Shown: positions 1 to 64,000 of the stretch, one piece after another | How the letters are laid out: every line of letters begins with the position of its first letter | How positions within the stretch are numbered: the first letter of the stretch is position 1 | DNA from: an uncultured Chloroflexia bacterium | Lineage (GTDB): Bacteria > Chloroflexota > Limnocylindria > Limnocylindrales > CSP1-4 | Reading direction: 5' to 3' | DNA: 64,000 bases | Assembly (NCBI GenBank): GCA_963828165.1 | Contig: CAWHDR010000001.1 | Span: 1,984,001-2,048,000 of the forward strand | Program-made: the position numbers and the translations under genes | The notes under the pieces: model-generated | Database searches by the model: none | What the model was told of the DNA's origin: nothing | Seen by the model: only the letters and a program-made list of their open reading frames with translations

Positions 1-1132
1 CCGCCACCGCGCCCAAGCTCAAGACGTCGTAGATGAGCTTCTGTCCCTGGGCCTGGTACACGAGGGCGACCCGGCTGAGCGGACTCACGATCATCGCCGC
101 CACGAGCCACGGGGCCATCAGCGCGGCCACCGTTCCCGCGTCGCGCCATGGCTCCCCGAAGACGAAGGCGAAGAGGTCCGGGCCGACCAGTGCCAGGACG
201 AGCGCCCCCGGCACGCCGATCGCCGCCAGCGCGACCGCGATCCGTCGAAAGAGCGGCAGGGCGGCCGAGGGATCGGAGCGGGCCTGTTCGGACATCCGGC
301 CGAGCATCGCGTCGCCGACGCTCGTCCCGATGACACTGAGCGGGAGCCCGAGCACACGTTGCACGAGCGCGAACTGACCCGCGATCGGCAGGCCGTACAC
401 GCCCGCCAGGAGCGGGACCGGGAGGGCGGCAGCCGCGGCGTTCAGCAACGATGACGGCGCCCCGAAGACCGGGAACCGCCAGAACTCCCGGGCCACCCTC
501 CGTGTCACGACCGTCGCCCCCGCGCCCGCGACCGCGAGCGTCCCCCAGGCACTGCGGATGACGCTGCCCAGGCCCAGCACACGGCCGAGCACGTCCGAGA
601 GCAGCAAGCCGGCGATGCCGGCACCGAGCAGCCCGAAGACCACCTGGCTGACGGCCCGCGCGATGCTCTGCACGATGGCGACCTGCGAGACGGCGCGGTA
701 GTCCCCGTGGCGGATGAGCCAGTAGCGCAGGACCCCCACCACGCCGTATCCCGCCAGGCCGATCGCGGCGAGCGGCACGGCCACCATCGGCAGCGTCCCG
801 TACCCACCGACCCCGAGGACGATCAGCGCGGCGAGGATCCCGGCGGCCACGAGCGAGGTGATGGGCACCAGCGCCAGGGCGAGCGCCGCGAGCCGGGCCG
901 CCACTGCCTCGGATGTCGGCAGGACGATCGCCTGCTCGTAGCGCAACGAGAGGGCGATGATCGCGACCTGGACGAAGGCCAGGAACAGCCCGAGCTGGCC
1001 GACCTGGGTCGGGTCGTAGAGCCGGGTCAGGAACGGGGCGACGAGCGTGTTGATGAGCTGTGCGCCGGCCGCGCCGCCGGCCAGGACGAGGACGCTCCGA
1101 GCGAACCCGGGCCCGCGTAGCCTTGCTACCAT
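1..1132 (-). CDS. Polysaccharide flippase (Wzx/MATE-like), 3' end runs off the window
   Basis: Not in the ORF track because it lacks a stop in the window. Manual translation: MVARLRGPGFARSVLVLAGGAAGAQLINTLVAPFLTRLYDPTQVGQLGLFLAFVQVAIIALSLRYEQAIVLP...; many TM segments and the typical PxLTRLY / LRYE.AI motifs. An in-frame alternative ATG lies at 1147. Confidence 0.85.
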   Translation of the reverse strand, partial: MVARLRGPGFARSVLVLAGGAAGAQLINTLVAPFLTRLYDPTQVGQLGLFLAFVQVAIIALSLRYEQAIVLPTSEAVAARLAALALALVPITSLVAAGILAALIVLGVGGYGTLPMVAVPLAAIGLAGYGVVGVLRYWLIRHGDYRAVSQVAIVQSIARAVSQVVFGLLGAGIAGLLLSDVLGRVLGLGSVIRSAWGTLAVAGAGATVVTRRVAREFWRFPVFGAPSSLLNAAAAALPVPLLAGVYGLPIAGQFALVQRVLGLPLSVIGTSVGDAMLGRMSEQARSDPSAALPLFRRIAVALAAIGVPGALVLALVGPDLFAFVFGEPWRDAGTVAALMAPWLVAAMIVSPLSRVALVYQAQGQKLIYDVLSLGAVA

Positions 1133-1141
1133 CCGGCGCGG

Positions 1142-2386
1142 ATGCATCTCGTCATCGTCAATCAGTATGGTCTGCCGGCCGGAGCGTCGGGCATCACGCG
1201 GCACGGGGACCTGGGGGCGGAGCTCGTCCGTCGCGGGCACGATGTCACGGTCATCGCGGCGCGGTTCAACTACCTCACGCGGTCCTCCGCATCGGCGGGA
1301 GCCCCGCCGGTCGAATCCCATTCAGGGGTACGTTTTCGGTGGCTGGATACCGGGTCGTACCGCACCAACGACCGCCAGCGGCTGCGATCGATGCTGTCCT
1401 TCACCCTCCGCTCCATCTGGTCGGGTCTGCGGCTTCATCCGCGCCCCGACGTGATCATGGCGTCCTCACCGCACCTGCTCGTGGGCATCAGTGGCATCGT
1501 CCTCGCCCGCCGATACCGGGTTCCACTGGTCTTCGAGATCCGCGACCTGTGGCCATCGGCCCTGGTCGACCTGGGAGCGATGCGGCGTGGCGGGCTCGCC
1601 CACCGCGGCCTGGAGCTGCTCGAGCGCCTGTGCTATCGCCTGGCCGACCGCATCGTGATCGTTCCTCCGCACGCCGATCGGCGGGTCCGCGAGATGGGTA
1701 CCGATCCGAGGCGCTGCGTCCACGTCCCCAATGCCTCAGAGCTCGATGTCTCGGTCAGCGCGCCCGTCCCCGACACGCTCGAGGCGGTCTTCGCCGCCTG
1801 TGGCTCGCGCGAGATCCTGATGTACGCCGGGGCGCAAGGGGTCTCGAACGGCCTCGAGGTCGTCCTCGACGCGCTGGATCACCTGCGCTCGACCGATCTC
1901 GTCACGTACGAACGCCTCGCGGTCGTCCTCATCGGCGACGGTGGCCGGCATGACGAGCTGGTACGTATGGCGACCGAACGCGGCCACCCCCACCTGTACT
2001 TCCACCCACCGATCGAGAAGGCCGCCGTGCCTGCCGCGCTGGCTCGGGCAACCCTCCTGTTGGTGGCGTTCGCCGACGCCGACGTCTATCGCTACGGGCT
2101 GAGCCCGAACAAGCTCTTCGATTACCTCGCGGCCGGACGCCCGGTCCTGCTCGCCTCGCGGCTCGACGACTCTCCGGTCAGCGAGGCGGACGCGGGCCGC
2201 CGCTACGAGCCGGGGTCCGGGCGATCCCTCGCCGAGGGCGTGGCTGCGCTCCTCGCGTTGCCGCCCGACGAGCGGGTGCTGATGGGCCGTCGCGGCCAGG
2301 AGCTCGTCCGGCGCCGGTACACCATCGCCGTGACCGGCGCCCAGCTCGAGTCCGCGCTTCTCGAGCTCGTCGGTCCGGGCGGATGA
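1142..2386 (+). CDS. Glycosyltransferase family 4 (WbuB-like)
   Basis: IVNQY, FEIRDLWP, YAGAQGVSNGL, SPNKLFDYLAAGRP motifs of GT-B fold GT4 enzymes. Confidence 0.9.
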   Translation: MHLVIVNQYGLPAGASGITRHGDLGAELVRRGHDVTVIAARFNYLTRSSASAGAPPVESHSGVRFRWLDTGSYRTNDRQRLRSMLSFTLRSIWSGLRLHPRPDVIMASSPHLLVGISGIVLARRYRVPLVFEIRDLWPSALVDLGAMRRGGLAHRGLELLERLCYRLADRIVIVPPHADRRVREMGTDPRRCVHVPNASELDVSVSAPVPDTLEAVFAACGSREILMYAGAQGVSNGLEVVLDALDHLRSTDLVTYERLAVVLIGDGGRHDELVRMATERGHPHLYFHPPIEKAAVPAALARATLLLVAFADADVYRYGLSPNKLFDYLAAGRPVLLASRLDDSPVSEADAGRRYEPGSGRSLAEGVAALLALPPDERVLMGRRGQELVRRRYTIAVTGAQLESALLELVGPGG

Positions 2387-3321
2387 CCGGTCGCGTGGTC
2401 GTCTTCGGCGGCGGCGGGTTCATCGGATCGGGCCTGGTCGCCGGCCTCGGGCGCGACGTCACGGCGCCCGCGCGGTCGGAGGTCGATCTGATCGACGGCG
2501 ACCGGCTGCGTGCGTACCTCCGCCCGGGCGACCTCATCGTCAACGCGTCCGGGTATGCCATGGCCACCGATCGCTCCGCGGGCGGGCTTGCGCGCTTCCG
2601 CCGGGACAACGTGGAGGCGGTCCGAGCGCTCGCGACGGCGGCCTCGGCGGTCGGCGCGGCACGGCTGCTCCACCTGAGCAGCGTCGCGGCGATGGGTCAC
2701 CGAGAGGGCGAGGACCTGCGGGAGGACGATTTGGCGCCGCCGCGAACGCCCTACGGCCAGAGCAAGCGCGACGCCGAGGAGGTGGTCGTCGAGGCGGCGG
2801 AGGACGTGCCGGTCACGATCCTGCGGCCCACGTCGGTCTTCGGGGAAGGGCGCGGCCTGGCAGCCGTCCTGTGCCGGATCGCCGGTCTGCCCATCGTGCC
2901 GCTTCCGGCCGGGGGGACCGCCCTGATCCCGTTCAGCTACGTCGGCAACCTCGTCGCGGCCGTCGGCCTGGCGCTGGATCGGCCGGAGACGGCCGGACGG
3001 ACCTTCATCGTCGGCGACGATCGCTCGTACCGGCTGCGCGAGGTCCTGGCCACGCTGGCCGGGGCCCTCGGACGTGACCGACCGATGATGCTCCGGGTGC
3101 CCAAGCTCGCGGTCCGGGGTATGGGCGCCGCGGAGACCGCCGTGAGCCGGGCCGTGGGCCGGACGCCGCTGCTCGATCCGGTGCGCATCGAGACATTGAC
3201 GAGCTCCGTCTCGTACTCGACCCAGGCGTTTCGGGAGGCGACCGGGTTCGTCCCGCCCTTCACCATCGACGCGGCCATGGTCCGTATCGCGGCGTGGCAT
3301 CGCGGGGAGCGGCCGCGGTGA
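2383..3321 (+). CDS. NAD-dependent epimerase/dehydratase
   Basis: GGGGFIG Rossmann motif, LSSVAA, YGQSK (YxxxK), LRPTSVFG; ATGA overlap with the upstream gene. Confidence 0.9.
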   Translation: MTGRVVVFGGGGFIGSGLVAGLGRDVTAPARSEVDLIDGDRLRAYLRPGDLIVNASGYAMATDRSAGGLARFRRDNVEAVRALATAASAVGAARLLHLSSVAAMGHREGEDLREDDLAPPRTPYGQSKRDAEEVVVEAAEDVPVTILRPTSVFGEGRGLAAVLCRIAGLPIVPLPAGGTALIPFSYVGNLVAAVGLALDRPETAGRTFIVGDDRSYRLREVLATLAGALGRDRPMMLRVPKLAVRGMGAAETAVSRAVGRTPLLDPVRIETLTSSVSYSTQAFREATGFVPPFTIDAAMVRIAAWHRGERPR

Positions 3322-4340
3322 CGGACCAGCTGCTGATCGCGCTCCTGGTCGCTGGGCTCGCGGCCACGATCGTGACCCGCGTGGTCGAAGGACTCGCGCG
3401 GGGGCGGAGCCTGCTCGACATCCCCAACGACCGGAGCTCCCACGACGCCCCGACCCCTCGGATCGGCGGGCTGGGCATCGTGGTGGGCACCGTCGTCGGC
3501 TGGTTGTTCGCGGCAGGCTGGACGGACGGGCAGGCCACGATCATCGTGCTCGCGGCGCTCGGCCTGGGCGCGGTCGGTCTGCTCGACGACGTCCACCACA
3601 CCAGTGTCCTCGGCAAGTACCTCGCGCAGCTGGCGGCCGCCGCGGTCGTCGCGGGCGTGCTGCAGCCGACGCTCACCATCGGGATCGGCGACAGCACCTG
3701 GTCGCTCGGTGGGATCCCCGCCTTCGTCATCACGACGATCGGCCTGACGGCGCTGGTGAATGCGGTCAACTTCATGGACGGCATCGATGGGCTCATCGGC
3801 AGCGTCGCGCTCGTCGCCGCGATCGTGGCGTTCGGACTGGTGATGCCCGCCGCGTGGCCGATCCTCGTGCCATTCGCGGCGGCCTGCGCCGGGTTCCTGG
3901 TGTGGAACCACGCCCCCGCATCCATCTTCATGGGCGACGGCGGAAGCCAGTTCGTCGGCCTGATCCTCGGCGCGGCGCTGCTGCGGCAGGAACGTGGAGC
4001 GGTCGATGTCGTCCCGGTGCTGCTGCTCGTAAGCCCGCTGCTGTTCGACACCGGCTTCACGCTCATCCGCCGGGCGCGAGCCGGCCGCGACCTGTTCGCG
4101 GGCCATCGCGAGCACCTCTATCAGCGAGTGGTGGTCGCGGGCCGCTCTCATCGCGAGGTCGCCGCGGGGTACGCGGCCGCCACGGCGGTCACCGGGGTGC
4201 TCGCGCTCTCATGGCCGGCGGCGCCGGCCGTTGTCCGGATCGCGATGCTCGCTGGGGTCGTGCTGGCCGCCGCCGCGTACGCTGTCTGGGTGACCCGGAC
4301 GGAGGCGCGGATCGCCTCGTCGGAGGCGCGCTCCGCCTAG
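3318..4340 (+). CDS. Polyprenyl-phosphate HexNAc-1-P transferase (WecA/WbpL/MraY family)
   Basis: PNDRSSH..PTPRIGG, GLLDD, NAVNFMDGIDG, IFMGDGGS, HREHLYQR; GTGA overlap at 3318-3321. Confidence 0.92.
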   Translation: MTDQLLIALLVAGLAATIVTRVVEGLARGRSLLDIPNDRSSHDAPTPRIGGLGIVVGTVVGWLFAAGWTDGQATIIVLAALGLGAVGLLDDVHHTSVLGKYLAQLAAAAVVAGVLQPTLTIGIGDSTWSLGGIPAFVITTIGLTALVNAVNFMDGIDGLIGSVALVAAIVAFGLVMPAAWPILVPFAAACAGFLVWNHAPASIFMGDGGSQFVGLILGAALLRQERGAVDVVPVLLLVSPLLFDTGFTLIRRARAGRDLFAGHREHLYQRVVVAGRSHREVAAGYAAATAVTGVLALSWPAAPAVVRIAMLAGVVLAAAAYAVWVTRTEARIASSEARSA

Positions 4341-6307
4341 TCGGGGGCGCGTCCCGGCCCGACGGCCACGACCTCGTCGGGTACCCGGATCGTGGCCAGA
4401 TCCGACATGCCGGTGAGGGACGCACTCCGCAGCAAGAGCTCGCGGACGGCCTCGTCGTTGTGCTCCCGCGCCGCGGCGGCGAGCTCGTCGACGAACGCCT
4501 CGATCTGGTTCTCGATCGACGCCGACGCGGGTCGGGCCGCGCGCATGATGCCCGGGTGCCGGGTGCGTTCCGCGACCTCGTCGTCGTAGAACAGCTTCTC
4601 GTGGAGACGCTCCCCGGGTCGCAGCCCGGTGACGGTGAACTGCACCGAGTCGGGATCGACGCCATTGAGCCGGACGAGGTCTCGAGCCAGGTCCATGATC
4701 CGCATCGGCTCACCCATGTCGAGCACGTACACGTCGCCGGCGAGCGGGTCCGTCCCGGCCTCAAGGATGAGGCTGACCGCTTCCGCGATCGTCATGAAGT
4801 AGCGCGTCGCGTCGGGTTGCGTGATCGTCAGCGGCAGGCCATCGTCGAGCTGGCGCTGCAGGAGCGGCACGACGCTGCCGCTCGAGCCCAGGACGTTCCC
4901 GAACCGGACCGCAGCGTATGGGTGGCCCGTGCGGTGGCCGGCTGCGACCGTCAGCTGTTCGGCGAGACGCTTCGTGGCGCCCATGACGCTCACGGGCTCG
5001 ACCGCCTTGTCCGTCGAGATGAGGATGAAGCGCGCGATGTTGAGGTGCTCGCACGCGCGCAGGACGTTGCGTGTCCCGATGACGTTGGTCAGCACGCCCT
5101 CCGCCGGATAGAACTCGACGTACGGGACGTGCTTCAGCGCGGCGGCGTGGAAGACGACATCGGGCCGCGCCCCGCGGAGGACGGCGTTCAGGGCGGCGGG
5201 CGAGCGGACGTCGGCGAGCGCCGCGACGACATGGGCGCCGTCCGCCTCGCGGCGAAGGGTCGCGATGTCGCGCTCGACGTTCCACAACGCCCATTCGTTC
5301 TGGTCCACGATCGTCAGGACGCGCGGGCCGAGCGACAGGATCTGGCGGACGAGCTCGCTGCCGATCGAGCCACCACCGCCGGTCACCACGACCGAGGCCC
5401 CGTTGATCGAGCTAGCCACCGCCTCGAAGTCGATCTCGACCGGCGCTCGACGCAGGAGGTCCTCGACGTTCACGGCGCGGATGCCGGACACCTGGTAGTG
5501 GCCGGTCACCATGTCCCGCAACGGTGGGACGATCTTGACGCTCATCCCCAGCGCCTGGGCGGCCTCGAAAGCGCGACGAACCGGTCCCGATTCGCCGGAT
5601 GGGATCGCGACGAGCAGCTGGGCGGCGCCCGTCCGTTCGACCGCGTGGGGAAGCTCCTCGAGCCCGCCATACACGCGATGGCCCAGCAGGCGTGAACCGT
5701 GCTTCTGCTTGTCGTCGTCGACGAACCCGACGATCCGCATCCCGCGCAAGCCGCCCGCGGTGGCCATGCGCGCGATGATCGCGCCGGCGTTGCCGGCCCC
5801 GTAGACCAGCGTCGGCGTCGAGCCTCCGGACGACACGACTCCGTTGCGGCGCTCGAGTGATGTCCGCACGAGGATCCGCGCACCCGCCGTGAGGGCGAGG
5901 AACACGAGGGGTTCCAGCAGGAAGAACGACCGCGGGAACGGGCTCGTGCCAGGCGCATCGAGCCGGTCGAGGACGAGGAACGCCACCACCACGATCGCGG
6001 TACCGACCATGACGGCCCTGACGAGATCGAGCAGGTCGCGGACCGATGCGTAGCGCCACTCGCGCCGATGGAGCCCGAAGGCGATGTGCACGAGTGGCCG
6101 GACCGCAAAGGGCAGCAATGCGGCCGGGAGGTAGGGCAGGACGGCGATCGCGAGGTCTGGTGTGTCGAAGCGGATGCAGAGCACGATGATGGCTGCGGCG
6201 AACGCGGCGACGATATCGAGCACGAACAGCAGCCAGCCCGTCCGGTGGAGACCCCGGCCCATCCCGAGCGCGGTCGAACCGTTCGATCCGCCCATCTGCG
6301 ACCCCAT
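4337..6307 (-). CDS. Nucleoside-diphosphate sugar dehydratase (CapD/PglF/WbpM family)
   Basis: N-terminal TMs, VTGGGGSIGSEL, FHAAALKHVP, ISTDKAV, MGATKR, VRFGNVLGSSGSV, GLRPGERLHE; GGAGG SD upstream. Confidence 0.93.
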   Translation of the reverse strand: MGSQMGGSNGSTALGMGRGLHRTGWLLFVLDIVAAFAAAIIVLCIRFDTPDLAIAVLPYLPAALLPFAVRPLVHIAFGLHRREWRYASVRDLLDLVRAVMVGTAIVVVAFLVLDRLDAPGTSPFPRSFFLLEPLVFLALTAGARILVRTSLERRNGVVSSGGSTPTLVYGAGNAGAIIARMATAGGLRGMRIVGFVDDDKQKHGSRLLGHRVYGGLEELPHAVERTGAAQLLVAIPSGESGPVRRAFEAAQALGMSVKIVPPLRDMVTGHYQVSGIRAVNVEDLLRRAPVEIDFEAVASSINGASVVVTGGGGSIGSELVRQILSLGPRVLTIVDQNEWALWNVERDIATLRREADGAHVVAALADVRSPAALNAVLRGARPDVVFHAAALKHVPYVEFYPAEGVLTNVIGTRNVLRACEHLNIARFILISTDKAVEPVSVMGATKRLAEQLTVAAGHRTGHPYAAVRFGNVLGSSGSVVPLLQRQLDDGLPLTITQPDATRYFMTIAEAVSLILEAGTDPLAGDVYVLDMGEPMRIMDLARDLVRLNGVDPDSVQFTVTGLRPGERLHEKLFYDDEVAERTRHPGIMRAARPASASIENQIEAFVDELAAAAREHNDEAVRELLLRSASLTGMSDLATIRVPDEVVAVGPGRAPD

Positions 6308-6491
6308 CCAACCTCCCGCCTAGCGTGTTCGGACGTTCCCGGGGGGCATGGTACTTCGCCACCGTCCGAAACGATGAGATCGCCGGGAGCCTCGTCCGTG
6401 CTCCCAAGGCGCCGGTAGTACCTCCGTACTCCCACGCAAGTACCGATGGTCCGGCGGCATGAGGGGTCGCGGGTGGGACGATGCAGCGGCC

Positions 6492-8693
6492 ATGAGCGCG
6501 CGCCAGCACCCGCACGAACCCTCGCCCGAGCACGGATCGGATCCTGGCCTCGCACTGACCCGACCCTCGCTCTATCGCCGCCTCCTCGGCGGTTCGGGCG
6601 CGTTCGGCGATGTCCTGACGGCCGACTCGAGTGACAGCCCGGAGACCCAACTCGCCGAGCGGCTCGACACGATCCTGAACATCGCCGAACGGCTGGCGGC
6701 CACGCACGATCGCACGGAGCTGTTCCGGACGATCGTCGACGAGACGCTTCGCGCGCTGCAGGTCGACCACGTGACGATCCGCGTCGTCGAAGACGGCGGC
6801 CTGGTCGTCGCCGCCTGGGCCGGCTTGTCCGATGAGGCGGCGCGGGCGCTGCCGGTGTTCCGCGTCGATGAGGGTTGGGTCGGGGAGGTCCTGCGGACGG
6901 GGCAGGTCGCCGCCTGGTCGGAGGCTCGCGAGGAACGCCCCATCGACCCCGAGCGATCCGAGGCCATCGTCGACGTCGCGGGCGACCTCATCGCGCCGCT
7001 CATCCACCACGACCGGGTCATCGGGGCGCTTTCCGCCGTCAGTCGCGAGCCGCGCGACTGGACCGATGGCGACATCGCGTTCCTGACCACCCTGGCCACG
7101 CATGCCGGCATCGCGCTCACGAACGCCGAGCTCTTCGAGCAGACCGAGGCGCGCGCGGCGCAGCTCGCCGTGCTGCAGGCCGCATCAGGGCGCCTGAACC
7201 GAGCGTCGTCCGTCGAAGCGGTGGGCCGGACGATCGTCGAGGAGACCCGCAAGATCATCGACTACCACAACGCCCGCGTGTACCTCGTGGAGCTGCCCGA
7301 CGAGGTGGTGCCGATCGCCTTCGAGGGCCGGGTCGGCGCGTATGAGCACGTCGACATGGACCTGCTTCGCTGCCACATCGGCGAAGGATTCACGGGCTGG
7401 GTCGCCGAGCATGGCGAGCCCCTGCTGATCAACGACGCGAACGCCGATCCGCGCGGCCAGACGATCACCGGCACGGACGACATCGATGAATCGATGCTCG
7501 TGGTGCCGATGCGGTACGACGGCATGACGGTCGGGGTCATCACCCTGTCCAAGCTCGGCTGCGACGGTTTCGACGCCGACGACCTCCGATTGCTCATGAT
7601 CCTCGCGGACCATGCCGCCACGGCTGCCGAGACGGCCCGGCTGCTGACGCGCAGCCAGGAGCTGGCCGGCGAGCTACGCCGCCTGCTCGAGATGTCCAGC
7701 GAGCTGTCCGGCAGCCTGGACCCGCGGCAGGTCGCCAACCTCATGGCGGGACACCTGACCCGTGCCATGGGCGTCGACGAATGCGCGATCAGCTACTGGG
7801 ATCGGCCCGGCGGAAGGCTCGAGTCGCTTGGGTTCTATCCGCCCATGGACGAGGCGCTCGAGCCGTACTTCCTGCTCGCGGGCTACCCGGAGACGCTGCG
7901 CGTCCTCGAGAGCCAGCAGCCCGCGATCGTCGACGCGGATGATCCGGCTGCCGATCGCGACGAAGTCAGGCTCATGGTCAGCGATGGGAACCGGATCCTC
8001 GCGATGCTGCCGCTCGTCGCGAAGGGCCAATCGATCGGTCTCGTCGAACTCTTCTCGAAGACCAAGATCCGCTGGGACGCCCAGCGGCTCGAGCTCGCTC
8101 GGACGATGGCCAACGAGGCGGCCATCGCGCTGGAGAACGCACGCCTGTACGAGGACGCGCGCAAGCTCGCCGACCGGGACCCACTGACCGGGTTCTACAA
8201 CCACCGGTTCCTGCACGAGCGCATGGGCGAGGAAGTCGTTCGCTCGCAGCGCGGCCGGCGGCCGTTGAGCGTGCTGATGCTGGACCTCGACGACTTCAAG
8301 CTGGTCAACGATACGTTCGGTCACCTCTTCGGCGACCGGGTCCTGACCTGGGCCGCCGAGGTGATCCGCTCGACCCTGCGTCTCTCCGACATCGCCGCCC
8401 GGTACGGCGGCGACGAGTTCGCCCTGATCCTGCCCGACACCGACGCGGACGAGGCGCGCCGCGCCGCCGAACGGATCCTCGACGCCTTCCGCGAGCGACC
8501 GTTCGTCGGGGAGAAGCGCGGGCCGGTGCCGATCGCGGCGTCGATCGGCGTCGCGACCTTCCCGGCGGACGGGCGAACCGGTACGGACCTGATCGCGGCC
8601 GCCGATGACGCCCTCTACAAGGTCAAGCGCGGGGGAGGCCACGACGCGGCCGCAGCCGGCAAGCCCGACGCGGGCAAGGGTGCGGCCGCGTAG
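6492..8693 (+). CDS. Diguanylate cyclase with three GAF domains
   Basis: Three GAF-like repeats ending in ALTNAEL / AAETARL / ALENARL; DPLTG, DLDDFKLVNDTFGH, RLSD I-site, RYGGDEF. Start chosen at ATG 6492. Confidence 0.92.
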   Translation: MSARQHPHEPSPEHGSDPGLALTRPSLYRRLLGGSGAFGDVLTADSSDSPETQLAERLDTILNIAERLAATHDRTELFRTIVDETLRALQVDHVTIRVVEDGGLVVAAWAGLSDEAARALPVFRVDEGWVGEVLRTGQVAAWSEAREERPIDPERSEAIVDVAGDLIAPLIHHDRVIGALSAVSREPRDWTDGDIAFLTTLATHAGIALTNAELFEQTEARAAQLAVLQAASGRLNRASSVEAVGRTIVEETRKIIDYHNARVYLVELPDEVVPIAFEGRVGAYEHVDMDLLRCHIGEGFTGWVAEHGEPLLINDANADPRGQTITGTDDIDESMLVVPMRYDGMTVGVITLSKLGCDGFDADDLRLLMILADHAATAAETARLLTRSQELAGELRRLLEMSSELSGSLDPRQVANLMAGHLTRAMGVDECAISYWDRPGGRLESLGFYPPMDEALEPYFLLAGYPETLRVLESQQPAIVDADDPAADRDEVRLMVSDGNRILAMLPLVAKGQSIGLVELFSKTKIRWDAQRLELARTMANEAAIALENARLYEDARKLADRDPLTGFYNHRFLHERMGEEVVRSQRGRRPLSVLMLDLDDFKLVNDTFGHLFGDRVLTWAAEVIRSTLRLSDIAARYGGDEFALILPDTDADEARRAAERILDAFRERPFVGEKRGPVPIAASIGVATFPADGRTGTDLIAAADDALYKVKRGGGHDAAAAGKPDAGKGAAA

Positions 8694-8779
8694 GACGGAA
8701 GTACCACCCCTGGGCGCCATCCGTACCACGTCGCGGTACTGGACGCGATGGCCCCGTACCGCCATCCTCTATTTCCGAG

Positions 8780-9985
8780 GTGACCCAACCAACCCTGCGG
8801 CCCGCTCGTCCCGTTGATCCGTCGGATCGACGGATCCGCCGGTCCTGGTGGCTCTTCTCCGGTGCCTTCCTCCTGATCGGCGTTGTCGCGATCGCGCGCG
8901 CCCTTGGCCGCGAAGCGGGTCCGATCGATTGGTTCCTCCTGGTGGCGGTGGTCGTGGCCGGCGTCGCGGCCCTGCTGCACGTCTCAGCCGTCCAGGGGCT
9001 CGACGCGCGCAGCCGATCCGAGACCGAATCGTTCGCCCGCATCCTGTCCGGGCTCTCGCGCTCGGTGTCGCCCGATGCGATCGTCGACGCCATCGTGGAG
9101 GAGCTCGGTGAGGCGACGCGTGCCGACCACATCGTGGTGGTGCGGCGACGACGCGGCACGAGCGTCGTGGAGGCTCGACTCGTCAGCTCGCACCCGGGCG
9201 TCCCCCACCACACAACCCTGCTCCCGGCCGGCGATCTCGGCGATCCCATCGACGGCGGGCGTCCTCCCCGACAGGCGGAGGCCGTGGAGCGGATCGCCCA
9301 CCGCGTCCGTGCCGTCTACGGGCTGACCCACGCCCTGGCCGAGCCGCTGACCGCGGGCGACGAGGTGGTGGGCGCGATCGTCCTCTCCCAACGGATCGGC
9401 GGGCGCTGGACCGACGCCACGCGTCGCCTCCTCTCGGCGGCCGCCGCCGAGGCATCGGCCGCCCTTGCCCGCGCTTACTCGCACCGAGCCGCCGAGGCAC
9501 AGGCCTCGACCGATTCGCTGACCGGGTTGCCCAACCGCCGCTACTTCGAGGAGTTCGTGTCGCTGCTCGCCAAGCGCCGTCGCGCGGGGGACGCCGTGGG
9601 GATCCTCATGGTCGACATCGACAAGTTCAAGGTCCTCAACGACACGCACGGCCACGCGACCGGCGACGAGGTGCTGCGGGCGGTCGCGAGCGCCATCGTG
9701 TCGGCGGTGCGCGAGGACGACGTCCCGGCGCGCTTCGGCGGGGAGGAGTTCGTCGTCCTGCTGCGAAACCCCGACCCCGGCGTGGCGATCGAAGTCGGGG
9801 AGCGGATCCGCGCCGCGGTCCGCGGCCTGGACCTCGGACGGTTCGGGGTGGCCACGGTCAGCGTCTCGGTCGGCGTCGCCGTCGCGGACGGACCGGACGA
9901 GCCGATCGAGGCTCTCATCGAGACCGCCGACCAGGCCCTGTACCGGGCGAAGCGCGGAGGTCGAGACCGGGTCGTCGCGGCCTGA
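8780..9985 (+). CDS. Membrane-anchored GAF-GGDEF diguanylate cyclase
   Basis: Two N-terminal TM helices, GAF-like region, DSLTGLPNRR, DIDKFKVLNDTHGH, REDD I-site, RFGGEEF. Confidence 0.9.
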   Translation: MTQPTLRPARPVDPSDRRIRRSWWLFSGAFLLIGVVAIARALGREAGPIDWFLLVAVVVAGVAALLHVSAVQGLDARSRSETESFARILSGLSRSVSPDAIVDAIVEELGEATRADHIVVVRRRRGTSVVEARLVSSHPGVPHHTTLLPAGDLGDPIDGGRPPRQAEAVERIAHRVRAVYGLTHALAEPLTAGDEVVGAIVLSQRIGGRWTDATRRLLSAAAAEASAALARAYSHRAAEAQASTDSLTGLPNRRYFEEFVSLLAKRRRAGDAVGILMVDIDKFKVLNDTHGHATGDEVLRAVASAIVSAVREDDVPARFGGEEFVVLLRNPDPGVAIEVGERIRAAVRGLDLGRFGVATVSVSVGVAVADGPDEPIEALIETADQALYRAKRGGRDRVVAA

Positions 9986-10003
9986 CCGACTACCATCGCG
10001 TTC

Positions 10004-11893
10004 GTGACCGACGACCCGGGCCTCGGATCGGCCCCCGACCTCGACGACGACGTCCACGACCCGGCCGATGAGGACGACGGCCCGGGCGAGCTCACCAACG
10101 GCGACCTCGCCCGGATCTTCCACGACATCGGCGACATGCTCGAGGTGAAGGGCGAGCTCGTCTTCAAGACGGTCGCCTACCACCGCGCCGCCGATGCGAT
10201 CGGTCGCAGCCCCGTGGATCTCGTCGCGGCCTACCGCAGCGGCGAGGCCCCCAAGGTCCCGGGTGTGGGCGCGGCGATCAGCGACAAGATCAGGGAGCTC
10301 GCCACGACCGGCCGGATGGGCTTCTACGACCGGCTCTGCGCGGAGATCCCACCCAGCCTCGTGGAGCTGTTGCGGATCCCGGGGCTCGGGCCGCGGAGCG
10401 TCCGCCAGATCCACGCCGAGCTCGGTATCGAGACGATGGAAGATCTGCGCACGGCAGCCGAGGCGGGCAGCCTGCGCTCACTGCGCGGACTGTCGGTGAA
10501 GACCGAACAGCTCATCCTCGAGGGGATCGCCCGCCTCGAGTCGGCACCGAAGCGGATGCTCCTCCACCGCGCCGAGGCGACCCTGCTGGGGCTCATGGAG
10601 GCGCTGACCGACATGCCCGGCGTGCGGTCGATCGAGCCGGCGGGCTCGTTCCGGCGTCGCCGCGAGAGCATCGGCGACCTGGACCTCCTTGCCGAGACGG
10701 ACGACGGGCCGGGCCTGATCGAGCGCTTCACCACGCTGGGTGTCGTGGACCACGTCGTGAACAAGGGTGGCTACAAGGCGGCGGTCGGCCTGCTTCGCGG
10801 CCCCCAGGCCGACCTGATGGTCATGCCTCCAGGCACGGCCGGCACGTATCGCATCCACTTCACGGGGTCCAAGGAGCACAACGTGCGGCTCCGCGAGCGC
10901 GCCCGCGACGAGGGCTGGAGCCTGTCCGAGAAGGGCTTCCAGCGCATCGGCGAGGACGGGGAGCCGCTCACGGGTCCCGCTGCCGAGCTCCGGACATTCG
11001 CCACGGAGGCCGAGGCGTACGCCTTCCTCGGTCTCCCCTTCATCGAGCCGGAGCTGCGCGAGGATCGCGGCGAGATCGAGGCGGCCCTCGCCGGCACCCT
11101 GCCCCAGCTGATCGACCTCCCGGACCTGCGCGGCGACCTGCACAGCCACTCCGACTGGTCCGACGGGACGCACTCCATCGAAGTCATGGCCGAGTTCGCC
11201 CGCCGCCGGGGCCACGCCTACCAGGTGCTGACGGACCACTCCCAGTCACTGGCCATCGCCCGCGGCCTCACCCCCGACCGCGTGGAGCAGCAGCGGGTGA
11301 TCATCGCGGAGCTCAACGAGCGCTTCGCGGCCGAAGAAGCGGCGGGAACGGCGCCCCCGGAGACGCCGCCCGAAGGGTTCCGGCTCCTGCACGGCTGCGA
11401 GCTCGAGATCCGGGCGGATGGCGAGCTCGATTATCCGGACGAGCTGCTCGAACGGTTCGACCTGGTCGTGGCGTCGGTGCACGTCTCGCGCCGGCAATCG
11501 AAGGCGGACCTGACGCGGCGGACGCTTAACGGCATCCGCAGTCCGCACGTCGACGTCATCGCCCATCCGTCGGGGCGGATGATCGGTACCCGCGACGACC
11601 TTGACCTGGACTGGGACGCCGTTTATGCCGAGGCCGCGCGGACGGGGACCGTGCTCGAGATGAACGGCTCGCCCCACCGGCTCGACCTTGCGGTCGAGCG
11701 GGCACGACGGGCCGTCGAGGTCGGTTGCACGCTGTCGATCGACTCGGATGCCCACAAGACCGGCGAGTTCGAGCACCTGCGCTGGGGGATCAGCCAGGCG
11801 CGGCGGGCCTGGGTGGAGCCGCGCCACGTATTGAACACGCGCTCCCGGGCCGACCTGTTGGCCTGGGTCGCGGGCAAGCCGGGACGCGTGTGA
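10004..11893 (+). CDS. polX: DNA polymerase X / PHP 3'-5' exonuclease
   Basis: HhH motifs (IPGLGP), AGSFRRRRESIGDLD, HFTGSKEHN, PELREDRGEI, PHP motifs HSHSDWSDG, TDH, AHP, DSDAH. Confidence 0.93.
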   Translation: MTDDPGLGSAPDLDDDVHDPADEDDGPGELTNGDLARIFHDIGDMLEVKGELVFKTVAYHRAADAIGRSPVDLVAAYRSGEAPKVPGVGAAISDKIRELATTGRMGFYDRLCAEIPPSLVELLRIPGLGPRSVRQIHAELGIETMEDLRTAAEAGSLRSLRGLSVKTEQLILEGIARLESAPKRMLLHRAEATLLGLMEALTDMPGVRSIEPAGSFRRRRESIGDLDLLAETDDGPGLIERFTTLGVVDHVVNKGGYKAAVGLLRGPQADLMVMPPGTAGTYRIHFTGSKEHNVRLRERARDEGWSLSEKGFQRIGEDGEPLTGPAAELRTFATEAEAYAFLGLPFIEPELREDRGEIEAALAGTLPQLIDLPDLRGDLHSHSDWSDGTHSIEVMAEFARRRGHAYQVLTDHSQSLAIARGLTPDRVEQQRVIIAELNERFAAEEAAGTAPPETPPEGFRLLHGCELEIRADGELDYPDELLERFDLVVASVHVSRRQSKADLTRRTLNGIRSPHVDVIAHPSGRMIGTRDDLDLDWDAVYAEAARTGTVLEMNGSPHRLDLAVERARRAVEVGCTLSIDSDAHKTGEFEHLRWGISQARRAWVEPRHVLNTRSRADLLAWVAGKPGRV

Positions 11894-12741
11894 GCGGGCG
11901 CGCACTCGCCGCACGCGGCGACGACGTGGCCGGGCGGCGCGATCTCGCGCTCGCGGCAGTCACGGTCGTTGGCCTATCCCGCCTGATCGAGCCGCCGGGC
12001 ATCTGGCTGGCCGCGATCTTCCTGCTCGGGGCGATCCTCCTCGGCACCCTCCAGGTGCTCGGCGATGAGCGAGCACGGGTCGAGGGCCCTGGTCTCGGCG
12101 TCCCCGTGGAGTCGCTGATCCTCCCGGCCGTGGCCGCGGCCGCCTGTGTCGGAGCCATCCGGCTCGTGCCGTTCGGCCTCGGCCTGGCGCCGGCCCTGCT
12201 CATCACCGGGCTCATCGTGGATCGTTGCCTGGCCCTCGAGGCGCGGATCCTGGGGTCGCCATCGGGCGTGGACGCGGAGTCGCGCACGGCCGTCCTGGTC
12301 ACGACCCTGATCGTCGCCTTCCTCGGGTTCGTCGGTGTCGCGGCGATGATCCCCGGGGGCCTCGTCCAACCCGCGCCCGCTGGGGGCGGCGGCGCGCCCA
12401 TGCCGGAAACGGACCTCCTGGTCCTGGTGGCGGGTGACGCCATCATCGCGTTCCTGCTCGGATACCGGGCGGCCGCCCTGCGGGTATCGAATGCGCGGGA
12501 TGCACTGCTGTCGGCGGCGACCTACGCGGCGGCGATCGCCATCGGTGCGGCCGCCGTGCGGTTCATGGAGATCCCCCGTCTGCTTGGCCCCGCGTTGCTG
12601 ACCCTTGTGTTCTACCTGTGGGACGCGTTCCATGGCGCCGCCCCGGCCCATCGCCGCGACCCGCGCTGGCTGTGGCAGATCGCGCTCCTCGGCGTGCTCG
12701 GGCTCGTGGTCATCGTGCTCAACCTCATGACGAGGGCGTAG
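11890..12741 (+). CDS. Polytopic membrane protein of unknown function
   Basis: About 8 hydrophobic segments; GTGA overlap with the polX stop. Confidence 0.7.
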   Translation: MSGRALAARGDDVAGRRDLALAAVTVVGLSRLIEPPGIWLAAIFLLGAILLGTLQVLGDERARVEGPGLGVPVESLILPAVAAAACVGAIRLVPFGLGLAPALLITGLIVDRCLALEARILGSPSGVDAESRTAVLVTTLIVAFLGFVGVAAMIPGGLVQPAPAGGGGAPMPETDLLVLVAGDAIIAFLLGYRAAALRVSNARDALLSAATYAAAIAIGAAAVRFMEIPRLLGPALLTLVFYLWDAFHGAAPAHRRDPRWLWQIALLGVLGLVVIVLNLMTRA

Positions 12742-13720
12742 CCAGGGTCGCCCCGAAGAACCCGACGAGCCGCTGCTCGTACCCGGCGGGATCCGTGACC
12801 ATCGCCTCGGTGTGCTTCGCGCCCTCCACGAACCAGCTGTCGACATTGCCTCCGTCCGCCCGGACCGCCTCCTCGAGGGTATGCCCATACGCCACGCTCA
12901 GACGCTCATCGTTGGTGCCGTGGGTGATGAACAGCGGCCGCCCACCGAGGGCCCGAACGGCGTCGAGCGGGCTGTACGACACGAGATCGTCGCCGGAGAT
13001 GAGGCGCGCCATGAAGACGCCACCCGGCGCCAGGAACGACGGGTACCCCTCTCGCGCGAGCTCGGCATCGATCGCGGTCTCGAGGTCCGCATAGCTCGAA
13101 TCCTCCCAGACTGCCGCCACGGCCGGTTCCTGCCCGGCAGCCAGGAGCACCGTCGCCGCACCCAGGGAGATGCCGACCAGCCCGATCGACGCCGCCGGGA
13201 GGGCCTGCTCGGTCCGCAGCCAGTCCCACGCACCCAGGACATCGCGGTATTCGTCCGTGCCGCCCGCAAAGCGGCCGTCCTCCTGGGTGGAATCACCGTG
13301 GTCGCGCAGGTCGATGACCAGGACCGAGAAACCGTTACGGTGCAGCATCCCGGCCGGCAGGAGGACCGCATGGTCGTGGCGACAGGCCGTGTAGCCGTGC
13401 ACGACGACGACGGCGGGCGCGGGCCCTTCACCACCGCGCGGAGCGGCGGGCAGCCACCAGCCGGCGATCTCGATCCCAGGGTCGCGGCTGGGGATGCGCA
13501 CCTCCTCGGGAGCCGGCATCGCCCACGGGCTGGTGTCCAGTGCGTATTCGGCCGGAACCTCGAACGCCCCCGGCGTGTTCTGGACCCAGCGGCCTCCACA
13601 TTGGGTCGACACGCTGGTGAGCTTGTCCCAGACGACCGCACTCGCCCCGCCATAGGCAGCGAGCGGGACGGCGATCAAGGTCATGAGCAGCAGCGCCCGA
13701 CCACGTGACACGGAGGCCAC
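12725..13720 (-). CDS. Alpha/beta hydrolase with N-terminal membrane anchor
   Basis: VVVVHG, DLRDHGDS, GISLG nucleophile elbow, HGTND, GAKH; start uncertain (GTG 13720). Confidence 0.85.
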   Translation of the reverse strand: MASVSRGRALLLMTLIAVPLAAYGGASAVVWDKLTSVSTQCGGRWVQNTPGAFEVPAEYALDTSPWAMPAPEEVRIPSRDPGIEIAGWWLPAAPRGGEGPAPAVVVVHGYTACRHDHAVLLPAGMLHRNGFSVLVIDLRDHGDSTQEDGRFAGGTDEYRDVLGAWDWLRTEQALPAASIGLVGISLGAATVLLAAGQEPAVAAVWEDSSYADLETAIDAELAREGYPSFLAPGGVFMARLISGDDLVSYSPLDAVRALGGRPLFITHGTNDERLSVAYGHTLEEAVRADGGNVDSWFVEGAKHTEAMVTDPAGYEQRLVGFFGATLATPSS

Positions 13721-13809
13721 CTTCCGATGGGTCGTTCGAGGAAGCAACGCGCGACCGCCGGATCCGTTACCCGACGACGCCGGATCGCAGGGTACGCCCG
13801 GCCCGTCGT

Positions 13810-13838
13810 TTGACGCGACGCCCCACCGGTGCTAGAAA
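13810..13838 (+). promoter_or_regulatory. Putative sigma70 promoter for the TPR gene
   Basis: TTGACG-N17-TAGAAA preceded by a TGn extended -10; the last T of the -10 is non-consensus. Confidence 0.45.
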
Positions 13839-13975
13839 GCAAGGCCGCGCAGCGACCCGCGAGACGGTCGCGCGACCCGATCCGACGACCGTGCCGCGAT
13901 ACGCCGCGCACGACGACCAGACACGATGAACCGCAAGCTGCCCGATGAGTTCGCGCCCGAAAGGACGACCCGCCC

Positions 13976-14836
13976 GTGACCTTCCCCCCCGAAGTCGAGA
14001 CCAACGCCCAGAGTCCGGTCAACCTGACCCGCCAGAAGCGCCAGCTCGCCGAGCAGGCCATCGCCCAGGCATCGGCCGCCGACTGGACCGAGGCCGCCGC
14101 GACCAACCGCCGGCTCCTGGAGCTCGGCCCGGACGCCGAGGGTGAGAACCGGCTCGCCAAGGCGCTCTGGGAGCTCGGGATGCTCGGCGAAGCACGCGAG
14201 CACTACCAGACGGCTCTGGCGCTCGACCCCACGAACCGCATCGCCGAGCGCAACATCGACCGGCTCAAGGTGCTCCTGAACGCCGCCGGCGAGAAGACGG
14301 TCCCGGCGCAGGAGGGCAGCAAGGCCCCGGTCTCGATCTTCGTGGAGGAGACGGGCAAGACCGGGTTCGCCTTCCTGACCGACCTCGCCACCCCCAGGGA
14401 GCTGGCCCAGGTCAACCCCGGCGACGCCGTCGAGCTCACGCCCGAGAAGAACCGCCTGATCGCGTTCAGCAACGGCATGCGCATCGGCGTCGTCGAGCCC
14501 CGCGTCGCGGCCCGCCTGCTCAAGCTCATGGCGGACGGCAACAAGTACTCCGCCGGCGTCACGAGCCTCGGCGACAAGGACGTGCGCCTGATCATCCGCG
14601 AGATCTTCCAGGACCCGAGCAACTACGGGAAGGTCAGCTTCCCGACCGCGGCCAAGTCGACCGACCTGCGGCCCTACACGAAGGGCACCCTGGTGCGCGA
14701 GGAGATGGAGCTCGAGGAGGACCTCGAGGACGACGAGGAGGACGAGGAGATCGAGGATCTGGACCGCGTCCTGCCGCCGGAGTCGACGACCGAAGAAGCG
14801 TTCGAGGAAGAGCCCGACGAGCTCGACGAAGCGTAG
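13976..14836 (+). CDS. TPR protein with HIRAN-like domain and acidic tail
   Basis: TPR helices (NRLAKALWELGMLGEAREHYQTALALDPTN); VNPGDAVEL...RIGVVEPRVAARLLKLM segment resembles HIRAN; D/E-rich C-terminus; GAAAGGA SD. Confidence 0.75.
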   Translation: MTFPPEVETNAQSPVNLTRQKRQLAEQAIAQASAADWTEAAATNRRLLELGPDAEGENRLAKALWELGMLGEAREHYQTALALDPTNRIAERNIDRLKVLLNAAGEKTVPAQEGSKAPVSIFVEETGKTGFAFLTDLATPRELAQVNPGDAVELTPEKNRLIAFSNGMRIGVVEPRVAARLLKLMADGNKYSAGVTSLGDKDVRLIIREIFQDPSNYGKVSFPTAAKSTDLRPYTKGTLVREEMELEEDLEDDEEDEEIEDLDRVLPPESTTEEAFEEEPDELDEA

Positions 14837-14840
14837 GGCG

Positions 14841-15704
14841 TCAGCCCGGGCCGGCCGCCCGCACCGACGCCGCCGTCGCGGCAGCGTTCTGGGCAGCATC
14901 CAGCGCCACGCCGATCGCGCTCCCGTCAGGGGGTCGCGGCCAGACAGCGGCCTCGAGCCGACCCCAGGCGGCCGACACGAGCCGCACGAGGCGTTCGACC
15001 TCGGATGGCTGGCGGCCCAGCCACACGAGCGTCTTGTCGACCTGCACGGTGTGTTCGGTGATGTGCGAGGCCCAGCGCCCCTGACGGAAGCCGACCGTGA
15101 CGGGGAGGCCGGACCAGCGCGCCGCGAGGCCCAGCTCCTCGGCCGTCAGGTCGGACATCAGGTTGGCGGCGTCCTCCACCGCCACATGGATGCGGCTCCG
15201 GATCTCATCGAGGGACCCGTTCGCGGCGACGTCTTCGTCCCAGGCCGGGTCGATGAGGCCGTCGGGCGCGAACGGCAGATGCTCGTCGCTGATGCGGATG
15301 CGCTGCCGGCGCCACCAGTCGTTGTAGACAGCGTACCCATGCTGGCTCGCGATGATGTGCGCCACGGTCTGACGGACCGTCCATTCGCCCCCACCCGGAT
15401 CGGCGTCGAGATCCGCCTCGGTCAGTGGCGCCAGCAGGCCGATCAGCTCCCAGCGAGCGATCGTGGCCGGCGCGACGATCGCCTGGTCGGCGGGACGGGC
15501 GACGCCGCGGGCGTCGAACGTGGCGGTGACCGCGTCCAGGTCCTCGATGATCCGGAACAGTCCGGAGCGTCGATCAAGCTCGCCGTGATCCGGCCATGTC
15601 CACGCCACCTCGAGCGTGTCGTCGCCGACCGCAAGCAGGTCGCCGAGAGCGCCCTCGATGAGGCGCCGAGCGTCGTCCAGACCGGGATGCGGGTCGGTCG
15701 TCAT
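14841..15704 (-). CDS. DinB/YfiT-like protein
   Basis: GEWTVRQTVAHI and HITEHTVQV histidine motifs; leaderless-type TAGTGT upstream. Confidence 0.75.
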   Translation of the reverse strand: MTTDPHPGLDDARRLIEGALGDLLAVGDDTLEVAWTWPDHGELDRRSGLFRIIEDLDAVTATFDARGVARPADQAIVAPATIARWELIGLLAPLTEADLDADPGGGEWTVRQTVAHIIASQHGYAVYNDWWRRQRIRISDEHLPFAPDGLIDPAWDEDVAANGSLDEIRSRIHVAVEDAANLMSDLTAEELGLAARWSGLPVTVGFRQGRWASHITEHTVQVDKTLVWLGRQPSEVERLVRLVSAAWGRLEAAVWPRPPDGSAIGVALDAAQNAAATAASVRAAGPG

Positions 15705-15790
15705 CTCGGTCGCAACACTACGAGCGTGCGTGCGTGCTGTCGACCCGCCGTGACCGCGGCTGGCGGCCGTGGGCTAGCATCGTCGGCAGC

Positions 15791-18568
15791 ATGACCAGCC
15801 GTGTCGCCTCTGCGCGCGCCGAAGCGGGGTATTCGCTACCCGCCTTCGAGCGGCTCGCGCCTGCCCCGTCGGCGACGTTGCTCGCCGCCCGCATCGAGGC
15901 GCACACGGGGCCAGGCGACATCGTCGTCGACCTGGCGGGGCGGGGTGGCTGGGTGGCTCGCGCCGCCCTGGACCGTCAGCGTCGCGCCGTGTCCGTCGAA
16001 TCGACCCCGCTGACGCGGATGCTCGCGGAGGTCGTGCTTCGTCCGCCGGACGTGCGCCACCTCGACGCCGCGTTCCAGGGCATGTCGGCGTCTCCGCGGC
16101 GGGAGACCAGCCTGAAGGTGTCGATCGGCGACCTGTTCGCGACCCGCTGTGCGACCTGCGGGCGGATGCTCGTCGCCGACGAGTTCACCTGGTCCGCCGA
16201 GGAGGATGGGCCGGCCAAGGCCGTCACCCGCCACTACCGCTGCACGGTCTGTCGCGACCAGCGGGGTGGATCCGAGCAGCGGCAGGCCCCGCTCGAAGCC
16301 GATGACGTGGCGCGCTCGCTGGCCGATGCCGACCTCGAGGCGGCGCGTGCCTGGGCGATCGAGCGGTTCCCGGTGGTCGAGGGGGCCCCGGGGCTCGTCG
16401 ACGAGCTGCTCGAGCTGCACACCCCACGTCAGCTCATCGCGCTGACCGCGATCATGGAGCGGATCGAGACCGACCTGCGTGCGGCCAACGTCCTTGCCGC
16501 GCTCCGTCTCTCGCTCCTGCATGCGCTGCTGCCGTCCAGCCGGCTCGTCGGCGCGGCCGGCCGGGGCGGATCCCTGCGCGTCGCCGGCGGTCACGTCCGG
16601 CTCCCGGCAGCCACGCAATGGCGTGAGCGCAACCCATGGCTCGCGTTCGAGGATGCCTTCCGTGCCGTGCGCGGGTTCGTCCAACGCCTCGAGGGCGGGG
16701 CGCTCGGACCCATGCAGGCGCGTTTGGGCGAGGACCTGCGCTCGCTCGGCGAAGGATCGGCCACGGCGGTCCTGGCGATCGCCAGCCCGTCGGCGGTGCG
16801 TGCGCTGAGCGACGGGAGCCTCGCCCTCCACGATCGGGCCGGCGCACCGGCGCCGCGCGTCCGACTCGTCCTGGGTCAGCCACCGATCCGACCCAGCCTC
16901 GAGCGGCTGGCCGCCGCCTACCACGGAACGGCGTGGACCCTGGGCCGCGAGGCCGCGGCGATGCTGCCCATCGATGCGCTGGCCGACACGTCCTTGCGGG
17001 CGCCGTGGTCGTGGCAGGCGGTCGCGATCGGACGGTCGCTGGCGGCGGTCGAGCCGTCGATGGCGCGCGACGGTCGCGTGGTCCAGCTCGTCGACGGCGG
17101 GATGGAGGCCCTGGCCGCGGTGGCGATCGGCGGAGCCTCGGCCGGCTACCGCGTGACGGTCGCACGGCTCTCGGATCCCGACGATGCCGGCGCCGGCGTG
17201 ATCGAGCTCGTGCCACCCGGCGCCGCCCTGCCTCCCGGTCCGCGCACGAGAGGCAACGTCGGATTGCCCGCGATCCCGGGCGGGGCGGGAGATCCGGACA
17301 TGGTCCCGGGACGCGGGTTGTTCGCTCCGCCAGAACGGTTCGACCAGCGTCCGTTCTCGCCGGCAGAGGCAGCGACCGCGGTCACGGAGTCCGTGGTCGA
17401 GACCCTGCGTGCCCGGGGCGAGCCGGCTCGCATGGAACGGCTCTTCGGCGAGGTCCTCGTCGGCCTTGACCGGTCGGGCCAGCTCCGCCGCCTCGCCGCG
17501 GGCACCCGTCCCGCCACGACCGACGGCGGCGACGGCAAGCCTGGGTCCGCTCGTCCAGCCTCAGGCGGGACGGCCGATGTCGCCCCGGTCCCCAAGGTGC
17601 CTGACCCGCCCTCGGTCGACCCGGCGGTCGCCGCGGCGGACGCGCGGGAACCGCATGCCGATGCCCGTTCGAACGGCGGTGCTCCCGACCCCGTCGACCG
17701 TCTGCTCGCCGTGATCCGCGATGAGCTGGCGCGGCCGAACCACCGCCGTCTGACCGAGATCGAGCCCGGCCGCTGGTGGTTGGCCGACCGCGACGATGTC
17801 GAGGCGGCTGCCGCACCGCTCGCAGACCGGGTGGAATGGGCGGTCTTCAGCCTCCTGTCCACCGCGGGACCCCTGTCGGAGACCGCGTTCTACGATCGGA
17901 TGGCGACGATGTTCAGCGGCCACGACCTGCCCGACGAGACGCTCGTCCATGCCTGCCTGGACAGCTATCGGAGCATGGCCAGTACGCCCGACCGGCTCAT
18001 CACCGGCGATGACCTGCTCAAACGCAGCCAGGAGCACACCGAGCTCCTGGCGATGCTCGCCGACGCCGGGCATCGCATGGGGATGCGGGTCTGGCTGTCG
18101 CAGCGCGAGCAGGCACGTCGCCACGGGCGGGGGATGCTCGCCGATCTCCTCGGTGAACGCGAACAGACCGTCGGCCTTGGTGGCATCGCGCGATCGGTGC
18201 CCGAGATCGCGGACGTCGACGCGATCTGGTACGTGCGCGGCAAGGTCGCGTTGTTGTTCGAGGTGGAATGGACGGCGGTCCTCGGCGAGCCGCTGCTGCG
18301 CCGACACCCGCGCATCGGCGCGGACGAGAAGCTCATCCGGTTCCTCGCGGTCGCCCCGGAACGGACCGATCTCGTCCGGCACAAGCTCGAGCGCTCCCCG
18401 CTCCTGCGCGCGGCCATGGACGAGTACGGCTGGCACATCATCAAGTGGGATCACCTTCGGACATTCCTCGCCGCGGACCTGCCGGACCTGGATGCCCTGG
18501 AACCGCTGCTGGGTCTCGATCCGTTCGTCGAACGCGGCGGCGAACAGATGCCGCTGTTCGGCGGCTGA
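15791..18568 (+). CDS. Large DNA methyltransferase-like protein (degenerate motifs) with Zn ribbon and C-terminal PD-(D/E)XK-like domain
   Basis: HTGPGDIVVDLAGRGG (motif I-like), CATC...CTVC, HTPRQLIAL, ERNPWLAFE, LVLGQPP (motif IV-like), VDAIWY...LLFEVEWT, terminal EQMPLFGG. Confidence 0.7.
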   Translation: MTSRVASARAEAGYSLPAFERLAPAPSATLLAARIEAHTGPGDIVVDLAGRGGWVARAALDRQRRAVSVESTPLTRMLAEVVLRPPDVRHLDAAFQGMSASPRRETSLKVSIGDLFATRCATCGRMLVADEFTWSAEEDGPAKAVTRHYRCTVCRDQRGGSEQRQAPLEADDVARSLADADLEAARAWAIERFPVVEGAPGLVDELLELHTPRQLIALTAIMERIETDLRAANVLAALRLSLLHALLPSSRLVGAAGRGGSLRVAGGHVRLPAATQWRERNPWLAFEDAFRAVRGFVQRLEGGALGPMQARLGEDLRSLGEGSATAVLAIASPSAVRALSDGSLALHDRAGAPAPRVRLVLGQPPIRPSLERLAAAYHGTAWTLGREAAAMLPIDALADTSLRAPWSWQAVAIGRSLAAVEPSMARDGRVVQLVDGGMEALAAVAIGGASAGYRVTVARLSDPDDAGAGVIELVPPGAALPPGPRTRGNVGLPAIPGGAGDPDMVPGRGLFAPPERFDQRPFSPAEAATAVTESVVETLRARGEPARMERLFGEVLVGLDRSGQLRRLAAGTRPATTDGGDGKPGSARPASGGTADVAPVPKVPDPPSVDPAVAAADAREPHADARSNGGAPDPVDRLLAVIRDELARPNHRRLTEIEPGRWWLADRDDVEAAAAPLADRVEWAVFSLLSTAGPLSETAFYDRMATMFSGHDLPDETLVHACLDSYRSMASTPDRLITGDDLLKRSQEHTELLAMLADAGHRMGMRVWLSQREQARRHGRGMLADLLGEREQTVGLGGIARSVPEIADVDAIWYVRGKVALLFEVEWTAVLGEPLLRRHPRIGADEKLIRFLAVAPERTDLVRHKLERSPLLRAAMDEYGWHIIKWDHLRTFLAADLPDLDALEPLLGLDPFVERGGEQMPLFGG

Positions 18569-18679
18569 GGGTCCCGCGCGCTACATTACGGCTCCAATCA
18601 GGCCGCAGCCACGACCCGGGCGGCGCGGCTCGGATCCGGGCGGCGCAGCCCGCTCGCAGGGGAGGCATCGAGACCCACG

Positions 18680-20356
18680 ATGACCGACGACCGTTCCACC
18701 GTGGACGCATTGTCCGACCGCTACTGGGAGAGCATCCTCGAGCTCGATCCGACGACCGCCACCTTCTACGGCGACGAGCGCTATGCGGACCGGTTGGAGG
18801 ACCCGTCACCGGCTGGTCGTGCGAAGGTCCGCGATTTGATGGCCCGGACGGCGGCGGAGGCGATGGCCATCCCGGTGGAGGGGCTCTCGACCGAGGAGCG
18901 CATCACCCGCGACATGCTCCGCGTGATCGGCGAGCTTCGTGTCGAGGAGGACGACCAGGGCCTGCACCAGCTCCGCGTCGTGGACCAGATGGGCGGGCCC
19001 CAGCAGCTGCTGCCCCAGCTGACGCAGTTCCAGCCGGTCGACACGCCCGAGCGGCTCGACGCGTTCATCGCGAGGCTGCATGCGTATCCCGCGTTCATGG
19101 CCGCCAACGCCGACATCCTGCGCGAAGCGCTCGGCACCGGCCTGACGGCACCATCGATCGTGACCGAGCGGACGATCGCCCAGATCGAGCGCATGCTCGA
19201 GATCCCGATCGACGAGGCGATCATCCCCTCCAGCGTGAAAGGTGCGTCCGACGCCGATCGGGAGCGCATCCGCGAGGTCGTGCGCGACGTCGTCTATCCC
19301 GCGGATGAGGCCTTCCTCGAAGTGCTCACTGGCGACTACCGGCGCGCCAGTCGCGAAGAGCCCGGCATCTGGTCGGCGCCCAACGGCGAGGCGATCTATC
19401 GGACGGCGATCCGGAGCTGGACCACACTCGAGATGGACCCCCGCGAGATCCACCAGATCGGCATGGACGAGCTCGAGACCATCGAGGATGAACGACGAGA
19501 GATCGCCGGAGCCGCCGGCTTCGGCGACGACACGGCCGCCTATCGTGCCAGCCTGGACGCCGACGACGCCAACACACCGGGGACCAAGGATCAGCTCGTC
19601 CAGCGCGCGGCCGAGGATCTCGACCGAGCCATGGCGGCGGCCCCGCGCTACTTCGGCCGGCTGCCGAAGGCGGGGCTCGACGTCCGGCCGGTCGAGGAAT
19701 ACAAGGAGCGGGACGCTCCGTTCGCCTACTACTACCCGCCGTCCGCCGATGGATCGCGCGATGGCATCTACTACGCGAACGGCTACGACCTCCAGTCGCG
19801 CAAATACACGAAGCTCGCCTCGACGACGTACCACGAAGCGGCACCGGGCCACCACTTCCAGATCGCCCTGGAGATGGAGAACACGCGCCTGAACACGTTC
19901 CGCCGGCTCGGCGCCCGTGCAGTAGGTGGCGCCTACGTCGAAGGCTGGGGCCTCTACAGCGAGCGCCTCGCCGACGAGATGGGTCTCTACCGATCGGAAG
20001 GGGAGCGGTTCGGGATGCTCGACGCGCAGGCGTGGCGGGCGGCGCGGCTCGTCGTGGACACCGGGTTGCACGCCCTGCGCTGGGAGCGCCAGCGCTCGAT
20101 CGACTTCCTGCGGAACGCCGGGCTGTCCGAAACCGACGCCGTCATCGAGACCGACCGCTACATCTGCTGGCCGGGCCAGGCCCTGACCTACAAGCTGGGC
20201 CAGCGCCAGATCGAGAAGCTGCGACGGGAGCTCACGGAGCGGGACGGCGCGCAGTTCGACCTGCGCGAGTTCCACGACCAGGTCCTCGGGCACGGGTCGC
20301 TGCCACTCGCGACGCTCGCTCGCGAGCTGCCGACCTGGGTTGCGACGCCAGCCTGA
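18680..20356 (+). CDS. DUF885 family protein (putative metallopeptidase-like)
   Basis: AYYYPPS.DGSRDG, HEAAPGHHFQ, YVEGWGLYSE, RAARLVVDTGLH, PGQALTYKLG. Confidence 0.9.
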   Translation: MTDDRSTVDALSDRYWESILELDPTTATFYGDERYADRLEDPSPAGRAKVRDLMARTAAEAMAIPVEGLSTEERITRDMLRVIGELRVEEDDQGLHQLRVVDQMGGPQQLLPQLTQFQPVDTPERLDAFIARLHAYPAFMAANADILREALGTGLTAPSIVTERTIAQIERMLEIPIDEAIIPSSVKGASDADRERIREVVRDVVYPADEAFLEVLTGDYRRASREEPGIWSAPNGEAIYRTAIRSWTTLEMDPREIHQIGMDELETIEDERREIAGAAGFGDDTAAYRASLDADDANTPGTKDQLVQRAAEDLDRAMAAAPRYFGRLPKAGLDVRPVEEYKERDAPFAYYYPPSADGSRDGIYYANGYDLQSRKYTKLASTTYHEAAPGHHFQIALEMENTRLNTFRRLGARAVGGAYVEGWGLYSERLADEMGLYRSEGERFGMLDAQAWRAARLVVDTGLHALRWERQRSIDFLRNAGLSETDAVIETDRYICWPGQALTYKLGQRQIEKLRRELTERDGAQFDLREFHDQVLGHGSLPLATLARELPTWVATPA

Positions 20357-20391
20357 GCCTCGGGCGGTCGCCCGCGGCGGTGGCGTCGCGG

Positions 20392-21786
20392 CTAGGAGTC
20401 GAAGCCGATGCCGAGCGCGTCGAGCGTCTTGAGCAGGACCCCCCGGCGGCCCTCGTTGCGGTCGGCCCGATCCAGCTCGTGACGGACGGACTCCACGGCG
20501 AGCGATCGCAGCGGCTCGGGTGGGAACGGCACCGGCGGCGATGTGACGATCCGTAAGCGCAGGCGGTCCTCGTCGGGGCGCAGGAGGAGATCGCGGACGA
20601 CGCCCGCCGCCCAGCGGCTGGCCCCGACGCCGAGGCCCGTGTAGCCCAGCGCATAGGTCAGCCGGTCACCCATCGTCTGGCCGAACGTGACGGTGAACCG
20701 CGAGGTCGTGTCGATCGCCCCGCCCCAGCGATACGGGAACGCCAGGCCGTCAAGCTGGGGGAACGCCCGGAAGAAGTGCGCCTCGAGCCGTTCGAAAGTC
20801 TGCGGCCGGTCGTCGAGCTCCGGCTCGACGCGGCTGCCGAAGTGGTGGATCGCGTCATAGCCGCCCCACAGGATCCGGTCGTCGGCGGTGAGCCGGAAGT
20901 AGTGGAACTGGTTGTTCCCGTCGCTGAGTCCCTGGCGCCGTTCCCAGCCGATGGCCGCGCGCTGGGTGGGCGTCAGCGGGTCGGACACGAGGACGTAGTC
21001 GTAGACCGGCACGAACAGCGGTGACAGACGGCGCAGCCAGGCCGAGTAGGCCGAGGTCGCCACGACGACCTGATCGGCTCGGACCGAGGCGCCGACGGCC
21101 GTCGTGATGGTGACGCCGCCGGCCCGTCGCTCGACGCGGCTCGCGCGAGTGTGCTCGTGCACCGCCACCCCACGCTCGCGGGCGACGCGTGCCAGGCCGC
21201 GGCACAACTTCGCTGGGTCCAGGAGCACATCGCGGCCGGGGGGTCGGTACAAGCCGGCGTGCCACAACGGCGAGTGGACCTCGTCGCGGGCGGCGTCGCG
21301 GTCCAGGAACACCAGGTGCTCCCCATGCTCGGCCGCCTCGTCGACCCACGCCCGGAACGCATCGACCTGGTACGGCTGGTCGGCGAGGCCGAGGGTTCCG
21401 GTCTCCTCGAGGTCGCAGTCGATGCTGTGCTCGCGGGTGAAGGCGACCAATGCCGCGAGATTCTCGATCCCTTCCTTCTCCAGCCGCGGCAGCTCGTCGG
21501 GGAAGTGCCTGATCCCGTTCGCCAGGCCGTGGGTGAGGCTCGCCTCGCAGAAGCCGCCGTTGCGGCCGCTGGCCCCGAATGCCACGGTCTCCGCCTCCAG
21601 GACCACGACCCGCAGGGAAGGGTCGGTGTCGGTCAGCGCGATCGCGGTCCACAGTCCGGTGAACCCGGCGCCGATGATCGCGACGTCGGCGTCCACGCGT
21701 TCTCCGGCGTCAAGCGGCGGATCCGCCGGCGGTCCCGGCTCGCGCAGCCAGTAATTGACCGGGGCGGTCGGGCCCGTTGATGGCAT
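20392..21786 (-). CDS. FAD-dependent amine oxidoreductase (DAO/PuuB-like)
   Basis: IIGAGFTGLW, GASGRNGG, YFRLTADDRILWGG, YRWGGAID, GYTGLGV; TAGACT-N8-ATG start. Confidence 0.88.
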   Translation of the reverse strand: MPSTGPTAPVNYWLREPGPPADPPLDAGERVDADVAIIGAGFTGLWTAIALTDTDPSLRVVVLEAETVAFGASGRNGGFCEASLTHGLANGIRHFPDELPRLEKEGIENLAALVAFTREHSIDCDLEETGTLGLADQPYQVDAFRAWVDEAAEHGEHLVFLDRDAARDEVHSPLWHAGLYRPPGRDVLLDPAKLCRGLARVARERGVAVHEHTRASRVERRAGGVTITTAVGASVRADQVVVATSAYSAWLRRLSPLFVPVYDYVLVSDPLTPTQRAAIGWERRQGLSDGNNQFHYFRLTADDRILWGGYDAIHHFGSRVEPELDDRPQTFERLEAHFFRAFPQLDGLAFPYRWGGAIDTTSRFTVTFGQTMGDRLTYALGYTGLGVGASRWAAGVVRDLLLRPDEDRLRLRIVTSPPVPFPPEPLRSLAVESVRHELDRADRNEGRRGVLLKTLDALGIGFDS

Positions 21787-21934
21787 GGGCTCGAAGTCTA
21801 GCCAGCGGAAGGACGCCGTGCGTATCCGCACAGAACCGCTGGTGATGGCGCGGGATTCGTGGCGTTCCAACCAGAACGTGACGAAAGTCGCGTTGACGCC
21901 GCGGACGGGCCTGTGGCACGATGCCCCGACCGCC

Positions 21935-21951
21935 GTCCCGCATCGCGCAAC
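21935..21951. promoter_or_regulatory. Possible IclR-type operator
   Basis: Imperfect palindrome GTCCCGCATCGCGCAAC just downstream of a TTGACG-N18-CACGAT promoter-like sequence, upstream of the aminotransferase-IclR pair. Confidence 0.3.
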
Positions 21952-22013
21952 GCGCGTCCCGTGGGCCGGGTCGCCACGCCCGCCGGATCGAACGCACGTA
22001 CAACGAGGACTTG

Positions 22014-23414
22014 ATGGCCACGGAACCCGCCGCCCGGACCACGCCCACGCTCCGTCGCGACGCCCAGAATGCGCTGTACCAGCGAGCGCTCGAGTCGCTC
22101 CCAGGTGGCACCGATTCGAATTTCCGCGCCTGGGGCGAGAGCACGATCTACGTCGACCGGGGCAAGGGCGGCAAGGTCTGGGACGCCGACGGCAACGAGT
22201 TCGTCGACCTGCGCATGGGCTACGGCCCGGTGATCCTGGGGCACGGGGACGAGCGGGTCGACGACTATGTCAACGAGCGCATGCGTCGCGGCGTCAGCTT
22301 CAGCCTGACGAGCGAGGACGAGGTCCGCGCGATGGAGCTCGTCAAGGAGCTCACGGGGTGGGTCGATATGGCCCGCATGACCGTGTCGGGCACCGAGGCG
22401 ACGATGCACGCGATGCGCATCGCCCGCGCCTACACGGGCCGCGAGAAGATCGTGAAGTTCGAGGGCCAGTACCACGGTGTCCACGACTACGCCCTCATCA
22501 GCGTCGGCCCGGACGACATGTCCGAGCTCGGCGACGCGGACGCGCCCGTCGCGCTCGCCTGGGGCCGCGGCATCCCGGGCGCCGTCGCCGACACGATCAT
22601 CCCGGCTCGCTACAACAACATCGACGCCCTTCGCCGCATCTTCGAGCGGCACGGCGAGGAGATCGCAGCGATCATCGTCGAGCCGGTCCTCGGCAACGCC
22701 CAGGCGATCATGCCGCAGGAGGGCTTCCACCGGCAGATGCGCGCCCTCACCGAGGAATTCGGGATCCTCCTGATCTTCGACGAGGTCAAGACCGGGTTCC
22801 GGCTGGCCCGCGGCGGGGCCGCCGAGTTCTTCGGCATCAAGCCAGACCTCGGCACGTTCGCCAAGGCGATGGGCAACGGCTATCCGGCGGCCGCGTTCGG
22901 CGGGCGCCGCGAGGTCATGGACATGCTGCCCGACAAGGTCAGCCATGGCGGCACGTACGCCGGCAACCGGGTCGCCGCCGCGGCAGCGGTCAAGACCCTC
23001 GAGATCCTCCGTGATACGAACGCGCTCGAGACGATCCACGCGACCGGCCGCACGATCCAGGACGGCCTGCGCGAGATCCTCGACCCGGTCGGCATCGCGT
23101 ACCACTTCACCGGTCACCCGTCCATGTTCGGGATCATGTTCCGCGAGGACGTCGCGACCGAATACCGCGACTGGGCCACGACCGACCATGAGCTGTACGA
23201 CGCGATCGCGATCGGCATGCACGCTCGCGGCGCGATGCCGGAGCCGGACTCCCGAGAGCCCTGGTTCATCTGCGAGGCGCATGCCGACGCGGACATCATC
23301 GACCGCGTGCTGACCGCCTTCTCGGATTCACTCGACGCGGCGCTCGAGGATCGCGCGCACGGCCTGCCCGCGCCCACCGCCACGGGCGCGATGTCGTCGC
23401 CCGGCGCCGGCTGA
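22014..23414 (+). CDS. Class III PLP aminotransferase (glutamate-1-semialdehyde aminomutase-like)
   Basis: VWDADGNEFVD, SGTEATM, KFEGQYHG, FDEVKTGFR, TFAKAMGNG, GGTYAGN; GAGG SD. Confidence 0.88.
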   Translation: MATEPAARTTPTLRRDAQNALYQRALESLPGGTDSNFRAWGESTIYVDRGKGGKVWDADGNEFVDLRMGYGPVILGHGDERVDDYVNERMRRGVSFSLTSEDEVRAMELVKELTGWVDMARMTVSGTEATMHAMRIARAYTGREKIVKFEGQYHGVHDYALISVGPDDMSELGDADAPVALAWGRGIPGAVADTIIPARYNNIDALRRIFERHGEEIAAIIVEPVLGNAQAIMPQEGFHRQMRALTEEFGILLIFDEVKTGFRLARGGAAEFFGIKPDLGTFAKAMGNGYPAAAFGGRREVMDMLPDKVSHGGTYAGNRVAAAAAVKTLEILRDTNALETIHATGRTIQDGLREILDPVGIAYHFTGHPSMFGIMFREDVATEYRDWATTDHELYDAIAIGMHARGAMPEPDSREPWFICEAHADADIIDRVLTAFSDSLDAALEDRAHGLPAPTATGAMSSPGAG

Positions 23415-23439
23415 ACGCGCGCCCGGGAAGAGAGAACAC

Positions 23440-24243
23440 ATGGTCGTCGACGGCAACGCTGTCCGCTCCGTCGATCGAGCGGCCGCCCTGCTCCTGGCTC
23501 TCGGTGAGTCGCAGGGCGAGGCCGGGGTCACCGAGCTTGCCCGACGGCTGGGTCTCCACAAGTCCACGGCATCGCGGCTGCTGGCCACGCTTCAGAAGCG
23601 CGGCCTCGTGGAGCAGGACGACGAGACCGGCAAGTACCGGCTCGGGTTGGTGGTCATCCGCCTCGCCGAGCGCGCCGAGCGCACCCTCGATTTGCGCGGC
23701 ATCGCATCCCCAGAGCTGGAGCGGCTCGCCCGCCTGACGCATGAGACGACGGGGATCGGGATCCTCGATGGCGACTCGCTGCTCACCGTCGCGCAGGCGG
23801 ACGGCCCCAACCTCATCGCGGTGGGCGACTGGACCGGCCGGGCCACGCCCCTGCACTGCGTGGCCTCGGGCAAGGTGCTCATGTCGGCCCTGGCCGAGCG
23901 TGACGTCCTGCGGATCGTCCGGCGCGGACTCGTGAGCTACACGGAACGCACGATCGTCGAGCTGGAGCCCCTGCTCGAGGAGCTGGCGCGCATCCGGCGG
24001 CGCGGATACGCCACCGCCATCGGCGAGTACGAGCTGGGTCTCAATGCCGTGGCCGCCCCGATCCACGACGCCCGCGGAAACGTGATCGCGGCCGTGGACG
24101 TGTGGGGGCCGGCCTTCCGGCTCACCCCGCGGCGCATCCCGGAGCTCGCTGCGCAGGCCCGCGAGGCCGCAGCCGCGATCTCGGTGCGTCTCGGCGGCAA
24201 CGCCCCGATCCGCCAGCCGGCTGCGGTGCCCGCAACGGCCTGA
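23440..24243 (+). CDS. IclR family transcriptional regulator
   Basis: VRSVDRA, HTH GVTELARRLGLHKSTASRLL, PLHCVASGK, RRRGYA...E..LGLNAVAAPI. Confidence 0.93.
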   Translation: MVVDGNAVRSVDRAAALLLALGESQGEAGVTELARRLGLHKSTASRLLATLQKRGLVEQDDETGKYRLGLVVIRLAERAERTLDLRGIASPELERLARLTHETTGIGILDGDSLLTVAQADGPNLIAVGDWTGRATPLHCVASGKVLMSALAERDVLRIVRRGLVSYTERTIVELEPLLEELARIRRRGYATAIGEYELGLNAVAAPIHDARGNVIAAVDVWGPAFRLTPRRIPELAAQAREAAAAISVRLGGNAPIRQPAAVPATA

Positions 24244-24392
24244 ACCCGCCGACCCGAAGCCCCGACGGCCTGAACCCGGGCTGAACCGCCGACCTCGGAG
24301 GCTCGACGGCCTGAACCCGGGCTGAACCCGCCGACCCGAAGCCCCGACGGCCTGAACCCGCCGACCTCGGAGCCTCGACAACCTGATCCCGG
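24235..24392. repeat. Degenerate tandem repeat array with CTGAACCC core
   Basis: ACGGCCTGAACCC x4, CTGAAC(C)C core x6 plus a CTGATCCC variant; alternating GCCGACCCGAAGCCCCG and GCCGACCTCGGAG(G/C)CTCG units. Confidence 0.85.
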
Positions 24393-24583
24393 TTCTCGCC
24401 GACCGACCCTCGTCACGCTCAGGCACCATTTCCCGACAGTTGTTCGTGATAGCCGGCAGCCTGTCACCCCCAGATACCAATCGCCCACAGCCTTGCACGA
24501 GCGATCGCCCAAACCGACACGACGGGCATACGAGGCGGGCGAGCACGCGGCACCTGTGTGGCAACCGTGCCTCAGGGTGACGA

Positions 24584-25360
24584 TCACGGACTGAAACGGC
24601 GAGCGGCGTCGGCGTATCCGCGATACGGGGCCTGGCTGCGCCGCCCGTCCGACCGACTTCGGATCAACCACTCGCGGCGCCGGCTCGAGGGATCGATCAG
24701 CGCGATCCCCCGGCTTGAAGGATCCGGGACGATCCGCCCAGCGACGACTCCACACATCGCGACGGCCCGCATCGGGAAGGCAGCGGCCAGCGCATCGCGG
24801 TTCGTGGCGACCGCCACATCGACTTCCTCGCTCGCGAGCACGATCAGCCAGCTCGCAAGGCGACGAGGTCGCCATCCGAGGTCCCGGGCAGCACCCATCG
24901 CAGAGCGCTCGTACCAGCCAAGCTGGCGTTCGATGGCGCCAAGATCGTCCAGGCGGGTCTTCACCTCGATGATCAACAACATACCGGTCCGCCGATCAAA
25001 GGCGAGGAGGTCGATCCAGCCATGGCTCCGACCATGCACGATCTCGACCTCGCGCTGGACCTCCCAACCGGCACGCCGCAGTCGCCGGTCCAGGTATCCA
25101 GAGCAGCGGGCGTGGACCAGGTCGTGTTGTGGTCTGGCGATCACCACCGGTGGGCGTGCGACCAAGCCGATCTCGATCCCCAACCGATCAGCGACCCTGT
25201 TCACCAGGTCGAGGGAGGGATTCGCTCGTCCACTCTCGATGGTCGCGATGTACGCCCGCGACACGCCGACCGCGTCCGCCAGGGTTTGCTGGCTGATGTC
25301 GAGCATCGTCCGGGTGTCAAAGCAGAGGCGCGCGAACGTGACCCTAAGGTGGGAGGACAT
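24584..25360 (-). CDS. XRE-type HTH fused to PD-(D/E)XK nuclease-like domain
   Basis: ISQQTLADAVGVSRAYIATIESGRANPS; REVEI...GWIDLLAFD...LLIIEVKT. Confidence 0.8.
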   Translation of the reverse strand: MSSHLRVTFARLCFDTRTMLDISQQTLADAVGVSRAYIATIESGRANPSLDLVNRVADRLGIEIGLVARPPVVIARPQHDLVHARCSGYLDRRLRRAGWEVQREVEIVHGRSHGWIDLLAFDRRTGMLLIIEVKTRLDDLGAIERQLGWYERSAMGAARDLGWRPRRLASWLIVLASEEVDVAVATNRDALAAAFPMRAVAMCGVVAGRIVPDPSSRGIALIDPSSRRREWLIRSRSDGRRSQAPYRGYADAARRFSP

Positions 25361-25445
25361 TCATCGAGTGAAGCACTCGTGCCTTATCGCCGACTCAACT
25401 GCGATGGCGCCGCAGGGCTCCCCGGCGACTCGTTACCCTTGAGCG

Positions 25446-26399
25446 ATGCCCGACTTCACCGAGCCACCGTGGAGCGACATCGCGGCCTTCGTCCGCGAGT
25501 CCCTGGTCCCGGTCCTCCTCATCGTCATCGTGACGATCGTCGCGATGCGGCTCGCGAGCCTGTTCGTGCACGGGATCGTCAAGGCCCTCCTCGACCGCGA
25601 GGCCACGGAAGGCACCGCCCAGGAGCTGAGCGCGGTCGAGCTCAAGAAGCGGATGGATACCCTCGACGGCCTGGGGGCGCACGCGATCCAGTTCTTCATC
25701 GTGGTCATCGCCGCGCTGATGGTGCTCGGGCAACTCGGCCTCGACATCGGGCCGGCGATCGCGGGCTTCGGGGTCATCGGCATCGCGGTGGGCTTCGGGG
25801 CGCAGACGCTCGTCCGTGACTACCTCAACGGCGCCCTGATCCTTCTCGAGAACCAGTTCTCGAAGGGCGATGTCGTGCGCCTCGCCGGCATCGACGGCAC
25901 GGTCGAGGACTTTAACCTGCGACGGACCACGGTGCGTGACCTCGACGGGGTCGTGCACACGGTCCCAAACGGGGAGATCAAGGTCGCCTCCAACCTGACG
26001 CGCGTGTGGGCCAGGATCAACCAGGACATCACGGTCGCCTACGGGACGGACATCGACAAGGTGATCGAGACCGTCGACAACGTGGGGCGCGAGTTCTCGT
26101 CCGATCCCGTCTGGAAGCGGCGGGTCCTCGAGACGCCCCGCGTCGAGCGGATCGAGGCCATCGGCGAGTACGGCGTGACGATCAAGATCCTGGGCTCGGT
26201 CCGGGCACCCGAGCAGTGGGCTGCCGGCGGGGAGTTCCGCAAACGACTCCTCACGGCGCTCGAGGCGAACGGCATCGAGATCCCGAGGCCACAGCGCGTG
26301 ATCCTTTCGCGCGACCCGTCCACTCTCGCCGCCGCCGGCCTGTCGGCCGCCGAGGTCGAGGGTGGACCCGACGACGACCCCCCGCTCGACGCCGACTGA
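25446..26399 (+). CDS. mscS: Small-conductance mechanosensitive channel (MscS family)
   Basis: [55 protein letters not shown]. Confidence 0.9.
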
Positions 26400-26487
26400 C
26401 GACCCCGCGAAAACCCCATCGCGCGGGCCCGTCGCCGCCCGCGGTACGATGGCTCGGCCAGCAGATCACTCGGAAAGGGTGCCTCCC

Positions 26488-28473
<1,986 letters not shown>

Positions 28474-28474
28474 C

Positions 28475-29119
28475 GTGCCATTCGACTTCCTCAAGCGGAA
28501 GAAGGACGGCGCCGGCGCGCACACCCAGATCGCCGGCGTCGGTGGCTCGGGCGTCCGCGGCGTGCCGTTCGACGGCCTCACGGACGAGTGGCGGATCGTC
28601 GGCGAGATGCACATCCCGGCCAGGCTGTCCGACGCGCTCAACAAGCGCGAGGCGGTCACGATCTCGGATGTGCGCTGGGCGCCCGTCGATGGGAGTGGGG
28701 AGCTGACGCCGGCGTCGGGTCTCAAGGCCGTCGATCCGTACGACCTGATCCTCGTGCTGGCCGGCGCCGCCACGCTGCCGCCGTTGACCGATGCCGAGCG
28801 GACCGCCTACAAGGTCCACAAGATCCCCTACGACGTGGCGCTCGAGGTGCCGCCCTACCGGGTGATCGGCACCGTCTACATGACCCCTGGATCCGAGCCC
28901 GACCGGCTGCTGGATCGGGCGACCGAGATGTTCTTCCCGGTCGTGGCGGCCACGGCGTTTCTCGGCGAGGCCCAGCTCGGGGACGAGATGGACGCGATCC
29001 TCGTCAATCGCTTCTATCTGCGCGGCCTCGAGCAGATCGACCGGCGGACCGGCGAACGCCCGCAGCCCCTGCCCGGCCAACCGCTCGGTGGCATCTCCTG
29101 GCGCGACAGGTCTCGATAG
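28475..29119 (+). CDS. Hypothetical protein with two similar small beta-rich domains (DUF6812-like)
   Basis: MPFDFLKRKK start 1 nt after the acs stop; internal similarity WRIVGEMHI..RLSDALN / YRVIGTVYM...DRLLD...ILVNR. Confidence 0.65.
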   Translation: MPFDFLKRKKDGAGAHTQIAGVGGSGVRGVPFDGLTDEWRIVGEMHIPARLSDALNKREAVTISDVRWAPVDGSGELTPASGLKAVDPYDLILVLAGAATLPPLTDAERTAYKVHKIPYDVALEVPPYRVIGTVYMTPGSEPDRLLDRATEMFFPVVAATAFLGEAQLGDEMDAILVNRFYLRGLEQIDRRTGERPQPLPGQPLGGISWRDRSR

Positions 29120-29200
29120 GCCGGCGTTGCTCCGACGGCGACGTGTAACGGGCCGCGGCCAAGGCCACGACCCGTCGGTCCACAGGGAGAGCGCGCGAGG

Positions 29201-30430
29201 CTAGGCTCGGACGGCGACCTTCTGGCGGTTGAAGAGTCCGAACGCAGGCTTCGCGGCGGGGGCGGACACCGGCGTGCCCATGACCCGGTCGGCCAACGCG
29301 TCGAAGTCCTCGCTGATCTTCTCGCGCGGGAACATCTCGATGACGGTCCGGCCCTCGTTCGCCGCGCGAACGAAGAGCAGCCCACCGGAGCGGAGCAGGG
29401 CCAGCGATGGCATCCCGACGGTTCGCTCCATGTCGGCGACGGACACGCCACTGTTGGCTCGATTGATGACCAGGGCCAGGCGCTCGCGAAGGCCGAGCTC
29501 GGTCGCGAGATCCGCCAGTTGCACGGCCGCGCGGATGGCGGGCACGTCCGGGGTGACCGGCACGAGGATCCGGTCGGAGACCTCGAAGATCGCCTGATTG
29601 AGCGCGCCGTACGACGGATGCAGATCGATGACGATGTAATCGAAGCCGCGACGGGCGGCGTTGATCAACGCGGTGACGCGCGACGGCTCGAGGACCTCGT
29701 TGTTCAGCGGCGACGACGTGAGCGACACGACCCGCAGGCCGGATGAGTGCGCCGCGGCGAGATCCGCGAGCGTCTCGACCGGGCCGCCGTCGGGCTCGTC
29801 GCGCAGGCTGTCGACGACCGTCCGGACCTCGTTCATGCCCAGCGACGTCGTCACGTGTCCGGTCACGGTGTCCGCGTCGACCAGGAGGACGTTCTGGCCC
29901 TTGCGCATCTGGAGCGCCGAGGCCAGGTTCGTGGCGACCGTCGTCTTGCCGACGCCGCCCTTCGGATTGAAGACCGAGATGACCGTGGCCGGGTGCGACC
30001 AGCCGTCGGCCTCCAGCGGGCCACTCTGCAGTACCGGCCCTGAGCCGTCGTCGACGGTCTGGCTGCGGATGCACATGGCCTCGACCCGCCAGCGCAGGGA
30101 CTCGGCGGAGTAGGGGCGAGTGAAGTATTCGTCCTCGACACTGCCCGCGCCACCCGATCCGAGCTTGTCGAGCGTTCGGGGTGACACGACCATGAGCGCC
30201 GGGATCGCCCGGCCACCATCGCGCAGCAGACCGTAGAACTCGAGGGACTGGTCGAAGTCGGTCTCGCCGTCGAGGATGGCGACCGCGACGTCGCGATTGC
30301 CCGCCAGGAAGGCCTCGAGCTCATCGGGGTGGCTCACCGTCACGACGGTGAAGCCAGCTTCCCGGAGCTCAGCGGCGACCGGGACGGACTCCTCGGCCGG
30401 AAGCGATACGGCGACGCTTGGTCGAGCCAC
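29201..30430 (-). CDS. Receiver-domain + MinD/CpaE-type ATPase
   Basis: Atypical REC (AILDG, YFTRPYS); deviant Walker A PKGGVGKTT, LLVDAD, FDYIVID, VINR; amphipathic C-terminal AFGLFNRQK. Confidence 0.85.
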   Translation of the reverse strand: MARPSVAVSLPAEESVPVAAELREAGFTVVTVSHPDELEAFLAGNRDVAVAILDGETDFDQSLEFYGLLRDGGRAIPALMVVSPRTLDKLGSGGAGSVEDEYFTRPYSAESLRWRVEAMCIRSQTVDDGSGPVLQSGPLEADGWSHPATVISVFNPKGGVGKTTVATNLASALQMRKGQNVLLVDADTVTGHVTTSLGMNEVRTVVDSLRDEPDGGPVETLADLAAAHSSGLRVVSLTSSPLNNEVLEPSRVTALINAARRGFDYIVIDLHPSYGALNQAIFEVSDRILVPVTPDVPAIRAAVQLADLATELGLRERLALVINRANSGVSVADMERTVGMPSLALLRSGGLLFVRAANEGRTVIEMFPREKISEDFDALADRVMGTPVSAPAAKPAFGLFNRQKVAVRA

Positions 30431-30432
30431 GT

Positions 30433-31908
30433 TCAGCCTTCGGCTTCGGGATCTTTGGCGGTGACGGTCAGTTCGCCGTCGGCCTCGGCAGTCACGCGAG
30501 CCCCGAACCCGGGGAGGGTCGTGACGGCGTCCCGAAGGACGATGCCGGGGTCGTGGGCGACTGCGAAGAGGAACTCGCCGTCGGGGCCGGACGAAACGCC
30601 CACCGACTGGACCCCCGCGACCCGGGAGAGCTGGCGCTTGAAGCCGGCGATGCTCGCGACGCTGACCAGGCCGGTCACCACGACCCGGGTGGTCTGCCCC
30701 TCGGCTTCTGTGCTGTCGGCGTCCGGCACGAGTCCCGCGAGGCGGGCCGCCAGGGCGTCGTCGCCGATCACGGGGATCTCTTCTTCGGAGGAAGCGTCCT
30801 CGGAGTTGAAGACGGCGGCCTCGGCCTCAGCGGCATCGAAGTCGGGCGTCAGGCCCAGCGCGGTCACGCGCGGATCGATCGCGTCGACCTCATGCTCCGA
30901 CTCGATCGTGACGGTGTCCTCGTCCGACTGCTCGTCCGTGGCCACCGGTTCGGCTTCGGCTTCGGCGGGCTGCGCCTCGTCGGTCGCGGCCCAGTCGGTG
31001 GACCCGGGCGCGTCGACCGTCTCAGCGACGGCCTCGGCGGTATCGGCCGTGGCGTCGGGCGAGGGATCGACGAGGACCCCCTGCTCGGCGAGGGCCTCCT
31101 CGATCTGCGCGTACATGTCGTTCGCAGGCTCGGTGTCGGTCAGCGTCGCGAACTCGCCGTTCGACATCTCGTCCCAGGGCGGCGGCTCGGGCAGGCTCGC
31201 GGCCATCGCCGCGAAGCGAGTGGCGTCCTCTTCGGCGATAAGGCGCTGGAAGAACTCGGCCATCTCGGCCTCGAAGGCGTCGACACGTCGCTGGACGCGC
31301 TCGATGCGTCCTTCGATGTCGGCCGCATGGGCGTCGATCTCGCGCTCGAGGCGGGACTTGCGGTGGGTGATGCGCTCGTCGGTCTCCTCGCGAATTCGGG
31401 CGATCTCAGCCTTCGACCACTCGCGGATGGACGCGACGTCATCGTCGGCCTGCTTGCGCAACTCCGTCGCTTCGACGGCGGTCGCCGCATGGATCGACTC
31501 GATGTGGGCCTTGGCATCGGCGCTGAAGCGCGCGAGCGTGTCGGCCTTGGCGGTCTCCGCCGCACCCTGCATGGCGCGCGTCAGGTCGGCCATGAACTTG
31601 CTGGGCTTCGACCGGCTCGCGTTCGAGGCCCCCGTCGCGTCGGCGGGCGACGGGTCGGCGGATGCGGTCGCTTCGACCGGCGCGCTGTCCTCGATCGTGG
31701 TGTCCGCGGCCGGCCCGTCGTCGACGGCTGCCGCCTGGTCGGTTTCTGAAGGCGCTGCGTCGATCATGTCAGGTGCCTCGATCTCCTGGTCTGTGGTGAG
31801 GGCTGCGCCGACCGGCGCGTCACCGGTCATCTCGGCGCGGGCTTCGGACTCGTTTCGGTCCGCGCTCCACGGGAGACGGAAACCGGGCTTGGCATCGGTC
31901 GTGGCCAT
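30433..31908 (-). CDS. Acidic coiled-coil protein with C-terminal ferredoxin-like domain
   Basis: Long heptad-like helix (LRKQADDDVASIREWSKAEIARIREETDERI...) between acidic disordered regions; C-terminal VVVTGL...FKRQLSRVAGVQSVGV; 2-nt gap to the ATPase gene. Confidence 0.7.
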   Translation of the reverse strand: MATTDAKPGFRLPWSADRNESEARAEMTGDAPVGAALTTDQEIEAPDMIDAAPSETDQAAAVDDGPAADTTIEDSAPVEATASADPSPADATGASNASRSKPSKFMADLTRAMQGAAETAKADTLARFSADAKAHIESIHAATAVEATELRKQADDDVASIREWSKAEIARIREETDERITHRKSRLEREIDAHAADIEGRIERVQRRVDAFEAEMAEFFQRLIAEEDATRFAAMAASLPEPPPWDEMSNGEFATLTDTEPANDMYAQIEEALAEQGVLVDPSPDATADTAEAVAETVDAPGSTDWAATDEAQPAEAEAEPVATDEQSDEDTVTIESEHEVDAIDPRVTALGLTPDFDAAEAEAAVFNSEDASSEEEIPVIGDDALAARLAGLVPDADSTEAEGQTTRVVVTGLVSVASIAGFKRQLSRVAGVQSVGVSSGPDGEFLFAVAHDPGIVLRDAVTTLPGFGARVTAEADGELTVTAKDPEAEG

Positions 31909-32097
31909 GCGATGGGGTCCTCTGTCGGGTCTTGGGGTCTGGGGTTCTATCTAGGCGTGTCGGCATAGTGCCTCCGGGGTCTGGTCCGGTGGAGTCCGCT
32001 AGAGGTACCAGCGGCGAGCGCCGGTCGTACTCTCGGCGGCTGGTGGAGGCGACGTGTTGTGGGGCCGCAACGCTCACCACGAGTACGATGGGTGGCC

Positions 32098-33117
32098 ATG
32101 GAACCTCTCGATACGCTCGGACGGCCGCTCCACGACCTGCGCATCTCGGTCACGGACCGCTGCAACTTCCGGTGCACCTACTGCATGCCCAAGGAAGTGT
32201 TCGGTCGGGACTATGCGTTCCTGCCCAAGGACCAGGTCCTGAGCTTCGAGGAGATCGAGCGCGCGGCTCGCGCGTTCGTGGCACTGGGCGTCGAGAAACT
32301 GCGGATCACGGGTGGTGAACCACTTGTCCGGCGTGAGCTCCCCACGCTCATCGCGGAGCTGGCGGCAGTGCGGACCACGGACGGCCGCGAGCTCGACCTG
32401 ACGCTGACGACGAACGGCGCGGCGCTCGGGACGCTCGCCCGTCCCCTCGCTGATGCGGGACTCCGCCGCGTGACCGTCAGCCTGGATTCGCTGGACGACG
32501 AGGTGTTCGGAGCGATGAACGGCGTCGACTTCCCCGTGGCGCGCGTCCTCGACGGCGTGGATGCCGCCCTGGAGGCCGGTCTGGACCCGGTCAAGGTCAA
32601 CATGGTGGTTCGGCGCGGCGTGAATGAGTCATCGGTCGTGCCCATGGCGCGCTGGGCGCGCGAGACCGGCGTGGTCCTGCGGTTCATCGAGTACATGGAC
32701 GTCGGGCATTCGAATGGCTGGCGGCTCGACGAGGTGGTGCCCGCCCAGGAGCTGATCGACCTCGTGGGCGGTGTGTGGCCTGCCGAGCCCGCGGATCCGA
32801 GCTATCGGGGTGAAGTCGCCGGCCGGTGGACCTACCTGGACGGCCTCGGCGAGTTCGGGATCATCTCGTCGGTCACCCGCCCGTTCTGTCGCGATTGCAC
32901 GCGCGCGCGGCTGTCGGCCGACGGCAAGCTCTACACGTGCCTGTTCGCCGTCGAGGGCCGCGACGTCCGGGCGGTCCTGCGCGACGGATCGAGTGACGAG
33001 GACCTGGTGGCGTTCCTCGCGGAGACGTGGCGTGCGCGCGACGATCGCTATTCCGAGCTCCGCTCGCAGTCCACCTCCGACCTGCCCAAGGTCGAGATGT
33101 TCGCGATGGGCGGCTGA
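32098..33117 (+). CDS. moaA: GTP 3',8-cyclase (molybdenum cofactor biosynthesis)
   Basis: LRISVTDRCNFRCTYC radical SAM motif, ITGGEPL, FCRDCTRARL...YTCLF, C-terminal MFAMGG. Confidence 0.96.
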   Translation: MEPLDTLGRPLHDLRISVTDRCNFRCTYCMPKEVFGRDYAFLPKDQVLSFEEIERAARAFVALGVEKLRITGGEPLVRRELPTLIAELAAVRTTDGRELDLTLTTNGAALGTLARPLADAGLRRVTVSLDSLDDEVFGAMNGVDFPVARVLDGVDAALEAGLDPVKVNMVVRRGVNESSVVPMARWARETGVVLRFIEYMDVGHSNGWRLDEVVPAQELIDLVGGVWPAEPADPSYRGEVAGRWTYLDGLGEFGIISSVTRPFCRDCTRARLSADGKLYTCLFAVEGRDVRAVLRDGSSDEDLVAFLAETWRARDDRYSELRSQSTSDLPKVEMFAMGG

Positions 33118-33134
33118 GGGCGGCCGCCCGACGT

Positions 33135-33209
33135 TCGTCCACAGGGTTATCCACAGGCGGAACGGGTTCGTGGACAGGGTTCGGACGCGTTTGGCCGGTT
33201 CGTGGATAA
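33135..33209. promoter_or_regulatory. Cluster of four DnaA-box-like sites
   Basis: TCGTCCACA 33135-43, perfect TTATCCACA 33147-55, reverse-strand CTGTCCACG 33169-77 and TTATCCACG 33201-09. Confidence 0.7.
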
Positions 33210-33214
33210 GCGCG

Positions 33215-33244
33215 TTGACCCGCCCGCGACTCGCCGCCTAACGT
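33215..33244 (+). promoter_or_regulatory. Sigma70-like promoter
   Basis: TTGACC-N18-TAACGT immediately downstream of the DnaA boxes. Confidence 0.6.
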
Positions 33245-33249
33245 AGTCC

Positions 33250-33458
33250 TCGCCCGAAGGGGCCGACAGGACCCCAGGAACCGCGATCACATCAAGGGCC
33301 TGAGATTCGCCGTTCGGTCGCTTCGGGCGCTTCGTTGCCCAAGCCTCGTGGCTGTCTCACCACAGCGTCGGGGGTGCGGGACGCCCGACGGGATGCGATC
33401 GGCATCCCGGTGTCGATACTTCCGTCGGGCCGACGAAGTCCGAGCGCCTCGGGCGTCC
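33250..33458 (+). ncRNA. Candidate structured non-coding RNA or long 5' leader
   Basis: No convincing ORF; several stems (TGAGAT/GTCTCA, GGGCG/TGCCC, GCCCGACGG/CCGTCGGGC, GGGATGC/GCATCCC); no RNA family recognised. Confidence 0.4.
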
Positions 33459-33485
33459 TATGCTGGACGCGACCCTGGAGGCCCG

Positions 33486-34361
33486 ATGTCCGACCCGACA
33501 CCAACCGTCGATCCCACGCGCCCGATCCCGCCCGCAGAGCAGCCTTCACGGATCGCCGCGCTCGTCGCCGCAGTCCGCGACCACACGCCACTCGTCCCAG
33601 AGGTGGGGATCGTCCTGGGCTCCGGCCTGGGCGGGCTCGCCGATGACCTCGAGGACCCGATCGCGATCCCGTTCGGGGACCTGCCGGGGTGGCCACCGGC
33701 GACCGCACCGGGTCACGCGGGACGGCTGCTGCTCGGCCGTCTCGGGGGTCGGCCGGTGATCATGCTCCAGGGCCGCTTCCACCTCTACGAAGGCAACGAC
33801 CCGGGCCTGGTCATCCAACCCGTCCTGCTGTTCGGGGCGCTCGGCGTGAAGGTCGTCGTGCTGACCAACGCCGCGGGCGGCCTCGATCCGTCGTTCGGTC
33901 CGGGCACGCTCATGGTGATGACCGACCACATCAACCTGACCGGTCGGTCGCCGCTGATGGGGCCGAACGCTGACGAGCTCGGGCCGCGCTTCGCGGACCT
34001 GACCGACGCGTGGAGCCCGCGCCTCCGACGACGCCTGCACGCCGCGGCCGTGGCGGAGGACGTCGAATTCCGCGAAGGCGTCTATGTCGGGCTCACCGGA
34101 CCGACCTACGAGACCCCGGCCGAGGTCCGGATGCTCGCCGGGCTTGGTGGCGATGCCGTCGGGATGTCGACCGTGCTCGAATGCATCGCCGCCCGGTGGA
34201 TCGGCCTGGAGGTTTGTGGGGTCTCCCTCGTGACGAACGCCGGCGCCGGGTACACGGGCGAACCGCTGACCCACGAGGAGGTCCTCGAGTCCGGGGCGGA
34301 GGCCGGCCCCCGGCTGGCGCGCGTGATCCGGCGCTTCCTCGTGGACCTCGCCGACGACTGA
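33486..34361 (+). CDS. punA: Purine nucleoside phosphorylase (trimeric type)
   Basis: GIVLGSGLG, GHAGRL, QGRFHLYEG, TNAAGG, DHIN, GPTYETPAE, DAVGMSTV, SLVTN; GGAGG SD. Confidence 0.93.
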   Translation: MSDPTPTVDPTRPIPPAEQPSRIAALVAAVRDHTPLVPEVGIVLGSGLGGLADDLEDPIAIPFGDLPGWPPATAPGHAGRLLLGRLGGRPVIMLQGRFHLYEGNDPGLVIQPVLLFGALGVKVVVLTNAAGGLDPSFGPGTLMVMTDHINLTGRSPLMGPNADELGPRFADLTDAWSPRLRRRLHAAAVAEDVEFREGVYVGLTGPTYETPAEVRMLAGLGGDAVGMSTVLECIAARWIGLEVCGVSLVTNAGAGYTGEPLTHEEVLESGAEAGPRLARVIRRFLVDLADD

Positions 34362-34362
34362 C

Positions 34363-35490
34363 GTGGCGACCACGAAGTCGACGGCGCCGGTCCTCTCGCG
34401 TCGCGCCCTCAATCGGACCCTGCTGGGTCGCCAGCTCCTCCTGGAGCGGGTCCCGCGTCCGGCCGAGGATGTCATCGAGCATCTCGTCGGGATGCAGGCC
34501 CAGGAGCCGCCCGACCCGTATCTGGCGCTATGGAGCCGGATCGAGGGGTTCGACCCGCACGAGCTCAGCACCCTCATCGAGGAGCGGCGAGCGGTCCGTG
34601 GCAGCACGATGCGGACCACGCTGCACCTGATGACCGCGCGGGACTTCCTGGCCCTGCGACCCGTGCTGCAGGGCGTGTTGGAGCGTGCGTGGAAGAGCAG
34701 TCCGTTCGCGAAGGATCTCGTCGGCGTCGACCTTGCGGAGCTCCTGGCCGCGGGGCGCGAGCTCGTCGAGGAGCAGCCGCTGACGACAGCCCAGCTGGCC
34801 AAGGCGCTCGCGGAGCGGTGGCCCGATCGCGTCCCCAACTCCCTCGCGTACGCTTCGCGGTTCCTGCTTCCCATCGTCCAGGTGCCGCCGCGGGGGCTGT
34901 GGGGCAAGAAGGCGGCACCCAAGGCCACGACCGCGCAGGTCTGGCTGGGTCAGGAGCTCGGAACGGAGACGGCGCCCGACGAGGTGATCCTCCGGTATCT
35001 CGCTGCATTCGGGCCGGCGACCGTGTCGGACATGCGGATCTGGTCGTGGCTGACCGGGCTGCGCGAGGTCGTGGAACGGCTCCGCCCTCGGCTCAGGACG
35101 TTCCGCGACGAGGCCGGGCGGGAGCTGTTCGATGTCGAGGACGGGCTCTTCGTGGACCCGGACGTGCCGGCCCCGATCCGCTTCCTGCCCACGTACGACA
35201 ACATCTTCCTGTCGCATGACGATCGCGCTCGCATCCTGATCGAACGGATCGCCGTGCCGGACCTCATCTGGCGCGGCGGCGTCCTCATCGACGGCTTCAT
35301 CTCGGGCGCGTGGCGGGTCAAGCGCGAGAAGCTCGCGGCCACCATGACGATCGAGCTCGTGACCGCGGTGAAGGGCGCCCAACGGGCCGAGCTCGAGGAG
35401 GAGGCGGCCCGCGCGTTCGCGTTCGTGGCGCCGCAGGCCGAGACACGCGACGTCGAGATCGTTCCCGCGAGCTGGCTCGCGGCGTCCTAG
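34363..35490 (+). CDS. AlkZ/YcaQ-like (HTH_42) DNA glycosylase
   Basis: LNRTLLGRQLLL, GMQAQ (QxQ motif), YLALWSR, MRTTLHL, RYLAAFGPATVSD, ELFD, RFLPTYDN. Confidence 0.85.
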   Translation: MATTKSTAPVLSRRALNRTLLGRQLLLERVPRPAEDVIEHLVGMQAQEPPDPYLALWSRIEGFDPHELSTLIEERRAVRGSTMRTTLHLMTARDFLALRPVLQGVLERAWKSSPFAKDLVGVDLAELLAAGRELVEEQPLTTAQLAKALAERWPDRVPNSLAYASRFLLPIVQVPPRGLWGKKAAPKATTAQVWLGQELGTETAPDEVILRYLAAFGPATVSDMRIWSWLTGLREVVERLRPRLRTFRDEAGRELFDVEDGLFVDPDVPAPIRFLPTYDNIFLSHDDRARILIERIAVPDLIWRGGVLIDGFISGAWRVKREKLAATMTIELVTAVKGAQRAELEEEAARAFAFVAPQAETRDVEIVPASWLAAS

Positions 35491-36164
35491 GCGTCCAGCG
35501 TGCGCGGGGGCGCCTCGGCGGGTTCTCGGTCGTCCAGCGGGTCCGTCCCGGGCGACGAGCAGACGTAGTAGCGCAGTGGCATCCGGCCGGTGTTCTCGAC
35601 GCGGTGGGTGAGCCCGGCCTCGACGCGGATTCCGGTCAACGGCTCGAGCGTCTCGGTCGTCTCGTCGACGGTGACGAGCCCGCGACCCTCGAAGACCACG
35701 ATCGCGTGCTCGGCACCGGGGTGGCGGTGCCACGCATCGGCCGCACCGGGGGCGACCACGACCTCGCTGATCGTGAAGGTCGCGGTGCCGAAGTCACCCG
35801 GCCGGACGATGAGCCGCCGCGAGATCCCGGCATCGTCGATGACGACGGCGTCACCGCCGCGGCGGACCGGCTCGTCCTCGCCGTCCCAGCGTTGCAAGAG
35901 GAGTCCCGGACGGCGCGGGTCCGGATCGACGGACGCCAGGAGCGCCAGGGCATCGACGAAGCCCTCGTTGCGGACCAGGTGGTGCTCCGCTGGCGCCTCG
36001 TACAGGACATCCCCGGCACGGACCACGGCCTGCCGTTCCAGCTCCTCGCCATGCTGGAAGACGAGCTCGCCGGCGGCGACGTACACGATGGTCTCGAGAC
36101 CGTGGCGATGCGGGCCGATCTCGACCCCCGGCGGGATCCGGTCGAACTGGAGCCGGATCGTCAC
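35487..36164 (-). CDS. Bicupin domain protein
   Basis: Two cupin motifs: GPHRHGLETIVYV...AEHH and WHRHPGAEHAIVV...LTHRVENTG; GTGA overlap with the thyX stop. Confidence 0.8.
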   Translation of the reverse strand: MTIRLQFDRIPPGVEIGPHRHGLETIVYVAAGELVFQHGEELERQAVVRAGDVLYEAPAEHHLVRNEGFVDALALLASVDPDPRRPGLLLQRWDGEDEPVRRGGDAVVIDDAGISRRLIVRPGDFGTATFTISEVVVAPGAADAWHRHPGAEHAIVVFEGRGLVTVDETTETLEPLTGIRVEAGLTHRVENTGRMPLRYYVCSSPGTDPLDDREPAEAPPRTLDA

Positions 36165-37045
36165 GCCTGGGGCAGCTCCCGGCCGCCTGCCCGGGCCGCC
36201 GCAGCCTTCTCGGCCCAGGCGCCGAGGACGTTGTCCTTGTGGGGTCGGATCGGGCAGTGCTCGTCGCGGTTCTTGAACTCGTCGCAGTACCCGAGGGGCA
36301 CGCACTTGGGCGCCAGGAACGAGCCGAGGAAGGGCGACACGCCGAAGATCTCGTGGCGGACCAGCTGGAAGAGCCGGCGGATCTCCCACTGGGCCATCGT
36401 GCACAGGCGCAGCCCCGACATGTGGATGAGCGCCCGCAGGTTCGTCGTCATCACGAGGTTGGTCCGGGCCGCGTTCGGGAAGACGAACCGGGCGTCCTCA
36501 CCCGGGACTCCGGCGTCGAGCATCTCGCCGTACAGGCCCAGCGCACCGTCGATCTGCTCTTCGTACTTTTCGCGAAGCGCCGGATCGCCCTCGGCGATCG
36601 AGTGCGGCAGCATGGTGGCCGCGCCCTTGAACTTCACGTAGCGCTGGCTCTGCTGGTCGAAGGCCACGCCGGCGCGATGCCGGACGAGCTGGTGCGACAG
36701 CGTGCGCGAGACCCCGGTGATGGCGAAGGTGAAGACCACGTGCTCGATCGTGGAGCCATGGCCCGATTCGATCACGGACGAGATCAGCTTCTGCATCTTG
36801 GCCGGGTCGTAGCCGCCGTCGACCGCTTTGGCGAAGATCTCTTCGGGGACCTCTTCCGAGTAGCAGGTCCGGCACGCCGTGTAGATGACCGGGACGTAGA
36901 ACTTCTCGACGATCTCCCGGTCCGGGAACAGGAGGGAGACCTTCATCCCGAGGTCGCGCCGGCCCGGGTTCTTGGGGATGCCGCTCTTCTCGCGCGCCGG
37001 CGGCTGGCCGGACGGGACGGGATCGGGGAGGGGCTGGGCGGTCAT
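36161..37045 (-). CDS. thyX: FAD-dependent thymidylate synthase
   Basis: GHGSTIEH, SRTLSHQLVRHRAGVAFDQQSQRY (RHR...S.R motif), EDARFVFP, NLRAL, AQWEIR. Confidence 0.93.
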   Translation of the reverse strand: MTAQPLPDPVPSGQPPAREKSGIPKNPGRRDLGMKVSLLFPDREIVEKFYVPVIYTACRTCYSEEVPEEIFAKAVDGGYDPAKMQKLISSVIESGHGSTIEHVVFTFAITGVSRTLSHQLVRHRAGVAFDQQSQRYVKFKGAATMLPHSIAEGDPALREKYEEQIDGALGLYGEMLDAGVPGEDARFVFPNAARTNLVMTTNLRALIHMSGLRLCTMAQWEIRRLFQLVRHEIFGVSPFLGSFLAPKCVPLGYCDEFKNRDEHCPIRPHKDNVLGAWAEKAAAARAGGRELPQA

Positions 37046-37095
37046 CGGAGGGCCAGTCTAGCCGAGGCGACCCGCGGAGGCGCGAGGCGAGCCGG

Positions 37096-37311
37096 TCAGT
37101 AGTAGTCGGAGCAGGACAGGAAGTAGCCGCAGCGGCAGATGAGCTTGCATTTGCGCTCGTCCATCGCCGCGCCGCAGTTGGCACAGGTCATGATCACGAG
37201 ACCGGGATCGACCGCGCCCGGAGGCTCGTCGAGGTCCTCGAGGAGCTGGATCGGTTGGATCGGCGAAAGCGCCGCTGGTCGCGTCGGGTCGTCGAGCATC
37301 GCGTCGCTCAT
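37096..37311 (-). CDS. Small Cys-rich zinc-finger-like protein
   Basis: CANCG..MDERKCKLICRCGYFLSCSDYY; ATGA overlap with the cyclase stop. Confidence 0.75.
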   Translation of the reverse strand: MSDAMLDDPTRPAALSPIQPIQLLEDLDEPPGAVDPGLVIMTCANCGAAMDERKCKLICRCGYFLSCSDYY

Positions 37312-40082
37312 GGTACCGGGGCCGGGTCCTCCAGCGCGTACGCGACGATCTCGTCGAGACCCATCGACGCGCCTTCGGCGACGTAGCGCTGGAAGTCCTC
37401 GGGGCTGAGCACCGAGCGTGGGGACGGAGCATTGAATTGGGAATAGGTCTCCTCGACGTACATCGCGAGGGTCGTGCCGCTGGTGGCCTGCAGGTGGCGC
37501 GCCGCCCCGTAGAGTCGCCCGGCCCGCGGCGGGTCCCCGGCACTCACCGCGATCGACGCGAGGTCGTCGAGGATCAGCGTGATGCCGGCCACGTCGCCAG
37601 CGTCACGGAAATGTCCAAGAGCTGCCCGAGCGTTGGCGAGCGCGTCGTCGAACTTGCCCATGCCGATCTGGACGAGGCCGAGCATGTGCAGTGACCAGGC
37701 CTCCATCGTGCGATGCCCGGCCGCCCGATGGAGCTTGAGGGACTCGGTGTACCAGTGCTCGGCGGGCACGGAGTCGGACGTGAAGTAGTGGTAGCTCCCG
37801 AGGGCCCACAGGATGTTCCCCTCACCGGCCTGGTCGCCGGCCTCGCGATAGAGCGCGAGCGCCTCCTCGAGCTTCGCCAAGCCCACCGCGAATTTCGGCG
37901 CCTTCTGCGCCTCGGTCAGGTCACGGCCCGTCAGGCCCATGAGCGGCAGGATGTCGGCGTACGCGTCGTTGTAGAGCGCGTTCGCGATCTCACGCTTGTC
38001 TCCCTGCTCGCGCCAGATCCGGAGCGCCTCGTGATACCAGCGCTCGGCGGCCGGGTGATCCGCCTGCCAGTAGGCCACGCCACCGATCGCCTCCGCGAAG
38101 TGCGCCGCGCAGACGGGCTCGAGCGACCAGTCCTGCGCCGACATGGCTTCCAACCGCATGCGCGCCTCATTGAGGTAGCCGCGCTGCTGCCAGAACCGCC
38201 ACAGGGCGAACCCCATCCGAGCACCCAGGTCCGGGTCAGGCCGGGCGGTGGCCCACTCCAGCGCGGCGCGCAGGTTGTCGTGGTCTCGCTCCAACCGATC
38301 GAGCCAGTCGCGCTGCTCTTCCCCGGTCAGGTGCGGCTGCGCTCGCTCGGCGAGGTCGAGCAGCGCGTGCGCATGTCGCTCGGCGATCGCGTCCGCCTCA
38401 CCGCGGAGGGCCAGCATCTCGGCCGCGTACTCGCGGATCGTGTCGAGCATGGTGAACCGGGGCGGGCCGTCGCCGGTGCCCTCGTCGATCCGAACCAGGC
38501 TCTGGTCGACGAGCGCGCCGATGCCGTCGAACACGTCGATCCCGAGCTCGTCCGACGGGCCGCACACGGTCTCGGCCATCTCGAGCTCCCAGCCCCCGCG
38601 GAAGACGGACAGGCGGTCGACGAGGCGCTTCGCGCCATCATCGAGCAGGTCGTAGCTCCACGCGATCGCCCCGCGCAGCGTCTGCTGCCGCTCCGGCAGG
38701 TCGCGCGAACCCGCGGTCAGCAGCGCGAGGTGATGCTCCAGCCTTGCGAGGATCTGGTCGGGTGTCAGGAGCTTGATGCGCGCGGCGGCCAGTTCGATGG
38801 CAAGGGGCATGCCGTGCAGTCGGGCGGAGATCCCGGCCACCGCCGGGGCATTCGCGTTCGTCACCGCGAACCCGGGCTTGACCGCCGACGCGCGCGCGAT
38901 GAACAGCCGGACCGCCTCGAACTGGTTGAGCGCGTCGAGATCGAACTCGCGCAGCGCCCGAGGGAGGTTGAGCCGGTCGACTTCGGACAGCCGGCTCGTG
39001 TCGGGCGGGGCCGGGAGGCCCGGCACCGGGTACTCCTGTTCGCCCGACACCCGCAGCGCGATGCGGGTCGTGACGAGGCACGCGAGATTCGGGCAGCGCC
39101 GCAGGAGGTCGGCGACGATCGACCCGGCGGCAACGACCTGCTCGAAGTTGTCGAGGACCAGCAGCATCCGCTGCTCCCCGATGTGGTCGGCAAGCGTGTC
39201 CACGGCCGGGCGGTTGCGGCTGTCCGCCACGCCGAGCACGCGGGCGATCGTCGCGGCCACCAGGGTCGGGTCGCGGACCGGTTCGAGGGCCACGAACCAG
39301 ATCCCGTCCGGGAATTCGTCGGCGGCGGCCGCCGCGACCTGCAGCGAGAGCCGTGTCTTGCCGGTGCCGCCGGGACCGGTCAGGCTTAGCAGTCGGGTTC
39401 CGGCCAGCAACGCCACGGCCTCGCCGAGCTCCTTGTCGCGGCCGACGAACGTCGTCAACTGGGTCGGCAGGTTGTTCGGGCGGGCGTCCAGCGATCGCAG
39501 TGGTGGGAAGTCGGCCGGCACGCCATCGATGACGAGCTGGGCGAGGCGCTCGGGGGCGCGCAGGTCCTTCAGCCGATGCTCCCCGAGGTCGCGCAGGGTG
39601 ATCCCGTCGGGCAACGACCCGGCGACGAGGACGCGGGTCTGATCGCTGAGCAGGACCTGGCCGCCATGGGCGACCGCGGCGATCCGCGCCGTCCGATTGA
39701 TCGCGTACCCGATCACGTCGGCGCCGGTCGCTTCGATGTCGCCGGTGTGGAGTCCCATCCGCACGCGAACCGCGACACCGTCGGGCCACGGCTCGGCGGT
39801 GATCGCTCGCTGCGCCGCGGCGGCCGCCCTGATCGCATCGAACGCGCCACGAAAGATCACGAAGAACGAGTCGCCTTCGGTGCCCTGCTCATGGCCGCCG
39901 TGGGCCTCGAAGGCCGCCCGGAGCAGCTCACGGTGTCGTTCTCGAATGTCGCGATACGGGCCCGTGCCCAGCTCGATCTCGAGGCGCGTGGAGCCCTCGA
40001 TGTCGGTGAACAGGCAGGTGACGGTCCCGATCGGCGCGCCGGATGCGCCGGATGACCCGGACGCGCCGGGGGTTCCGGTCAC
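37308..40082 (-). CDS. Class III nucleotide cyclase fused to STAND/NB-ARC-like ATPase and TPRs
   Basis: LFTDIEGST, EGDSFF, VRMGLHTG, INRTAR, GGQVLLS; NNLP...FVGR, GPGGTGKT, LLVLDNFE, GMPLAIELAAAR, TPR-like tail; start taken at GTG 40082. Confidence 0.9.
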   Translation of the reverse strand: MTGTPGASGSSGASGAPIGTVTCLFTDIEGSTRLEIELGTGPYRDIRERHRELLRAAFEAHGGHEQGTEGDSFFVIFRGAFDAIRAAAAAQRAITAEPWPDGVAVRVRMGLHTGDIEATGADVIGYAINRTARIAAVAHGGQVLLSDQTRVLVAGSLPDGITLRDLGEHRLKDLRAPERLAQLVIDGVPADFPPLRSLDARPNNLPTQLTTFVGRDKELGEAVALLAGTRLLSLTGPGGTGKTRLSLQVAAAAADEFPDGIWFVALEPVRDPTLVAATIARVLGVADSRNRPAVDTLADHIGEQRMLLVLDNFEQVVAAGSIVADLLRRCPNLACLVTTRIALRVSGEQEYPVPGLPAPPDTSRLSEVDRLNLPRALREFDLDALNQFEAVRLFIARASAVKPGFAVTNANAPAVAGISARLHGMPLAIELAAARIKLLTPDQILARLEHHLALLTAGSRDLPERQQTLRGAIAWSYDLLDDGAKRLVDRLSVFRGGWELEMAETVCGPSDELGIDVFDGIGALVDQSLVRIDEGTGDGPPRFTMLDTIREYAAEMLALRGEADAIAERHAHALLDLAERAQPHLTGEEQRDWLDRLERDHDNLRAALEWATARPDPDLGARMGFALWRFWQQRGYLNEARMRLEAMSAQDWSLEPVCAAHFAEAIGGVAYWQADHPAAERWYHEALRIWREQGDKREIANALYNDAYADILPLMGLTGRDLTEAQKAPKFAVGLAKLEEALALYREAGDQAGEGNILWALGSYHYFTSDSVPAEHWYTESLKLHRAAGHRTMEAWSLHMLGLVQIGMGKFDDALANARAALGHFRDAGDVAGITLILDDLASIAVSAGDPPRAGRLYGAARHLQATSGTTLAMYVEETYSQFNAPSPRSVLSPEDFQRYVAEGASMGLDEIVAYALEDPAPVP

Positions 40083-40102
40083 GGTGGTGTCTCGCGGATC
40101 GG

Positions 40103-40531
40103 TCAGTGCCGGCCGGCTTCGGTCAGCGTCCGAAGCCGCCCGGCCAGGCCGCGCAACAGCGCGAGTGCCACGGAAGGCTGTTCGTTGATGACCGCCTCGA
40201 GCTCCCAGGTGGCGAGCGCAAGGCACGTGGTCTCGCCATCGGCGACGACCTGGGCGATCCGTGGCAGCCCATCCAGCACGGATAGCTCGCCGAAGAAGTC
40301 TCCCGGTCCGAGCGTGGCGATGGTCTTACCGTCGCGGACCACCCGTGCGCCGCCGCGCGCGATCTGGAAGAACCCGGTGCCCACTTCGCCCTGGCGGGCG
40401 ATGACGTGGCCATCCGTGAAGACGACCTCGATCGTGCGATCCGCGATCCGCTCGAGCCCGGCCGCGTCGACACCGGCCAGCAGAGGCGCGGCGGCCAGCA
40501 GCTCCGTCTTGCGGTCGCGCGTCAATGTCAT
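40103..40531 (-). CDS. Stand-alone cyclic nucleotide-binding domain protein
   Basis: GHVIARQGEVG, LGPGDFFGELSVLDGLPRIAQV phosphate-binding cassette; GGAGG SD. Confidence 0.88.
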   Translation of the reverse strand: MTLTRDRKTELLAAAPLLAGVDAAGLERIADRTIEVVFTDGHVIARQGEVGTGFFQIARGGARVVRDGKTIATLGPGDFFGELSVLDGLPRIAQVVADGETTCLALATWELEAVINEQPSVALALLRGLAGRLRTLTEAGRH

Positions 40532-40691
40532 CGGGATCCCTCCAGGCATCACGTTCGTCGTCGCGTGGGCACGCCATCCTCCGCCCGGTCGTGATGCTGC
40601 GCCGCGCGACCGAGAGCGTCAAGGTCGCCAGTGTCGTCCTGATGACGAAGGCCGCTTCACGCGACGACGCGCGCGTGGCACCATGCGAATT

Positions 40692-41114
40692 ATGGCCGCC
40701 CAGGACGAGCTCATCGACGCGATCGCCGGCTTCGGCCTGTTCGCGGACCTGACGTCGCCGCAACTCGAAGGCGTCGCCCACACGTTCGAGGAGGTGGCCT
40801 ACGCGGAGGGCCAGAAGATCCTCCATCAGGGGCTCAGCGGGTCGGGCTTCCACGTGATCCTCGACGGCGAGGTCGCGGTCGTCGTCGACGGTGAGGAGCG
40901 CGCGCGTCTCGCCCGCGGCGAGTTCTTCGGTGAGGTCTCGATCTTCCTCGGTGAGGCCCCCATCGCCGACATCGTGGCCACCCGGCCGCTGCGCTGCCTC
41001 GTCCTGGCGGGGCCGCGGGTGGAGCCGTTCCTGATCGCCCATCCACGCGTGATGTACCGCATGCTCCAGGCGCAGGCACGCCGTCTGCGAGCGGCGAATC
41101 GATGGCGGAGCTGA
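40692..41114 (+). CDS. Stand-alone cyclic nucleotide-binding domain protein (atypical cassette)
   Basis: GQKILHQG, GFHVILDGEV, LARGEFFGEVSIFLGEAPIADIV (no conserved Arg). Confidence 0.85.
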   Translation: MAAQDELIDAIAGFGLFADLTSPQLEGVAHTFEEVAYAEGQKILHQGLSGSGFHVILDGEVAVVVDGEERARLARGEFFGEVSIFLGEAPIADIVATRPLRCLVLAGPRVEPFLIAHPRVMYRMLQAQARRLRAANRWRS

Positions 41115-42652
41115 CCGGGCCGGCCGCGGAGGACCGCCCGTCCCCACCCGGCGACTACCCGGTGGTCGTGATCGGCTCCGGACCCGGCGGGCTGCAGGCG
41201 TCGTACTCGCTGGCGCGCCAGGGGATCGGGCACGCGACGATCTCCGCGGACCCGGGACCCGGTGGCATGTTCCGGCGCTGGCCGTTCTTCCAGCGACTGC
41301 TGTCCTGGACCAAGCCGCACGCCCCTGCCCCGAGAGGCTCGCGCGCGTACGAGCGGTTTGACTGGAACAGCCTCCTGGGCGAGGACGCCGAGACCCGGGC
41401 GCTCCAGCCCGAGTTCATGGATGGCTCCTCGTACTTTCCGTCCCGGCCGGAGATGGAGGCGAACCTCACGGCATTCGCCGAGCGCGGCGCCGTGGCGGTC
41501 CGCTACGGCTGCCGCTGGACCGGGACACAGCTCGAGGAGGGTCCGGACGGGCGCCGGTTCGTCGTCAAGACCTCCGACGGGACGTACCGCGCCGAGGCGC
41601 TCATCGTCGCCGTCGGCGTGTCCGAGCCCTACATCCCGCCGGGCGCCGGGATGGAGCATGCGCGGCACTACGCGGACGTCCAGGAAGCCCAGAGCTATGC
41701 CGGGAAGCGCGTCTTCATCGTCGGCAAGCAGAACTCCGGGTTCGAGCTTGCCAACGGCCTTCTGCCGTGGGCGCGTCAGCTGGTGCTCGCGTCGCCGTCG
41801 ACGGCGCGCCTCTCGGTCGATACCCGCTCATTGGTCGGCGTCCGCGCCCGGTATGTCCAGCCATACGAGGACCACGTGCTCGGTGGCGGTGTCGCCATCC
41901 TCGACGCCGCGATCGAGCGCATCGAGCCGGTGTCCGGCGGTGACGGAGCCTTGTCGGTGCACCTGCGGCGTACCGACGGAGGCGGCGACCTCGCGCTCGA
42001 GGTGGATGAGGTGATCTCGGCCACGGGGTTCGTCTGCCCGCTCCAGGACCTGCCCGATCTCGGGGTCACGACGATCGGTGCCAGCAGGTTGCCCGGGCAG
42101 ACGGCGTGGTGGGAGAGCACGACGGTGCCCGGCCTGTTCTTCGCCGGGACGATCGGACAGGGCGCGAAGGGCCTCCAGCGACACGGCCAGCCGAGCAACT
42201 CCGGAGCGGTCCACGGGGCCCGCTACAACGCCCGGCTCTTGGTGAGGCGACTCGCTGAGACTCGGTTCGGGGTTGCGCCGCCGCGCCCGCAGGTGGCGGC
42301 CGCCGACGTGGTGGACCTCGTGACCAGCGAGCTGGCCGAAGCGCCCGAGCTGTGGCATCAGCGCGGCTACCTCGCCCGGGTGATCACCGCCGACCCGGAC
42401 GCCGGGCTGGTGGACGACGGTGTCCAGCCGCTCAGCCACGTCCTGGATGCCGGCGGCTCCGACGCACTGGCGTTCACGCTCGAGGCAGACGGGACAGGCG
42501 CGATCTACCCGGTGTTGTACAGCCGGATCCGGGGTGCGGTCTCAGAGCGGATGGTCGACCCGGATCCGTTGCTGCGCTACGACGGGCCGGACACCCGGAG
42601 CGTCATCGAGGAGGTCGTGCGGTCGGTGGTGCCGGGCGCCGTCGCTCGCTAG
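41102..42652 (+). CDS. FAD/NAD(P)-dependent oxidoreductase, FOXRED2-like
   Basis: VIGSGPGGLQ, PGGMFRRWP...LLSWTK, DWNSLL, YFP, GKRVFIVGKQNSGFE, GLFFAGT, SGAVHGARY. Confidence 0.8.
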   Translation: MAELTGPAAEDRPSPPGDYPVVVIGSGPGGLQASYSLARQGIGHATISADPGPGGMFRRWPFFQRLLSWTKPHAPAPRGSRAYERFDWNSLLGEDAETRALQPEFMDGSSYFPSRPEMEANLTAFAERGAVAVRYGCRWTGTQLEEGPDGRRFVVKTSDGTYRAEALIVAVGVSEPYIPPGAGMEHARHYADVQEAQSYAGKRVFIVGKQNSGFELANGLLPWARQLVLASPSTARLSVDTRSLVGVRARYVQPYEDHVLGGGVAILDAAIERIEPVSGGDGALSVHLRRTDGGGDLALEVDEVISATGFVCPLQDLPDLGVTTIGASRLPGQTAWWESTTVPGLFFAGTIGQGAKGLQRHGQPSNSGAVHGARYNARLLVRRLAETRFGVAPPRPQVAAADVVDLVTSELAEAPELWHQRGYLARVITADPDAGLVDDGVQPLSHVLDAGGSDALAFTLEADGTGAIYPVLYSRIRGAVSERMVDPDPLLRYDGPDTRSVIEEVVRSVVPGAVAR

Positions 42653-43818
42653 GTCGCGCCCAGGCGGGCGAGCCGGGCCGCGGCGGCCTCCAGCGTGGCG
42701 AGCTGCTTGGGGAACGCGAAGCGCAGCTTCGTGCGGCCGAGCTCCGGACGCGAGAAGAACGACGATCCAGGTACCCCCGCCACACCCGGGTCGCGGATGA
42801 GCCGGTGGGCGAAGGTCACGTCGTCCTCGTCGGTCAGGTCGCGGATGTCGGTCATGACGTAGTACGCGCCGGCCGGGCGGTGCACGCGGAACCCGGCCGC
42901 CTCGAGTGCCGGGACGAGGACGTCGCGCCGTTCCCGGTATGCCGCCAGGAGGTCCGTGTAGTAGGCGGGCGGGAACCCCAGCGCCGTCACGGCCGCGGCC
43001 TGGAGCGGGGCCGCTGCCCCGACGGTCAGGAAGTCGTGGACGCGCCGGATGCCCACCGACAGGTCGGCCGGAGCGATCGTCCAGCCGATCCGCCAACCGG
43101 TCACCGAGTACGTCTTGGACATCGAGTGGATCGAAACCGTCCGCTCCGCCATCCCGGGTAGCGTCGCGAGGGGGATGTGCTCTCCCTCGAACACGAGGTG
43201 CTCGTAGATGTCGTCCGTGAAGGCGATGACGTCGTGCTCCTGGCACAGATCGGCGATGAGCTGGAGCTCGTCGCGCGAGAAGACCTTGCCCGTGGGGTTG
43301 TGTGGCGAGTTGACGACGATGCCCCGGGTCTTCGCGTTGAATGCCGCCCGCAGCTCATCGGGGTCGATGGACCAGTCGGGCTCGTGGAGCGTCACGTAGC
43401 GCGGGGTGGCGTCGCTGAGGATCGCGTCGGGGCCGTAGTTCTCGTAGTACGGCTCGAAGACGACCACCTCGTCGCCGGGATCGAGGATGCCGAGCATGGC
43501 GGCGATCATCGCCTCGGTCGCGCCACAGGTGACGGTGACCTGGGTCTCGGGATCGATGTCGCCCCAGGCCGGGACGTGTCTCGGGGTGGTCTCGGCGATG
43601 GCATCACGCAGCGGCTTGGAGCCCCACGTGATGGCGTACTGGTTGATGTCCGCGTCGACGGCCTCGGCGACGGCGCGTTTGAGCTCCGGTGGACAGGCGA
43701 AGTCCGGGAAACCCTGGGCGAGGCTGACGGCCCCGTGCGCCACTGCCTGGCGATTCATGTCGCGGATGACCGACTCGGTGAATCGCTCTGCCTTGGCCGA
43801 GATCCTCGAAGGTCGCAT
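42649..43818 (-). CDS. Class I/II PLP aminotransferase (YbdL-like)
   Basis: LAQGFPDF, VTCGATEA, EPYYENY, NSPHNPTG, DDIYEH, SMSKTYSVTGWRIG. Confidence 0.9.
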   Translation of the reverse strand: MRPSRISAKAERFTESVIRDMNRQAVAHGAVSLAQGFPDFACPPELKRAVAEAVDADINQYAITWGSKPLRDAIAETTPRHVPAWGDIDPETQVTVTCGATEAMIAAMLGILDPGDEVVVFEPYYENYGPDAILSDATPRYVTLHEPDWSIDPDELRAAFNAKTRGIVVNSPHNPTGKVFSRDELQLIADLCQEHDVIAFTDDIYEHLVFEGEHIPLATLPGMAERTVSIHSMSKTYSVTGWRIGWTIAPADLSVGIRRVHDFLTVGAAAPLQAAAVTALGFPPAYYTDLLAAYRERRDVLVPALEAAGFRVHRPAGAYYVMTDIRDLTDEDDVTFAHRLIRDPGVAGVPGSSFFSRPELGRTKLRFAFPKQLATLEAAAARLARLGAT

Positions 43819-43836
43819 CGCGCCGAAGTCTAGGGC

Positions 43837-45957
43837 TCAGACCAGGTGGCGGGGGATGCGCTCGGACCAGGAGCGCTCGAAGAAGCGGACGCCATCGACG
43901 TCGACCTCGAGCCGGACAGTCAGGTCGAAGTCGGTCGCGCTGCTCGTCTGCCGGGAGTCCGCCCTGATCTCGATGCGGGTCAGCTCGCCGTCGCGGCCGC
44001 TCTCCCGCTCCTGCCAGCGATAGACGACGTGTGCGTCGAGCTCCGCGCGAGCCGGGTCGGCGTCCCAGGCCGTCATGCGCAGCGTCTCGGCCGCGTACAG
44101 GCGCCGGCCATCGGGCACGATCGTCTCGCCGCCGTCGTGGACATGGACGGTCACGGAGCCCCCGATCACGTCCTCGTCGATGCGCCACACCGGCGGGTCC
44201 ATCACGGCCGCGCCCCCGCCGTCCAGCGGGTTCGCGCGCGGCCAGTGCAGGTCGGGTGGCTGGGTCCGGAATGCCGGCGCGGCCGCGTCGCCCGGACCGC
44301 TGGCGGGCGGGACCACCGGGAGCTCGAGGCGCGACGGCGTGGCGGGCCCGCGATGCACCCGGAACGTAGCCGGATACGGCGACGGCCACAGCACGGGCCA
44401 CAGCGACGAGGCGAGCGCGACCCGGATGCGGTGACCCGGCAGCCACCGATAGCCGGCGGTCCGAAGCGGCACCCGGATCTCCTCGACGACGCCGGGCCGC
44501 AGTGGCTCCGGGTCGGTATGCGAGCGGCGATGGGTCAGGTTCAGCACGCCGGCGCTGACCAGGGCCACGCTGCCGTCCGGAGCCACGTCCGACAGCCGCA
44601 CCGAGAGGGTCGCCACGGGGGCGTCGACGTCGACGTGGACGACGACTTGCGGGACGCCGAGGATCTCGATCGGTCCGTCCAAGGGGTCGGACGTGTAGGT
44701 CGGGCCGGCATCCTCGTCCCGACGGAGGTCGCGCGCGAGGCCGTTCGGAGCGTCGCCGGCGCCCCACGACAGGGGGCCACGCGTGCCGGCGGTCGGCCGG
44801 TGGACGAACGTATCGATCGACTCGCCGCCGTCCACGCCCGACTGGACGAGCCGCCCGGCCAGCGGAACCGCTCCCGCCCCGAATGACCAGGGTCGGGCGA
44901 CGGTCTCCGGATGCGGGTAGGCGCTTGCCGCGCGCCAGCGGCCGGGCGATCCCGCTGGGAACGGCGCCGGCGGTGCCCATTCCCGCTCGAACCAGACGAC
45001 GGCCGGCTCGGTGTCCCAGCCGTTGTCGGCCCCGCGCAGGTGCCGATCGAAGAATCGAGCGATCTCGTGCAGCTCGTCGAGGTTGGGGCCCGGCGCGGCC
45101 TCGTGCGGCCACGAATGCACCCAGTTCCCGACGAGCGTGTGCGACGGCGCCGGGCAGCGGGCCTGCATCCGGAACGCCGGGTCGACATAGCTGTCCTGCC
45201 AGCCGCCGATGTTGAAGATCGCGGCTTCGATCCCGTCGTAGTCGGGCGCGAGCGAGCCTTGGCGCCAGTACGGTCCGTCGGTCTGCTGTCGGAGCCAGGC
45301 GAACAGCCACGGCGGCGTGGCGTCCAGCCGGGCGAGCCATTCGTCGCGCCATGCGGCGCCTCGGAACGCCGCGTCGGGCGGCATCGCGTTCATCGCGACC
45401 TGGCTCACCGCGTACTGCGAGAGCTCGCTGACCGTGACGCAGCCGCCCCGATAGTGCACGTCGTCGAGATATCGGTCGTCCGTGGCCATGACCGGCACGA
45501 TCGCGCGCAGGTGTGGCGGGCGCAGGGCCGCGACCTGGATCGCCGTGAAGCCGCCGTAGCTGATCCCCCACATGCCGACCGCGCCATCGCACCATGGCTG
45601 CGCGGCCAGCCACTCGACCGCGTCGTATCCGTCCCGTGTCTCGTCCGCCGTGTACTCGTCCAGCGCCACGCCGCCGGACGATCCCGTGCCGCGGACGTCA
45701 ACACGGCAGAGCGCGTAGCCGCGGGCCGCGAACCACTCGCCACGGGTGATGTCCGACGCCCGTCGCCAGTTGTCCTTGCCGTACGGGATCATCTCCAAGA
45801 TGGCCGGGAAGGCCTCGTCCGGGGCGTCGGGACGGGGGAGGGGCCGCCAGATATTGGCCGACAGCTCGACCCCGTCGCGCGCCGGGATCCGAACATCCCA
45901 GTCGACCGCGACCTCGTGCCTCGGTTCGCTGGCCGTTCGCGGATCCGGGTCGGTCAC
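43837..45957 (-). CDS. CocE/NonD family hydrolase
   Basis: RDGVELSA, PYGKD, DVRGTGSS, GMWGISYGG, GGWQDSY, GNWVH, C-terminal jelly-roll (GHRIRVAL); TAGACT-N7-GTG start. Confidence 0.9.
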   Translation of the reverse strand: MTDPDPRTASEPRHEVAVDWDVRIPARDGVELSANIWRPLPRPDAPDEAFPAILEMIPYGKDNWRRASDITRGEWFAARGYALCRVDVRGTGSSGGVALDEYTADETRDGYDAVEWLAAQPWCDGAVGMWGISYGGFTAIQVAALRPPHLRAIVPVMATDDRYLDDVHYRGGCVTVSELSQYAVSQVAMNAMPPDAAFRGAAWRDEWLARLDATPPWLFAWLRQQTDGPYWRQGSLAPDYDGIEAAIFNIGGWQDSYVDPAFRMQARCPAPSHTLVGNWVHSWPHEAAPGPNLDELHEIARFFDRHLRGADNGWDTEPAVVWFEREWAPPAPFPAGSPGRWRAASAYPHPETVARPWSFGAGAVPLAGRLVQSGVDGGESIDTFVHRPTAGTRGPLSWGAGDAPNGLARDLRRDEDAGPTYTSDPLDGPIEILGVPQVVVHVDVDAPVATLSVRLSDVAPDGSVALVSAGVLNLTHRRSHTDPEPLRPGVVEEIRVPLRTAGYRWLPGHRIRVALASSLWPVLWPSPYPATFRVHRGPATPSRLELPVVPPASGPGDAAAPAFRTQPPDLHWPRANPLDGGGAAVMDPPVWRIDEDVIGGSVTVHVHDGGETIVPDGRRLYAAETLRMTAWDADPARAELDAHVVYRWQERESGRDGELTRIEIRADSRQTSSATDFDLTVRLEVDVDGVRFFERSWSERIPRHLV

Positions 45958-46024
45958 GTCGGGGAGTCTAGAGCCGTCGTGCGACGTGCCGACGGGCGAG
46001 CCCGTGCCATGCGACGATGCCGCC

Positions 46025-46573
46025 ATGGACGGGCGCTTCGCACGAAACAGCCGGCGCGTCGCGTATCAGAACGCGTGGATCACCGTGTGGCACGACGAGG
46101 TCACCCGCCCCGACGGCAACCCCGGGATCTACGGCGTCGTGCACTTCGCCAACCGGGCGGTCGGCGTCGTCGCGATCGACGATGACGATCGACTCGTCCT
46201 CGTCGGCCAGCACCGCTATCCGCTGGAGCACGAGTCGTGGGAGATCCCGGAAGGCGGCGTAGCGGTCGACGAGGACCCGGTGGTGGGCGCCCAGCGCGAG
46301 CTCCGCGAGGAGACCGGCCTGACGGCGACGTCCTGGCGCGAGCTGTGCCGGCTCGAGTTGTCCAATTCGGTGACCGACGAGACGGCGGTCCTGTTCGTCG
46401 CGGCCGGCCTCACCGCCGGCGAGTCCGATCCAGAGCCCACGGAGTCCATCGAGGTCCGCTGGGTGCCGTTCGAGGAGGCCCTCGCGATGATCCTCGACGG
46501 GCGGATCACCGACGCGCTGTCCGTCGTGGCGATCCAGCGGGTCGCCCTGGACCGACTGACTGCGAGGCCATGA
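46025..46573 (+). CDS. NUDIX hydrolase (ADP-ribose pyrophosphatase-like)
   Basis: QHRYP, WEIPEGG...AQRELREETG Nudix box, EPTE. Confidence 0.9.
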   Translation: MDGRFARNSRRVAYQNAWITVWHDEVTRPDGNPGIYGVVHFANRAVGVVAIDDDDRLVLVGQHRYPLEHESWEIPEGGVAVDEDPVVGAQRELREETGLTATSWRELCRLELSNSVTDETAVLFVAAGLTAGESDPEPTESIEVRWVPFEEALAMILDGRITDALSVVAIQRVALDRLTARP

Positions 46574-47751
46574 CCAGCGAACGTCACGAGTGGGACGTCG
46601 TCGTGGTCGGCCTGGGCGCGATCGGGTCGGCCGCGGCCTACTGGGCGACCACCCGTCCCGGCACCCGCGTCCTCGGTCTCGAGCAGTTCGAGCTTGGGCA
46701 CGCGAACGGCGCGTCCGCGGACCACAGTCGGATCATCCGTCTGTCCTACCACCGACCCGACTACGTTCGGTTGGCCAAACGCGCGTTCGAGACATGGGCC
46801 GAGGTGGAGGCCGAGGCCGACGAGCGGATCGTCACGGTGACGGGCGGGCTCGACCTCTGGCCCGCGGACCCCGGCATCCCGATGGGCGACTACACGGACA
46901 GCCTTGCCGCCGAAGCCGTCCCGTTCGAGATCCTCGACGCCGCCGAGGTCATGCGGCGCTGGCCGCAGTGGCACCTCCCGGACGACGTCACCGCGATGTG
47001 GCAATCGCGAGGCGGACTCGCCGACCCCTATCGCGGGAACGCCGCGCATCGGCGGCTGGCGACGGCCCGCGGCGCCGCCCTCGTCGACCGCACGCCCGTC
47101 ACGGCGATCCGGGGGGCAGGAGGTGCCTACGAGGTGGATGCCGGCGGCGAAACCCATGTCGCCGGCCGCGTCATCCTGGCCGCCGACGCCTGGACCAACC
47201 CACTGCTGGCCTCGTTCGACCGGCGCCTGCCCCTGACCGTGACGAAGGAACAGGTCACCTACTTCGCGGCGCCCGATCCAGCCGCCTTCGCGCCCGACCG
47301 GTTCCCGGTCTGGATCTGGATGGACGAACCGTCCTTCTACGGCATCCCGACCTATGGCGAGGCCGGTCCCAAGGTCGCCCAGGATGCAGGCGGGCAGCCG
47401 ACGACACCCGACGAGCGGACGTTCGACCGCGACGACGCGATGTACGGTCGCGTGCGGCGATTCACCGAGACGTACCTGCCCGACGCCGCTGGCCCCGAGC
47501 TCCTCACGAAGACGTGTCTGTACACGCTGACGCCGGATCGGGATTTCGTCGTGGACCGCGTTCCTGACGCGCCCGGCGTCGTCGTCGGGCTCGGCGCGGG
47601 CCACGGGTTCAAGTTCGCTTCCGTCCTCGGCCGCATCCTCGTCGAGCTGGCCCTGGACGGGCGATCGCCGTCCGACGGCGAGCTGGGCGGATTTCGGATC
47701 GACCGGCCCATCCTGCTCGAGCGCGATCCCGCGACGAGCTGGCTGGTCTGA
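46570..47751 (+). CDS. solA: Monomeric sarcosine / N-methyltryptophan oxidase family
   Basis: VVGLGAIGSAA, GASADHSRIIR, TCLYTLTPDRDF, GHGFKFAS. Confidence 0.85.
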   Translation: MTSERHEWDVVVVGLGAIGSAAAYWATTRPGTRVLGLEQFELGHANGASADHSRIIRLSYHRPDYVRLAKRAFETWAEVEAEADERIVTVTGGLDLWPADPGIPMGDYTDSLAAEAVPFEILDAAEVMRRWPQWHLPDDVTAMWQSRGGLADPYRGNAAHRRLATARGAALVDRTPVTAIRGAGGAYEVDAGGETHVAGRVILAADAWTNPLLASFDRRLPLTVTKEQVTYFAAPDPAAFAPDRFPVWIWMDEPSFYGIPTYGEAGPKVAQDAGGQPTTPDERTFDRDDAMYGRVRRFTETYLPDAAGPELLTKTCLYTLTPDRDFVVDRVPDAPGVVVGLGAGHGFKFASVLGRILVELALDGRSPSDGELGGFRIDRPILLERDPATSWLV

Positions 47752-47884
47752 GGCGCACGCTGCGGGTCGTTCCTTGCACCGCCCCCCGGCGTATGCCACC
47801 GTACGGCCACTCGGCCGGGATGGACGAGTTCGGGAGGACAACGGGCGGCCAGGAACGCAAACCGGCCGCATGGAGGAGGCTTCG

Positions 47885-49801
47885 ATGCGATCTCCCCTGC
47901 ATGCTCGCACGGTTCGCGCGGTCGCTGCCGCCGGCCTGATCGCGGCGCTGCTGCTTCCAGCCGCGATCCCTGCGACGGCGCAGACCACGATCGTGCTCCG
48001 TGCCGGCACGGATCAGGATCTGCAGGTCCTCAACCCCTGGCACTCGGTCCTCGTCGTCGACTACGAGGCCTTCACGCTCAACTACGACCTGCTCGTAGGC
48101 TTTGGCCAGGATCTCCAGCCGGCCCCGGGCTTCGCCGAGTCGTGGTCGTCGTCTGCGGATGGGATGACCCATACCTTCAAGATCCGCGAGGGGATGACCT
48201 GGTCCGACGGAGAGCCGGCGACATCAGAGGATGCGCGCTGGACCTACCAGCTCGTGCTGGACGCCGTAGCATCTGAGGCGGGCGGCCTCGGATCGTTCTA
48301 CCTGGAGCCGTACCTCACGAATGCCGGCTTGAAGGCCGTCACGGCGCCGGATCCGCTGACCCTCGTCGTCGAGACGTCCTTCCCGACCACCCTTCTGACG
48401 CAGGCCTACGTGCCGATCCTGCCCAAGCACATCTGGGAGGACTACTCCCTGGAGCAGATCGGCAACTCGGAGGCGGACGGCTTCTTCAAGAACGAGCCGC
48501 CGGTCGTCGGCACGGGCCCCTACCAGGCGGTCTCATGGGAGCCCGGTGACAACATCCGGTTCGCACGCAACGAGTCGTACTGGGGCGACCAGGGCGCGGC
48601 CGACGAGATCATCATCCAGAACTTCGAGAGCACGGACACGATGACCCAGGCCCTCAAGACCGGCGAGGTCGACTACATCCGCGGCGTCGGCGCCGACCAG
48701 TTCGACGCGCTCGCCTCGGAGGAGGGGATCGAGACCGTCGAGGGCTTCGCGAACGGGTACTCGTACCTGTCCTTCAACACGAAGGGGAACGCGGAGGGAT
48801 ACGGCGGCTCGACCTCGGCCCTCGCCGATGTCGCGTTCCGTGACGCCCTTGGCTATGCCATCGACCCGGCCCGCCTGGTCGATGCGACCCTGGCCGGCCA
48901 CGGTGTGCCCGGGACGACGAATGTTCCGCCGTACCACGCCAACTGGCACGTGGCGCCAGCCAGTCCACGGACCTTCGACATCGAGGAGGCGAAGCGTCGA
49001 CTCGATGCCGCCGGGTACCCGCTCGACGCCGGCGGACGTCGGCTCGACAAGGACGGCGAGCAGATCACCCTTCGGTTGACGTGGCCCGACTCGGAAGCCG
49101 AGATGGCCACGAACGCACAGTTCATCCAGGGCTGGTACCAGGAGCTCGGCATCACGGTCGATGCTGCGGTGACCGAGGAAGGCAAGCTGCTCGAAGACCT
49201 CCTGGGTCCACCCGATGGCCCCGCGAACTGGGACTTCTACATGTGGGGCTGGGTGGGCGATCCGGATCCGATGTCGCTGCTCTCGTTCTTCACGTCCGGT
49301 CAGCTGGGCGGCCTCAACGACAGCTTCTACGCCAACGATCGCTACGACGAGCTGTTCGAGCTCCAGCAGAAAGCCCTCGACCCCGTCGAGCGCAAGGGCT
49401 ACATCGCCGAGATGCAGGAGATCTTCTATCGCGATGCCCCGTACCACGTCATGTATTACGACTCGGAGCTGCACGCCTACCGGACGGACACGTTCAGCGG
49501 CTGGGAGAACCAGCCACCCGAGAGTGGCACGCCCCTGTTCGGGTACGGCCCGATCGGCTACACCAAGCTCACCCTGGCATCGGAGGCCGCACCCAGCGCC
49601 TCGGCACCCGCGAGCGGCGGGGCTGCGGCCAGCGGTGGCGCCACCACGCCGGCGCCGACCCAGCCGGCGCCCACGAATCCGCTCGCGGGCAACACGCCGC
49701 TGCTCGCGGTCATCCTGGCGCTCGTCGCCGTCGCGGTGGTCGGGCTGGTCCTCGTGCGGCGACGCCGCACCACGACGGTCACAACGACGGAGGACGAGTG
49801 A
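47885..49801 (+). CDS. Peptide/nickel ABC substrate-binding protein with C-terminal TM anchor
   Basis: Signal peptide (ATA/Q), PGFAESW, FKIREGMTWSDGEP, VGTGPY, P/A/S-rich linker, TM helix followed by RRRR. Confidence 0.9.
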   Translation: MRSPLHARTVRAVAAAGLIAALLLPAAIPATAQTTIVLRAGTDQDLQVLNPWHSVLVVDYEAFTLNYDLLVGFGQDLQPAPGFAESWSSSADGMTHTFKIREGMTWSDGEPATSEDARWTYQLVLDAVASEAGGLGSFYLEPYLTNAGLKAVTAPDPLTLVVETSFPTTLLTQAYVPILPKHIWEDYSLEQIGNSEADGFFKNEPPVVGTGPYQAVSWEPGDNIRFARNESYWGDQGAADEIIIQNFESTDTMTQALKTGEVDYIRGVGADQFDALASEEGIETVEGFANGYSYLSFNTKGNAEGYGGSTSALADVAFRDALGYAIDPARLVDATLAGHGVPGTTNVPPYHANWHVAPASPRTFDIEEAKRRLDAAGYPLDAGGRRLDKDGEQITLRLTWPDSEAEMATNAQFIQGWYQELGITVDAAVTEEGKLLEDLLGPPDGPANWDFYMWGWVGDPDPMSLLSFFTSGQLGGLNDSFYANDRYDELFELQQKALDPVERKGYIAEMQEIFYRDAPYHVMYYDSELHAYRTDTFSGWENQPPESGTPLFGYGPIGYTKLTLASEAAPSASAPASGGAAASGGATTPAPTQPAPTNPLAGNTPLLAVILALVAVAVVGLVLVRRRRTTTVTTTEDE

Positions 49802-49802
49802 C

Positions 49803-49824
49803 CGAGCGGGCTGCGGCCCGCTCG
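49803..49824 (+). terminator. GC-rich stem-loop after the binding-protein gene
   Basis: CGAGCGGGC-TGCG-GCCCGCTCG perfect 9-bp stem with no U-tract; more likely an mRNA stabiliser or partial terminator. Confidence 0.5.
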
Positions 49825-49884
49825 CCGGTCACGGGCCGGGGGGGCCGCGTTCGCGCGGTCCCCGCCCGGTAACGCCGGGCGCCC

Positions 49885-50859
49885 GTGGGCTTGCGCTATC
49901 TCGCCCGAAGGGTCGCCGCCGCCCTGCTGACGATCCTCTTCATCGTCCTGCTCAACTTCGTCCTGTTCCGGATGATGCCTGGGTCGCCGGAACGGATCCT
50001 TGGGCGCAACCCGAACGTGACGCCGGAGATCCTCGCCGCCAAGCGCGCCCAGTGGGGCCTCGACAAGCCGGTTTTTCCCGACCAGTTCGCCGCGTACATC
50101 AGCTCCACCGTCCAGGGCGATCTCGGCTTCTCATTCGTGGCGCGCGGCCGGAGCGTCGTGGAGGTCCTGGGCCAACGGATCGGCCCGACACTGCTGCTGT
50201 TCGGGCTGGGCGAGATCATCGCCATCGTGGTCGGCCTGGCGCTGGGTGCCTATTCGGGCTGGAAACGCGGCGGCCCGGTCGACCACGTCGGGAATGCCGC
50301 ATCGCTGCTCCTCTACTCGACCCCGTACTTCCTCCTCGGTATGGCGCTCCTGCTGATCTTCGCGACGACGCTCGGCTGGTTCCCGACGTTCGGGATGCTC
50401 ACCGCCGGGGCGACGTACGCGTCCCCACTCGACAAGCTCGCCGATCTCGGGCGCCATCTCGTGCTTCCGGTCGCGACGGTCGCGCTCGGGCTCATCGGCC
50501 AGTACGCGATCGTCATGCGCTCGTCGATCGTCGAGACGCTCTCGGACGACTACGTGACGACGGCCCGGGCGAAAGGGTTGCGCGACGATCAAGTGCTGCG
50601 CCGGCACGCGCTCCCGAACGCGATGCTGCCGACGGTCACGCTGATCGCGATCAACCTGGGCTACGTCGTGGCCGGCGCCATCACCGTGGAGGTCGTCTTC
50701 AACTGGCCGGGTCTCGGCACGCTGACGGTCGAAGCGCTGTCGGCTCGCGACTACCCGGTCCTGCAGGGCATCTTCCTGTTGCTCTCGGTGTCGGTCGTGC
50801 TGGCCAACCTCGGAGCGGACATGCTGTACGGCAGACTGGACCCGCGGGTGCGGACATGA
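49885..50859 (+). CDS. ABC permease (DppB/OppB-like)
   Basis: MPGSP, WGLDKP, GDLGFS, DYVTTARAKGL, RHALPNA, FNWPGLG, RDYPVLQG. Confidence 0.92.
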   Translation: MGLRYLARRVAAALLTILFIVLLNFVLFRMMPGSPERILGRNPNVTPEILAAKRAQWGLDKPVFPDQFAAYISSTVQGDLGFSFVARGRSVVEVLGQRIGPTLLLFGLGEIIAIVVGLALGAYSGWKRGGPVDHVGNAASLLLYSTPYFLLGMALLLIFATTLGWFPTFGMLTAGATYASPLDKLADLGRHLVLPVATVALGLIGQYAIVMRSSIVETLSDDYVTTARAKGLRDDQVLRRHALPNAMLPTVTLIAINLGYVVAGAITVEVVFNWPGLGTLTVEALSARDYPVLQGIFLLLSVSVVLANLGADMLYGRLDPRVRT

Positions 50860-51806
50860 CCGCCGCGCCCGTCCCGGTCCCGACCGTCATCGACCGACCC
50901 CGCGGCCGAACGGGTCAGGCGCGACACTTCCTGGGCCGGCTGCTCGGCCGCAGGGATTCGGCGGTGGGCGTGGCGCTCATGCTGGTGTTCACCGTCGCCG
51001 CGCTGATTCCGACGATCCTCGTCGGGCCGCTCGAGACCGCGGTGACCGCGACCGGCCCGCGGCTGGCCCCACCGAGCGCCGGCTATCCGCTGGGCACCGA
51101 CGAGCTGGGTCGAAGCATGCTGAACCTGACCGTCCATGCCACCCGGGTTTCCATGGTCATCGGGCTATTGGCCACGGTCGTGACCGTGTTCGTCGGCGCC
51201 GTCGTCGGGATCGTCGCCGGGTTCGTCGGGGGCCGCCTCGATGCCGTGCTCATGCGGATCGCCGACCTGTTCCTCGTGATCCCGACCTTCGTCCTGGCCA
51301 TCATCCTGACGTCCCTCATCCGCGACGCCCTGGGTGGCGCCACGACCGAGTTCTTCGGGATCCGGGTCGGGCTCCTGGTGATCGTCGTCGTCATCGGGAT
51401 CACGTCGTGGTCGTCGACGGCGCGCATCCTCCGCTCGGAGACGCTGTCGCTGAAGCAGCGCGCGTTCGTGGACCGGGCACGGGTGATCGGGGCGGGCCCC
51501 GGTCACATCATGCGCCGGCACCTCCTGCCGAACGTCGTGAACCTGATCGTCGCGAACGCGGTCCTCGTCTTCGCGGGGGCCGTGCTGACCGAGACGACCC
51601 TGTCGTTCGTCGGCCTGGGTGATCCACTCCAGCCCTCGTGGGGCCAGCTGCTCGATGCGGCACGGGAGGTCGGGGCGCCCGGCCTCGGAGCGTGGTGGTA
51701 TTTCGTGCCGCCCGGCGTCTGCATCGTCCTCGTCGTCTTCGCGTTCACGCTCGTGGGCGGGGCGCTCGACGACATCCTCAACCCGAAGCGGCGACATCGC
51801 CGATGA
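50856..51806 (+). CDS. ABC permease (DppC/OppC-like)
   Basis: PLGTDELGRS, ARILR, FVDRARVIGA, RHLLPNV, LSFVGLG, PSWG; ATGA overlap. Confidence 0.92.
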   Translation: MTAAPVPVPTVIDRPRGRTGQARHFLGRLLGRRDSAVGVALMLVFTVAALIPTILVGPLETAVTATGPRLAPPSAGYPLGTDELGRSMLNLTVHATRVSMVIGLLATVVTVFVGAVVGIVAGFVGGRLDAVLMRIADLFLVIPTFVLAIILTSLIRDALGGATTEFFGIRVGLLVIVVVIGITSWSSTARILRSETLSLKQRAFVDRARVIGAGPGHIMRRHLLPNVVNLIVANAVLVFAGAVLTETTLSFVGLGDPLQPSWGQLLDAAREVGAPGLGAWWYFVPPGVCIVLVVFAFTLVGGALDDILNPKRRHRR

Positions 51807-53035
51807 CCGTCCTCGAGGACGGTGCGTCGATCGCGGAGCCGGGCGGCGGCGTTGGCAGCGCCGCGGACCGCGCCGCAGACCGCGCCGCGATCCGCGCGAG
51901 ACGGCCGTGGCCACTGCCGAAGCAGGCGATCCCGGATGCCCCGCTCCTCGAGGTTGACGACCTCACCGTGCATTTCAGCTTGCCGAACGGCCGCGTAGAG
52001 GCGGTCCGTGGGGTCAGCTTCGCCATGAACGACGGCGAGGCACTCGGGATCGCCGGCGAGTCGGGCTGCGGCAAGACGACGATGGCGCTGTCGCTCGTGC
52101 GCCTGCTGCCGGAGAACGGGCGAGTGGTCAGCGGCAGTGTCAGGCTCTTTGGCATCGACCTCGTACCGAAGACCGAGCGCCAGCTCCTGCGCTACCGCTG
52201 GCGCGAGATCGCGATCGTGTTCCAGGGCGCGATGAATGCGCTCAACCCGGTGCGCCGCGTCCGCGACCAGATCGCCGAGCCCATCGAGCTTCGCCTCGGC
52301 CTCCCGCGCGACGCGTCCCGGGCGCGCGCCGGAGAGTTGCTCGAGCTCGTCGGGATACCCAGCAAGCGTGGTGGCGCCTATCCCCACGAGCTGTCGGGTG
52401 GCATGCGCCAGCGGGTGATGATCGCGATGGCCCTGGCCTGTGACCCGGCGCTCGTCATCGGCGACGAGCCAACGACGGCGCTCGACGTGATGGTCCAGGC
52501 GCAGATCCTCGAGCTCCTCGAACAGCTCCGTCGCGAGCTTGGGTTGTCGCAGTTGCTCATCACGCACGACCTGTCGGTCATCGCCGAGACCTGCGATCGC
52601 GTCTTGGTGATGTATGCGGGCAAGGTGGCCGAGGAAGGGCCGGTCCAACGCGTGTTCGCGGCGCCCCGCCATCCGTACACGCAGAAGCTGCTGTCGTCAT
52701 TCCCGAACTTGCGCGCGGACCGGCGAACCCTCGACGTCATCCCGGGCGCGCCGCCGGATCTGCGCAATCCCCCGGTCGGCTGCCCATTCGCGCCGCGATG
52801 CCCGGCGGTGATGCCGGTATGCACGGAGGTGATGCCGCCAGAAGTCCACTTCGCGGACGGCGTCCGGGTGGCCTGTCATCTCTACCCGCCTGAGACCGAG
52901 GGCGCCTTGGCGGCTCCCGTGGTGGTCGCCGAGCCCCTGCCGCTGGAAGCCGCACCGGTGCCCGAGGCCGGGCCGCCGGTGGGTGCGGGTACGGCGGCCG
53001 CGGACCGCGAGGGCATCCCCGAGGGGGCGCCATGA
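51803..53035 (+). CDS. ABC ATP-binding protein (DppD-like)
   Basis: [40 protein letters not shown]. Confidence 0.93.
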
Positions 53036-54108
53036 GCGAGATCCTGCGACTCGAGGGGCTCGAGGTGCATTTCCGCGTGGGCGGCGGGCTGCTGGATTCG
53101 ATCGCCCGGCGACCGCCCGCCTTCGTGCGCGCCGTGGACGGGATCGATCTGACACTCGAGAAGGGCGAGGTCCTCGCGCTGGTCGGCGAGTCGGGGAGTG
53201 GCAAGACCACGACCGGCCGGGTGATCGTGAAGCTGACGCCCCAGACGAGCGGGCGGATCACGTTCGACGGACAGGATGTCAGCACGCTGTGGGGGACGCG
53301 CGAGCTCCGGGACTACCGACGGCGCGTCCAGCTGATCTTCCAGGATCCATACGAGACGTTGAACCCGCGGCAGACGATCCTTGATTTCGTGCGCGAACCC
53401 CTGGTCGTCAATCGGCTCGGCTTCGATCGCGCCGAGCGGGATCGGCGGGCGCTGGAGGCGCTCGACGCGGCGGGCCTTCGGCCGGCCGCGGAGTACGGGC
53501 ACCGCTATCCACACGAGCTGTCAGGGGGCCAGCGCCAGCGGGTCGTGATCGCCGGCGCGCTCGTCATGGGGCCGGAGCTGATCGTGGCCGACGAGCCCGT
53601 CTCGATGCTGGACGTCTCGATCCGCACCGAGCTCCTGCGCCTGATGCTGGAGCTGCGTCGCGAACGCGGGCTGACCTATTTGTTCATCACCCACGATCTG
53701 TCCCTGGCCTGGGTGATCGCCGACCGGATCGCCGTGATGTACCTGGGCAAGATCATGGAGATCGGCCCGGCCGAGTCCGTCATCCGCGACCCGCGCAACC
53801 CCTATACGCAGGCACTCGTATCCGTATCGCCATCGCCCGATCCGCCGACGGTCGGCGAACGGGCCCAGCGGACGATCCTCAAGGGTGAGACGCCGGACGC
53901 GGCGCACATCCCGGTCGGCTGCCGCTTCAACCCGCGCTGCCCCAAGGTCTTCGACCGATGCCTGGTCGAGGAGCCGCCGCTCATCGACGTGGGCGGCGGC
54001 CAGGCGGCGGCATGCTGGCTGGCCGAGCCCGGGATGGCGGATGGCGGGCGTGCCCTGCCGATGGCGGGCGCCGTGGTTCAGGCGACGACCGCGGAGCCCG
54101 CAACGTGA
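53032..54108 (+). CDS. ABC ATP-binding protein (DppF-like)
   Basis: GESGSGKT, IFQDPY, LSGGQRQR, DEPVSMLD, GCRFNPRC. Confidence 0.93.
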   Translation: MSEILRLEGLEVHFRVGGGLLDSIARRPPAFVRAVDGIDLTLEKGEVLALVGESGSGKTTTGRVIVKLTPQTSGRITFDGQDVSTLWGTRELRDYRRRVQLIFQDPYETLNPRQTILDFVREPLVVNRLGFDRAERDRRALEALDAAGLRPAAEYGHRYPHELSGGQRQRVVIAGALVMGPELIVADEPVSMLDVSIRTELLRLMLELRRERGLTYLFITHDLSLAWVIADRIAVMYLGKIMEIGPAESVIRDPRNPYTQALVSVSPSPDPPTVGERAQRTILKGETPDAAHIPVGCRFNPRCPKVFDRCLVEEPPLIDVGGGQAAACWLAEPGMADGGRALPMAGAVVQATTAEPAT

Positions 54109-54677
54109 CCGACCCGTTCGCTGCCGACGCCGAGGCCCTCGTTGCGCTCGACCTGCCGACGATCGAGGGCCTGCTGGCGGCGGGCGCGACGGCCGTCTCG
54201 GCCGAGATCGCCGGCCTGGGCGCCGCCGCGGCCTGGCGCCCTGCCCCCGGCGAGTGGTGCGCCAACGAATGCGTCGGCCACCTCATCGAGGCCGAGCGCC
54301 GCGGGTTCGCCGGGCGGATCCGCCGCATCGTCGACGCGACGAAGGGCGACGAACCGCATCTGCCGCCCGACCTCGAAGCGTGGGATCCACCCGCGGTCGC
54401 TACCGCTCGCCGGGACGACCTCCGCGACCCCGCCGAGCTGGTCGACGAGTTCGTGGCGCTTCGGGCGGACGGCGTGGCCCTGGTCCGGACGCTGTCCGTG
54501 GACGACCTTCATCGCACTGGCGTGCATCCCGATGTCGGGCCGCTCCGTGTGGACGAGCTCCTCGGCGAGTGGGTCCATCACGACCGCAACCACATCCGCC
54601 AGCTCCTGGCAGTGACGCAGGCTCGCGTCTGGGGTCAGATGGGCAACGCCCGCCGGTTCAGCCTCGACGAGGAGTGA
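54105..54677 (+). CDS. DinB family protein
   Basis: WRPAPGEWCANECVGHL, HHDRNHIRQL; GTGA overlap. Confidence 0.82.
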   Translation: MTDPFAADAEALVALDLPTIEGLLAAGATAVSAEIAGLGAAAAWRPAPGEWCANECVGHLIEAERRGFAGRIRRIVDATKGDEPHLPPDLEAWDPPAVATARRDDLRDPAELVDEFVALRADGVALVRTLSVDDLHRTGVHPDVGPLRVDELLGEWVHHDRNHIRQLLAVTQARVWGQMGNARRFSLDEE

Positions 54678-54720
54678 CGAGCAGTCCCGGTACGACCGCG
54701 GCGAGCCCCGGTGCCGGAGC

Positions 54721-55383
54721 CTAGTCCAGCGCCTCCTCGTCCCCGCCGTCGATGACGCGATAGATCCCCCAGCCGAGCACGGAACCCACGATCGGGGCGA
54801 CGATGTAGACCCACAGCGAGGTGAGGTCCCCCCCGACCAGCGCGGAGCCCAGCGAGCGTGCTGGATTGACCGATGCGCCCGTGAGCGGGGCGGACGCGAA
54901 GTGGATCGCGACGAGGGTGAGCGGGATCGCGAGCGGAGCGAGCCGGGGCGCACGCTTGGTCGAGGCCAGGATGACCGCCACGAAGGCGGCCGTCAGCACC
55001 GTCTCCAGGATGAGGGCGCCGATCTCGGTGACGCCGTTGCCGGGCTTGGTGACGCCAGCAGCGACCGACGCCTGACCGACGACCGCCAGCACGAGCGCGG
55101 CCGCTCCGATGGCACCGATCACCTGCGCCACGATGTAGCCGACCGCATCCATCGGGAGCAACCGCCGGTCGATGACCATCGCCACGGTGACCGCGGGATT
55201 GAAGTGCCCGCCGGAGATGTGCCCCACGGCGAAGATCGCCGCAAGGAGACCGAGGCTGAACGAGAACGGCACGACGAGCAGCCCCGGGGCGTCTGCGGCC
55301 ATGAACGAAGCCACCGACGCATAGCCGATCGTGAGGAACAGGAACGTACCGACCAGCTCGGCCAGGTACTTGCGGGTCGACAT
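54721..55383 (-). CDS. Aquaporin (MIP family)
   Basis: AELVGT, ISGGHFNPAVT and GASVNPARS; GGAGG SD. Confidence 0.93.
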   Translation of the reverse strand: MSTRKYLAELVGTFLFLTIGYASVASFMAADAPGLLVVPFSFSLGLLAAIFAVGHISGGHFNPAVTVAMVIDRRLLPMDAVGYIVAQVIGAIGAAALVLAVVGQASVAAGVTKPGNGVTEIGALILETVLTAAFVAVILASTKRAPRLAPLAIPLTLVAIHFASAPLTGASVNPARSLGSALVGGDLTSLWVYIVAPIVGSVLGWGIYRVIDGGDEEALD

Positions 55384-55443
55384 GGTCCCTCCTGTGGTTC
55401 GAGCGGTCGCAAGCGACCGTCTGGGCACGCCGATGCTACCCGG

Positions 55444-56064
55444 TCAGTCCACCGTCGCGCGAGCTGCCCGCAGCAGGAGTGCGTCGCCCCAGGCTCGGCA
55501 CAGGACCTCGATGAGCTCGAGCCGATCGACCGCGGCGACGAGGTCCCGACCGACCGCGACCGCGCCGTGCCGCTCGAGCAGGACGGCGTTCGCGTATGGC
55601 TCCGGCCCGTCGGTCATGGCCGTCACGATCCGTTCGGCGAGGTCGGCGCTACCCATCTCGCCAAAGCGCACGAACGGGAGGCGCGGGATGAACAGGGCCG
55701 TCTCGGGGAGGACATTCGGATCGGGGATCTCGCCGGCGAGGGTCAAGGCGATCGAGGCCGGCAGATGGGCATGCACGACCGCACCCATGTCCGGCCGGCC
55801 AGCGTGGACGGCGAGATGGATCGCCAGGTCCGAGGAGGGCGCCAGGCCCGACGCCGAGCGTGCTTCACGGTCCATCCGTTCGAGCGGCACGACGACGATG
55901 TCATCGGCCCCGAGCTCGTCCTTGCGCCGCCCGCTCGGTGTGATCGCGAGTCGTTCATCGTCGAGCCGGACCGAAAGGTTGCCCTCACCGGCCGAGATGA
56001 GGCCGCGCGCACCGAGCCGACGCCCAGCCGCGAGGATGGCATCGGTCGCATGAGCCAGATCCAT
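55444..56064 (-). CDS. Class II aldolase/adducin family protein
   Basis: EGNLSVR, ITPSG, PSSD..IH, VVHAH, LLERHG. Confidence 0.88.
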   Translation of the reverse strand: MDLAHATDAILAAGRRLGARGLISAGEGNLSVRLDDERLAITPSGRRKDELGADDIVVVPLERMDREARSASGLAPSSDLAIHLAVHAGRPDMGAVVHAHLPASIALTLAGEIPDPNVLPETALFIPRLPFVRFGEMGSADLAERIVTAMTDGPEPYANAVLLERHGAVAVGRDLVAAVDRLELIEVLCRAWGDALLLRAARATVD

Positions 56065-56195
56065 CCGCGGATGCTACGGCAGCGGCATCGACGGCGACCC
56101 GATCACGGCCAGCGATGTGGGCGATACCACGATCGAATCATCCGTTGATGGACCCGTCGTCGCCTACCTGAAGCCCCTCGCGGCGTAACCCGCGG

Positions 56196-56333
56196 TTAGG
56201 CGACGGCGTCGAGCGCGACGAACGGATCCGGCGCGATCTCGGCGGCGATGCCGCAGCCATCGCAGGTGACGAGCGTCAGCGCCTCGTCCGCCGTGGCCTC
56301 GCCCGCGCAGAGCGGGCAATCGATCGTGATCAT
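56196..56333 (-). CDS. 45-aa CxxC...CxxC zinc-ribbon microprotein
   Basis: Below the ORF-track cutoff: MITIDCPLCAGEATADEALTLVTCDGCGIAAEIAPDPFVALDAVA; AAGGAG SD 8 nt upstream; GC3-rich codons. Confidence 0.75.
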   Translation of the reverse strand: MITIDCPLCAGEATADEALTLVTCDGCGIAAEIAPDPFVALDAVA

Positions 56334-56363
56334 CAGTTGGACTCCTTCTGCCGGTTGGCTTGA

Positions 56364-56390
56364 CACGGAGTCTCGGAGCGGGGTGTGACA
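56364..56390 (-). promoter_or_regulatory. ECF-type promoter-like sequence
   Basis: TGTCACA-N16-CGTG upstream of the microprotein; resembles the ECF41 consensus TGTCACA-n16-CGTC. Confidence 0.45.
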
Positions 56391-56391
56391 G

Positions 56392-56982
56392 CTAGCGTGT
56401 CACGCCGTAGCGGAAGCAGCCCGGCAGGTGATCGTCGACGAGGCCCACGCTCTGCATGAAGGCGTAGACGATCGTCGAGCCGACGAACCGGAAGCCGCGC
56501 CGCTTCAGGTCGGCCGACAGCGCGTCCGAGACCGGGGTCGTGGCCGGGATGTCGCCCACCGTCGCGGAGCCGGGCATCCGCGCCGGTGGGGACGGGACCA
56601 TCGAATCGAGATACGCATCGAACGACCCGAATTCCTCTGCCGTGGCCAGGAACGCCGCCGCATTGCCGATCGTTGCGTCGATCTTGGCGCGATTGCGGAC
56701 GATCCCGGCGTCGGCCATGAGGCGCGCTCGGTCGCCATCGTCGAAGGCAGCCACGACTTGCGGATCGAACCCGCGGAACGCCTCCCGGAAGGCATCGCGC
56801 TTGTTGAGGATCGTCGACCACGACAGCCCGGCCTGGAACGACTCCAGGGCGAGCCGCTCGAAGAGCTCGATGTCGTCGTGCGTCGGTACGCCCCATTCAT
56901 CGTCGTGGTAGGCGACCATGCGCGGATCCGCCCCGGCACCGGCCGCATCCGACCACCAGCAGCGTTGGAGCCCGTCGGTCAT
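56392..56982 (-). CDS. tag: DNA-3-methyladenine glycosylase I
   Basis: RCWW, YHDDEWG, LESFQAGLSW, GIVRNRAKI, LKRRGFRFVG, DDHLPGC. Confidence 0.95.
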   Translation of the reverse strand: MTDGLQRCWWSDAAGAGADPRMVAYHDDEWGVPTHDDIELFERLALESFQAGLSWSTILNKRDAFREAFRGFDPQVVAAFDDGDRARLMADAGIVRNRAKIDATIGNAAAFLATAEEFGSFDAYLDSMVPSPPARMPGSATVGDIPATTPVSDALSADLKRRGFRFVGSTIVYAFMQSVGLVDDHLPGCFRYGVTR

Positions 56983-56992
56983 GCCGGGATGG

Positions 56993-58357
56993 TCACGGCA
57001 CCGGCTTGAGATCGAACAGCGTGCTCCGCATCGACGGATCGTCAGCGGGTCGATTGGCGTTGAACACGGAGCGGAACACCGAACCCGACACCTTCCGGGT
57101 CCCGAGGGACCCGATCAACGTCACGCTGATCAGTCGCCCCGACACGCCCCGGTCGCGCAGGTCCAGCGCGGCGATCGTCCCGACGTTCGTTCGGCTGTCG
57201 CGGCCGAACATCGTGGAGAGCTGTGTCCGCGTGTAGGTCCGCGTCTTCCACGTTGCGTAGGGTGAACCGGCGTCGTACGCGGTCCCGTCCGCGCGGCGAT
57301 CGCCCGATCCGCGCAGATAGCTCACCGGTCCCGCGACCTTCGCCCCGGTCGGGCTGACGTAGACGTTCTCGTTGTGCTCCGTGGCGCCGCCCCCGGTGGA
57401 GTGGAACAGCGTGTTCGCGATGGTCGAGCCACTCTTGAGGACGACGCCGGCGGTGGCCTTGATCGCCGCAGTCGTGGTCGCCTTCTCACCGAGGACCCCG
57501 AGGTAGATCTGCGAGGTCGAGTCGTCGTCCACGTCGAAGTACGAAGCGCCCGGTCGCAGCCGTCGGGCCGCGTAGGAGCGCGCGGCGATCGATTGCGCCT
57601 TCAGCGCTTCCGCCGGCCAGGTCGACGGCATCTCGGACGGCACGACGCCCTGCAGGTAGCCCTCGAGCGAGCGCTCGTTCGTCGCGCTGGCCAACGCTTC
57701 CGTATTCTTCAGCCCGACGCGCATGGTCCCGCGGTACTGGTCGTAGGACGAGGTTCGCGAGGCGACCTGGAAAAGCGTGTTCGTGGTCAGGCCACGCAGC
57801 CGGAACGACTTGATGGCACCCGCCCGGAGGATCGTTCCGTCCGGCGCGCTGACCTTGACGCGCCACGCCACCGTCGTGCCCGAGGCCGACTTCGTGATCG
57901 TGGGCCGGATCTCCATGCGCGAATCCTTCGGGTAGAGCGTCGCGCTGCCATCGAAGCGCCATTCCCCTCGGCGCCCGTAGAGCACGAGTGGCCGGGTCGC
58001 CGTCGCCTTGAAGTCCCGCAGCACGCGCACCCGGATCTGGGTGTCGAGCGCGACCGATCCAGGCGTAGCGCCCCGGTAGTAATGGGCAAGGATCTCGGCC
58101 GATGTCGCGCCGTCGAGCGCCCGGCCGCGTGCGCCGTGCTGACTCATCCCCACGCCGTGACCGTAGCCGCGCCCATGGATGGTGACCGTGGATCCTACGG
58201 CCGTCGTGCCGGCCGGGACGGAGGCCGTTGCGAGCGTCGGTCCTGCGGCCTGGACCGGGGCAGGGGGCGCCGCGGGGACGATGGTGCAGATCGCCAGGAG
58301 CGCCACGGCGATGGGCATCGACGGGCGAACTCGCGATCGATCCTGGGCGAACGGCAT
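56993..58357 (-). CDS. SpoIID/LytB domain secreted protein
   Basis: Signal peptide, GRGYGHGVGMSQHGA, ILAHYY, YLQGVVPSEMP..W..EALKAQSIAARSYA, HSTGGG; start 58357 or 58318. Confidence 0.88.
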   Translation of the reverse strand: MPFAQDRSRVRPSMPIAVALLAICTIVPAAPPAPVQAAGPTLATASVPAGTTAVGSTVTIHGRGYGHGVGMSQHGARGRALDGATSAEILAHYYRGATPGSVALDTQIRVRVLRDFKATATRPLVLYGRRGEWRFDGSATLYPKDSRMEIRPTITKSASGTTVAWRVKVSAPDGTILRAGAIKSFRLRGLTTNTLFQVASRTSSYDQYRGTMRVGLKNTEALASATNERSLEGYLQGVVPSEMPSTWPAEALKAQSIAARSYAARRLRPGASYFDVDDDSTSQIYLGVLGEKATTTAAIKATAGVVLKSGSTIANTLFHSTGGGATEHNENVYVSPTGAKVAGPVSYLRGSGDRRADGTAYDAGSPYATWKTRTYTRTQLSTMFGRDSRTNVGTIAALDLRDRGVSGRLISVTLIGSLGTRKVSGSVFRSVFNANRPADDPSMRSTLFDLKPVP

Positions 58358-58473
58358 ACGGTCCCTTCTGCGGCGGGGACGAAGCATGCCCGGTGCATCC
58401 TGTCGACGGCCATGGGCCCAAGGGGCCACGGCGCGGCCAGTCGATGGGCCTACCGGACGGCTACGCTGTCGAT

Positions 58474-59019
58474 ATGGAACTCCATTGTTTTCTGGGCCAC
58501 GGGGCGTCGGGGTCGGCGGCCAGCATGACACCGTACGTCAACGGGCTGCATGCCCGTGGGATCGCCGCGACCGCGATCGACCTGCCACGTCGGCGCGCCG
58601 AAGAGGCCATCCCGGCCTTCCATTTGGTCGTGCCGCGCGAGCCGACGGTCGTCGTGGGTGGCCAGTCCTTCGGCGGTCGGGTCGCCAGCCTGGCGGCGGC
58701 CGAACCCGAGGCGCCGTACGCCGCGCTCGTGCTGTTCAGCTATCCCCTCCATCCGCCCGGCTCACCCGAGAAGGCCGAGGCCCGGACGAGCCACTGGCCG
58801 CGGATCCGCTGCCCGGTGCTGCTTTTGTCGGGCGAATCGGACCCGTTCGCGAAGCTCGACCTGTTGCGCGCCGCGGTCCCGACCTTGGGTGGACCGGCCG
58901 AGCTCGTCACCTACCCGAAACTGGGCCACGGCCTGATGCCCGTGCTCGACGACGTGCTCGATCGCGTCGCGGCGTTCCTGGCCGCCAACCCTCACGTTTC
59001 GTCCGACCCCTTGCCCTGA
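58474..59019 (+). CDS. Small alpha/beta hydrolase
   Basis: LGHGASG, GGQSFGGR, YPLHPPG, LSGESDPF, GHGL; TACGCT-N6-ATG start. Confidence 0.85.
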   Translation: MELHCFLGHGASGSAASMTPYVNGLHARGIAATAIDLPRRRAEEAIPAFHLVVPREPTVVVGGQSFGGRVASLAAAEPEAPYAALVLFSYPLHPPGSPEKAEARTSHWPRIRCPVLLLSGESDPFAKLDLLRAAVPTLGGPAELVTYPKLGHGLMPVLDDVLDRVAAFLAANPHVSSDPLP

Positions 59020-59201
59020 CCGTTCGAGCGCCCTATGGTGGGCGACCTCCGGGGGGGCCGGCGCCCACCGTGCCCGCCTGGACGATCCGCGTCGCTGCCG
59101 GAGTCCCCAGCCGGCGGGCCCCCAAGCCCGTCCAACGCTCCGGCCCGACCGAGCCGACGTTCGATGCGCTCACCGCATCGACGCGGTAGGGAGGAGCCAC
59201 A

Positions 59202-60041
59202 TTGCGAGTCTTGTCCGGCCGCCGTAGCGCGGTCCTCGTCGTCGCACTTGCGACGATCCTCGTCCTCACGGCATCGGGCTCTGCGGCCCTCGCCGCGAAG
59301 TCCCCGCCCGGTCTGGCCAAGTTCAAGGCCGCCATCGGCCGGATCGAGTCCGGCGGCAGGTACACCGCGCGGAACCCCAAATCCGGCGCGTATGGCAAGT
59401 ACCAGATCATGCCGGCGAACTGGCCGTCGTGGGCGCGCCAGTACCTCGGCAACGCGAATGCTCGCCCGACCCCGGCGAACCAGGAGAAGGTCGCCTCGGG
59501 CAAGATGAGCTCGCTCTACCGCTGGCTCGGCAGCTGGAAGCGGGTCGCTTACTGGTGGCTGACCGGTTCGTCCCGGACGACGGGATGGTCCAGTTACGCG
59601 AAGCGCTATGTCGCCACGGTCATGCGCTATTACCGCGCGGCCGGTGGCAAGGCCGCCCCGAAGGCTGCCCGCTGGGTCGCGAGCGAACGCTCCAAGGCCA
59701 TCGACTTCAGCGGGACGTGGCGGAGCGCCAGGCATCGCGGCTACGGCGGCGATCGCGTCATCTACGCGACGTCGGCCGGCGCCAGCGCGACGTTCACGTT
59801 CGTCGGCAGAAAGGTCGCATGGAGCGGCCCGACGGGCCCGACGCGCGGCAAGGCCAAGGTCTACATCGACGGGAAGTACGCCAAGACGGTGAACATGAAC
59901 CGCCGGTCCTTCGACCCCCGAGCGACCCTGTTCCAGGCCAGCTGGAAGTCAGCCGGCGAGCACAGCCTCAAGATCGTCGTCCTCGGCACCAAGGGCCACC
60001 CGATGGTCGCGATCGACGACTTCGTCGTCCTGAAGAAATAA
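59202..60041 (+). CDS. Secreted lytic transglycosylase (SLT-like) with C-terminal beta-sandwich
   Basis: GGAGGAG SD with TTG start, signal peptide, IESGG..Y..A.N..SGAYGKYQIMP, C-terminal AKVYIDG...VAIDDF. Confidence 0.8.
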   Translation: MRVLSGRRSAVLVVALATILVLTASGSAALAAKSPPGLAKFKAAIGRIESGGRYTARNPKSGAYGKYQIMPANWPSWARQYLGNANARPTPANQEKVASGKMSSLYRWLGSWKRVAYWWLTGSSRTTGWSSYAKRYVATVMRYYRAAGGKAAPKAARWVASERSKAIDFSGTWRSARHRGYGGDRVIYATSAGASATFTFVGRKVAWSGPTGPTRGKAKVYIDGKYAKTVNMNRRSFDPRATLFQASWKSAGEHSLKIVVLGTKGHPMVAIDDFVVLKK

Positions 60042-60066
60042 CCCCTCCGGGACTGGCGGCGCGGCG

Positions 60067-60447
60067 TCAGCGCGCCGCCAGGACCTCGATCTCGATGCGG
60101 TAGTCGGCGGCGAGGGCGGTCACGCCCACGGTCGCCCGGGTCGGTGGCTCGGTCGGGAAGTACTCGCGATAGACGTCGTTCATCGCCGCGAACTCGCTGA
60201 AGTCGCGCAGATAGACCGTGCACTTCACGACGTCCCCGAAGCCCAGCCCGACTGCCTCGAGCAGCCGGCCGACGTTATCGAGCATGGCGCGGGTCTCCGC
60301 GGCGATGCCGCCAGGGACGGCGCCGTGGGTCCCGGGCGCGTCGCCGACTTGCCCTGCCAGGAACACGAACCCGTTGGCCTCGACGACCTGTGAGAACGGA
60401 TAGTCGCTCGGCGGGATGCCAGGGAGCTGTGGGACGGTCTTGGGCAC
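60067..60447 (-). CDS. RidA/YjgF family enamine deaminase
   Basis: PFSQ, VFLAGQ, VVKCTVYL, FAAMNDVY, PTRATV, IEIE; AAGGAGG SD. Confidence 0.9.
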   Translation of the reverse strand: MPKTVPQLPGIPPSDYPFSQVVEANGFVFLAGQVGDAPGTHGAVPGGIAAETRAMLDNVGRLLEAVGLGFGDVVKCTVYLRDFSEFAAMNDVYREYFPTEPPTRATVGVTALAADYRIEIEVLAAR

Positions 60448-60479
60448 GAAGCACCTCCTTGGTCAGAGTGTGCCGCACG

Positions 60480-60512
60480 GACGAGCCGCAGACGAGCCGC
60501 AGACGAGCCGCA
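60480..60512. repeat. Three perfect tandem 11-bp repeats
   Basis: GACGAGCCGCA x3 between the kinase stop and the RidA SD. Confidence 0.9.
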
Positions 60513-60519
60513 TGCGGCG

Positions 60520-61656
60520 TCAGAGTCGGCGCTCGGCCGCCTCGACGGCGCGTCGACTCCACCAGGCGAGATCGTCGGCGGCCGACATCCGCGACGCGAG
60601 GACCACGCCGGCCTCGGCGTCGAGCGCCTTCCGCCACCCGCGCAGCAGCAAGCCCACGATCCAGGTCAGGTCCGCCTGGGCTTCCCAGTCGCCGGTCAGG
60701 CCGGCGAAGTCGTGCGCGTCGTCGCCGAATCCCCAGCGCCCGCTGTCCCATTCGAGCGCCTGGCGGTACTCCGCGACGATCGACTCCGGCTTGGCCGGGA
60801 GCGAGCCGCTGTTGGACACCAGGAACCAGCCAAGATCGACGGCGATCGGCGCGCGCAGCGTCATCTGCCAATCGATGAAGCCGACCCGATCCTCCGGTAG
60901 CAGAGCCACGTTGGCCAGCTTGAGATCGCCGTGCAGCCCGACGGATGGCAGCCGTCCGAGCGCATCGACCAGCGGCGTCGGGTCCGCCCCGAGGTCGTCC
61001 ACGAGCTTCCGCGCCGTCTCCGGCGCGCGCCGGTCGAACGCGTCCCAGCCCGCGAGGAAACGCTGGCCCACGGTGTTGCCCGCTGCCGCGTAGGACTCGG
61101 CCGAAGGTCGGGCCAGCAGCGTGAGGCGCTCCGCGAGCGGGCACCACGGGGGTGGCGGCTCGCCCTCGCGCTCGCTCGCCGATTCGAGCACCCGGCTCCA
61201 GGGCATCGCGTGGAGCCGCGCGACCGACTCGATGACCCGTCGGAGGGTCGGATCGTCGATCACCGGGTCGTGCCCGGGCCGCTCCCAGGCAATGAGCTCG
61301 GTCGAGAGGTCGGGCATGAGGATCGCGACGCCCTCGCCGTCGGCGGCGGCGCCGAGATAAGCGATCGACGTGCGCGGTAGCCATGCCATGACCTCGGTCG
61401 GGCGGGCCGCGAGCCAGCCCTCGCGCAGCTCGTCGTCGCGGGTTGCCTGGGCGATCCAGTCCGTGGCGACCGAAGTCCGCTTCAGGACGTAGTGCCGGCC
61501 GACCGGATCGATGAGGCCGGTGAAGGTCGCACCGGACCAGCCGTCGGTCGGGAACGCATGCTCGGGGCTCAGCTCGAGTCCGTGCTCGGTCAGCAGGTCC
61601 AGCAGGGTTCGATCGCGCCAACCCACGACCATCGGGTCAGCAGGGCGCCGGGACAT
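60520..61656 (-). CDS. Aminoglycoside/choline-kinase-like phosphotransferase
   Basis: YVLKR, ILMPDL, ARLHA, LHGDLKLANV, FIDWQ, DLGWF. Confidence 0.85.
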   Translation of the reverse strand: MSRRPADPMVVGWRDRTLLDLLTEHGLELSPEHAFPTDGWSGATFTGLIDPVGRHYVLKRTSVATDWIAQATRDDELREGWLAARPTEVMAWLPRTSIAYLGAAADGEGVAILMPDLSTELIAWERPGHDPVIDDPTLRRVIESVARLHAMPWSRVLESASEREGEPPPPWCPLAERLTLLARPSAESYAAAGNTVGQRFLAGWDAFDRRAPETARKLVDDLGADPTPLVDALGRLPSVGLHGDLKLANVALLPEDRVGFIDWQMTLRAPIAVDLGWFLVSNSGSLPAKPESIVAEYRQALEWDSGRWGFGDDAHDFAGLTGDWEAQADLTWIVGLLLRGWRKALDAEAGVVLASRMSAADDLAWWSRRAVEAAERRL

Positions 61657-62053
61657 CGTCGCTGCCGTCCGGCCCGCCGTCGAGGTACACGACGTGCGAA
61701 TCGGGGCAGTTCCGGGTCAGGACGACGACCAGTGGCTCGTCCGACGAGGCGTTCTCCTCGACGTGGACCTCGCCGGCCGGGATGTAGATGACGTCGCCGG
61801 TGCCGGCGCCCATCTCGTGCTCGGTGCCCGTCGGGCCCCACGTGTAGCGGGCCGTCCCGGACAGGATGTAGATCGAGGTCTCGCACTCGCCGTGGTGGTG
61901 GATGCGCGTCTTCTCGCCCGGCGCGGTCGACACCAGGGCCGTGTACAGCTGGTCGGCCCCGACCGTCGGCCGCGAGATCGCGATCGAACGCTCCATGCCG
62001 GGGTGCTGACCCACGGTCGTGTGCCGATCGTCGGGGCGGATGCGGGTGGCCAT
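61637..62053 (-). CDS. Cupin domain protein
   Basis: IHHHGECETSIYILSG, GDVIYIPAGEVHVEEN; TATCAT-N6-ATG start. Confidence 0.85.
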   Translation of the reverse strand: MATRIRPDDRHTTVGQHPGMERSIAISRPTVGADQLYTALVSTAPGEKTRIHHHGECETSIYILSGTARYTWGPTGTEHEMGAGTGDVIYIPAGEVHVEENASSDEPLVVVLTRNCPDSHVVYLDGGPDGSDDVPAPC

Positions 62054-62083
62054 CGCCCGATGATAGGCCGCTACCATCCGACC

Positions 62084-63064
62084 ATGTCCGTCCCGGCACG
62101 CGAACTCCCGCGCATCCGGCTGTTCGATGCGCCGTCGCCACTCGCGCCGCTGCCTCGATTCTCCGCGGCCCTGGGCGGCCGTGCCGAGATCTGGATCAAG
62201 CGCGAGGACCTGCTGCCGCTCGCCTTCGGCGGCAACAAGCTGCGCAATCTCGAATTCCTCGTCGGCGCGGCACTGGCCGACGGGGCGGACACCCTGGTCA
62301 CGAGCGGGCGCCGCTGGTCGAACCACTGCCGCTTGACCGCGGCGGCCGGCGCCGCGGCGGGCCTCGCCGTGGAGCTGGTGCTGTCCGGGCCACCCACCTC
62401 CGTCCCCGGGCCCGGCGTACGGCTCATGCAGGCGCTCGGGGCGACGGTGCATCAGCTGCCCACCGCGGACCGGGCGGCGCGGGACGTGGAGGTGTCACGG
62501 GTGGCGGGGGATGTCGTCGCGCGTGGCGGGCGGCCGTACGTGATCGATGTGGGGGGCTCGGGCGTGCTCGGGGCGTTCGGCCAGTCGCTGGCCGGTCAGG
62601 AGCTGTTCGACCAGGCCGACGCCCTGGGTCTCACCGTCGATCGCATCGTCGTGCCGTCGGCCACGGGCGGGACGCAGGCCGGGTTGATCGTCGCGGCCGC
62701 CAGCCGCTCCCCGGCGACGCGTGTCGCGGGCGTGATCGTCGCCCGTCCTGCGTCCGAGCTGCGACCGGCGATCGGATCGATGGTCCGCGGCCTGGACTCG
62801 GACGCCGCCGCGGGCGTCGACTCGAACGAGGCGATCGATCTCGACGAGCGTGAGCTCGGCGACGGGTACGGGCGGCCGACGGCCGAGGCTGGCGCGGCGG
62901 GCGACCTCCTGGCCCGGACCGAGGGGATCCTGGTCGATCCGATCTATACGGCCAAGGCGCTCGCGAGCCTCGTCTCCAGGGTGCGCAACGGCGCCGTCGA
63001 CGGGCAACGGATCGTGTTCTGGCACGCCGGCGGCCTGCCCGGGATCTTCGAGCCGCTGGACTGA
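62084..63064 (+). CDS. D-cysteine desulfhydrase / ACC deaminase family PLP enzyme
   Basis: IKRED, GGNKLRNLEF, SNHCR, ATGGTQAG, DPIYTAKA (Thr rather than the Glu typical of ACC deaminases), WHAGG. Confidence 0.85.
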   Translation: MSVPARELPRIRLFDAPSPLAPLPRFSAALGGRAEIWIKREDLLPLAFGGNKLRNLEFLVGAALADGADTLVTSGRRWSNHCRLTAAAGAAAGLAVELVLSGPPTSVPGPGVRLMQALGATVHQLPTADRAARDVEVSRVAGDVVARGGRPYVIDVGGSGVLGAFGQSLAGQELFDQADALGLTVDRIVVPSATGGTQAGLIVAAASRSPATRVAGVIVARPASELRPAIGSMVRGLDSDAAAGVDSNEAIDLDERELGDGYGRPTAEAGAAGDLLARTEGILVDPIYTAKALASLVSRVRNGAVDGQRIVFWHAGGLPGIFEPLD

Positions 63065-63100
63065 CGCCCGACATTCCCTGATGGGGCGTCGGCGAGAGAG

Positions 63101-64000
63101 TCACTCCCCGGCGGACCGCCACGCGTCGCGGATCTTCATCCGGCCCGCCGTCTGGAGCACCGCGCCGGCGTAGACCCGCGCGCCGATGTTGAACAAGACC
63201 CAGATCCCGGCCACCGTGACCACGACCGACAGCAGGATCTCGAGCGGTCCGATCGCATCGAATGCCGCGCGCAACGGAACGACGAACGGCGCTGACGGCG
63301 GCAGGTACGTCGCGACCTGGGCGATGGGTCCGGACGGATCGTTGGTCACGGCGAAGATCGCCACGAAATAGCTGATCATCGCGACCATCGTGACCGGCGT
63401 CGATGCGTTCGATGCCTCCTCCATGCGCGACGCCAGGGCCCCGAGGAAGCCGAGCGCGGTGGAGTACAGCGCGTAGCCGAGGATGAACCAGAGCACCAGC
63501 AGCGGGATCGCGGCCGGCGTGGTGTCGGGCAGCCCGAAGCGGTCCGTTAGCACGGCCGCCCCGAGCGCCGCGGCGACGAAGACGGCCAGCTGGATCAGGC
63601 CCAGGACACCGATGCCCATGACCTTGCCCATGAGGAGGTCGCGCGGGCGAACGGTCGAGAGGACGACCTCCACGACGCGGCTCTGCTTCTCTTCCACGAC
63701 GCCAGTGAGCACCGTGAACCCGAAGCTGAAGATGCCCACGAGGATCAGCACGGCGCCGATGTTCGCGAACAGGAACTGCGCCTCGTCCGCCTCGGTCTGC
63801 GGGTCCAGCGCATGGACGGTCGGTGATCGCTGGGCGGCAAGCATCTCCGCTGGCGGGACGCCCGCCTCGGTCACCACGGCCTGCGTTCGCAACGCGACCA
63901 CCGAAGCCGTTACGAGCTGGGTCACGAACTGGTCCGGTTCCTCGTCGAAACGGATCTCGCCGGGACCGGACAGGTCGGCCGGCACGATCGCGACGCCTTC
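63101..64000 (-). CDS. ABC-2 type permease (NatB/YhaP-like), 5' end outside the window
   Basis: GVVEEKQSRVVEVVLS...LLMGKVMG, PPSAPFVVP, GARVY; frame open to the window edge. Confidence 0.85.
   Translation of the reverse strand, partial: EGVAIVPADLSGPGEIRFDEEPDQFVTQLVTASVVALRTQAVVTEAGVPPAEMLAAQRSPTVHALDPQTEADEAQFLFANIGAVLILVGIFSFGFTVLTGVVEEKQSRVVEVVLSTVRPRDLLMGKVMGIGVLGLIQLAVFVAAALGAAVLTDRFGLPDTTPAAIPLLVLWFILGYALYSTALGFLGALASRMEEASNASTPVTMVAMISYFVAIFAVTNDPSGPIAQVATYLPPSAPFVVPLRAAFDAIGPLEILLSVVVTVAGIWVLFNIGARVYAGAVLQTAGRMKIRDAWRSAGE

Follow-up and report, generated by a model that had tools for sequence, protein, structure and literature searches.

The gene at 15791-18568 on the forward strand of the window (the whole 64,000-nucleotide stretch of DNA analysed here) raises the question of what purpose a protein could serve that resembles a DNA methylase with degenerate catalytic motifs, carries a restriction-nuclease-like domain, and ends in a motif of the sliding-clamp-binding type. 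The open frame comprises 925 codons plus a stop. Its translation on the + strand gave 925 amino acids with no internal stop, and the orthologues have N-termini in accord with a start at the ATG at 15791. Relatives were numerous (1730 in one search and 1142 representatives in another), and a literature search found no paper on this protein family. Judged from its sequence, the protein seems to be a DNA-processing factor linked to replication that has so far gone undescribed.

We assigned the first half of a methylase-like Rossmann fold to residues 13–100 (15827-16090, +), based on a profile match to M.RsrI, and the second half to residues 351–480 (16841-17230, +), based on a weak profile alignment. 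The profile of alignment A2 matched beta-class N6/N4 DNA methylases, with E-values of 6.4e-6 for M.RsrI, 4.4e-5 for 2zie, and 1e-3 for M.MboIIA, and it also matched M.PvuII and CcrM. Profile positions 18–75 aligned with the motif-I region of M.RsrI (residues 217–276), and a second, weak stretch aligned positions 329–363 with its DPPY region (residues 36–70). The motif order in the window protein, I and then IV, is permuted relative to that of M.RsrI, and a 250-residue insertion separates the two motifs. The Atlas clusters nearest to residues 1–572 were 96–100% PF01555 (scores 0.90–0.94), and PADLOC gave a weak MTase_II match at residues 28–98. No Pfam or NCBIfam family reached threshold on the window protein, and no Pfam family did so on three close relatives, in both cases with a Pfam copy that lacks PF27126. 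The PF01555 scores were 16–30 bits for distant tailed members, covering the motif-I end only, and 51–79 bits for motif-intact relatives.

Both motifs that the earlier note had quoted as degenerate are present in the 925-residue translation. Motif I reads VDLAGRGG (residues 46–53; 15926-15949, +), with A-G-R-G-G at residues 49–53 instead of FxGxG. The pattern D-L-x-G-R-G-G occurs in 109 of 121 close relatives, and more distant members have R, Q, or H in place of the first Gly. Motif IV reads LVLGQPPI (residues 359–366; 16865-16888, +), with GQPPI at residues 362–366 instead of (D/N/S)PP(Y/F/W). GQPP[MIVLS] is found in 113 of the 121 close relatives, while the rest of the tailed clade shows S, T, R, E, A, or Q, then PP and a non-aromatic residue, with an occasional RPPY. 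Among the tailed Chloroflexota members examined, none had a restored motif I or IV. The data support the earlier proposal of a methylase origin, and motifs I and IV are degenerate across the whole Chloroflexota clade. Because both the SAM loop and the (D/N/S)PP(Y/F) motif are degenerate, methyl transfer has most likely been lost. D47 and the acidic E70 of motif II are kept; the equivalent residues of real methylases contact SAM, so the protein may still bind SAM or a similar ligand.

The insertion between the methylase halves (residues 101–350; 16091-16840, +) contains a zinc ribbon, a helical domain, and a conserved WRERNPW hairpin, and was modelled mostly at pLDDT >85. The Cys4 zinc ribbon (C120, C123, C151, and C154; 16148-16252, +) is formed by the two CxxC pairs pointed out previously. 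C120xxC123 and C151xxC154 are invariant in 33/33 aligned members, and E279 and W283 are likewise invariant in all 33 A2 sequences. A disordered, low-complexity linker follows (residues 573–629; 17507-17677, +; pLDDT <50), which differs among relatives in length and sequence. The C-terminal model had a pLDDT of 93. It includes a helical, winged-helix-like domain (residues 634–730; 17690-17980, +), which matched the winged helices of SelB weakly in the fold search.

Residues 742–915 (18014-18535, +) were assigned as an NmeDI_C, PD-(D/E)xK-type nuclease domain. PF27126 (NmeDI_C) is precomputed on many relatives, including P0003, which is 96% identical to the window protein. The Atlas cluster for residues 630–925 is NmeDI_C (score 0.96), with PF27126 on 70% of its members. 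The top Foldseek matches of the C-terminal domain were all PD-(D/E)xK nucleases, namely MspJI (best), R2 endonuclease, FokI, Card1, and NucS; the best E-value was 5.7e-3 at probabilities of 0.66–0.80, with none at or below 1e-3. A whole-chain fold search was uninformative (best E 0.045), and PADLOC gave a weak REase_II match. The assignment on relatives and the leading fold matches support the restriction-nuclease type that had been suggested for this domain. The VDAIWY-x7-LFEVEWT stretch reported before is present at residues 809–828, and it contains the core motif D810...E824-V-E826 (18215-18274, +). Glu occupies the Lys position of PD-(D/E)xK, resulting in D...ExE, a known variant of this motif, as in BamHI. 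In A2, no sequence deviates at D810 or E791, E826 occurs in at least 90% of the sequences, and D...FEVEWTA is present in 121/121 close relatives.

The protein ends in EQMPLFGG, as quoted in the earlier note. Within this end, Q919-M-P-L-F923 (18545-18559, +) is a beta-clamp-binding-type pentapeptide located two residues before the C-terminus; the published beta-clamp consensus is QLxLF (PMC2705854). Conservation of the QxxLF tail in homologues had been suggested as a check. Of the 282 members of the family whose C-terminus is complete, 235 carried the strict pattern Q-[LMIV]-x-[LM]-F and 256 a loose one. The tail is retained between members that are 25–30% identical, although the flanking residues vary. 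The P0233 cluster has the variant QQLAFRW, and some members are without the motif. Residues 918–925 were modelled as disordered (pLDDT <50), and Gly-rich, flexible residues precede the tail. A search of the window's own genome for Q[LMIV]x[LM]F within the last 15 residues found it in only two of 11,343 stop-to-stop ORFs (minimum length 150 aa), so such an end is more than a chance occurrence. The second is a glycosylase of the UDG superfamily (Pfam E 1e-36), whose long tail ends in DQLSLF.

Across seven orthologue pairs, the overall dN/dS was 0.07–0.18; locus L001, whose listed range contains three stops, was left out. The lowest values were obtained for the methylase halves (0.011–0.07 for the first and 0.015–0.09 for the second), and those elsewhere were 0.45–0.9 for the linker, 0.017–0.11 for the winged-helix-like domain, and 0.04–0.25 for the nuclease domain. 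Since the overall ratio indicates strong purifying selection, strongest in the "dead" methylase halves, the decay that had been considered as an objection is ruled out.

Taken from sequence and predicted fold, these features suggest that the protein may be a clamp-tethered, replication-coupled DNA-processing or maintenance endonuclease built on a dead methylase, a reading to which we assign an about even chance. It would consist of four parts, namely a permuted dead methylase with a zinc-ribbon/helical insertion, a linker, a winged helix with NmeDI_C, and the QMPLF tail. On freshly replicated DNA, where DnaN clamps are left behind, the flexible tail would dock into the hydrophobic groove of the clamp, the module of dead methylase and zinc ribbon would bind or read the DNA target, and the NmeDI_C nuclease, with its D...ExE acidic core, would then nick or cut. 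We regard the architecture, its conservation, the selection, and the genomic context as shown, and infer the loss of methyl transfer, the nuclease activity, the clamp binding, and the biological role.

The relatives include forms with more and with fewer apparent activities. The catalytically intact relatives (P0491, P0492, P0494, and metagenome loci L140-L216; about 780–840 aa) keep DPFxGSG and DPPY in 48/48 and the nuclease motif FE[VIL]E in 47/48 cases. A clamp-type tail, e.g., SSGQLGLF or CEQMNLF, was found in 5/48 by the strict and 20/48 by the loose pattern, and all of these counts include near-duplicates (e.g., L149-151 and L183/184). We had considered a tail unique to the dead-methylase clade, as three intact relatives seemed tailless, and rejected this upon finding the 20 loose tails. 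Because intact relatives are often tailed, the origin of the tail does not coincide with the loss of methylase activity. The intact relatives adjoin housekeeping genes (enolase, phosphoglucomutase, a tRNA synthetase, and CinA). No plasmid record covered at least 80% of the intact relative P0492, and the plasmid matches to it were confined to the methylase half, in genes annotated 'DNA methyltransferase' or 'DUF1156'. In the Anaerolineae and their kin (families f9 and f33; about 740–810 aa), D810 and E826 are lost and the tail is kept. These forms read FYLIASAL, FLIRQKV, or FAIQWTA where the window protein has FEVEWTA, and end in AQLPLFP, GQLMMF, or similar. The loss of the nuclease residues in these forms implies that cutting is not the universal function of the family, and the function shared by all members may be non-catalytic.

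The doubly dead forms also bear on another explanation, in which the window protein is a non-catalytic, clamp-bound DNA-binding factor, a scaffold or regulator that marks new DNA or competes for clamp sites, with the nuclease fold acting only as a DNA-binding or dimerisation module. Such a role would fit the tail and zinc ribbon being the most widely kept features, the f9/f33 proteins retaining the tail without the acidic nuclease residues, and the most constrained part of the protein being a methylase module that is already non-catalytic. However, the complete conservation of D...FEVEWTA among the 121 relatives of the window clade, the invariance of E791 and D810 in A2, and a nuclease-domain dN/dS as for a working active site argue for catalysis in this clade, and we regard the non-catalytic factor as rather unlikely.

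The endonuclease reading also depends on the tail being a clamp ligand. Modelling of a DnaN complex had been recommended as a check, and the prediction for the tail-bearing domain with the genome's own DnaN gave an ipSAE of 0.46 (runs 0.44, 0.49, and 0.46), compared with 0.00 for all three controls. The runs had at least 69% of their contacts in common, with a partner pLDDT of at least 77. Of 80 solved complexes and 110 mismatched pairs, 58 and 2, respectively, passed the ipSAE mark, counts that hold roughly, as the alignments here were self-made. Passes with a score of 0.60 or less comprised just 7 of the solved complexes and both mismatched pairs, and the complex, although above its controls, was therefore rated as weak support. 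Clamp–peptide complexes have already been solved, so a pass may reflect the memory of the predictor.

Instead of a clamp motif, Q-x-x-L-F could be a conserved hydrophobic end used for self-packing or oligomerisation. The motif is short, changes to QQLAFRW in the P0233 cluster, and is missing from some members, and the DnaN score falls in a range where passes are mostly wrong unless the guess was likely beforehand. We nevertheless consider this explanation unlikely, given the terminal position of the motif behind a flexible Gly-rich lead-in, its modelled disorder, its persistence at 25–30% identity amid varying flanks, and the three controls at 0.00. Furthermore, the only other tailed ORF in the genome is a DNA-repair glycosylase.

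The gene is a single-copy, vertically inherited, stable chromosomal Chloroflexota gene in a non-mobile context. It was present in 16/16 f1 and 15/15 f3 genomes (31/31 of the genomes sampled from these two families). The G+C fraction is 0.738 in 16001-18000, versus 0.676–0.731 across the remaining bins of the window. The neighbours in the window are DinB_2, an unknown ORF, an alpha/beta hydrolase, PolX, and DUF885; inspection of this neighbourhood agreed with the earlier note in finding neither a restriction-modification (R-M) partner nor a mobile gene beside the gene. Its proposal of a leaderless-type promoter did not gain support, as a consensus scan, which is little informative at ~70% G+C, detected 0 promoter-like sigma-70 sites in 15500-18900. 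A look-up of RNA data for 15500-18700 listed none. Within the class, Limnocylindria, the neighbours are retained in 47–50 of 50 loci, PolX in 49. We rejected a functional link to PolX or the other neighbours, since none of them lies near the orthologue in 20 loci of other lineages, where glycosyltransferase, amylase, PBP, and two-component genes are found instead. No partner gene or operon pointing to a pathway was conserved across the loci compared. An active cognate methylase was found neither in cis, where the motifs are degenerate, nor adjoining the nuclease gene, where the neighbours are those named above. A methylase partner in trans was rejected as well: the motif-intact paralogue P0548 (DPFSGRG, SPPY) was present in 11/12 f1 genomes and 0/28 other genomes of the class, showing no coupling to the family. 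Elsewhere in the window's own genome a single PF01555 gene turned up, at a distance of 1.9 Mb and restricted to one taxonomic family.

This setting weighs on a defensive explanation, in which a Type IV or Type II-like nuclease rides the host clamp against replicating phage or plasmid DNA and the dead methylase senses a modified or foreign base. The R-M-type parts PF01555 and NmeDI_C, the modification-dependent MspJI as best fold match, the weak PADLOC matches to MTase_II and REase_II, and the known exploitation of the beta clamp by mobile elements (PMC4549789, PMC6698660) would be in keeping with it. Defence genes, however, are usually patchy, located in islands, and subject to fast turnover. 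The gene described here occurs as a single copy in 31/31 genomes of two families, is syntenic within the class, has housekeeping flanks in other lineages, and evolves at a dN/dS of about 0.1, and no PADLOC system model was significant. A defence nuclease is thus distinctly unlikely. A methylase that is still active with unconventional motifs, making the protein a working fused R-M enzyme, would explain the retention of D47 and E70 and the constraint on the methylase halves, but is highly improbable given that the first Gly of FxGxG is R, Q, or H, that motif IV is not restored in tailed Chloroflexota members, that 48/48 intact relatives keep DPFxGSG and DPPY, and that the window protein lies below the PF01555 threshold.

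The earlier suggestion of a domesticated R-M enzyme is consistent with the dead methylase motifs, the nuclease domain, the tail, the selection, and the non-mobile context, and has to be qualified by the existence of intact, tailed relatives. The family comprises three grades, i.e., intact methylase plus nuclease, dead methylase plus nuclease, and both dead. Clamp-type tails occur in all three grades, which provides a natural series for studying the purpose of a clamp tether.

Co-occurrence with mismatch-repair genes had been proposed as a further check. MutS domain I was detected in 0/41 Limnocylindria genomes, and the MutL C-terminal domain (MutL_C) in 0/35 genomes of the class (16 of f1 plus the window's own genome, 3 of f2, and 15 of f3). 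NucS gave no convincing match in Limnocylindria, and the own genome was without PF01939. Outside the class, however, MutL_C was present in 33 of 34 carriers of the family (carriers at E ≤1e-27). Because of these carriers, strict complementarity with MutL fails, and we rejected the family as a MutL replacement; the pattern likewise does not back the specific role suggested earlier, that of a putative reader of hemimethylation, mismatches, or lesions. A bolder version of the clamp-tethered endonuclease can be framed for Limnocylindria, in which the protein would be the endonuclease acting on replication errors or lesions in an as yet undescribed, third route of post-replicative repair, and the whole family would be clamp-riding methylase-nucleases. 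The dead methylase would act as a sensor that flips bases, position and strand orientation would come from the clamp, and NmeDI_C would nick. We consider this version quite unlikely.

The Limnocylindria are apparently without recognised mismatch-repair machinery, yet they maintain a clamp-motif nuclease made from R-M parts under strong selection. If the protein binds DnaN and cuts DNA, it would be a new client of the bacterial sliding clamp and a clear case of an R-M-type family serving as a housekeeping, replication-coupled factor. If the whole family, intact members included, rides the clamp, it would represent a bacterial equivalent of clamp-coupled maintenance methylation.

Among known systems, R.NmeDI of Neisseria meningitidis is a stand-alone Type II restriction endonuclease of 351 aa, which cuts on both sides of RCCGGY and whose gene adjoins its own C5 methylase (PMC2095814). 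It is the namesake of PF27126, the domain family on the relatives of the window protein, and is compared here by description. EndoMS/NucS, from Actinobacteria and archaea, is an endonuclease that cuts at mismatches in a clamp-dependent manner (PMC6159521). Its structures were among the weak fold matches (2vld, probability 0.47; 5gke, 0.30), although the window protein has no Pfam match to NucS_C (PF01939). NucS, of about 220–250 aa, has its own N-terminal DNA-binding domain and no methylase module, and it acts on mismatches, a specificity that would be conjectural for the window protein. Similarity to the beta-class methylases (PF01555; M.RsrI, M.MboIIA, M.PvuII, and CcrM) is significant at motif I and weak at motif IV; these enzymes keep FxGxG and DPPY, whereas the window protein has neither and its motif order is permuted. 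The intact Zn-ribbon N6/N4 methylase plus NmeDI_C proteins, which are themselves uncharacterised, have the domain order, the zinc-ribbon Cys residues, and FE[VIL]E in common with the window protein, which differs in missing both methylase motifs and in its longer disordered linker. MutH is a domesticated restriction-type nuclease, and in methyl- or clamp-directed mismatch repair by MutH and MutL, as in the DNMT1-PCNA pair, a nuclease or methylase tethered to the replication clamp acts on new DNA. MutH, MutL, and DNMT1, which represent clamp-linked repair and methylation in this comparison (PMC4678855), have no sequence relationship to the window protein and are alike in concept.

The gene lies on the forward strand at 15791-18568, where an open frame of 925 codons runs without stops from an ATG at 15791 that, by comparison, is common to the orthologues. 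All the motifs quoted in the earlier note were found in its translation. G+C in the bin 16001-18000 is 0.738, versus 0.676-0.731 in the remaining bins of the window. The 'leaderless-type promoter' described earlier was not confirmed, a consensus scan of 15500-18900 having given zero promoter-like sites. From the observed architecture, conservation, selection, and context of the gene, we infer loss of methylation, DNA cleavage, clamp binding, and a cellular role: the product would be a DNA endonuclease, tethered by its tail to the beta clamp DnaN and acting on newly replicated DNA, which its dead methylase and zinc-ribbon module would read. We hold this reading with belief and doubt about evenly balanced.

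The AlphaFold model of the protein is confident (pLDDT 83.3, pTM 0.79), with disorder at residues 482-502, in the linker (residues 573-629), and in the last eight residues. Folded alone, the C-terminal 296 residues reached a pLDDT of 93, and their best PDB fold matches were PD-(D/E)xK nucleases throughout (MspJI, R2 endonuclease, AF2093, FokI, Card1/VC1899, NucS, HindIII, and N.BspD6I; best E 5.7e-3, none reaching 1e-3). Pfam and NCBIfam searches of the window protein and three close relatives returned zero families. PF27126 is precomputed on close relatives, Pfam covering only the C-terminal domain of the family, and the Atlas assigns this domain to NmeDI_C (score 0.96), named after the C-terminal part of R.NmeDI, a Type II enzyme described in PMC2095814. 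These assignments, together with a conserved acidic core, support the nuclease-like C-terminus noted earlier. The core, VDAIWY-x7-LFEVEWT, spans residues 809-828; D810 and E791 are invariant in the 33-member family alignment, and E826 is present in at least 90%. D...FEVEWTA occurs in 121/121 close relatives (identity of 69% or higher; the window protein is counted among them), and FE[VIL]E is common to 47 of the 48 intact relatives, which keep the methylase motifs. The acidic pattern is thus D...ExE, not D...ExK; D...ExE is a known working variant of the nuclease pattern, as in BamHI. The Anaerolineae-type forms (~740-810 aa; families f9 and f33, proteins P0436-P0473, loci L123-L134) have lost the nuclease acidic residues, with FYLIASAL, FLIRQKV, or FAIQWTA in place of FEVEWTA. 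They are also without the methylase motifs and retain the zinc ribbon and a Q-x-x-[LM]-F tail. Such doubly dead forms speak for the main rival explanation, that the window protein is a non-catalytic, clamp-bound DNA-binding factor; against it speaks the acidic core itself, which members of the window's clade strictly retain, and we regard this explanation as unlikely.

The proposed clamp tether is the C-terminal end, EQMPLFGG; in an excerpt of PMC2705854, QLxLF is given as the beta-clamp consensus. Conservation of QxxLF among homologues, a check named beforehand, was found: among 282 family proteins with the C-terminal domain aligned to its end, 235 carry the strict tail Q[LMIV]x[LM]F and 256 a tail of looser definition. 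Most of the 26 proteins without either belong to one cluster with QQLAFRW; the others are two intact relatives and a few records with a frameshift or truncation. Nuclease-dead forms retain the tail, as in AQLPLFP, GQLMMF, and SQLALL. Among the 48 intact relatives, some of them near-duplicates, 5 tails are strict and 20 loose (for instance SSGQLGLF, CEQMNLF, KQLDLL, and DQLHLF plus a short extension; others end in an [EN]YxLF-type sequence), so the clamp-type tail is older than the death of the methylase. The impression from three proteins that intact relatives lack the tail was refuted by these counts. The own genome (87.7% complete, 3.31 Mb searched) has 11,343 stop-to-stop ORFs with a length of 150 aa or more, and only 2 of them end in the strict tail, the window protein being one. 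The second, a uracil-DNA glycosylase of the UDG superfamily (Pfam E 1e-36; G000:C1:2798176-2799675, forward strand, locus L114), has a long Ala/Pro-rich C-terminal extension that ends in DQLSLF.

The complex prediction proposed in the earlier note paired residues 742-925 with DnaN of the same organism (372 aa); an alignment was supplied for each partner, that of DnaN having 29 rows. The pair scored 0.46 (runs 0.44, 0.49, and 0.46), versus 0.00 for the best of three controls; the runs share at least 69% of contacts, with partner pLDDT of at least 77. Among 80 solved complexes 58 pass the score mark, as do 2 of 110 mismatched pairs; these counts hold only roughly here, author-supplied alignments having been used. 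Scores of 0.60 or below include only 7 of the 80 solved complexes and both passing mismatches. The pass may reflect memory, as clamp-peptide complexes are already solved. The prediction scored well above its controls and gives weak support for clamp binding. That the Q-x-x-L-F tail is something other than a clamp motif seems to us quite improbable.

Upstream in the window are two GAF-GGDEF diguanylate-cyclase-type proteins (744 aa, 6459-8693, and 401 aa, 8780-9985, both forward), a PolX-type DNA polymerase 4 kb away (HHH_8, DNA_pol_B_thumb, and PHP; 10004-11893, forward), and, just before the gene, a divergent 355-aa ORF with no Pfam match (13832-14899, reverse). An alpha/beta hydrolase and a divergently transcribed DinB_2 protein are further neighbours, and DUF885, a DAO oxidoreductase, and a class-III aminotransferase lie on the 3' side. 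Neither restriction-modification (R-M) partners nor mobile elements are among them, as had been claimed. Within the class, across 50 full-flank loci, the ORF at 13832 is the most constant neighbour (50/50), followed by PolX (49/50) and DUF885 (47/50); the GAF-GGDEF pair is syntenic in 37/50 and 47/50, respectively. The window neighbours, PolX among them, are near the gene in 0/20 loci from other lineages, where glycosyltransferases, alpha-amylase, PBP, and two-component genes are found. Since the neighbours change outside the class, the gene behaves as a stand-alone core chromosomal gene rather than as a component of a defence island.

A pattern scan found relatives in 486 species genomes, the best 80 all being Limnocylindria or Chloroflexota MAGs. 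Some match occurs in 230 of 301 sampled Chloroflexota genomes, mostly ordinary methylases matching the motif-I region only; by a count from the listing, 67 match at E ≤1e-27, comprising 16/16 of family f1 plus the own genome, 15/15 of f3, one partial match in f2, and 34 genomes from other families. Four unpublished genomes (G181, G162, G258, and G038) are included in the phylum tallies of relatives and of MutL_C, though no individual claim depends on them. Intact relatives lie on contigs of 32 to 69% G+C, beside enolase, phosphoglucomutase, class-II tRNA synthetase, MacB/FtsX, and NFACT genes where neighbours were checked, and do not resemble classical mobile R-M genes. A CinA damage/competence gene is directly downstream in two unrelated loci (L179:8953-10257 and L212:8431-9669), and a RadC-like (UPF0758) gene directly upstream in another (L158:5243-5905). 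PADLOC matched the window protein weakly to MTase_II (residues 28-98) and REase_II (residues 747-829); a role in defence, set against this stand-alone behaviour, is improbable.

The family profile, built from 33 members, matched solved beta-class N6/N4 DNA methylases (M.RsrI 6.4e-6, 2zie 4.4e-5, M.MboIIA 1e-3, then M.PvuII and CcrM). The main alignment pairs profile positions 18-75 with M.RsrI residues 217-276 (motif-I region), and a second, weak one pairs positions 329-363 with residues 36-70 (DPPY region), indicating a methylase fold with permuted motif order, I before IV. A 250-residue insertion parts the two halves and carries the Cys4 ribbon (C120xxC123 and C151xxC154), invariant in the 33-member alignment. 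Motif I reads VDLAGRGG (residues 46-53) and motif IV LVLGQPPI (residues 359-366). Their loss, claimed earlier, holds across the 121 close relatives, with D-L-x-G-R-G-G in 109 and GQPP[MIVLS] in 113. In the M.RsrI alignment, the first Gly of FxGxG is replaced by Arg (distant members have Arg, Gln, or His there), and motif IV, there and in distant members, is without its D/N/S and aromatic residues. The full-length intact relatives from metagenomes (~780-840 aa, same architecture) keep DPFxGSG and DPPY in 48/48. The motifs thus give good support to an inferred loss of methyl transfer, and a still active methylase is very improbable. The module may yet bind a ligand through the retained D47 and E70. 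Nor is it decaying: against seven orthologues, dN/dS was 0.07-0.18 overall; by region, it was lowest in the methylase halves (0.011-0.09), with 0.04-0.25 for the nuclease and 0.45-0.9 for the linker. The orthologue in a 96%-identical MAG (L001:8001-10776) was excluded for three stops in its range of 2776 nt, which is not divisible by three; these stops are a frameshift or assembly error. A separate 492-aa PF01555 methylase in the own genome (G000:C1:75243-76721, forward; locus L135:1744-3222) has intact DPFSGRG and SPPY in the permuted order, I before IV, without zinc ribbon or nuclease domain, and is present in 11/12 f1 genomes and 0/28 other genomes of the class.

Co-occurrence with mutS, mutL, and nucS, another proposed check, gave a divided answer. 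In the own genome, where DnaN adjoins dnaA, a MutS2 with Smr domain is the sole MutS-family gene, and no MutL_C or NucS_C match was obtained. MutS domain I was found in 0/41 and MutL_C in 0/35 Limnocylindria genomes; NucS_C gave short partial matches only, in 15/41 (6 above cut-off; ORFs of 120-310 aa). By these searches, Limnocylindria seem to be without canonical mismatch repair. An excerpt of PMC13212565 discusses loss of base-excision repair in Limnocylindraceae, without giving the status of mutS or mutL. Outside the class complementarity failed: 33/34 family carriers have MutL_C, which rules out the family as a simple substitute for MutL.

Literature searches turned up no publication on a family of this kind. 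Its parts are all of known kinds; their combination and housekeeping behaviour are undescribed. For the proposed clamp-tethered endonuclease, a Pfam search gave no match that would place it within NucS, but EndoMS/NucS, described in an excerpt of PMC6159521 as a nuclease of the PD-(D/E)xK type that bears a clamp motif at its C-terminus, is its closest functional analogue.
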